A stretch of DNA of 64,000 bases from Podarcis gaigeae. Taxonomy: Eukaryota. Shown here piece after piece: positions 1-64,000 of the stretch. The number at the start of each line of letters is the position of its first letter. The stretch's first letter is position 1. The DNA lies in the NCBI GenBank assembly GCA_964106915.2, contig OZ066915.1; one strand, given 5' to 3'. The position numbers and the translations under genes were made by a program. The notes beneath the pieces are model-generated. The model was not told where the DNA came from. It was given only the letters and a program-made list of their open reading frames with translations, and ran no database searches.

Positions 1-25
1 GTTTTCAAAGTCACTCAGTACTTTA

Positions 26-711
26 CAGGTGGATGAAAAGAAATAATTACATTTATTTTAAAAAAATCAGGTTGTTTTTTTTTAAAAATCAGGTTTTTAT
101 TTAAATTGGATTTTTAAACTAAACTGCTTTTGGAGGAAAAAATCTTTCTAAAGATAGTTTTCTATTTAAGTTACATTATAGTCCAAAGGCCATCAGGAAA
201 TAAGGATTTGTTTTAAGTTTTTCATGTGTGCTGAAACTCAGTCTAAGTTTTTTTAAAAAATAAAATAAAAATGTTTAACCACATTAGTCAACAAACATGG
301 ATACATATGCTATAATGTTATTGCTTTAGTTAAAGAACAACAACAATTTATTGTTTATACCCCGCCCATCTAGCTGGGTTAAATTAGTTAAATAAATTTA
401 GTTAAATAAATGATTATTTTTCTCCTTCCAATAAAGTACAGCAGAAAAGTCTGAATATAAACAGTTAACTTATTAAACCTCATAATACTTTCATAATTAT
501 CTATGTATTTCTAATAGTATAACCGAATCAGTAATTTTTGATATAACTGTAAAAACTACTCTGAAAATGTATTATTCCAACAACGAAACCTCAATCTCGT
601 TGTAAATATTAAGATTATACCAGCAGGAATGCCTTTCTGTAAAAAAAATGGATTTAGATCAAGTCTTACTGACTAGTGATTTAAATTGTGATTTAAATCA
701 AATCCACCCTG
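26..711. mobile_element. Non-autonomous hAT-type DNA transposon (same family as 9482-9997)
   Basis: Ends CAGGTGGAT...ATCCACCCTG; near-identical 8-bp flanks GTACTTTA/GTACTTTG; AT-rich interior matches the 9482-9997 copy. Confidence 0.75.
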
Positions 712-865
712 GTACTTTGCCTAACAGTCTGGCTCCCCTAGACCTGAGGTTCCTCTCCCCTGACCTCCAAGACAGTGTGCCCCTGAATACCAGTTGCTAG
801 GAGCTTCATTCAGGTTCTGCTTGTGGACCTTCCTGGGACATCTGATGGTCCACTGTGATGTCCAG

Positions 866-1274
866 TGTCAGGGAAGAGTTAGAAGTTTCCAGTTTCTCAG
901 AGGGAGAAAGCATTCCCCAAGGGGGGGAAGGAGAGCAGTGAATCTAATAGAAGACAACAACAGGGAGGGACCGGCTGTTCACAGGAAAGGGAAGGGTTCA
1001 GTTCTAGCTCAGATTCGGAGGAGGGGAGATACTAGCCAGCTCTAGCCAGGAGGTTAGAAAAAAGAGCGGGAAAGCAAAAGGAAGGGCGCGTTCGACATTT
1101 TGAGAGTGGCTGGTCACAGAGAAGCAGAGCTCAGAAGGTATCTGAAATAAGTGACTTGAGGAATAATATTTAAGAACCGTTTATAAGATTGTTTTGTTAA
1201 TACGCAATAAAAGTTATAAAAGAACAAGAAGCGTTTGTGTGGGGATCTGAAGAGGACAACGACCAGTCCTGACA
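866..1274 (+). mobile_element. Solo LTR
   Basis: TGTCAGG...CCTGACA inverted termini, 5-bp TSD TCCAG on both sides, internal AATAAA near 1205. Confidence 0.75.
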
Positions 1275-1762
1275 TCCAGATGCTGGACTAGATGGGCCTT
1301 TGGTCTGATCCAGAAGGGCTCTTCTTATGTTCCCATTTTTTTACTGCAAAACTGCTAACAAGTTCACAAATCTATGGATCAATATTTGAGCTCGTTACGG
1401 AGAGCACAACGTACGAGAAGTAAGCTTGGAATCTTGGCAGAATTCATTGAACCTTGTTCTTGAAGGTGAGGACCAAAAAGTGTGAAAAGCCACCTTGCCG
1501 TCTCACCTCTTTGTTAGCTTAATCTCCTCGCTTCTGTTCCCTCTCAGTGTGCAGTGTTCTTGGGTTAAAAGCAAAGGATTGAAGTGGACTGTTAGGTGCT
1601 ACTGCAGCAATATGGAGGAGGCTGGGCGAGCTGAGCTAGGAATAGCCCCATGTCCCATTGTGGTGTGGGCGGTCGTGTTCCTTTCTTCTGACCCAATGCT
1701 TTCTCCCCTGGTTGCCAAGCCCACCCTTAACGTATTTGTGCTCTAAATTATCAACTTGCCAG

Positions 1763-4569
1763 GTGTGAGAACATTACGTTCCAGGATCCAGAGATGGTGC
1801 CAGTGGATGCAGGAAAGAAATTTCGAAACTACTTCCTTATAGACGTCTTAATGAAGAAGATGGGGAAGATCTTCTGCCAAGTCCCTCAAGGTAAAAGGCT
1901 CCTGGCTCCTCCGTGCTGCTGTGTCTCCTGCTCCTGTAGTCAATTGAAGCAACTGCTTTTCCTTTGCCTCATGTAGGGCTGCTGTCTGTCCCACGCTATA
2001 TGGAGGTTAGGAATTGTTTTTGTGCAGTTGCCTTAACAAATTGCAGGAAGCATCTCATTCTGGAGAGATACCCTTGCCTAGAGGGGCTTATAGACTGTTG
2101 AGCGGGGAGAAAAGCGGGAGGCTGGGAATGATCAGCGGCCTGTGTGAGTAGGGGAATAACTGTTTGTGGTGTAAGTGGGAGGCTCAGAACAAGGAGGTTC
2201 TGGGAAAGATGTACTGAAGTACATACTTTAGATCTTTTTAACTGGCATGTTGTCTGGTGAATTCCACTTTGACCGTTTTGGTGTTTGCGCTGAAATTCTG
2301 GTTCTACTGTGCTGTTTGGCCGTAGTGATAAACATTCATTCATTCTGGTTGGGATAGCTGGGATAGCAGGCTTGTTGGGTTTTGAATGTCTTATTGAGAT
2401 TTTTCAATTTCGTTCTGTATGGGACAATGACAATAAAGAGTATTGTATCATATCGTATTCAGATGCACTGAAGAGAGGGGAAAGTTCTGGTGAAAAGGGG
2501 TGAAGGTGGCTGTTGCAATGGGAGTTTGGAGGTGGGAATGGAAGAGGGGGCGGGATAATAGTGTGGGAGAGAGGTAGAGCAGTGGAAGCTTCAAAAGAAA
2601 AGGCTTTTGCAGTATAGCTCAGTTGGCAGAGCAGGAGACTCTTACCCGCAGAGTTGTGAGTTTGAGCCCCATGTTGGGCAAAATATTCCTTCATTGGACT
2701 AGATGCCCCCCCCCAATCCCCTCCAACTCTGCAGTTCTATGAAAAGACAAAAGCATTGAGATTGACTTTTGGAGCTAGTGCAGCACAGTGGTAAAGAGAC
2801 TGAACTGAAAACCAGGAAGTTTCGCCATGACCATTAGCTCACTGGGTAGTCTGAGACATAGGACTATTCCATAAGCTTCTGCCCTGTATCGGCTATCATA
2901 GCAGTGCTGATTCACCATCTTTATGGTTAAAGCTTTGGGAACACCAATATAGATAGGAGCTTCTTTCCACTCACCATCAGAATTTCATACACTGACATAT
3001 CAGAGTTGCCCTGAGTAGGAAGCTGACCACTACTAGGCTGGTGTGCTAGGGCTATGTCTTTATTGATTTCCCCTCCTTCTCATTCTGTATGAACTGGTGA
3101 AATTCTAGAGCTTGGAAAACCACTTTTTACGCTGTGGTTCTGCTCTCATAAGACATCCCTTAAAGTAAAAAGGTAAAGGTAAAGGACCCCTGGACAGTTA
3201 AGTTGAGTCAAAGGCGACTATGGGGTTGCGGTGCTCATCTCGCTTTCAGGCCAAGGTCCACTGACAGCTTTCCGGGTCATGTGGCCAGCATGACTAAACT
3301 GTTTCTGGCGCAGTGGGACTCCGTGACAGAAACCAGAGCACACGAAAACACTGTTTACCTTCCCCCTGCAGCAGTGCCTATTTATCTACTTGCACTGGTG
3401 TACTTTTGAACTGCTAGGTTGGCAGGAGCTGGGACAGAGCAATGAAAGCGCAGGGAATCAAACTGCTGACCTTCTGGTCAGCAAGCCCAAGAGGCTCAGT
3501 GATTTAGACCACAGCGCCACCCGCGCCCCTAAAACATCCATTATGTTGTATGGGAATGAGCAGAGGCCAATTTGTTGTGTAAAATATGCCAAGGCCGAAG
3601 TAGCTGTCTTCACAGGCATGTTTCATGTGTGTAATTGAGCAAATGAAAGATTTTAATTTTGTATAGGGTGTAAATCTTGAGCTGCCACTTGACCACTCCT
3701 GTATTAAAGACTTCCTGCGTATTTGCATAATAAACTAAAACGGTTATTAACATCCCCGTGAGCTAGAAACTGCTGAATTAAAACCAACTGTGGAAGTGGT
3801 CCTGTTCGGTGAGAGGTGGTGACTGCCATGCCAAAGCTCTTCTTAAGGACATGGTTCCATTCAACTCTTGAGAGTAACGTCTGCTATTAACCTGCCCTGA
3901 GCCATTTGAATAAGGCAGGCTGTGAATCGGAGGAATTCCATGCTTGGAACCTACTAAATGTATACGGAACCAAATGCGCAACCTCCTTTTTTAAGCGTTT
4001 TGTTTTCTTGATCTCTCTCTCTCTCTCTCTCTCTTTTTCCTGCAGCTGAATTGATTCTGGACCCCGAGACGGCCCACCCACGCCTCACCGTTTCCTCGGA
4101 CTGCCTCGGCGTCCGGCTCGGAGAGCGCTGGCGGGACCTGCCCGACAGCCCCAAGCGCTTTGACTCCGACTACTGCATTCTGGCCTTGCAGGGTTTCACC
4201 TATGGCCGCCACTACTGGGAAGTGGAGGTGGGGGGCCGGCGGGGGTGGGCTGTGGGGGTGGCTCGCGAATCGGCCCGGCGCAAAGAGAAGTCCGCCGGCA
4301 GCGGCTCCCACCAGAAACGCGAGATCTGGTGCGTGGGGACCAATGGCAAGAAGTACCAGGCTCTGACGACCACTGAGCAGACCTCCCTTTCCCCATCTGA
4401 GAAACTCCGCCGCTTCTGCGTCTTCCTGGACTATGAACGGGGCCAGCTGAGCTTCTACAATGCCGAGAGCATGGGCCATATCCATACCTTCAACGCCTCG
4501 TTCCGCGAGCGCATCTTCCCCTTCTTCCGCATTCTTTCTAAGGGGACCCGCATCAAAATCTGCAATTGA
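1763..4569 (+). CDS. TRIM41: E3 ubiquitin ligase TRIM41, last two coding exons: join(1763..1890,4046..4569); 5' exons not located in window
   Basis: AG/GT-bounded exons splice in frame: [54 protein letters not shown]...[18 protein letters not shown]...[11 protein letters not shown]...[16 protein letters not shown]. These are TRIM41-specific B30.2 motifs; gene is tail-to-tail with RACK1 as in human and chicken. Confidence 0.92.
2612..2740 (+). mobile_element. tRNA-derived SINE (other copies approx. 19375-19500, 22350-22475(-), 27897-28030, 47670-47800)
   Basis: tRNA-like head (AGCTCAGTTGG..GAGACTCTT..TTGAGCCCC) followed by a shared GGACTAGATG..TCCAACTCT tail; several diverged copies. Confidence 0.6.
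3170..3530 (+). mobile_element. Sauria SINE
   Basis: AAGGTAAAGGTAAAGGACCCCTG head and GGGTCATGTGGCCAGCATGACT core; shared with five other copies. Confidence 0.8.
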
Positions 4570-6144
4570 TACGGTTGATGCTGTTTCTCTTGCACGTAGC
4601 TAAATGCAACCCCCTCCCTAGCGATAAATCCTCCTGTCACAGCAGATTGACCCTGACAAGATCCCTGGTCTGTTTCAGTGTTGGACCTTGGAGGATTCCT
4701 TACCTTGCTGTCTTCTTGTGGGTTCGCTCTGAGCAGGGATTCCCACCCCCACTTCCATACATCTATTATTGCACAGATAACCTTTTTTTGGTGCTCGGCC
4801 AGATAAATTTTTAATTCTTTCCTTTGGCTCATTTCCATCCTAGTAAGAATCTCTTTCTCTTCCCCCGTGGGGTTCTCTTTCCTCCTGTCCTCCAGGATCT
4901 CTGGGACCTGGATCTCTCTGGCGAATTGAGGCTCATTTGGCATGCGGTTCTCATGGTGGCTGAGTAGTCGGAGGTTCATTTTGACATTCCAAAGACACTT
5001 GAACTGTCTTACGCCAGGCACTCAGGTCTTGTGGATTGTGTTAACTTTTGGTGCCCAGGCAAGATAGCTAGCCCCAACATTTTCTTGGAGTTGTATCCAG
5101 TCCTTGCTGTGAATCAGTTCGTTCTCTCTCCCCCCCCCCCATCCCCCTGCCTTGCTGTCCCAAGGCACCAGTCACCTCCTGAAACCACCTAATATAGTGG
5201 TGAGTACATCTAAATTCAACTCTACACAGAACTGTCCCGCCTGGTTTCCTGTTCGGGTATGGTTCCTTCTTCAACTTCCTCAGTGTCTTGTCTCCTGATG
5301 ATCTCCTGTTTTGCATCTCCTGTTTACACACACATCAGATTTCATTTTATTTTTATGGAACGCATAGGAGCCAGTTTTGCCCCTCTGTTCCAGGTGTGGT
5401 TTGGATACCCCTGTCTGTCCCTCTTTCCTTTATGTTATCCCCATCTCTTTTACCTGGAGGGAGGTATTCATCAATACTACTAGTGAGATAGATAGAAAGA
5501 TAGATATAACTGCCATTTTGGAGGTGGGGGTGAAGAAATGACAGGTCCAAGGGTTGTTGTTATTTTCTGGGGCACCATTGGAGTGCTGTGGCTCTTGGGA
5601 TGAATGTAATCCCACTAGGAGCTTTGGTGATCAAACGTCATCACTGTTGCCTCACACACCCCTCACCCTTGTAGGACTTAATTAACTTATTTTTAATTGC
5701 TTTTTCCTGTCACGCCCCAGGATCTGCAGTGTGGAGCCTCTTCTCTCCTGACTGCAAGACACTGGAGGCCTTAGCTGTGCCAGCTGTTATGTGTTGGTTC
5801 CCCCGCCCCCTCAATTCTTTTTGGCATTACAGAGCTCCTTTTGAACTATTTTTCGCTATATATGTAAAAAAGACTTACAATGGAGATCTAGTTTTTTGGG
5901 AAAAGTTGAGTAAATAAATACAATTCTACAAGTGAACTCTTGTGTTTATGGTCTGTTCAAATATTGAAAATGGATGGGGGAAAATGGCATGGTGTAGTGT
6001 GTTCTTTTTCTCTTAGGGCTGCCATACAACCTCTGGGTCTTCCTAAGAAAAGCACGGGGTATCCTGGTTTTTACTTTTTGAAATATGGCAACACTTCTCT
6101 CTCCCCACACACACAAACAGAGAGGGAGGGAGGAAGTGTCTATA

Positions 6145-6363
6145 CAGTGGTAGCACGGGTTAAGTACTTTATTCATTCCGGAGGTCCATTCTGAAACTGT
6201 TCATAACCTGAAGCACCACTTTAGCTAATGGGCCTCCTGCTGCCGCTGCGCCAACGGAGCACGATTTCGGTTCTCATCCTGAAGCAAACTTCTTAACCCG
6301 AGTTACTATTTCTGGGTTAGCGGAGTCTGTAACCTGAAGCGTATGTAACCTGAGGTACCCCTG
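6145..6363. mobile_element. Tc1/mariner-type MITE
   Basis: Degenerate CAGTGGTA.. TIRs flanked by TA; same family as 7086-7302. Confidence 0.7.
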
Positions 6364-6799
6364 TATAGGGAAGATGGGAAACTGCCTTATGGTAAGTCAG
6401 GCTGCTGCACTATATTGTCTCCCAGCCTTATCTGGAACTGGGACCTGCTTGTATGGAAAACCTGTATTCCTTTCTAGCTGTCAGTAGATACCTGGGCCGA
6501 GTGCTTTTAGCCCTAGCCACATCTATGGCATTGTCGCCATGGATGCAGGAAGGATCTGGGGAAGAGGTCCTTCTGTTTCCTTCTTCCAAGCTAGTGATCT
6601 GACAGGCACTGTGTGTGTGTAGATATGGCTGCTGGATTTGGCTAGGAAATCCCCAAATGTATGCCAATAGCCGGAGTGCATTTTTACTTGTCCCCCTCTC
6701 AAAAAACAACAAATAAAACCTTTCTCAAGTTTTAAATCACTCTGATGCCACAGTGACTACAGAACTCTCATGTTAGTGAGGGAGATTTCAGAAAATATC

Positions 6800-7080
6800 T
6801 GAGGTCCAATGCTGAGGACAGTTCCCTCCTTCTGGCAGTTCCCTCACTGCGAGAAGCAAAGCTACAGGGAACCAGGCACCCGCCCTGTGGAACGCCCTCC
6901 CATCAGATGTCAAAGAGATAAACAACTACCTGACATTTAGAAGACATCTGAAGGCAGCCCTGTTTAGGGAAGCTTTTAATGTGTGACTTTTTAATGTATT
7001 TTTAATCTTTGTTGGAAGCCGCCCAGAGTGGCAGGGGAAACCCTGCGAGATTGGCGGGGTACAAATAATATTTTTATTAT
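6800..7080 (+). mobile_element. L2-like LINE 3' fragment
   Basis: Encodes ..ALWNALPSDVKE..TFRRHLKAALF (L2 ORF2 end) with short ATT-type tail. Confidence 0.7.
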
Positions 7081-7085
7081 TACTA

Positions 7086-7302
7086 CAGTGGTACCTCAGG
7101 TTACATATGCTTCAGGTTACAGACTCCGCTAACCCAGAAATAGTACCTCGGGTTAAGAACTTTTCTTCAGGATGAGAACAGAAACGTGCTCCGGCGGCAG
7201 CGGGAGGCCCCATTAGCTAAAGTGGTGCTTCAAGTTAAGAACAGTTTCAGGTTAAGAACGGACCTCCGGAACGAATTAAGTACTTAACCTGAGGTACCAC
7301 TG
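7086..7302. mobile_element. Tc1/mariner-type MITE
   Basis: TA|CAGTGGTACCTCAGGTTA...TAACCTGAGGTACCACTG|TA. Confidence 0.85.
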
Positions 7303-8154
7303 TATTATATCTACAATTGCCGTATTAAAGCGTTGACATTCTGCCTGACAATAACCCTCAAAGACAGCTGACACTGCAGAAATTAATACATAAGAGAGAC
7401 CGGTTCTTTTTTTTAAGGCCCAGTAATGACCACAGAAGCTGAGCCCAAAACTCTTCTGCCTTGCAGGATATCTTCGGGAGACACACAAATCTGGAGTGAA
7501 GCCCCTAAGGCTGGTGTCTTGTACGCTTCCTTTTGGCAACTGCTGCAGCCAAGCTGGTGCTGAACATCTTGCTGTGCTTTCCTTTGGAGCACAGCAGCAA
7601 GGCTGAGGGAAGGGTCTGGTCTTATCTAAGCAGCCCAGGACTTCCATACAGACAGCCCAGGCTTGCACCCCGGGGAGGTCTCGTTGCTGCCAAAAACAAC
7701 ACAGGAGGCCACTTCTGCAAGTCCCCCTGCACCACCTCCAACAAAACTGTTCTGGGTTTTTCCCAACCCCTACCACACCAGATTTGGGGAGGGTGTGCAG
7801 GGAAGAGAAGTTCCATTGTGTAAATGGAGCAACTTTATCCTATCCTTTCTTAGTTTGTGGTCAGTCTCGGCAGTGTTCAGAACCATGACAGGATGATTGA
7901 TTTACATAAGGCAACGTGATACTGACCATTTTAATATCAGTCTGTCATAACCCCAAAGCATGGACTTTGTTTCACTGCAGTTCTGCATTGAATTAATGGT
8001 TGCATTGAGTTTTCTGCCACAACTCTGAAGATCTCTTGGCTGGTTAGGGTCTCCACCAGCAGTTACTATCAGTGGCAATTTGGCATGTTCCACCCATGTG
8101 TGTCCTAACTTAACACTAAATCTCATTTGCTACTATGTTGTTGATCCTCTTTGG

Positions 8155-8405
8155 CAGGGGTCAGCAAACTTTTTCAGCAGGGGGCCGGTCCACTGTCCCT
8201 CAGACCTTGTGGGGGGCCAGACTATATTTTTTTGGGGGGGGAAGAATGAATTCCTATGCCCCACAAATAAACCAAAGATGTATTTTAAATCAAAGGACAC
8301 ATTCTACTCATGTAAAAACACTCTGATTCCCAGACCATCTGTGGGCCAGATTTAGAAGGCTATTGGGCCGGATCCAGCCCCCAGGCCTTAGTTTGCCAAC
8401 CCATG
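8155..8405. mobile_element. hAT-type MITE
   Basis: CAGGGGTCAGCAAAC...GTTTGCCAACCCATG TIRs; perfect 8-bp TSD CTCTTTGG. Confidence 0.85.
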
Positions 8406-9481
8406 CTCTTTGGAAACACACTGGGGGTTTTTTAGCAGCAGGGGAAATAAATCACTGAGCTTCCTGCAGTCTTCCCAACCTCCTATAACAGTTTTCCTTT
8501 ATTCTGATTTCTTGCTTCTGATATATTTAAAGGAGGTTGCTTTGGGTTTTTTTGTTTTTAAACATACTGGGCAATAATACACTTCCTTTTTGCAAAGGAA
8601 GCTCTCTTATCCTGCATAAGCTGCACATACCAGCATCCTCTTGGGGTTCCAGTTTCCCAATCCATTGCAGAAACCTGAGCTCTTTGTTTCAAAATAACCT
8701 CAAATTTGACTCAATGGAGTCTCCCTTGGAGACCAACTTTTTCTAAGCAACTCTACTTTCACAATGTCTATATGCAGTCTCTGCGAAGGTAATTGAAATC
8801 ATCCATCATTTTCTCTTTCACTTGCCTGTGACCTTTTTCTTAAGTCTCAAAACCACCACTGGTACTTCAAATCATAGGCGCCAGGGTGGGTTGGGGGTTA
8901 GCTATTCTGCACCTTTCCGTAAATTGCTTCTGTCGTGGTATTTGCATCCGGTGATCTTATGATGCATTTGTCACTGGTTTTTGAATCCTGGACCCAGTAT
9001 ATCATACCCTTCCTTTTAAGATTTTTATATCCAAGGAAAACCGTATTCATGTTCTTTAAGACCCATACAATCCAGCTTCCCTGTTCTAGTGCTGATGCTT
9101 CTGTGATTGGCTGCAAAATGTTTAATGCAGTCCAGAAGCAGCTGGGTTTGAACAGGGCTTTTGTAACAAGGTATTTTAAAACAAACCATGCAAGTTGTCT
9201 TGAGTTGCACGGGCTTTCAAGGAATAAGCTTGGAATCTCTTGTCCGAGACAGGCACGTTGACGTCCGAGACAGCTGTTACCCTAAAGGCAAAGGTAGGTA
9301 ACCTTTTTCAGTCCAAGGGCCAAATGAACATGTGGCTGATGTATGTATACATGCACAAAAACACATGCAGCCTCCCTATACATACACACCAAGCAGACCT
9401 GCACTTGCAGGCATAACACACTTGAGCAGGAAGACAGGGCTTACCAAGTCCTCCCCAGTGGTTGGGCTGTGGGGTGGGGAA

Positions 9482-9997
9482 CAGGGTGGATAAAAACCAA
9501 TGATTTATATATATTTTAAATCGGATTTTTAAAATAAAATGCTTTTGGAGGAAAAATCTTTCTAAAGATAGTTTTCTATTCAAGTTACATTATAGTCCGA
9601 AGGCCATCGGATTTGTTTTAGTTTTTCGTATGTGCTAAAACTCAGTCTGGGTTTTTGTTTGTTTTTTAAACCGTTTTACCACATCAGTTAACAAACATGG
9701 ATACATATGCTATAATGTTATTGCTTTAGTTAAATAAATTGTTAAGGAAATGATTATTTTTCTACTTCCAATAAAGTTCTGCAAATATAAACAGTCAACT
9801 TATTAAGCCGCACAGTAATTTCATAATTATCTGTATTTCCAATAGTTTAACCAAATCAGTAATGTTTGATGTAACTCTAAATACTCTGAAAATTTATTAT
9901 TCCAAAAATGAAGTCTTTCTGTAAAAAAATGATTTAAATCAAGTCTTACTGATAATTTAAATTGTGATTTAAATCAATTTGATTTAAATCCACCCTG
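9482..9997. mobile_element. Non-autonomous hAT-type DNA transposon
   Basis: TIR CAGGGTGGAT/ATCCACCCTG; perfect 8-bp TSD GTGGGGAA. Confidence 0.85.
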
Positions 9998-10349
9998 GTG
10001 GGGAATATGCTGCTTTTTACTCTTCATCTCTAAAGAGTTCTGTAGAGGATTTTATCACCCCATCTCAGCACTGAGATCTGACTGAGGTTTGCAGGGATCT
10101 TTGGTCTACTCCTTGCAGTTTCTGGGTTGCCCCTGGCGCACAGGTTTGTCATTCCTGATCTAAGGGGACAAGGCGTTTTATTCCTGGTTGAAGCGATGGC
10201 AGCTTCCATCAGCTGAGTGTTAATTCAGCAGTGGGTTGGGAGAGATGTCTGTAAAAAACAGGTAAGTGAATAGACACTCTCATTTTCCAGGTATATCTTT
10301 GGGGTGGGGGGGAGAAGCAGGACACAGTGATAACGTTCAGCACAAAAAG

Positions 10350-10355
10350 TTTATT
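10350..10355 (-). terminator. RACK1 polyadenylation signal AATAAA
   Basis: TTTATT on +, about 55 nt after the RACK1 stop. Confidence 0.8.
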
Positions 10356-10409
10356 GTTTCTGTTTTGTACATAATTATATGTCTGTGCCTTGTGGTCAAC
10401 TGCACTCTC

Positions 10410-20460
<10,051 letters not shown>

Positions 20461-21053
20461 AGCGGTTCTTCCTTGATATGCCGCCTTTCTGCCAAGGCGG
20501 GTTACCAGAATATAAATAATAATATATATAATATATATATAATATAAATTCCCACAGTTCCCTGGGGAAAGGGAAGGATTGTTAAGCCACGCTAGGAATT
20601 GTAGCACGGTGATGGAGTCTCCTACCAACTCCTTGGCACTCTTAACAATTATTATTTATATCCCGCCCATCTGGCTGGGTTGCCCCAGCCACTCTGGGTG
20701 GCTTCCAACACATATAAACACAAACGTGCGGTACAAAATTGCGGCAGCAGTTCTCGGCCTCTCTTAGGCACGCGCAGATCTTTTTTTCCCCAGGAGGGTT
20801 ACATGGATCAAGCAGACTCCTGGACCAACAGAATATTTACGGTGCCATTAGCTGCAGTCATAACTTAAGCTAAAGCCCACCTTTTCGGATGCATGAAGTA
20901 TTAACTTGGTTTGTTTCTGAACTGCTTGTTTGCAATTCCACCCCACTCCACACACAAATGTGCAATAAATCTTTATTCAGACATTTATAAGCTGCGCTTC
21001 CGTAGAAAATATAGCAAGGTGGTGTACAACATAATTCAACCTTATTGTCCATA

Positions 21054-21300
21054 CAGTGGTACCTCAGGTTAAGTACTTACGGTAATTCGTTACAGAGGTC
21101 TGTTTTTAACCTGAAAGTGTTCTTAACCTGAAGCACCACTTTAGCCTATGGGGCCTCCTGCTGCCGCTGCGCCGCTGGAGCACAATTTCTGTTCTCATCC
21201 TGAAGCAAAGTTCTTAACCTGAAGCACTATTTCTGGATTAGCGGAGTCTGTAACCTGAAGCGTATGTAACCTGAAGCGTATGTAACCCGAGGTACCACTG
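21054..21300. mobile_element. Tc1/mariner-type MITE
   Basis: TA|CAGTGGTACCTC...GAGGTACCACTG|TA. Confidence 0.85.
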
Positions 21301-23254
21301 TATTCCTCTCGTAGTGCTAAAATTCCCACAGTTCCCTGGGGAAAGGGAAGGATTGTTAAGCCACGCTAGGAATTGTAGCACGGTGATGGAGTCTCCTACC
21401 AACTCCTTGGCACTCTTAACAAACTGCAACTCCCAGGATGCTTTATGGGAAACCATGGCTGTTGATTCAGATGGTGCCTCAGTTTGGCATATAATCATGA
21501 CAAAAAAAACCAGTTACATATTTTTATCTCTGAAATCAAATACAAGGTTGGGATCCAGAAGTGAGATGTGGGAGTCTTGTGTTGTTGGGAACCTCATGGG
21601 GAATGCCACACGTGTATTTTTGATTGCATATGTTCCAGCAATCTTAAGTATACTTATTAGGAAGCAGGTCCCAATTATCTCAGTGGGACTAACAAGGAAG
21701 GTAATATGCTTAAGGTCACCCTGGGTATGTCTAAGATCACACTACTTGCCTGCTGCTTTTGTGGCAAGGAATAGGAACCAACAGCCGAGTCTCAACCAAA
21801 GACAATATTCTGCTCATTTAAAGCAGCCTTGTAAATAAGACCACAAAAGTTACGGCAGTAGTTGTTTTTCCTAACTGGTTATGGGACTAAATAGCCTGAC
21901 AGTCCCTCCCTCCGTGGCTGCTATGAAAACAGGGCAATCAATAAAAATATTCTCTTTTTTAAAATCAAATGGATAAGTGGAGAGAGGGAAGGATCCATCC
22001 CTCTGTTGCTCTCACTGCCATGCTTCCCACTGTATTTCCATGCTGGCTGTAGACTTGAGGGGAAAATCAATCTGCTAGTCCCTTGCCAACTCCTTCATTC
22101 TCCTGCGTGAAAATCCATGTTGCATATGCACGTTGCTAAATACAAGGCTAGTTTAGCATTCCCAGGAGATCCATTAAAATCATAATTATAATTCCACAGA
22201 AGTCTTAGGAAGATGACATTCATTTCCATGATAAATGCCTTGATGTACCACACCCATCACCAACTTTGTACTCTCCAGATGTTTTTGGACCCTTAACTAT
22301 TGAGAGCTGTAGTCCAAAACATCTGGAATCAGAGTTGGAATGGTCCATGAGGATCATCTAGTCCAGCCCCCTGCAATGTAGGAATTTCTCACCCAGGAAT
22401 TTTTCACCCAACATGGGGCTCAAAACCCACAACCCTGGGATTAAGTGTTTTATGCTCAAACTGACTGAGCTATCCAGCTGGAGCACCAGGTTTGTGAAAG
22501 CTGATGTTGTTGGCATCCATATATCTTGAGACGCAATGGAGTGTGCCTCCAGGGGTGAAGTCAAACTGCTGCACAAGCAGCACCAAAGTGACCTTTCCAG
22601 GGCGCAAGCTTGAGCAGTGTGTATGGAGGTCTGGGCTGCCCAGGTGACAAGACGCCCCCCCCTTGCTGATGTGGTCGAAAGGAAACCACAGCAATACGTT
22701 TGGCACCAGCTTGGCTGCAGGAGTTGCTGGAAGGAGGGGTACAAGATGCCATCCAACCATCTTAAGGACTCTAGATTTGTGTCGGGTTTACTCATTAGCC
22801 TTTTCGTCTCCTGAAAATATCCTGCAAGGCAGTGGAAGTTTAGCATCAAGTTTAGCAGTGGAAGTTTAGTCCCATCTGCTCCTCACTTCTCTGTACAGGG
22901 TGTGCAGAAACTGCCTTCTTGACCCACTTAATATCCTTTATTGATGGAATCATAGCTCCTTCTTTCAAAGCTAGATACAACAGCCGGTTGACACCCATCT
23001 TCCCCTTCTTTTCCACCCTTTCCCCAATTGCTAACTTGCATTTGCTGATTTTTCCATGAAATATTGATGATGGGGATTTAATTATTATAGCCTTCTATTT
23101 TTTCTATTTTTAGAAATTATTTTTCTATTTTTAGAAAAAAAATTCTATTAAAACCACCGTCATCGCGACCTATAGTGAAAAGCAACAGAAATGCAATGTA
23201 AAAATGTTGAAATCACATATTTAATATAATATCAAGAGCAGCAGTAATATTTTC

Positions 23255-23530
23255 CGGTTGCTAAGTCTCCTGTTGCTCGGTCCCTGCTCCTGCCAACCTA
23301 GTAGTTCGAAAGCACATCAAAGTGCAAGTAGATAAATAGGCACCGCTCTGGCAGGAAGGTAAACGGCGTTTCCGTGTGCTACTCTGGTTCGCCAGTAGCG
23401 GCTTAGTCATGTTGGCCACATGACCTGGAATTTGTACGCCGGCTCCCTCGGCCAGTAAAGCGAGATGAGCGCTGCAACCCCAGAGTCGGCCACAACTGGA
23501 CCTAATAGTCAGGGGTCCCGTTACCTTTAA
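23255..23530 (-). mobile_element. Sauria SINE
   Basis: Reverse complement of the family at 3170 and 52460. Confidence 0.75.
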
Positions 23531-23962
23531 GTCTCATGCTACCCTCCAGTACATCAGAGTTTCTGGGCATCTGTCTCAGATTTCCCAAAGGATCACTCCA
23601 CAGTGTTGTTTTCCCTTTGGCAACTAGCTGGAGGTTATGACTTGAAGCAATACACAGTCCCTGTTCTTGAGAACCTAAATGCTCTACATTTTTGCACACA
23701 AATCTATGCATGTTGCTGCTGTAGATGCTGTTGAGCTACTGTGAGAATAAACTCTGCCTGCAATCCTATACACTCAGTAAGTTCAATTTATAGCCTGAAG
23801 GTCTTAGCAGTAGCAGTAATTACAGGCAATAACTCCCACTGAGACTAGAGTGACTCAGACCCAAGAATGATGTGTCAGCAGATTCCTTTTGACTGCCATG
23901 GCTTTCATACCAGTCATGCTTTCCCAATCAGCCACAGTAGCTCAGAGAAGGCATACAGCTGG

Positions 23963-24035
23963 GTTTCTGTAGTGTAGTGGTTATCACGTTCGCCTCACAC
24001 GCGAAAGGTCCCTGGTTCGAAACCGGGCAGAAACA
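23963..24035 (+). tRNA. tRNA-Val (CAC)
   Basis: 73-nt GTTTCTGTAGTGTAGTGGTTATCACGTTCGCCT-CAC-ACGCGAAAGGTCCCTGGTTCGAAACCGGGCAGAAACA; cloverleaf intact; T6 Pol III terminator at 24048-24053. Confidence 0.95.
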
Positions 24036-26155
24036 GCCTTACATACATTTTTTGCCTTTACATTAATAGAGACTGCAGACCAAGACTTCATTGAAGTTGA
24101 TAAGTTAAAAAGAGTCTGTTTTATCTCCCACCTCCCATTTGTAAATTCATTAACCAACAAAATAAGTCTGTTTTGTTTCAAAGTAGGATTTTGTGCTGAT
24201 ACTGAGAAATTAAATGCTTGTGGCTTGAAAGCCCATTAAATTTTGGAGAAGTTCAGAGAAAACTGAATAAAGTGTGTGACTTGATTTTTTAAATTTTTTA
24301 TTAAATTTTTTATTTTTGTATAAAATCATACAAACTTTAACCTGTAGGTTTATTGCTTGTTCACAATCAAGTCTGAATATTATATCCAAACTGGCAGGTA
24401 TGTCCATTCATTCAAGTGATCACTCATTGTTTCAGACATCCATACTCTAACAGTACTATTCATATTTTGTAAGTCCCATTTACTCAATGCAGATAAAACT
24501 TCATTGAAATCAATAGGTTTTACTTCAGGGTAGTTGTGGAGGACTGTGCTGAAAGGCTGCAGTCTTATGCACACTTACCTGGGAGTAAGCTCCACTGGAT
24601 ACATGGGACATGTTTGTGTGTGTGTTTTCTGTGCGTTATTCATTAAACTCTGGTCTAGAATGGGAATGGGGAATATGGGATTCTCCAGACGTTGTTGGAC
24701 AACCCCCCAAAAAAAATTTCATTTATGAATCACTAGCTTCAGCTTCTGGGTCACCCTGAAGTGCAGCCCTGCATGCAGCACATTGCAGTAATCCAGTCTG
24801 GAGATTTCCAGTGCATTGACAACAGTAGTCAAGACTATCGCTGTTCAGAAACAGCCATAGCTATCTTACCTACCCAAACTGGTAAAATATACCCTTAGCC
24901 ACTGAGGCCACCTTGCAAATAAAGATGGGTCTGCGTGAAACCTCAGACTACAACTCTCTTCAATCCCTCAATATTGGCCATGCTGGTTGGGGCTGATGGG
25001 GATCTATTTTATTTTATTAGATTTATACGCCACCCTTAATCATAAGATTTCAGGGCAGTTCACAGAATAAAATATAGGATAAACAAGTAAATGTTGGAGT
25101 CCAACAACATATGGTGGACAACAAGTACCCCATCAGTAAATTTCAAGCTCAAAAAATGTGGTGTCTCTCCCCCCCCCCTATTTTCTTTCCAGGACACGAA
25201 GGCACAAATTTATACGTGGTTTAAGCCTCCACATCTCAGTAACCTGCAGAGCTGCTGCCAGCCAGTGTCCATAACATGGAGCTATAAAGACCAGTGGCCC
25301 AACTAAGTATAAGGCAGTTTATCTTTTTGGCCTGGAAATGTGATGCTCCTTCTAAAATCCTGCCACCAGACTGGATGCTTTATGGTTCACATGCGTATTA
25401 ATATTTTTGATTTCTGGCTATTGCAGATGCATGTTTTCTGGAAGCCACTCTTGAGAGACTTGCCACTCTTGCATTATAACATTTGAAATAAACAATAAAT
25501 CCGTTGCACTCGGTGGGACCTTCTTCGAATATGTGCAGGATAACACTATTGGTAGTTTTCATGCAGCATTTGCCCAGTAATTAACGTGTCAGGACGGAAT
25601 GCCAAATACAAAAGGGCTACCAATTAAGTATGCATGAAGCTCCATCATCGCGGAATCAAATTTCAGGAGCTCTCATACAGCTCGGCGACTACCTGCTCTA
25701 AACGTTAGCTTAATGTTACCTTCGTCCATTCCCTATTAGGCGTCTCCTGAGCTTCCTCGCACCTGGAAAGTGGGGGATGAGAACCCCCCCCCAAAAAGAC
25801 CCCAATCAGCACATTTAAGAAACAAATGATTAGATACGAGATAGCTAAAAAAACCACCCCGCATCTCTCTCTCTCTTCTCCCGCCCCCCGCCCGCCCCGC
25901 GGTGGTAATATCGAAGCTAGGCATGTAGTCGGCGGGTTCCAAAGCGGACCTGAGTGAAAACTGTCACTATTAAGTTCCTCTCCAACGGTGTGACAGAAGG
26001 AAGGCGGGGGTGGGGTGGGGGAGAAGAGACGGACATATGCAAATTTGTTCTTTTACGTCAGCCTCACCACACTATATATACCCTGATGCCCGGCTTATTT
26101 CTCAGTGGCGCTCCGGACAGCTGGCAGCGCGCTGTCTTCGCGGGAGGGTGGAAGG

Positions 26156-26791
26156 ATGGGTCGCGGAAGGCGGCCGGGATCACGGCAGGGAAAGCGTCAA
26201 GGAACTCGGCGGCAGGGAAGGCGTCAAGCAACCCGGCAGGGAATCCGACAGGGAAGCCCCGTACTTCACACCGAGGCAGAAGGCTCGAGCGCCCCTCCGC
26301 CTGCAACTATTTCCGAACCGTCCACCTCTGAATCCTCGGGGAGAGGAAAGAAGCGCCTTTCCGGCCCTTTGTCTCAGCTTATCCTGAAGGCTTTCGAGGG
26401 CTCCAGCTCGCGGAAAGGCGTGTCGCTGGCAGCCCTGAAGAAATTCCTCAGGGAAGGAGGCTACAACCTGAACAGGAACAAAAATAGCCACCTCAAACGG
26501 GAGCTGCATAAACTGGTATCGAATGGGGTCTTGATCCGCTTAACCGGCAGCGGCGCTTCGGGATCCTTCAAGCATGGCGGGAAAACCCTGCCGAAGAAAT
26601 CTGCCAAGCCTGAGGCGAGGAAAGTGAAGAAAACGGCGGCTGCCCACAAAAGGCCGGCGTCGGGTAGCAGGGAGCCGAGAAAGAAGTCGCCGAAGAAACA
26701 GCCGGCCGTTTCTAAACCGAAAGGTGTCCGAAGTAGTAGAAAGACAGCCGTCCCTGGCAGGAGACGCAGCTCGACAAGCATTCAACGGTGA
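26156..26791 (+). CDS. Intronless histone H1-like protein (211 aa) with Arg-rich RQG-repeat N-terminus
   Basis: H15 globular domain LSQLILKA..RKGVSLAALKKFL..GYN..LHKLVSNGVLIRLTGSGASGSFK; K/R-rich tail with SPKK; TATA at 26073-26080; first ATG 26156; histone stem-loop downstream. Confidence 0.85.
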   Translation: MGRGRRPGSRQGKRQGTRRQGRRQATRQGIRQGSPVLHTEAEGSSAPPPATISEPSTSESSGRGKKRLSGPLSQLILKAFEGSSSRKGVSLAALKKFLREGGYNLNRNKNSHLKRELHKLVSNGVLIRLTGSGASGSFKHGGKTLPKKSAKPEARKVKKTAAAHKRPASGSREPRKKSPKKQPAVSKPKGVRSSRKTAVPGRRRSSTSIQR

Positions 26792-26844
26792 AAGGTTCTT
26801 AAATACAGAGAAAACCCGGCAGTTTACTTTAATATCTTTAAAAA

Positions 26845-26884
26845 GGCTCTTTTAAGAGCCACTCAAGACTCGCTGAAAGAGCTG
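26845..26884 (+). terminator. Histone 3' stem-loop plus histone downstream element (U7 site)
   Basis: AAAA-GGCTCT-TTTA-AGAGCC-AC at 26845-26860; AAAGAGCTG at 26876-26884. Confidence 0.92.
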
Positions 26885-28208
26885 CTGCATTTCCAGATTA
26901 AAAGCGCGCTGCTTAAAGACCTCTGAAGTGCTTTGCCTATTAGTACTGCTCATCTGACATCTGGTTTTCTCGCCTTGGTAGTTTTAGATTAGGTGTAATC
27001 GAAAGGCTAAATAGGATGGTGGTAATAAAAACCGAGAGAGCTGTGGTGTGGAAACTCCTTCGGTGGCTTTTCTTCGTGGAAAGTTGGATGAGGTTTAATA
27101 AAGACTCAGGTGTTAAGAGCCAGGATGGTGTGGCTGATGGTCTGTCTGGCCATATAGACATATCATCATCTCAGCCTAGCCCACCAGACAGGGTTGTTGC
27201 ATGGAAAAAACACTGAAAGTTCGGGCTAATCCAGTATTAATCCATAAAAATACCTTTCTTGTTTATCTCCTTATTTTTGCACATTCTACCAAAAAAAATA
27301 AAAAAAATAAGCAGAGAGCCACAATCCAATTTATGCGTGTTAAACTAAAGACTGGGTTACAGAGATGCTTCAGCTTAATTCAGTTTTAACAAAATATTGA
27401 TTTGTACCTTTAAATATATATTAATCCAAATCTCAGCACAGCATTGTAAAAAGAAGCATGGGCACAGCCAGGATTTATGTTGGGAGACAGGACACTCACT
27501 AGTCATCCCCTGTCTAGCAGATTCAGAATGAAATGTCTGAACGACAGTTGTTTTAAGTTACGTTCTTTTGACCCCAAGTGCTCAGAAAATTCTGTAAAAT
27601 TGCTGCAATATCTACTTTTAGTTAAGTATTTTTATTTATTTACTTGCTTGGTTTTTTTTGGGGGGGGGGGCAACTGTCTCCCCTGCCCTCCCTGGCTACA
27701 CCCATGAAATGAAGACACACTGGCTTTATTTCTGACAACCAAAAAAATCCTCTCCAAACCACAGCCTTTTGAAAATGGTCATTTCCAATATCAGTAGACA
27801 AAAGTAAAAAAAAAGTAATTAGAGAAGTGGGAAGGAGACTAGTTATTAGCCCTGTACTTTTGTTCCAAATATTATATAATTACCGTAACTACAAGGTTTA
27901 GCTCAGCTGGTAGAGCATGAGATTCTTGATTTTGGGGTAATAGGTTTGAGCCCCACGTAGGGGAAGATTCCTGCATCGCAGGGGGTTGGAATGAATGACC
28001 CTCATGATCCCTTCCAACTCTACAATATCCATAAAATAAAATCTGAAACACGTGCAGCAGCAGAATCCTATACATACAGGCAAAGATTTAAATGGAACTT
28101 CCAAGCAAGTGGGTGTACAATTGCAGCTAAAGGGACTTTTCACTCATCAGTTATGGAAAATGAGTCCTCAACACTATTTCTGTTCCAGCACTTAGAAAGA
28201 TTTGGATT

Positions 28209-28676
28209 GGCTCTGAAAAGAGCCTCTGGGTTTTCTGACACCATGCAGAGAAATGTCCTCATTGTCCTTTGACAGGGACATGACCGGATTTTACTGTCGC
28301 ACTGGAAGATCCAGCAGCTTCACCACTGCTTGTGTTCATCTTTTCAGTTTTGTTAACAGTAGCAAAGCTTGAACATCACCCTGCACAACGGCAACTCCTT
28401 CTACCAGTTTCTGCAGCTCCTCATCATTCTGCACAACAGGATGGATGTGGTGTAGGATAATTCACTGCTTTTAGCCAGCCAGCTCCAGGATTTCAGCACT
28501 GAGATATTCCAGGACTGCAGCCAGATAAACAGGGGCTCCTGCTCCAATTTGCTTTGCATACTTCCCTTTCTGAAGCAGCCTCTGTACTCTAACCACTGGA
28601 AAAGGCAACCTTGCCCTTGTGGACTGAGTCCTTGTCTTGACTCTCATTTCCCCCCAGTCGTGCCACAAGCAGACAC
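28209..28676 (-). pseudogene. Histone H2A pseudogene with retained stem-loop
   Basis: [39 protein letters not shown] then ..QNDEELQKL..; start is GTG, frameshift near codon 10, stops and deletions; GGCTCTTTTCAGAGCC at 28224-28209; CCAAT boxes at 28791-28842. Confidence 0.88.
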
Positions 28677-29029
28677 AATTCTTCTTTCCATCCTCCTCTA
28701 CAGCAAAAGCACCATGTGAATGTTATGGCTTCAAAGTGCCTCATTCATTGACTGAAGTGGGGCAGGGAGGGAATAAGCCTGCCTAAATCTGATTGGTCAA
28801 GGCCTGTAAACCAATAAGGAAAGAGATTCTGATATCTCCAATAAGGAAAAAAGGGCACATTATTCTCATTGAGAACTATCAAGTCTGTGTTCATATATTT
28901 ATTTATAAAGTCATTTGCACTGTGTACTGCTTTTCATTTAAAAAAAACCCAAAGCAGATTACAATAACCATGCACATATACAATTAAAAAAAAACCCATA
29001 GAAATTTAAAAACAAGAGATCTTCAGCTA

Positions 29030-29430
29030 TTGTATACCTGAAGGAGCGTCTCCACCCCCATTATTCAGCCCGGACACTGAGGTCCAGCGTTGATGGCCTT
29101 CTGACAGTTCCCTCATTGCAAGAAGTGAGGTTACAGGGAACCAAACAGAGGGCCTTCTTAGTAGTGGCACCTGCCCTGTGGAACGCCCTCCCCTCAGATG
29201 TCAAGGAAATAAGCAGCTATCCTGTTTTTAAAAGACATCTGAAGGCAGCCCTGTTTAGAGAAGTTTTTAATATTTAATGCTGTATTGTTTTTAACACTCG
29301 ATTGGGAGCTGCCCAGAGTGGCTGGGGAAACTCAGCCAGATAGGTGGGGTATAAATAATAAAATTATTATATATTATTATATTATATTATATTATATTAT
29401 ATTATATTATATTATATTATATTACTATTG
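29030..29430 (+). mobile_element. L2-like LINE 3' fragment with (ATATT)n tail
   Basis: RTLRSS..APALWNALPSDVKE..FKRHLKAALF motif. Confidence 0.75.
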
Positions 29431-30255
29431 CAGAAATATATTTTCTTAATTGTCTGCAGAAGCTTGGTGGGATAGAATAGTTTTCAGCATATGTTTAAAG
29501 GTTAAATCAGAAGGTGCTTGCTGAATCTCTGTTGGGAGAGTATCCCACAGGAAGGGGCAGTGTTTCAAGTCACTCAGTTTTGTGTAACTATGAGGTTAGC
29601 CTTGCCAACTTGTGGAATGACCAATGATGCTCCAGCAGGTGATCTTGGTGATCAAGCTGGGATATAAGGTGTCAGTCAGGCGGTGGTGTCTAAGGTATCC
29701 CTGGACCTAAACTGTTCAGGGCTTTGTAAATTGATATAAGGACCCTGAGCCTGGCTTGTAGTGGATGTGTCACATGTTGTCAGGTATGTGCCTTCATCAT
29801 CAGCCTAGCTTCTGCCTTCTGCAACATGCTGGAGCTTCTGAACCAGGTCCAAGGGCAGCCCAATGTAGAGCATGTTGCAGGAATCCAGCCACAATGTTGT
29901 CAACACATGGACTACAGTGGATGGGTGGCGTACAATTTTATTATTATTATTATTGTTGTTATTTCATTTTTTTAAAAAAATATTCTTATACACTCATATA
30001 ATTTTCAATTTCTACACTTATGGGATTACTTAGATCCCTTGAACTCCCCCCCCCCCCCCCCCGGTTTCCAATTACATTTTTCTAATCCATTTTATCTCCT
30101 TTTTTACCTTAACTCGTATTACAAATGTTACAACAATCCTGCTAACGTTTTTTAGTATCTACAGTGGTCTTTAAGATATTCTATAAACTTTTCCTACTCT
30201 TGACTAAAATTTTTATCATCTTGGTGCCTGATCTTTGCCATTTCAGCGTAGTTGA

Positions 30256-30304
<49 letters not shown>

Positions 30305-30769
30305 TTCATCATCATCATTCTGTGATCAGGCTAAGAACCACTATTGATAAGAACCAATGCAAGTTCATGTACAAGATACAAGTAGTTTAGCCTACATTTC
30401 CAGGCAAAACCTTCTGTTTTGGGTTTTGCATACAGATGCATACAGTACAGATTTTCCTCTTTCCGCGGTCTCAGATATAGCCTTTTGATCAGTAATTCCA
30501 ACTGTTTAAAATGGCAGAAAGAAAAGAGAAACCAAAATTATCAGGGAGCAGGAACAACTCTTCCCACAAGGAAACGGTACAGCTTTCAATGCCTTTGTAG
30601 TTTAGAAAAAAAAAGGGAGCAAAGGGAAACATGAATCATAGAGCAGGGGTTGCCAACTTTTTTGGACCAATGGACACACTTTAAATTTTGAGTGTGTGCT
30701 GGGGGCGTCTGTCACCAAATAGCTGCCGTGGGGAGTATGACATAGCACAAATTTAGAGTCGCCCACAGC

Positions 30770-30937
30770 CAGTGGCGTAGCATGGGTTGTCAGCACCCGG
30801 GGCAAGGCAAGTAATGTACGCCCTCTAACCCATGGATTTGCGCCCCCTAACCCGTGGATTTGCGCCCCCTAACCCTAACCCCAGGTGTTGCGCCCGGTGC
30901 GGCCGGCCCCCCCTGCACCCCCCACGCTACGCCACTG
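30770..30937. mobile_element. Short GC-rich hAT element ('empty' version of 57149-57919)
   Basis: TIR CAGTGGCGTAGC/GCTACGCCACTG; perfect 8-bp TSD CCCACAGC; internal GCGCCCCCTAACC repeats. Confidence 0.85.
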
Positions 30938-31216
30938 CCCACAGCAGCTACCTTAGACTTACTATGGGAATTGTCCTAATTGTGACACTCATACAATATT
31001 GATTTTATTGATTTATTAAATTTATACACCACGCTTTTCTTCCAAAGAACTCACAGTGGTGTATGTGGTTCCCGTCCCCAAATTTCATCTTCCCCACAAC
31101 CCTGTAAGGTGGGTTTAGCTAAGAGACAATGACTGGCCCAAGGTCGCCCAGTGAATTTCATGACTGAGTGTTGATCCAAACCATGGTCTCCCAGGTCTTT
31201 GTCTGACACGCTAACC

Positions 31217-31463
31217 CATGGGTAGGCAAACTAAGGCCCGGGGGCCGGATCCGGGCCAACCGCCTTCTGAATCCGGCCCGCGGACAGTCCGGGAATCAGC
31301 ATGTTTTTACATGAGTAGAATGTGTCCTTTTATTTAAACTGCATCTCTGGGTTATTTGTGGGGCATAGGAATTCGTTCCCCCCCAAAAAATATAGTCCGC
31401 CCCCCCCACAAGGTCTAAGGGACAGTAGACCGGCCCCCTGCTGAAAAAGTTTGCTGACCCCTG
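31217..31463. mobile_element. hAT-type MITE (8155 family)
   Basis: Same TIRs and interior; 8-bp TSD CGCTAACC/CTCTAACC. Confidence 0.8.
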
Positions 31464-32224
31464 CTCTAACCATTATGCTACAATGGCAGAAATGTGTATA
31501 CACTGATAGCAACAGGGAGCATTCCTCAGTATCAGGGAAAATAGTCACCTCTCTCATTTCACCGAACGTACTTAGAAGTTACTTGTGCTATTGCAACCAG
31601 CCAAGGAAGTTGCCGGTACCTCCAAGACACAGGGCAAAAAGGATGTGTTGGAAGGATTCGCAGCAAATCCCTGAAACTCAAGAATCCTTAAACACCATTA
31701 TAACTCATTATTTTAAAACAAGCAATCTGAGTGGATGTGTTTCCTCCGTTTCCTTGCGGCAAGCAGCTACCATTGTTAAAGCTCTGGCATGTTTAACGGG
31801 GGGGGGGGGCAGGGGGCATTCCTTGCAATAATAAAAGCAACGGAGACTGAGTACTGATAGATGGTACCTAAATGGCAACCCAGAGACCACCAAGCTTTTA
31901 GGGCCAGTGTGCCCATTTGGAATGTCAGGAGAGCGCAACGGGCGGCAGCCACAAAATGGCTGCGAGGGAGTGTGTGGCATAGCACAAAATGGCTGCCACT
32001 TCTGAAAGAAGAGGATGAGGGGAGACAGGACTGCAAAATGGTGTGGGCAAACCCTAGGGCTGCCACCTGCCCCTAGAAAAACATGGTTGTCTTTTGGGGG
32101 GGGGGTGGAGCCGGAAGTGTGAAAGGAAGGGGTTTGCATGGGCCTGGTCTGTGCAGTGGAGAGTGAGGGCAGGGGAGAGATATTTTCATACCCTCCAACA
32201 TTTCTCTGATGAAAATAGGGACTA

Positions 32225-32267
<43 letters not shown>

Positions 32268-32859
32268 TTCTCCCTCCCATCTGACTGTGTTGGTCTAGTT
32301 GCTCTGGGCAGCTTCTAACATATATAAAAATAGAACATTAAACATATTTTTTTAAAAAACCTTCCTTATACAGTGCTTCCTTCAAATGTCTTCTAAAGGT
32401 TGTATAGTTACTTATCGCCTTGGCTCGGGGGTCACTTAACTCCATACCGTCCAACAATTCTCCGATGAAAATAGGACGTCCTTCCATGCCCTCCAATATT
32501 TATCAGGCAAAAATAGGGATGTCCTAAGGAAAAGTGGGACATTCTGGGATCAAATCAGAAACCAGGATGGTTTCTGTAAATCTGGGACTGTCCCTGGGAA
32601 ACAGGGACACTTGGAGGGTCTGCAGGCATCTGTGGGGCTGCAGTGAGAACTCTTTGGAAGTGGCCATGGCTTTGAATCGAAACCTATGAATAGATAAAAT
32701 ACTCTGGCTCATAAGACAGTAAAACCACTCTTGCAGGCTGCTTGTTTGGGCTTATTAGTTATCTTTATTGAATTTTACATAGTTCTGAAAAAAGACACAC
32801 ATCTATATTAGCAAAATGCAACCTTTCTAAGGCCTTTCCTGCCTTGGGCTTTGGTACTG

Positions 32860-33840
32860 CTATCTCCTTCGCCTAGCTCTGCGCTTGGGCCTTTGTGGGG
32901 GAAACGTAGCTTTCCCCTTGGGGCTTTGTTCTTTGGCAGAGGAAACATCTCTGCTCCTGCTGAATCTTGTTTTCTTTGCACTGGGTGTTTCCTTGCTGTA
33001 GGGCTTCCCCACACCTTTCGGAGAGGCTGTGCTGTTGCTCTTAGAAGACCTTGACCTTTCCGAAGTGCTTTTGCTGCTAGCCCTTTTCGATTTCTCCGCA
33101 GAGGCAGGCCTGCTCCTGAGGTTCCTGGTGGTCTTCAAAGCAGACGCAACATTGCTGCTGGAACAGCCCTGACCTTCGGCTTTGCTATCCGAGTTGTCGG
33201 ACGTGCTAGAAGCAGCTTTTTGGGCTAGCCTCTGTGACCTCCGGGCAGTGCCATTTTTCCTGGGGCATCGTCTCCTCCTGTTGGAGATTCGTAGTTTCTG
33301 GTGAGCCTCTCTCGTCGTATCCGCAGAGCTCTTGGCTCCCTCCACTTCTCCTTTCGTTTTTGTGCCAGTGCGTGTGCCATACCTTCGCCCAACTCGGACT
33401 TTCCTTGCCCCTGCAGTCCTTTTGGGGTTTTCAAATATTTTGCTGGCCTTGCTCTGGTGCTTCCTGATGACGAAAAACTTTGAGCCATCGCTGTGAGTCA
33501 TGCGCACCACAGCGCCTTTCAACACCAGGGCGTGCATTTTCCTCTGAGTTCTGGGGCTTTGCCTCCTCACATTGTAGCCCTTGGCGCTGAGGACTTCCTT
33601 CAGCTCTGTGAGGGTGAGGCCGTTCGACGCACTTGCGGCAATCGCTTGCACAACGAGCCCTGAGATATTAGGGAGGGGCTTGACGGTCTTACCAGGATTC
33701 AAGCTTCTCCTCCTTTGCATTGACCTCGTAATTATTGACGACTTTTCGGGGAAACGAGTTTCTCCTCTCTTGCCTCGGCCTGGCCTCTTTCTCCTAGGAA
33801 CTGGGGCCTGTGTTCCTCCAGGCGTCATAACCTCAATCAT
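32860..33840 (-). CDS. Intronless H1-related, protamine-like (sperm nuclear basic protein-like) protein, 326 aa
   Basis: Divergent winged-helix PNISGLVVQAIAAS..GLTLTELKEVLSAKGYNV..MHALVLKGAVVRM..GS.FFVI; long R/K/S-rich tails ending RPKRRARRRR; TATAAA 33944-33939; AATAAA 32769-32764; first ATG 33840 with A at -3. Confidence 0.75.
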   Translation of the reverse strand: MIEVMTPGGTQAPVPRRKRPGRGKRGETRFPEKSSIITRSMQRRRSLNPGKTVKPLPNISGLVVQAIAASASNGLTLTELKEVLSAKGYNVRRQSPRTQRKMHALVLKGAVVRMTHSDGSKFFVIRKHQSKASKIFENPKRTAGARKVRVGRRYGTRTGTKTKGEVEGAKSSADTTREAHQKLRISNRRRRCPRKNGTARRSQRLAQKAASSTSDNSDSKAEGQGCSSSNVASALKTTRNLRSRPASAEKSKRASSKSTSERSRSSKSNSTASPKGVGKPYSKETPSAKKTRFSRSRDVSSAKEQSPKGKATFPPQRPKRRARRRR

Positions 33841-45240: not shown

Positions 45241-47244
45241 CTTCTTCTTCTAATTCCTCAACCCCAACCTTTCAGATTCAAATGTTGTAGAGTTGAAGGT
45301 GGCCTGAGAAACAGGCATCGTTTTTGGTACCCTGTTCACCAGGAACGGGGAATTTTCTTGGCACAATGGGCCAGATCCTGATCTTCCACCACCACCATCG
45401 CTGCTGACCAACTTTGACAGGTGAATGGAGCCACCCACCTATCAATCATCTGACATCATGATGCCAGCAGGTGACTGATAGGTGGGCGGTCCCACCCACC
45501 TGTCAAAAGTCGCCTTGCATCCTTTGGAGGGAGGCTTCTGTTTAGCTAGCGCATTCTCCTCAGGGAATGTGCTGGCAAAGAAATACCTGGCAGGATTCAA
45601 CATTTTGCTTATCAGCAGATGAGGGGAGAGTTCAGTCCTGCTCCCTTGCAGGGGCCTCAGTAGGATTTAACCTCCACTCATCAGCCAATGAGTGGAGGAT
45701 TAAAGTCTTCTGCTTTCCCTGTGTGTGTCAGTTCCCTATAGGGAGCTGGCAGGCGCAGCCAATGCAGGACTGAGTCCCATCCATCAGCTGACATCACACA
45801 ATGGCAGGTAGGTGTGGTTTTAGAGAAAGAGCCTCACAGGCCACATTGGACCCTTCAGCAGGCCAAGACCAAAGATTCCTCACCACTGACATAAGTCATC
45901 TCTCATAAACAGGTTTGCAGAGGGTTTCTTTGTGTATTGCTTCAGATACCTGCCAAAACTGTTTAACCCCTGTGTTGGGTTGAAATAAACGACAGACGAG
46001 TAGCAGGTGTCATCTGGGAGGCATCCTCTCAAGCATGTCTCAGGGAGTCCCTTTTATTGAATATTACAGCATTGCCACATATGTCTTATTCCTGATTGGT
46101 TAATACAGATACAAAGAAAGCGATACATGCCACATTTGTGCTTGATGCTGATTGGTTAAAGCAAAGGATACATGTCACATATATGCTTGGTGCTGATTGG
46201 TTAACACAAATACAAAGCAAGGATTACATATAGGTATTAATCACCAATAGATTAAAGGCTGGGAAAGGGAACACAGAACTAGACAAGCATGAAAACTTCC
46301 TAGTTAAATTATAATTAGCGATTAATAGAACAAGACCTAAAACAATTATTTATGATGGATAATGTAAAACTTAAAAGGACATATCAATCATGTTCCATAG
46401 ATGTGATCAACTATGCATTAAGAACAAGTCAGAATACCATGTTTTTCATGAGCTCAGTGAACTCAATATGAACTGAACATCCTGGGTATGTTCTCATCAG
46501 AGCAGTGTGTGTAAAAACATGTGTAGAGACAAATACTTTCAGAGACTTTCCTTCACCCCTGAGACAAAAAGGACCATGCCTCTCTCTCATTCCACCTTCA
46601 GCTCTTAAAACTGCTGTCCATTTCCAACCTAGAGTAATCATTATGCAAAGTAAGGCCATGTTTCTGGACAATCAGTTACAGAAGAAGAATTTCCTGCATG
46701 GTTCAGCTTTCATTAATATGGAAATTTAAGGGGGAAATTTCACTAGGTTCATGTGAAAGTGAAAGAAACCTGAACATGCTCCATTCCAGAAAAGGAGGTG
46801 ACTTATAGTAAGCTGGACCGTACATTAAGTGTATGTCTGCATTTTATATCCTGTTTGCTGTTTATTTAAGTAGCAACCATGGCAGGGAGGAATTGAATTG
46901 TGATAGGGACTGGACCAAAGGGCAGTTTCGCCCTCTCTCTCTAGCTGCTCTCCAGATGAATATCATAAAACACACACAGCCAGCTACTATAAACTCTCAG
47001 AGTGATGCCAAATAATCAGATTGGGGTGCAAAATATATGCTCTACCAGTGACCCATACAGCTTGTTAGAAATGCTAAGGGTGAAGCAGTATATAAATGGC
47101 TTAATAAATAAATACGAGTCCTGTCGTTCTTTGCGCTTGTTATCCAAAGTCTCTTCAAAGGAGGGTTGTATGAGATGCTAGGAGGAGCACCTCTGGTGGG
47201 GACAGGTTCTGCTCCTTCTGTGGAGCAATATGCAAATATACGTA

Positions 47245-47576
47245 CAGTGGTACCTCGGGCTACAAACACCTCGGGTTACAAACACTTCCGGTTACAGACT
47301 CTGCTAACCCAGAAATAGTACCTTGGGTTACAAACTTTGCCCCAGGAAGAGAACGGAAATCACACGCTGGCGGCAGCGGGAGGCCCTATTAGCTAAAGTG
47401 GTACCTCAGGTTAAGACACAGCTGTCAACTTTTCCCTTTTCTTGCGAGGAATCCTATTCAGAATAAGGGAATTTCCTTTTAAAAAAGGGAAACGTTGACA
47501 GCTATGGGTTAAGAACAGTTTCAGGTTAAGAACAGACCTCCAGAACAAATTAAGTTCATAACCAGAGGTACCACTG
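47245..47576. mobile_element. Tc1/mariner-type MITE with nested small TIR element (approx. 47418-47506)
   Basis: TA-flanked CAGTGGTACCTC TIRs; insert bounded by AGCTGTCAAC/GTTGACAGCT. Confidence 0.75.
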
Positions 47577-48600
47577 TACAGTTATTTAAGGAGGAGCTTG
47601 ATGCATTGAGCAAAAGCCAGGCATTTTAATGAACAAAATGCCCTTCAGAATTCCTTCCCTGTACTTAACTAGAGCACGAGACACTTAATTTTGGGGTCAA
47701 GGGTTAAAGCCCCACCTTGGGCAAAAAATTCCTGCATTGCAGGGGGTTGGACTAGATGACCGCTGTGGTCCCTTCCAACTCTAGGATTCCATGATTCCAT
47801 AGACATAAAAACAAATTACTTATGCTGCGGTTTCTGTAAACATTTTGGGAGTAGACTATTGACTGCTGGTGATAAGCTGCGGATGACGTGGGCTTGAAAC
47901 TTGGCCTCCTTCCCATTTTGCCTGTCCATCTGCGGGCAGCTGATAAGACAGAGACAGATGGGGAACCTTAGAAGAAAAACGTAACAGTCATCAGACACGG
48001 AGATTTGGGGCTGGGTTCCTTACAAATAGAGGTCCCCCTCTCTTTCTCCATCTCACATTAGCTTGGCTTGAGGACCATCAAATGTGGAGATGACTGACAG
48101 ATGCCAGCTGACTGATAAGAACGTTTGGAACCTCTTTCATCTTTTCATTGATTGCTCAAGTCCAGCTGTGATATTGTAAGGAAAAAAAGGGCCTTCTAAC
48201 TTAGGGGAGATTCGAGAGGAAAAGAATCACTCAGAATTCTTTGGTTTTCAGGAGATGGAAGCTGAAGGCAACCTGGGATATCAATGACAAATATTCTTCA
48301 CATGTAAGGTAAAAGAAAGTGCTATAGCATGATTTTGCAGCCGGTCAGCTTTAAAGCAACAAAAGAGCACTTCAGACAAATTTGCTATGGACCACAAAAT
48401 ATGTAGCTAATCCCTGAAACCATATACGTACTGCAGTGACTAACATGAAAGAGTTATTTAAAAGTTTTGAAGTGAAATGTTTCAGTTTCTGCCTTCTTGG
48501 CTGCTTTGATGTGAACCCTTTTCACACCAGAGCAGCTAAAAAAAGAGGGGAACTGAAATGTTTTGTTTTAAACCTTTAATATATCTGTTTTGTTAGACCC

Positions 48601-48777
48601 NNNNNNNNNNNNNNNNNNNNNNNNNNNNNNNNNNNNNNNNNNNNNNNNNNNNNNNNNNNNNNNNNNNNNNNNNNNNNNNNNNNNNNNNNNNNNNNNNNNN
48701 NNNNNNNNNNNNNNNNNNNNNNNNNNNNNNNNNNNNNNNNNNNNNNNNNNNNNNNNNNNNNNNNNNNNNNNNNNNNN
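48601..48777. other. Assembly gap (177 N)
   Basis: Run of N. Confidence 1.
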
Positions 48778-49381
48778 ATATGTAAATATTTTATTTCTGT
48801 AGTACTTCAATTATTGACGGGAGAGCTTTGTATAAAACTAATGCTGTACAGTAGGTAGTAAACATCCTAAGTTAAACACACTTAAATCTCATTGATTACA
48901 GTGGTACTCAGTGGAACTGTCAGCACCACTACAGACAGATATGTGTTCAAAGTCCCATCGAATTCAGCACAGGAGCAAGGCTTGCTCTGTGGTTAAAGGA
49001 TTTCAACTTTAAAAGGGCTTTTGACTTTGGATGGCTTGAAAACACATCTTTAAAAATAAATAATGGCTTGATGGTAGATAGAAGGGAAGGTAAGAGCTCA
49101 GATGGTTAGAGTGTGGTGTCAAGGTTGCATCCTGTGGAGTAACAGTGATTCATTCCAAAGGACTGGGAGAATGACAAATGCCTTTAGGAATAACAGTAGC
49201 CAACACATTTTTCTTGTGGTTTTATCAACTATGGGCACTTCCAGAATGTGACAGTTTTGTGGGTGGGAGTCAATCACATTCTGGCAAGTTCAGATTGTGC
49301 AGTTAAAGTGGATTGGGCACTCTTGTAATAATAATAAAAGATAATACTGTTTGTGCCAGAACAACATACTGGTAACAATTG

Positions 49382-49645
49382 TGTTGTGTACTGAAGTTCT
49401 CACCCTGGACCAGCAGGGGGACACTGTAGATAGTTTTCACTCAGGTCCACATATGCAAATAAGGGACTGAAAGTGACATTCAGTGACTGGATAGTTACAG
49501 AAAGTGGTTACTGTTGCGTCGTAGTGCAGCTCTATATAAGCAGGCTGGCTGAACCCTTCAGTTCAGTTCTGTTCTGGCCTGTGAATAAACAAGAGCTGCT
49601 TGAAGAATCGCTGTGTCGTCTGATATGTTCACCCACAACTTAACA
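49382..49645 (+). mobile_element. Solo LTR
   Basis: TGTT...AACA termini, 5-bp TSD AATTG, TATATAA and AATAAA; related to 57463-57727. Confidence 0.82.
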
Positions 49646-50619
49646 AATTGCTTGACATGATGTCATAAAGACAAATTAGGGCAAATGCTGACGTTAGCAG
49701 ATTGACTGGAAGTGGCATCTATGACAGGCAGAAATCCAGCCGGTTCCAACTTTCCCCATACAGGAACATAAGAAGTTTCTTTTTACTGAATCGGACCCAA
49801 GACTGGTCCATTCTAGGCCAGTCTTGCCTATGGTTACTAGCGGAGGCTCTCCTCTCGGACAGGGAACCTCTTCCCAGCTCTACCTGGAGATACTGGGAAT
49901 TGAACCTGCGACGTCTTGCATGACAAGGCAGATGCTCTACCACTGAGCCACTACAGCCCATTCCTTCATTACCTCTCCATGCAGGGGAAACCTGCATGTG
50001 TAATTTCTGCATGTCAGTTAAAGGCGCAGAGCTTCATTCTGGAGATGGGCCATTCTTCTCCCCTGCCTGCCTCCTCCTCCTCCTCCTCCAAAAAAAAAAA
50101 AAAAAGGAAAAGGAAAGACTTTAAGGTGGTAAGAAGTTTGAAAGAGATGTGACTGTTCCTACTGTATACATTCATCCCCGATTTGCCTCTGGCAAACAGA
50201 GGCTGTGTGTGCACGCTACCAGTTTTCTTAATCTGGATCAAAGCTGCTTAATGCATTGAAACACAGTATTTCCTAAGAAATGACAGGATAGATGAGGATT
50301 GGGGCAAATGTCGTGCTTTATGCTGCTTCTCAGACCAGTGCCTTGGATGCTGAGCAGGGGTGCAATATTCCTAAAAGTGACAATCAGGACAAAGTTGTTC
50401 AGCTTTTTGGGGGAGATGTTGACTGTTTGGGGGCTTTTATATGATTTTTAAAGCATTTTTATTTTTTAAAAACCTTTCTTGCTATACATCCGGGTTTTCC
50501 ACCTTTGTATGGCAGGCCTAATGCAGAGTAAACACAGCCAGATGTCTTTCTTATTTCAAATTCCTGTTTGACTGCAGGTGTCGGTGAGGCAAAGCAAATG
50601 GGAAGAGAGTCCTCTTGCA

Positions 50620-50667
<48 letters not shown>

Positions 50668-51000
50668 TTATTTATACCCCGCCCACCTGGCTGGGTTTCC
50701 CCAGCCACTCTGGGCGGTTTCCAACAGAACACTAAAATACAATAACCAATTAAACATTAAAAGCTTCCCTAAACAGGGCTGCCTGCAGATGTCTTCTAAA
50801 AGTCTGGTAGTTATTTTTCTCTTTGACATCTGATGGGAGGGCGTTCCACAGGGCGGGTGCCACTACCAAGAAGGCCCTCTGCTTGGTTCCCTTTAACTTG
50901 GCTTCTCGCAGGGAGGGAACCGCCAGAAGGCCCTCAGCGCTGGACCTCAGTGTCCGGGTAGAACGATGGGGGTAGAGACACTCCTTCAAGTATACTGGAC
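50620..51000 (-). mobile_element. L2-like LINE 3' fragment with (TTA)n tail
   Basis: RTLRSSAEGLLAVP..RAFLVVAPALWNALP..FRRHL. Confidence 0.78.
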
Positions 51001-51469
51001 TGCAAACCATCACAAAAGCCTATTGCAGCAGTCGCCGACCTGGTGCCCCCTGGGTGCTTTAGACTGCGACTGCCATCAGCCCCAGCATGTGAGCTGGATG
51101 GGACTGATGGCAGTAGTTGCTCAAAACATCTGGAGGTAACCAAATTAGCAGAGGCTGATAATTGGAAGAGCACCAAGGGCCAGATAGAGAGACATGGAGG
51201 GCCATATTCAGCTCCTGGGGGTCTGAGGCTCCCCATCCTTAAGCTAATCTCAAAGTAACATCTTCCTAGCATCTTCTTGTGGTCATCATGGACCATTCCG
51301 CAGGCATGCACCTTAAGTTACAAAACTTTATGAAAACAGAGAGAGAAAGAGGATTGGGTATCATAATCAGTTTGTAAATCTCTCTCTCTCTCTCTTTCTC
51401 TTTCTGTCTCTCTCTCTTTCTTTTTCTCTTTATCTTGCTTTATCCCCCAGAGGCCAGAAAAGAAAGAAA

Positions 51470-54400
51470 ATGGAGGTGACCATCTTCTCTTGCGACCCAG
51501 AAATGCGTTCCTTTCTGTTCATTCTCACCATTTTCTTTGTTATTCCACCTATAAATAATGTGGACCCTGGTAAGACTCTCACTAGTACCTCTCATAGAAA
51601 TTGTTCGTGGCTAAAGTGTCTTATTTTTCTCTGAAGGGAGATATCATCATCATCTACCAGCAGCCTAGATACCAGCTTCTCATACGTACCCAAAAGTACC
51701 GTGAAATTCTAAGTTGTTGTGGCATGCTTAGGTCCATCTAGCTCAGGAACCAGCTGTGGTCAAACCCAGGTCTCAGGGAAGATTATTAACATCACAACCA
51801 TGCCATACATTTAGAGCAGTCTGATACCTTTTTATTTATTTCATAAACTATACCGATTGATTATAAGAAAAGAAAACCTCAAAGCGGTTTAAAGAAACAG
51901 TTGTTGTTGCTGGGTTTTTTATGCTTCTTTTGAATAGATTCCAGGAAGACTTTGAATTATCCCACTATTTCTGTTTGTTCTCAATTCAGCAACAGGCCTT
52001 GCCCCCCTTATTTCCATCGAAGGCTATCAGGACAGGGGGATCCGAATAGTTTGCCGATCCAGTGGTTGGTACCCAAAGCCTGAGATCCTATGGAGAGGTC
52101 CGAATGGGAGGCACTTCCCTTCACTGGGACAAAAAATTTCCATGGAGGGCAATGGGTTGTTTGAGGTGCAGAACGACATCATCCTAACAGGAAGTTCAAA
52201 TCATAGCCTAACCTGTGTGGTCCGGAACAGCTTCCTCAACCAAGAAAAGGAATCAACTATTCATATAGCAGGTAAGCTGTCCAGAATTCTTGATAACGGT
52301 TCTGTATTTTGGGGCTGCTCTGTACAAATGATGCCTTCAAAATATAGTCTTTCCTTCAAAGAATTCTGGGAAATGTAGTTGGTTAAGGGTCAGGGCTAAA
52401 CTACAGTAGCCAGAATTCTTTGAGAGAAAGGATGTACTTTGAATGTGCTTTGAAGGTATAAAGGTAAAGGTAAAGGGACCCCGACCATTAGGTCCAGTCG
52501 CAGATGACTCTGGGGTTGCAACACTTATCTCGCTTTATTGGCCGAGGGAGCCGGCGTACAGCTTCCGGGTCATGTGGCCAGCATGACTAAGCCACTTTTG
52601 GCAAACTAGAACAGTGCACGGAAACGCCGTTTACCTTCCCGCCAGAGCGGTACCTTTTTATCTACTTCCACTTTGGCGTGCTTTTGAACTGCTAGGTTGG
52701 CAGGAGCAGGGACCGAGCAACGGGAGCTCACCTCGTCGCGGGGATTTGAACCGCCGACCTTCTGATCGGCAAGTCCTAGGCTCTGTGGTTTAACCCACAG
52801 CGTTTTAAATTCTCAAGTGATGTGTAGTGAACGAGTGAGGGGAGAAGCCTGAAGTCAACCAACGTTGACACCAACGTATTCTAAAGAGAAGGAACTCAAG
52901 AAGAGAACCAGTGAGAACTTCTAGCAGGCTCACTTCCCAACTAGGTCATTAGAGACAGTGGCAGATTAAATTCGCTGTTGAAATGTGCACCAAGATGATT
53001 TCATAGGACTGTAGAATTGTAGAGTTGGAAGGGACCTTGATGGTCATCTAGTCCAGGGGTAGGCAATCTAAGGGGCCGGATGCGGCTCAATTGCCTTCTC
53101 AGTCCGGCCCACAGACGGTCCAGGAATCAGCATGTTTCTACATGAGTAGAATGTGTCCTTTTATTTAAAATGCATCTCTGGGTTATTTGTGGGGCATAGG
53201 AATTCGTTCAATTCCCCCCCCCCCCCAAATATAGTCTGGCCCACCACATGGTCTGAAGGACAGTGGACTGGCCCGCGGCTGAAAAAGGTTGCTGACCCCT
53301 GATCTAGTTCCCCATCCAGGTTGAAGCCATACTGGAACCTGCTGAGCGTTGCAAATGTGCTAGCAATTTTATTGCTGCACCCCTTTCTCAGCTCCATGTT
53401 ACATTTTCATCAGTAGGGAGCGAGAGCGAGCGAGCGAGCGAGAGAGAGAGAGAGAGAGAGATGGGGAAGACACAGGGACCCCATTTTATTTATTGCCTTT
53501 CAGTCAGGTGATTCTCAAAGTGGCTTTCATAATAAACTACCCCTTCCCCTGCAAACTCACAGCAGTCCTTAAACCCCTGGCTGACGAAAGTTCTGGGACA
53601 TATTGCTATTCAGTTCCAGACAGCATCACCCTTGCATATATATATGTACTGGGATGCCATGCTGGATGAAGCAAGTGTTATGTCTGAGTATATTTCAGCA
53701 AGGATAGGAAGAAGTGCTATATTATAATATGTTAGATTAAAATCACTTTTGATTCAGGATCTGGGCAATGGTGAGCTCCTACTGCGGCAGCAGGGACTCG
53801 TTTGAAGCTCCTCTCAGGATCAGGAATTTCCTGCAGAACAGGAGGCTTATTAAAAGTTCAGTGCTTGGAGGATAGGGAGGGCAAAATTCAGGGCCTCAAG
53901 TGTGCAGAACCAGCATGCAGCTCAGAAGGCTATAAAAACCCCTGCAGCGTGATCAGAAGGGGGAGAACGCAATAGCGGGGGGGAGGGAGAGGCGCTGCCA
54001 AATCTTTGGCATCTGTTTTTCTTTTATTTGATTCAGAAGCCAGGTTTATAACATCGTTGGTAATTTGCTTTGTTTTCAGATCACTTCTTCCCAAAGATCT
54101 CTCAGTGGATAGCTGGTTTGTGTGTCTCCCTCTTGGCTCTTCTCGGTTTCATTCTCCTCCTCCTTTACCTGTTTAATATAAACAGTGAGTACCTAGGAAG
54201 CTGCGTCATAAAGGTAAAGGTAAAGGGACCCCTGACCATTAGGTCCAGTCGTGACCGACTCTGGGGTTGCGGCGCTCATCTCGCTTTATTGGCCAAGGGA
54301 GCCGGCGTACAGCTTCCGGGTCATGTGGCCAGCATGACTAAGCTGCTTCTGGCGAACCAGAGCAGCACACAGAAACGCCGTTTACCTTCCCGCCGGAGCG

Positions 54401-57400
54401 GTACCTATTTATCTACTTGCACTTTGACATGCTTTCGAACTGCTAGGTTGGCAAGAGCAGGGACTGAACAACTGGAGCTCACCCCGTCACGGGGTTTCGA
54501 ACCGCCGACTTTCTGATCGGCAAGTCCTAGGCTCTGTGGTTTACCCCACGGCGCCACCAGTGTGTAAATGGTGTCATTATGTGCTTTTGATACCAGGTGG
54601 CACTGTGTAGCATCTTCTAGCTCAGTCTGTAGGTCAGCAGACTCTTAACCTCAGGGTTGTGGGTGCAGGGGTTTGGACTATATCAGTGTTTCCCACATTT
54701 GGGTCTCCAGCTGTTTTTGGACTACAACTCCCACCATCCCTAGCTAGCAGGACCAGAATGAGAAGCTGTGGCTTTAACTCTTGGCCCCCACAGTGGGCCT
54801 AATCCAGATTGTGCATCCAGACTTACAATTTGTATTGCCAAAAAGAAGAGGTCCCATCTGCTTCAGTCTTGCTCTTAATTAATCATGATACTACAGGAAA
54901 ATCGGCACACCTTATTCAGACCAGAAACAACGGGTGGCTAGATTGTACACTCAAATGTTTACAGCAGTTATAATTATTTCTTCTTTCCTTTCTCTTCTAG
55001 GAAAGCTTTCTGCAGAACTGAGTAAGTCATTCTGCCTCTTTTGAGAAGAAAAACACATTTAGGTCACAGTGCTGTGCAGAGACAGGCAGTCTTAAGTCCA
55101 TTAATTTAAATAAACTTAACCATGCCTGAGAGTACAATTCTTGTTGTTTACTCAGACGCATATCCCACTGGTTTCACTTGGCTTTACTCCCCAGTAATTG
55201 TGCATAGAATTGCACTGACTCTGTATTGGACTGTGGTCTTAAAAAAAAGGGGGGGGGAGACTATTTTAGTAAAATTAGGTTGTTGTTTTTAAGTAGACGT
55301 GAAAGTTTGGTTCAGTTCAAGCCAATAGCAAAAACAGCTGAAACAACACATGCAGCTTGAGTGGGTAAAAATAATTGATTCAGAATTTCCACTGTAAAAG
55401 GTATTTCAAAAACCTTTCCCCAGTTTAGAATAAGGCTTGTTAGGTAGCAAAACTGCTAACTCTACACTAACAGTGGCGCCCACCCTGTGGAACGCCCTCC
55501 CACCAGATGTCAAAGAGAACAACAACTATCAAACTTTTAGAAGACATCTGAAGGCAGCCCTGCTTAGGGAAGCTTTTAATGTTTGATGTATTACTGTATT
55601 TTAATACAGTATTTGGTTGGAAGCTGCCCAGAGTGGCTGGGGAAGCCCAGCCAGATGGGCGGGGTATAAATAATAAATTATTATTATACCATTATTATTA
55701 TTATTATTATTATTACAGGACACTGGGTGTTTTCTCTCCATGTTTCCAAGAACAGGTGAAATTCATCAAACTGAGGCATTCAGCCTCGGTTCCCTTTTTT
55801 AAAAAATGTTTGAATTATAGGAGGGGGCTCTCCCCATGCACATATTCAACATTGTTTTCCCAATAGAATCCTTGGAACTGTGGTTTGTTTAATGGTGCTG
55901 GGAATTGAAGCTCTTGAGGGAACTACAGTTCCCAGAACTGCCACAAAGCACAGACACTCTCTGTACAATGTCCAATGGCCTACTCTGAGGCAAAATAACC
56001 CAGGATAGTCTAGAAGGGCCCATATCATTTAATGGCACCAAAAACTATTCAGAACAGGCCTCAGAGGAGGTCAGCACACCAGAAGAGAACGCAGTCAGCA
56101 CATCTCCCTCAGATGGTACCTTGTCTTGTGCCAGGCCTACATAGCTGTCAGCACTGAAATAGTATTGGTGTTTTTTATGCATAAAGCACCCAAAGATCAA
56201 GATTTTCCATATCAATGTTAATTTGTCATTGTGTGGTTGCTTTTAGGTTGGAGGAACTTGGTGATGCCAATCAAAAAAGGTAAACGGCTCTCCTGTTTTC
56301 GTATGCGTGTCACAATGCATTATTTCAGGCATGAAATCTGTTGCCACTCCCTTTTTCACATTAATTGAGGACGCAATAAAACTACCATGGTGCGGTTGAG
56401 TGGGGTGGGGAAGGAGAACCTGTGAGGTGAATATCTTTCGCGTGGTGAGATTTAGCACTCACCATGTGATGGGAATCTGGTGTTATCCATTCGGGTCACG
56501 TTTTTTAATAGTTACTTCAGAAGATTCTCAACGGTTACGGGAATCTTTGTTTGTTTATCAAGATTTATATACCACTTGATTTGTTTGTTTTTAAAGAACA
56601 AGAAAATCTCTAAGCGTTTTACAAACCTTGATATCCTCCACTGGTGCCACAGAATACCTGTTCTGCATCTGAAATAAATAGATATTTTAGTGTGGTGGCA
56701 CCTGTTGATATCCCTGTACTCTTTTCGGCACCTGCCAAAAACATTTTTGCTTAGACAAGCCTACTCAGGTATTGGAATGCTGGTGTGTTTTTAGTTTGCT
56801 GCTGGTTTCAATTTTTTGAATGCTCAGATAAGTTTTGACTAAAGATTTTGTTGTTTCCTTCATTTCATCAACCCCTGAGGGAATTTTATTTTTATTTTTT
56901 TACAATCAAGCAGTGTATCAACCATATGAAATGAATGAACCAATTTAAGGAAACACTACTGCTGTGGAGAAATTTCAAATCTCTAGGGGGGAAAGGCGAT
57001 TCTTCCACTTGACTGCCAGATAGTATTACCGGTGCATAAAGTTGATGTGTGAGCATCTACTCTTGGGTGTATTCTTTTAATTCAAACTTGCAGCAGTTTC
57101 TTCTTACAGAAAATCTTTATTATTTACACAAATTTACACTGGTCAAATCAGCGGCGTAGCGTGGGTTGCCAGCACCCGGGGCAAGTAATTTGCGCCCCCT
57201 AACCTGCCACCGCTGCCAGCTTCTTCTTGCTGCTGCCTGGGCTGGGCTATTTATGGTAAGGTAGCCACGGCGGCGGCGGGGGGTCCGTGTCAGGTGATCT
57301 GAGGTGAGTTGCCGCTGGCGCTGCCGCCCAAACGACGCTGCTTGCCCGGAGGAGGAGGAGGGCAGAGAGGCGAGGAAAATGCAACATGGCCCAGCAGCTG

Positions 57401-58773
57401 CAGCAGCAGCGGCGGCAGCGGGGCTGTGAGGAGGGGTTGCCTGGCGCGCCCTCCGCGGCTCTTGTTAAGTTGTGGGTTGACATAGCAGATGACACAGCGA
57501 TTTCTCCAAGTAGCTCTTTATTTTGTAAGCTGGAGTAGAACTAACTGCAAACAGCTCAGCCAGCCTGCTTTTATAGGCAGCCGGCTGTCAACATTGTAGC
57601 AACAACAGCCCAGAGTTCCCGCCTAAAATAACTGACGTGGACCTGAGTGAAAACTATCTACAGACCTGAGTGAAAACTATATACAGTATCCCCCTGCTGG
57701 CCCAGGGTGAAACTTCACTACATAACAGCCCTGACGCATGGGGACCGCGGCGAGCGCTGAGAGCCTTCAGCCCAGACGCGCGCACAGCTCGTCGGTTCCG
57801 CGAGACATGGGGCTCTGCTACAGCCTGCGCCCGAGGCTCTCCGGCGACTCCAGAGGCGGCGAGCGCGCCCCCCTGATGTTGTGCCCGGTGCGGCCGGCCC
57901 CCCCTACGCTACGCCACTGGGTCAAATAAAACAACATAATTCCTTCTCCTCTATCCATCCGACTCTGAGATTCAATTGCTCGTTTTCAACTTTGTTCATT
58001 TACACACTGACTTTGACCTTTAATGACCACATGCCCTTAATAGAGGCTCCTGTTACGAGATTTTTCTGTTGCCTAAGCAACCTGTTCAAGACCAATTCTT
58101 TCTAGAATATTCCAATAAGTCAAGAAGGCAGCAGGCAGATAGCACGTGCCAGTGCAACTGGTTACGCTGGCCCTCAGCCGCAACACTGTCTGGTTAACAC
58201 TGATATTGCCCTCCTTCCTTCCGTGACCTCTTTCCTTCTCATCTTCTCCACCCTGCAGCAAATGTAACCCTGGATCCGGACACAGCGAACAACGAGCTCA
58301 TCCTGTCTGCGGACCGGAAGAACGTCATACAAGGCTTCACATGGCACAGCCTGCCTGACAGCCCCCTGAGATTCAGCCTCGAGCGCTGCGTTTTGGGAAG
58401 CGAGGGCTTTTGCTCAGGAAGACACTACTGGGAAGTGGAGGTGGGCGAAGAGGGGTACTGGGCCGTGGGGCTGGCAAGGGGTTCCGTGAAGAGGAAGGAG
58501 TGCCTCAGCCTTGACCCCAGCGAAGGGATCTGGGCCGTGGAGAAGTGCCGGGTCCAGTACCAAGCTCTTACCGTCCCCGAGACGCCCCTGTCTTTGCGGA
58601 AGAGACCCAGGAAACTTGGGATTTACTTGGACTACGAGAGGGGGCAAGTGGCGTTTCATGACGTCAACCACAAGACACCCATCTTCACTTTCCCCTCTGC
58701 TGCTTTCGACGGGGAGGTGGTCTTCCCTTTCCTGCAGGTCGGGGTGGGATGCTGGCTTCGACTGTGCCCCTGA
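51470..58773 (+). CDS. Butyrophilin-like protein lacking IgV, 351 aa: join(51470..51569,51990..52271,54080..54184,55001..55021,56247..56279,58259..58773)
   Basis: Leader MRSFLFILTIFFVIP; IgC APLISIEGYQDRGIRIVCRSSGWYPKPEILW..LTCVVRN; TM WIAGLCVSLLALLGFILLLLYLF; 21-nt and 33-nt linker exons; B30.2 [31 protein letters not shown]; all introns GT-AG phase 1; 1056 nt open. Confidence 0.85.
52460..52801 (+). mobile_element. Sauria SINE
   Basis: AAAGGTAAAGGTAAAGGGACCCC head and family core. Confidence 0.82.
53054..53301. mobile_element. hAT-type MITE (8155 family)
   Basis: TIRs plus TSD ATCTAGTC/ATCTAGTT. Confidence 0.8.
54210..54557 (+). mobile_element. Sauria SINE
   Basis: Family head and core; inserted about 25 nt after the BTN TM-exon donor. 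Confidence 0.82.
55473..55715 (+). mobile_element. L2-like LINE 3' fragment
   Basis: APTLWNALPPDVKE..TFRRHLKAAL; (TAT)n tail. Confidence 0.72.
57149..57919. mobile_element. hAT element carrying captured GC-rich sequence (Pack-TIR-like)
   Basis: TIR CAGCGGCGTAGC/GCTACGCCACTG, perfect 8-bp TSD GGTCAAAT; ends match 30770-30937 but the interior differs. Confidence 0.85.
57463..57727 (-). mobile_element. Solo LTR nested inside the hAT element
   Basis: TGTTA...TAACA termini, TSD GCTCT/GCCCT, reverse-complement similarity to 49382-49645. Confidence 0.78.
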
Positions 58774-58936
58774 GACCTTCCTTGTGTGATGTTTAATGGG
58801 CAAGCAAGGCATGACACAGCGGACTTGGAAGGCACCTCAAAAGTCATCTCTGCTTATGCACTGCAGATGGGATGTGTGCATCTATTGCTTTATGTTTTCC
58901 TGCGCTTTTAAATATTTTGTGGGAAGCAGCCTAGAG

Positions 58937-64000: not shown

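Follow-up and report, generated by a model that had tools for sequence, protein, structure and literature searches.

An in-frame butyrophilin gene lacking the IgV exon in Podarcis gaigeae and other squamates

In the lizard Podarcis gaigeae, a butyrophilin gene has its leader exon directly followed by the IgC exon, with no exon between them for IgV, the outer domain through which mammalian butyrophilins contact T cells. A sequence-only reading of the window (the whole 64,000-nucleotide stretch of contig OZ066915.1 that was analysed) took it to be a remodelled, IgC-only butyrophilin. The locus raises two questions: whether an IgV domain is truly absent from a functional gene, and what such a butyrophilin could do in an animal without gamma-delta T cells.

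Six exons, all with GT-AG boundaries and phase-1 junctions, encode leader, IgC, transmembrane (TM) segment, two short linkers and B30.2. The coding sequence totals 1056 nt (351 aa plus stop) with no internal stop, which confirmed the intact ORF of the sequence-only reading. The leader exon has no fixed 5′ edge. The earlier start at 51451 was not upheld, because the exon extends further upstream: tblastn matches of related models began at 51446, further exons lie upstream, and RNA contigs of a related species covered about 126 nt at the leader, up to a repeat that was skipped. The far-upstream pair of exons is possibly read-through from a neighbouring gene.

Table 1. Coordinates of the butyrophilin gene and associated features in the window.
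Feature	Position	Strand	Remarks
Pair of exons far upstream (41367-41444 and about 42322-42417)	41367..42417	+	RefSeq 375-aa isoforms of P. muralis and Z. vivipara splice both straight to IgC
Two likely 5′ exons (48090-48176 and 48244-48309)	48090..48309	+	tblastn match to the N-terminal extension of the 411-aa P. muralis database model (P0020)
Leader (signal-peptide-like) coding exon	51470..51569	+	100 nt from ATG, 33 codons + 1 nt; aligns with leaders of IgV-bearing orthologues
First intron	51570..51989	+	420 nt; orthologues have intron-IgV exon-intron at the same place
IgC exon	51990..52271	+	282 nt; BTN-type C2-set, PF22705; RNA contig coverage in runs X15 and X16
TM exon	54080..54184	+	105 nt
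Juxtamembrane exon 1	55001..55021	+	21 nt, 7 codons
Juxtamembrane exon 2	56247..56279	+	33 nt, 11 codons
B30.2 (PRY-SPRY) exon including stop codon	58259..58773	+	515 nt

The IgC domain retained both Ig cysteines (C55 and C109) and one N-glycosylation sequon (N104), and its PF22705 score of 106.9 bits was the top match genome-wide. Pfam analysis of the P. muralis orthologue found C2-set_3, PRY and SPRY, whereas V-set was not found. The leader and TM exons were homologous to those of orthologues, and the P. muralis protein has a predicted long helix (residues 136-173). A structure model of this protein had a mean pLDDT of 66 and a pTM of 0.41, and a fold search with it returned BTN structures and nothing beyond the sequence result. 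Prediction of an IgC homodimer, run without an alignment, scored 0.09 against a mark of 0.32 and gave an answer neither way.

The gap between leader and IgC contained no IgV-sized exon, as originally described; stops occurred in all six frames of the intron. The IgV motifs D.G.Y.C, PC.L.P and EV.W were absent from every frame of the entire window. tblastn with five orthologous IgVs gave no match in intron 1, the other introns or 6.9 kb upstream, and no Ig exon was matched in 200 kb downstream. The single N run in the window (48601-48777, upstream of the leader) cannot hide an IgV exon, because it measures 177 nt and an IgV exon about 350 nt. Two genome searches, in which the best candidates were scored, revealed no orthologous IgV elsewhere; the best matches were 29% and 38% identical and lay on other contigs, whereas orthologous IgVs were 70-91% identical to the Sceloporus query. 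A hidden or relocated IgV was rejected on the outcome of the motif scan, tblastn and these genome searches. As to a relic in intron 1, the best candidate was an 11-codon look-alike at 51615-51647, not clearly above chance: its score was matched in 8 of 300 and 6 of 150 shuffles and in 13 of 148 real 420-nt tiles of the window. The gene thus has the membrane-proximal BTN-type IgC, short juxtamembrane exons and cytoplasmic B30.2 of a canonical BTN/BTNL, and lacks the N-terminal IgV in the intron, the window and the rest of the genome searched. By its domain content it is classed as an IgV-deleted orthologue of a canonical BTN, rather than as a canonical BTN.

We compared the model with database orthologues and with RNA contigs. 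It was identical to P. raffonei XP_053234972 at 344 of 351 positions and to P. muralis XP_028569842, of equal length, at 339 of 351. The leader-IgC junction was identical in orthologues of five lacertids and the amphisbaenian Rhineura (six species, separate assemblies), and IgV was absent from all 19 models fetched from these species. Runs X15 and X16 are from a related species, and their RNA status is presumed. In record 9 of X16, IgC occupied positions 184-463 and B30.2 positions 624-760; the 160 nt between them correspond to the modelled short exons (3+105+21+33-2). Upstream of IgC the contigs continued for no more than 183 nt (X16) and 228 nt (X15), and the bin depths were as expected if these contigs extend over 126 nt of the leader (9.62 × 126/334 = 3.63 and 5.82 × 126/334 = 2.2). 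The leader-IgC splice is inferred from this length and depth, the joint being absent among the junctions listed. The nine coding differences listed between the B30.2 exon and run X16 comprised six synonymous and three non-synonymous changes (dN/dS about 0.16, p = 0.009, for these nine; the contig piece has 27 differences, UTR included).

In relative-rate tests, 23 of 24 comparisons showed no difference between lineages. The single exception was IgC in Rhineura versus Python (chi2 4.57), in which the IgV-less lineage was the slower. By these protein comparisons, the domains that are left in IgV-less genes have not evolved faster. It is highly improbable, and already largely refuted, that the gene is a collapsed assembly or a pseudogene keeping its frame by chance. 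RNA contig depth was low (5.8 and 9.6); however, the junction is shared by models from the separate assemblies of six species, which tells against assembly error, a relative has a contig spliced as modelled, substitutions are biased to synonymous sites, and rates are unchanged. We found none of the marks of a pseudogene (frame breaks, missing transcript, neutral substitution). These findings indicate that the IgC-only butyrophilin is a real, spliced gene.

The sequence-only reading treated IgV absence as local to one genome, and proposed orthologues in other lacertids, geckos and snakes as a check. The absence proved to be wider: it is shared by the other lacertids and by Rhineura and recurs in other lizard lineages, including some geckos, whereas snakes keep IgV. 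Among 33 squamate species examined, IgV was absent from all models in 9 and present in all models in 24; for Elgaria, Euleptes and Gekko, absence rests on the annotation of four database models. All six fetched Rhineura models of the gene lacked IgV, and one (P0023) also dropped IgC, retaining TM-B30.2. A Rhineura butyrophilin with IgV has been reported (PMC12841164).

In a gene tree of the shared domains, the IgV-less genes were nested among IgV-bearing squamate orthologues. Four IgV changes were required, and monophyly of the IgV-less genes was rejected (p-AU 2e-55); two ancient paralogues, with and without IgV, were rejected by the same AU test. The squamate clade was supported at 100/100 against tuatara and turtles, Elgaria+Varanus at 99/99 and Gekko+Heteronotia at 100/98, and well-supported subclades matched species relationships. 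Because support for grouping Rhineura with lacertids was modest (76/76 in one tree, 86 in another analysis), IgV loss in these two may represent one event or two. Among IgV-bearing species, 0 of 51 models lacked IgV entirely and all 51 held at least part of it, so that splice forms without IgV are not common. This count omits five fragments or unnamed rows (P0061, P0163, P0177, P0183 and P0184) and five unlisted members of one 20-member cluster.

Where IgV is kept, it is highly conserved. Mean identity was 74.1% for IgV, 74.8% for B30.2 and 62% for IgC; IgV was more conserved than IgC in 30 of 30 deep pairs; and tree lengths were 1.31, 1.44 and 2.29, respectively. The protein data suggest that IgV is under strong purifying selection in both snakes and iguanians. 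Such conservation fits poorly with an accessory role. B30.2 was 77-81% identical to gecko and cordylid orthologues, and IgC 57-72%. Heteronotia IgV was damaged: the first Ig cysteine was lost and 10 of 54 otherwise invariant columns were changed, versus 2 of 89 in B30.2, although the excess over IgC (4 of 29) was not significant (p = 0.76) and Heteronotia is the outgroup of the set.

Gamma-delta TCR is reportedly absent across squamates (PMC12841164), and the sequence-only reading suggested release of the gene from a TCR-binding constraint. TCR loss may permit IgV loss. It does not predict where the loss occurs, and TCR loss alone is insufficient, because all squamates lack gamma-delta TCR yet 24 of the 33 species keep a conserved IgV. 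In its simple form, release would mean that IgV became useless in squamates and was lost at random, leaving the rest without a new role. The TCR absence, the several independent losses in the gene tree and the damaged Heteronotia domain agree with this; however, IgV conservation equal to that of B30.2 and its retention, at least in part, in 51 of 51 models from IgV-bearing species make simple release quite unlikely. Co-loss with TCR epsilon was rejected, since TRE is reportedly present in Lacertidae, Amphisbaenidae and Gekkonidae (PMC11754216). The features of a gamma-delta TCR ligand of the BTN2A1/BTNL3 type are missing, IgV being absent and TCR gamma lost according to PMC12841164. The sequence-only reading also suggested a B30.2 sensor; one of the BTN3A1 phosphoantigen type was not supported. 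The BTN3A1 pocket is given as H351, H378, K393, R412, R418 and R469 in PMC6050389; the corresponding positions here, mapped by hand via the BTN3A3 R351H alignment, are E, A, S, Q, E and Q (0 of 6 basic residues).

Four further explanations were weighed. The exposed IgC might have become a ligand-binding domain, or a TM-skipped isoform might be secreted. IgC is intact with both cysteines, and the TM exon is omitted from annotated 305-316-aa isoforms in L. agilis, P. muralis and Z. vivipara. However, the rate of IgC has not shifted in lineages without IgV, and IgC itself is also skipped in one Rhineura model, so a new ectodomain function appears improbable. Alternatively, IgV could have been a pathogen handle whose repeated deletion was favoured while an intracellular function was kept. 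The losses are clean, in frame, repeated and affect an otherwise constrained domain. Pathogen-bound surfaces, however, usually evolve fast, whereas IgV is the slowest ectodomain, and this IgV is not known to be used by any pathogen. The chicken butyrophilin Tvc is a precedent: it serves as a retrovirus receptor, and a null allele of it occurs naturally (PMC12683159); its dependence on IgV appears there as a reference title only. Tvc lies on chicken chromosome 28 in the same paper, and positional orthology to it was dropped for this reason. We regard adaptive loss as having little likelihood. A femoral-gland role was also rejected, butyrophilin being unmentioned in the main text of PMC9000839.

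A third explanation, which takes up the heterodimer partner proposed in the sequence-only reading, is division of labour: two chains would pair, with B30.2 coming from the IgV-less one, and the outer domain and surface trafficking from a distant butyrophilin-like protein that bears IgV (e.g., from contig C25). IgV, IgC and B30.2 exons are clustered on contig C25 of this genome. According to PMC10665462 and PMC11969061, BTN3A2 or BTN3A3 rescues surface display and function of V-deleted BTN3A1, and BTN3A2-BTN3A1 pairing depends on IgC (PMC6050389). The human rescue, however, involves near-identical paralogues, whereas the C25 IgC exons are only 32-34% identical to the one here. Among the best candidates scored in the genome searches, the C25 cluster held the only IgV-IgC-B30.2 genes seen, with no closer IgV-bearing paralogue, and the juxtamembrane part that governs BTN3A pairing is here two short exons (18 codons). 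Division of labour is therefore unlikely. Fourth, a single classical butyrophilin may have persisted in squamates, its IgV having switched to a non-gamma-delta counter-receptor; the interaction would then have been lost independently in lacertids together with amphisbaenians, in alligator lizards and in geckos, so that an IgC-B30.2 protein remained. We consider this a tentative possibility, on the less likely side. If it holds, the IgV-less lineages would be natural knock-outs, and a co-lost surface gene would identify the alternative butyrophilin ligand that has long been looked for.

Our favoured explanation, to which we give about an even chance, is that the gene is the classical squamate butyrophilin minus its IgV exon, in frame, and acts as a membrane-anchored B30.2 protein-binding module for which IgV is a detachable accessory. 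Phase 1 at all coding junctions would make IgV a symmetric cassette whose loss the frame survives. With gamma-delta T cells lost at the squamate base, IgV was likely left with a secondary role only, for which a non-gamma-delta counter-receptor or trafficking help are candidates. Selection would still maintain this role in snakes, iguanians, monitors and cordylids, and other lineages would have lost it on three or four occasions. The part conserved throughout would be the cytoplasmic B30.2, which would bind a partner protein at a membrane; IgC is predicted to serve in folding and as a spacer or dimer unit, not as a T-cell ligand. That membrane may lie inside the cell, given that human BTN3A engineered without IgV fails to reach the surface by itself; V-deleted BTN3A is intracellular unless paired (PMC10665462).

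The finding alone reveals no new mechanism, and the proteins are already in RefSeq under automatic names. We found no paper in the literature searched that remarks on an absent IgV in a lizard butyrophilin. It has been argued that squamate butyrophilins need ligands other than gamma-delta TCR, since they keep IgV, IgC and B30.2 (PMC12841164, 2026). Our results split this claim: conserved IgV in most squamates fits a second ligand, whereas whole lineages without IgV yet with IgC and B30.2 point to a separable intracellular function. The pattern of 24 species with IgV versus 9 without can be used to seek a co-lost partner.

Among known systems, the IgV-bearing squamate butyrophilins (Sceloporus XP_042310934, Anolis XP_008103839, Hemicordylus XP_053158942 and Python XP_007431370) are direct orthologues in one clade. 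Leader, IgC, TM, short linker and B30.2 are common to all, with 66-72% identity over these parts. Between leader and IgC, however, the orthologues retain a conserved IgV of about 116 residues, where the P. gaigeae gene has none. The RefSeq proteins 'butyrophilin subfamily 3 member A3-like / 2 member A2-like' of Podarcis, Lacerta, Zootoca and Rhineura, names that for the lacertid and Rhineura proteins are automatic only, represent the same gene and likewise lack IgV. MOG, ERMAP and chicken BG are IgV-only family members, in which IgC was lost and IgV kept; domain loss via a symmetric Ig exon is the same, and the lizard gene is the mirror case. Among solved structures, human BTN3A1, BTN3A3 and BTN2A1 come closest to the full-length orthologue (E about 1e-93 to 1e-99) and also to the predicted model. 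The IgC-TM-JM-B30.2 order is shared. What sets the human proteins apart is IgV, a long coiled coil in the juxtamembrane part and, for BTN3A1, the basic phosphoantigen pocket. The engineered V-deleted BTN3A1 and BTN3A2 of Karunakaran et al. (PMC10665462) share leader-IgC-TM-JM-B30.2 without IgV. Those constructs are artificial and depend on a full-length paralogue for surface display, whereas the lizard gene, a natural version of them, is old and has no close paralogue in our searches.

All six coding exons proposed in the sequence-only reading of the butyrophilin gene (leader, IgC, TM, two short linkers and B30.2) were borne out, with canonical splice sites, phase-1 junctions and a 351-aa open frame. 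The protein was identical at 344/351 positions to the Podarcis raffonei model and at 339/351 to the P. muralis model, and its IgC was the top PF22705 match genome-wide (106.9 bits; runner-up, 68.4 bits). As also claimed, no IgV exon lies between leader and IgC: the 420-nt intron is closed in all six frames. A motif scan found no IgV motif in the whole 64-kb window, which spans C2:108996001-109060000 and whose sole run of Ns is upstream of the leader. When the P. gaigeae genome was queried with the Sceloporus and turtle IgV, the best matches among the candidates scored were 29% and 38%, respectively, on other contigs only; the Sceloporus query was 70-91% identical to orthologous IgVs. Among the best candidates scored, the IgV exon was therefore lost rather than relocated.

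Searches with the IgC exon revealed orthologues with IgC, PRY and SPRY and no V-set in P. muralis, Lacerta agilis and the amphisbaenian Rhineura floridana; their sequence clusters also contained P. raffonei, P. lilfordi and Zootoca vivipara. IgV was absent in 19/19 fetched models from six species (five lacertids and R. floridana), and in those with the usual leader this was joined directly to IgC. These models rule out a collapsed assembly, and an artefact of any kind is very improbable.

Four sequencing runs were mapped on window positions 49000-59000. X18 gave short pieces only and X19 nothing informative; informative contigs came from X15 and X16, two studies of one related species (organism J), whose RNA nature is a guess of the mapping tool. 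In X16 record 9 (760 nt), IgC occupies 184-463 and B30.2 624-760. The intervening 160 nt match the modelled TM and linker exons over 6 kb of genome; this contig is therefore a spliced transcript. The sequence upstream of IgC (183 nt in X16 record 9, 228 nt in X15 record 1) leaves insufficient room for an IgV exon plus leader. Leader bin depths equalled contig depth × 126/334 (3.63 and 2.2) and IgC bin depths contig depth × covered length (7.57 and 3.94), from which we infer that the same contigs include the leader, the leader-IgC joint not being among the joints listed. This IgV-less butyrophilin is real, old and transcribed.

Models without IgV also turned up in Elgaria (two) and Euleptes (one) in a full-length search, and in Gekko japonicus (one) in a cluster listing. 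Scored with an IgV profile, the 33 squamate species fell into two groups: nine lacked IgV throughout their 23 models, and the other 24 had it, complete or partial, in 51/51 models. In the tree of the shared region, squamates formed a single clade (support 100/100). Elgaria and Varanus grouped together (99/99), as did Gekko and Heteronotia (100/98), with Euleptes next to these two geckos (100/100). Rhineura joined the lacertids with moderate support (76/76; 86 in another analysis). IgV presence required four state changes on this tree, and one IgV-less clade was rejected (p-AU 2e-55). Tuatara and turtle relatives carry IgV; the squamate absences are therefore losses. The Heteronotia IgV is kept with its first Ig cysteine changed to tyrosine, the sole such case among models covering that position, so the gecko cases may represent one functional loss, giving three in total. 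The Elgaria and gecko cases come from annotation, in which deletion and skipping of a broken exon are indistinguishable. Such losses could reflect escape from a pathogen, although we consider this quite unlikely.

Among 30 deep pairs of IgV-bearing squamates, mean identity was 74.1% for IgV, 61.9% for IgC and 74.8% for B30.2, and IgV exceeded IgC in every pair; tree lengths were concordant (1.31, 2.29 and 1.44). In IgV-less lineages, IgC, TM and B30.2 were not accelerated: 23 of 24 relative-rate tests were non-significant, and in the other Rhineura was slower. The nine B30.2 coding differences listed between the window and X16, an incomplete set, comprised six synonymous and three non-synonymous changes (dN/dS ~0.16, p=0.009), contrary to neutral evolution. 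The most useful novelty is the all-or-none, recurrent loss of a domain strongly conserved elsewhere. A literal phrase search, thin on subscription journals, came up with no account of a butyrophilin lacking IgV, in lizards or elsewhere; earlier examples, for instance truncated mouse Btnl genes, could have escaped it. The main text of PMC9000839 does not mention butyrophilin. Thamnophis and Rhineura butyrophilins carry IgV according to PMC12841164; the Rhineura one is probably a different gene.

The ectodomain exons act like interchangeable cassettes. The TM exon is skipped in annotated isoforms of three lacertid species, and IgC in those of Rhineura, Sceloporus and Liasis. A new IgC function or a secreted one seems improbable.

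Divergent IgV, IgC and B30.2 exons cluster in both orientations at C25:24,518,000-24,713,000 on another contig (L046-L065; 200 kb of ~260 kb fetched), with two kinds of B30.2 and one IgC with an in-frame TGA. This appears to be a second butyrophilin-like family, one that evolves fast and is possibly arranged in pairs. The heterodimer suggested earlier, here with a C25 protein, is unlikely; genome searches, which score the best candidates, found no close IgV-bearing partner. Remaining matches presumably resemble CD276, PD-L1 and ICOSL. Two near-identical IgC exons, which we take to be CD276-like, lie 545 kb apart on opposite strands (C26:8,696,309 and C26:8,151,451), which suggests duplication.

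The further B30.2 exons (three in the window; L008, L009 and L010) probably belong to neighbouring TRIM-type genes; no Ig exon was matched near them. An exon ~640 kb from the gene (L045) is presumably MHC-I/CD1-like. No snoRNA reached the Rfam gathering score in the window.

Features in the window
Feature	Position	Strand	Remark
B30.2 exon	4042-4566	+	
RACK1-like exons (presumed)	~9300-20000	-	named from recognised translated peptides
tRNA-Val(CAC)	23963-24035	+	
Linker histone H1/H5-family frame	26087-26788	+	PF00538
Degenerate H2A-like fragment (presumed)	28474-28722	-	recognised by eye; no Pfam match
341-codon open frame	32863-33885	-	R/K/S-rich, H1-like middle part; no Pfam match at 1e-3; possibly divergent linker-histone or sperm basic protein
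B30.2 exon	44044-44544	+	
N run	48601-48777		177 nt
Butyrophilin coding region	51470-58773	+	
Butyrophilin TM exon	54080-54184	+	
B30.2 exon	61488-61991	-	

PMC6050389 and PMC11969061 describe butyrophilin IgV as touching V-gamma, and IgC plus the juxtamembrane part as mediating dimers. Release from TCR constraint, raised as a possibility in the sequence-only reading, is unlikely as the whole explanation. TCR epsilon does not follow the loss of IgV: PMC11754216 reports it for lacertids, amphisbaenians and geckos. In Table 1 of that paper, the two IgV-less species included, Zootoca (5) and Rhineura (4), have some of the highest numbers of TCR-epsilon V segments, as has Anolis (4); the species are too few for inference.

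We give about an even chance to a selected core consisting of the membrane-anchored B30.2, which would bind a protein partner. IgC would serve as a structural spacer, and IgV would be a detachable phase-1 cassette whose secondary role was kept in some lineages and dropped in others. In human BTN3A1, as described in PMC6050389, B30.2 binds phosphoantigen via six basic residues. The lizard B30.2 has 0/6 of these, so the earlier idea of a B30.2 sensor is unlikely for the BTN3A1 phosphoantigen type. Human BTN3A without IgV is retained intracellularly unless a full-length paralogue partners it (PMC10665462). The lizard gene belongs to the butyrophilin family by descent, not by canonical architecture.
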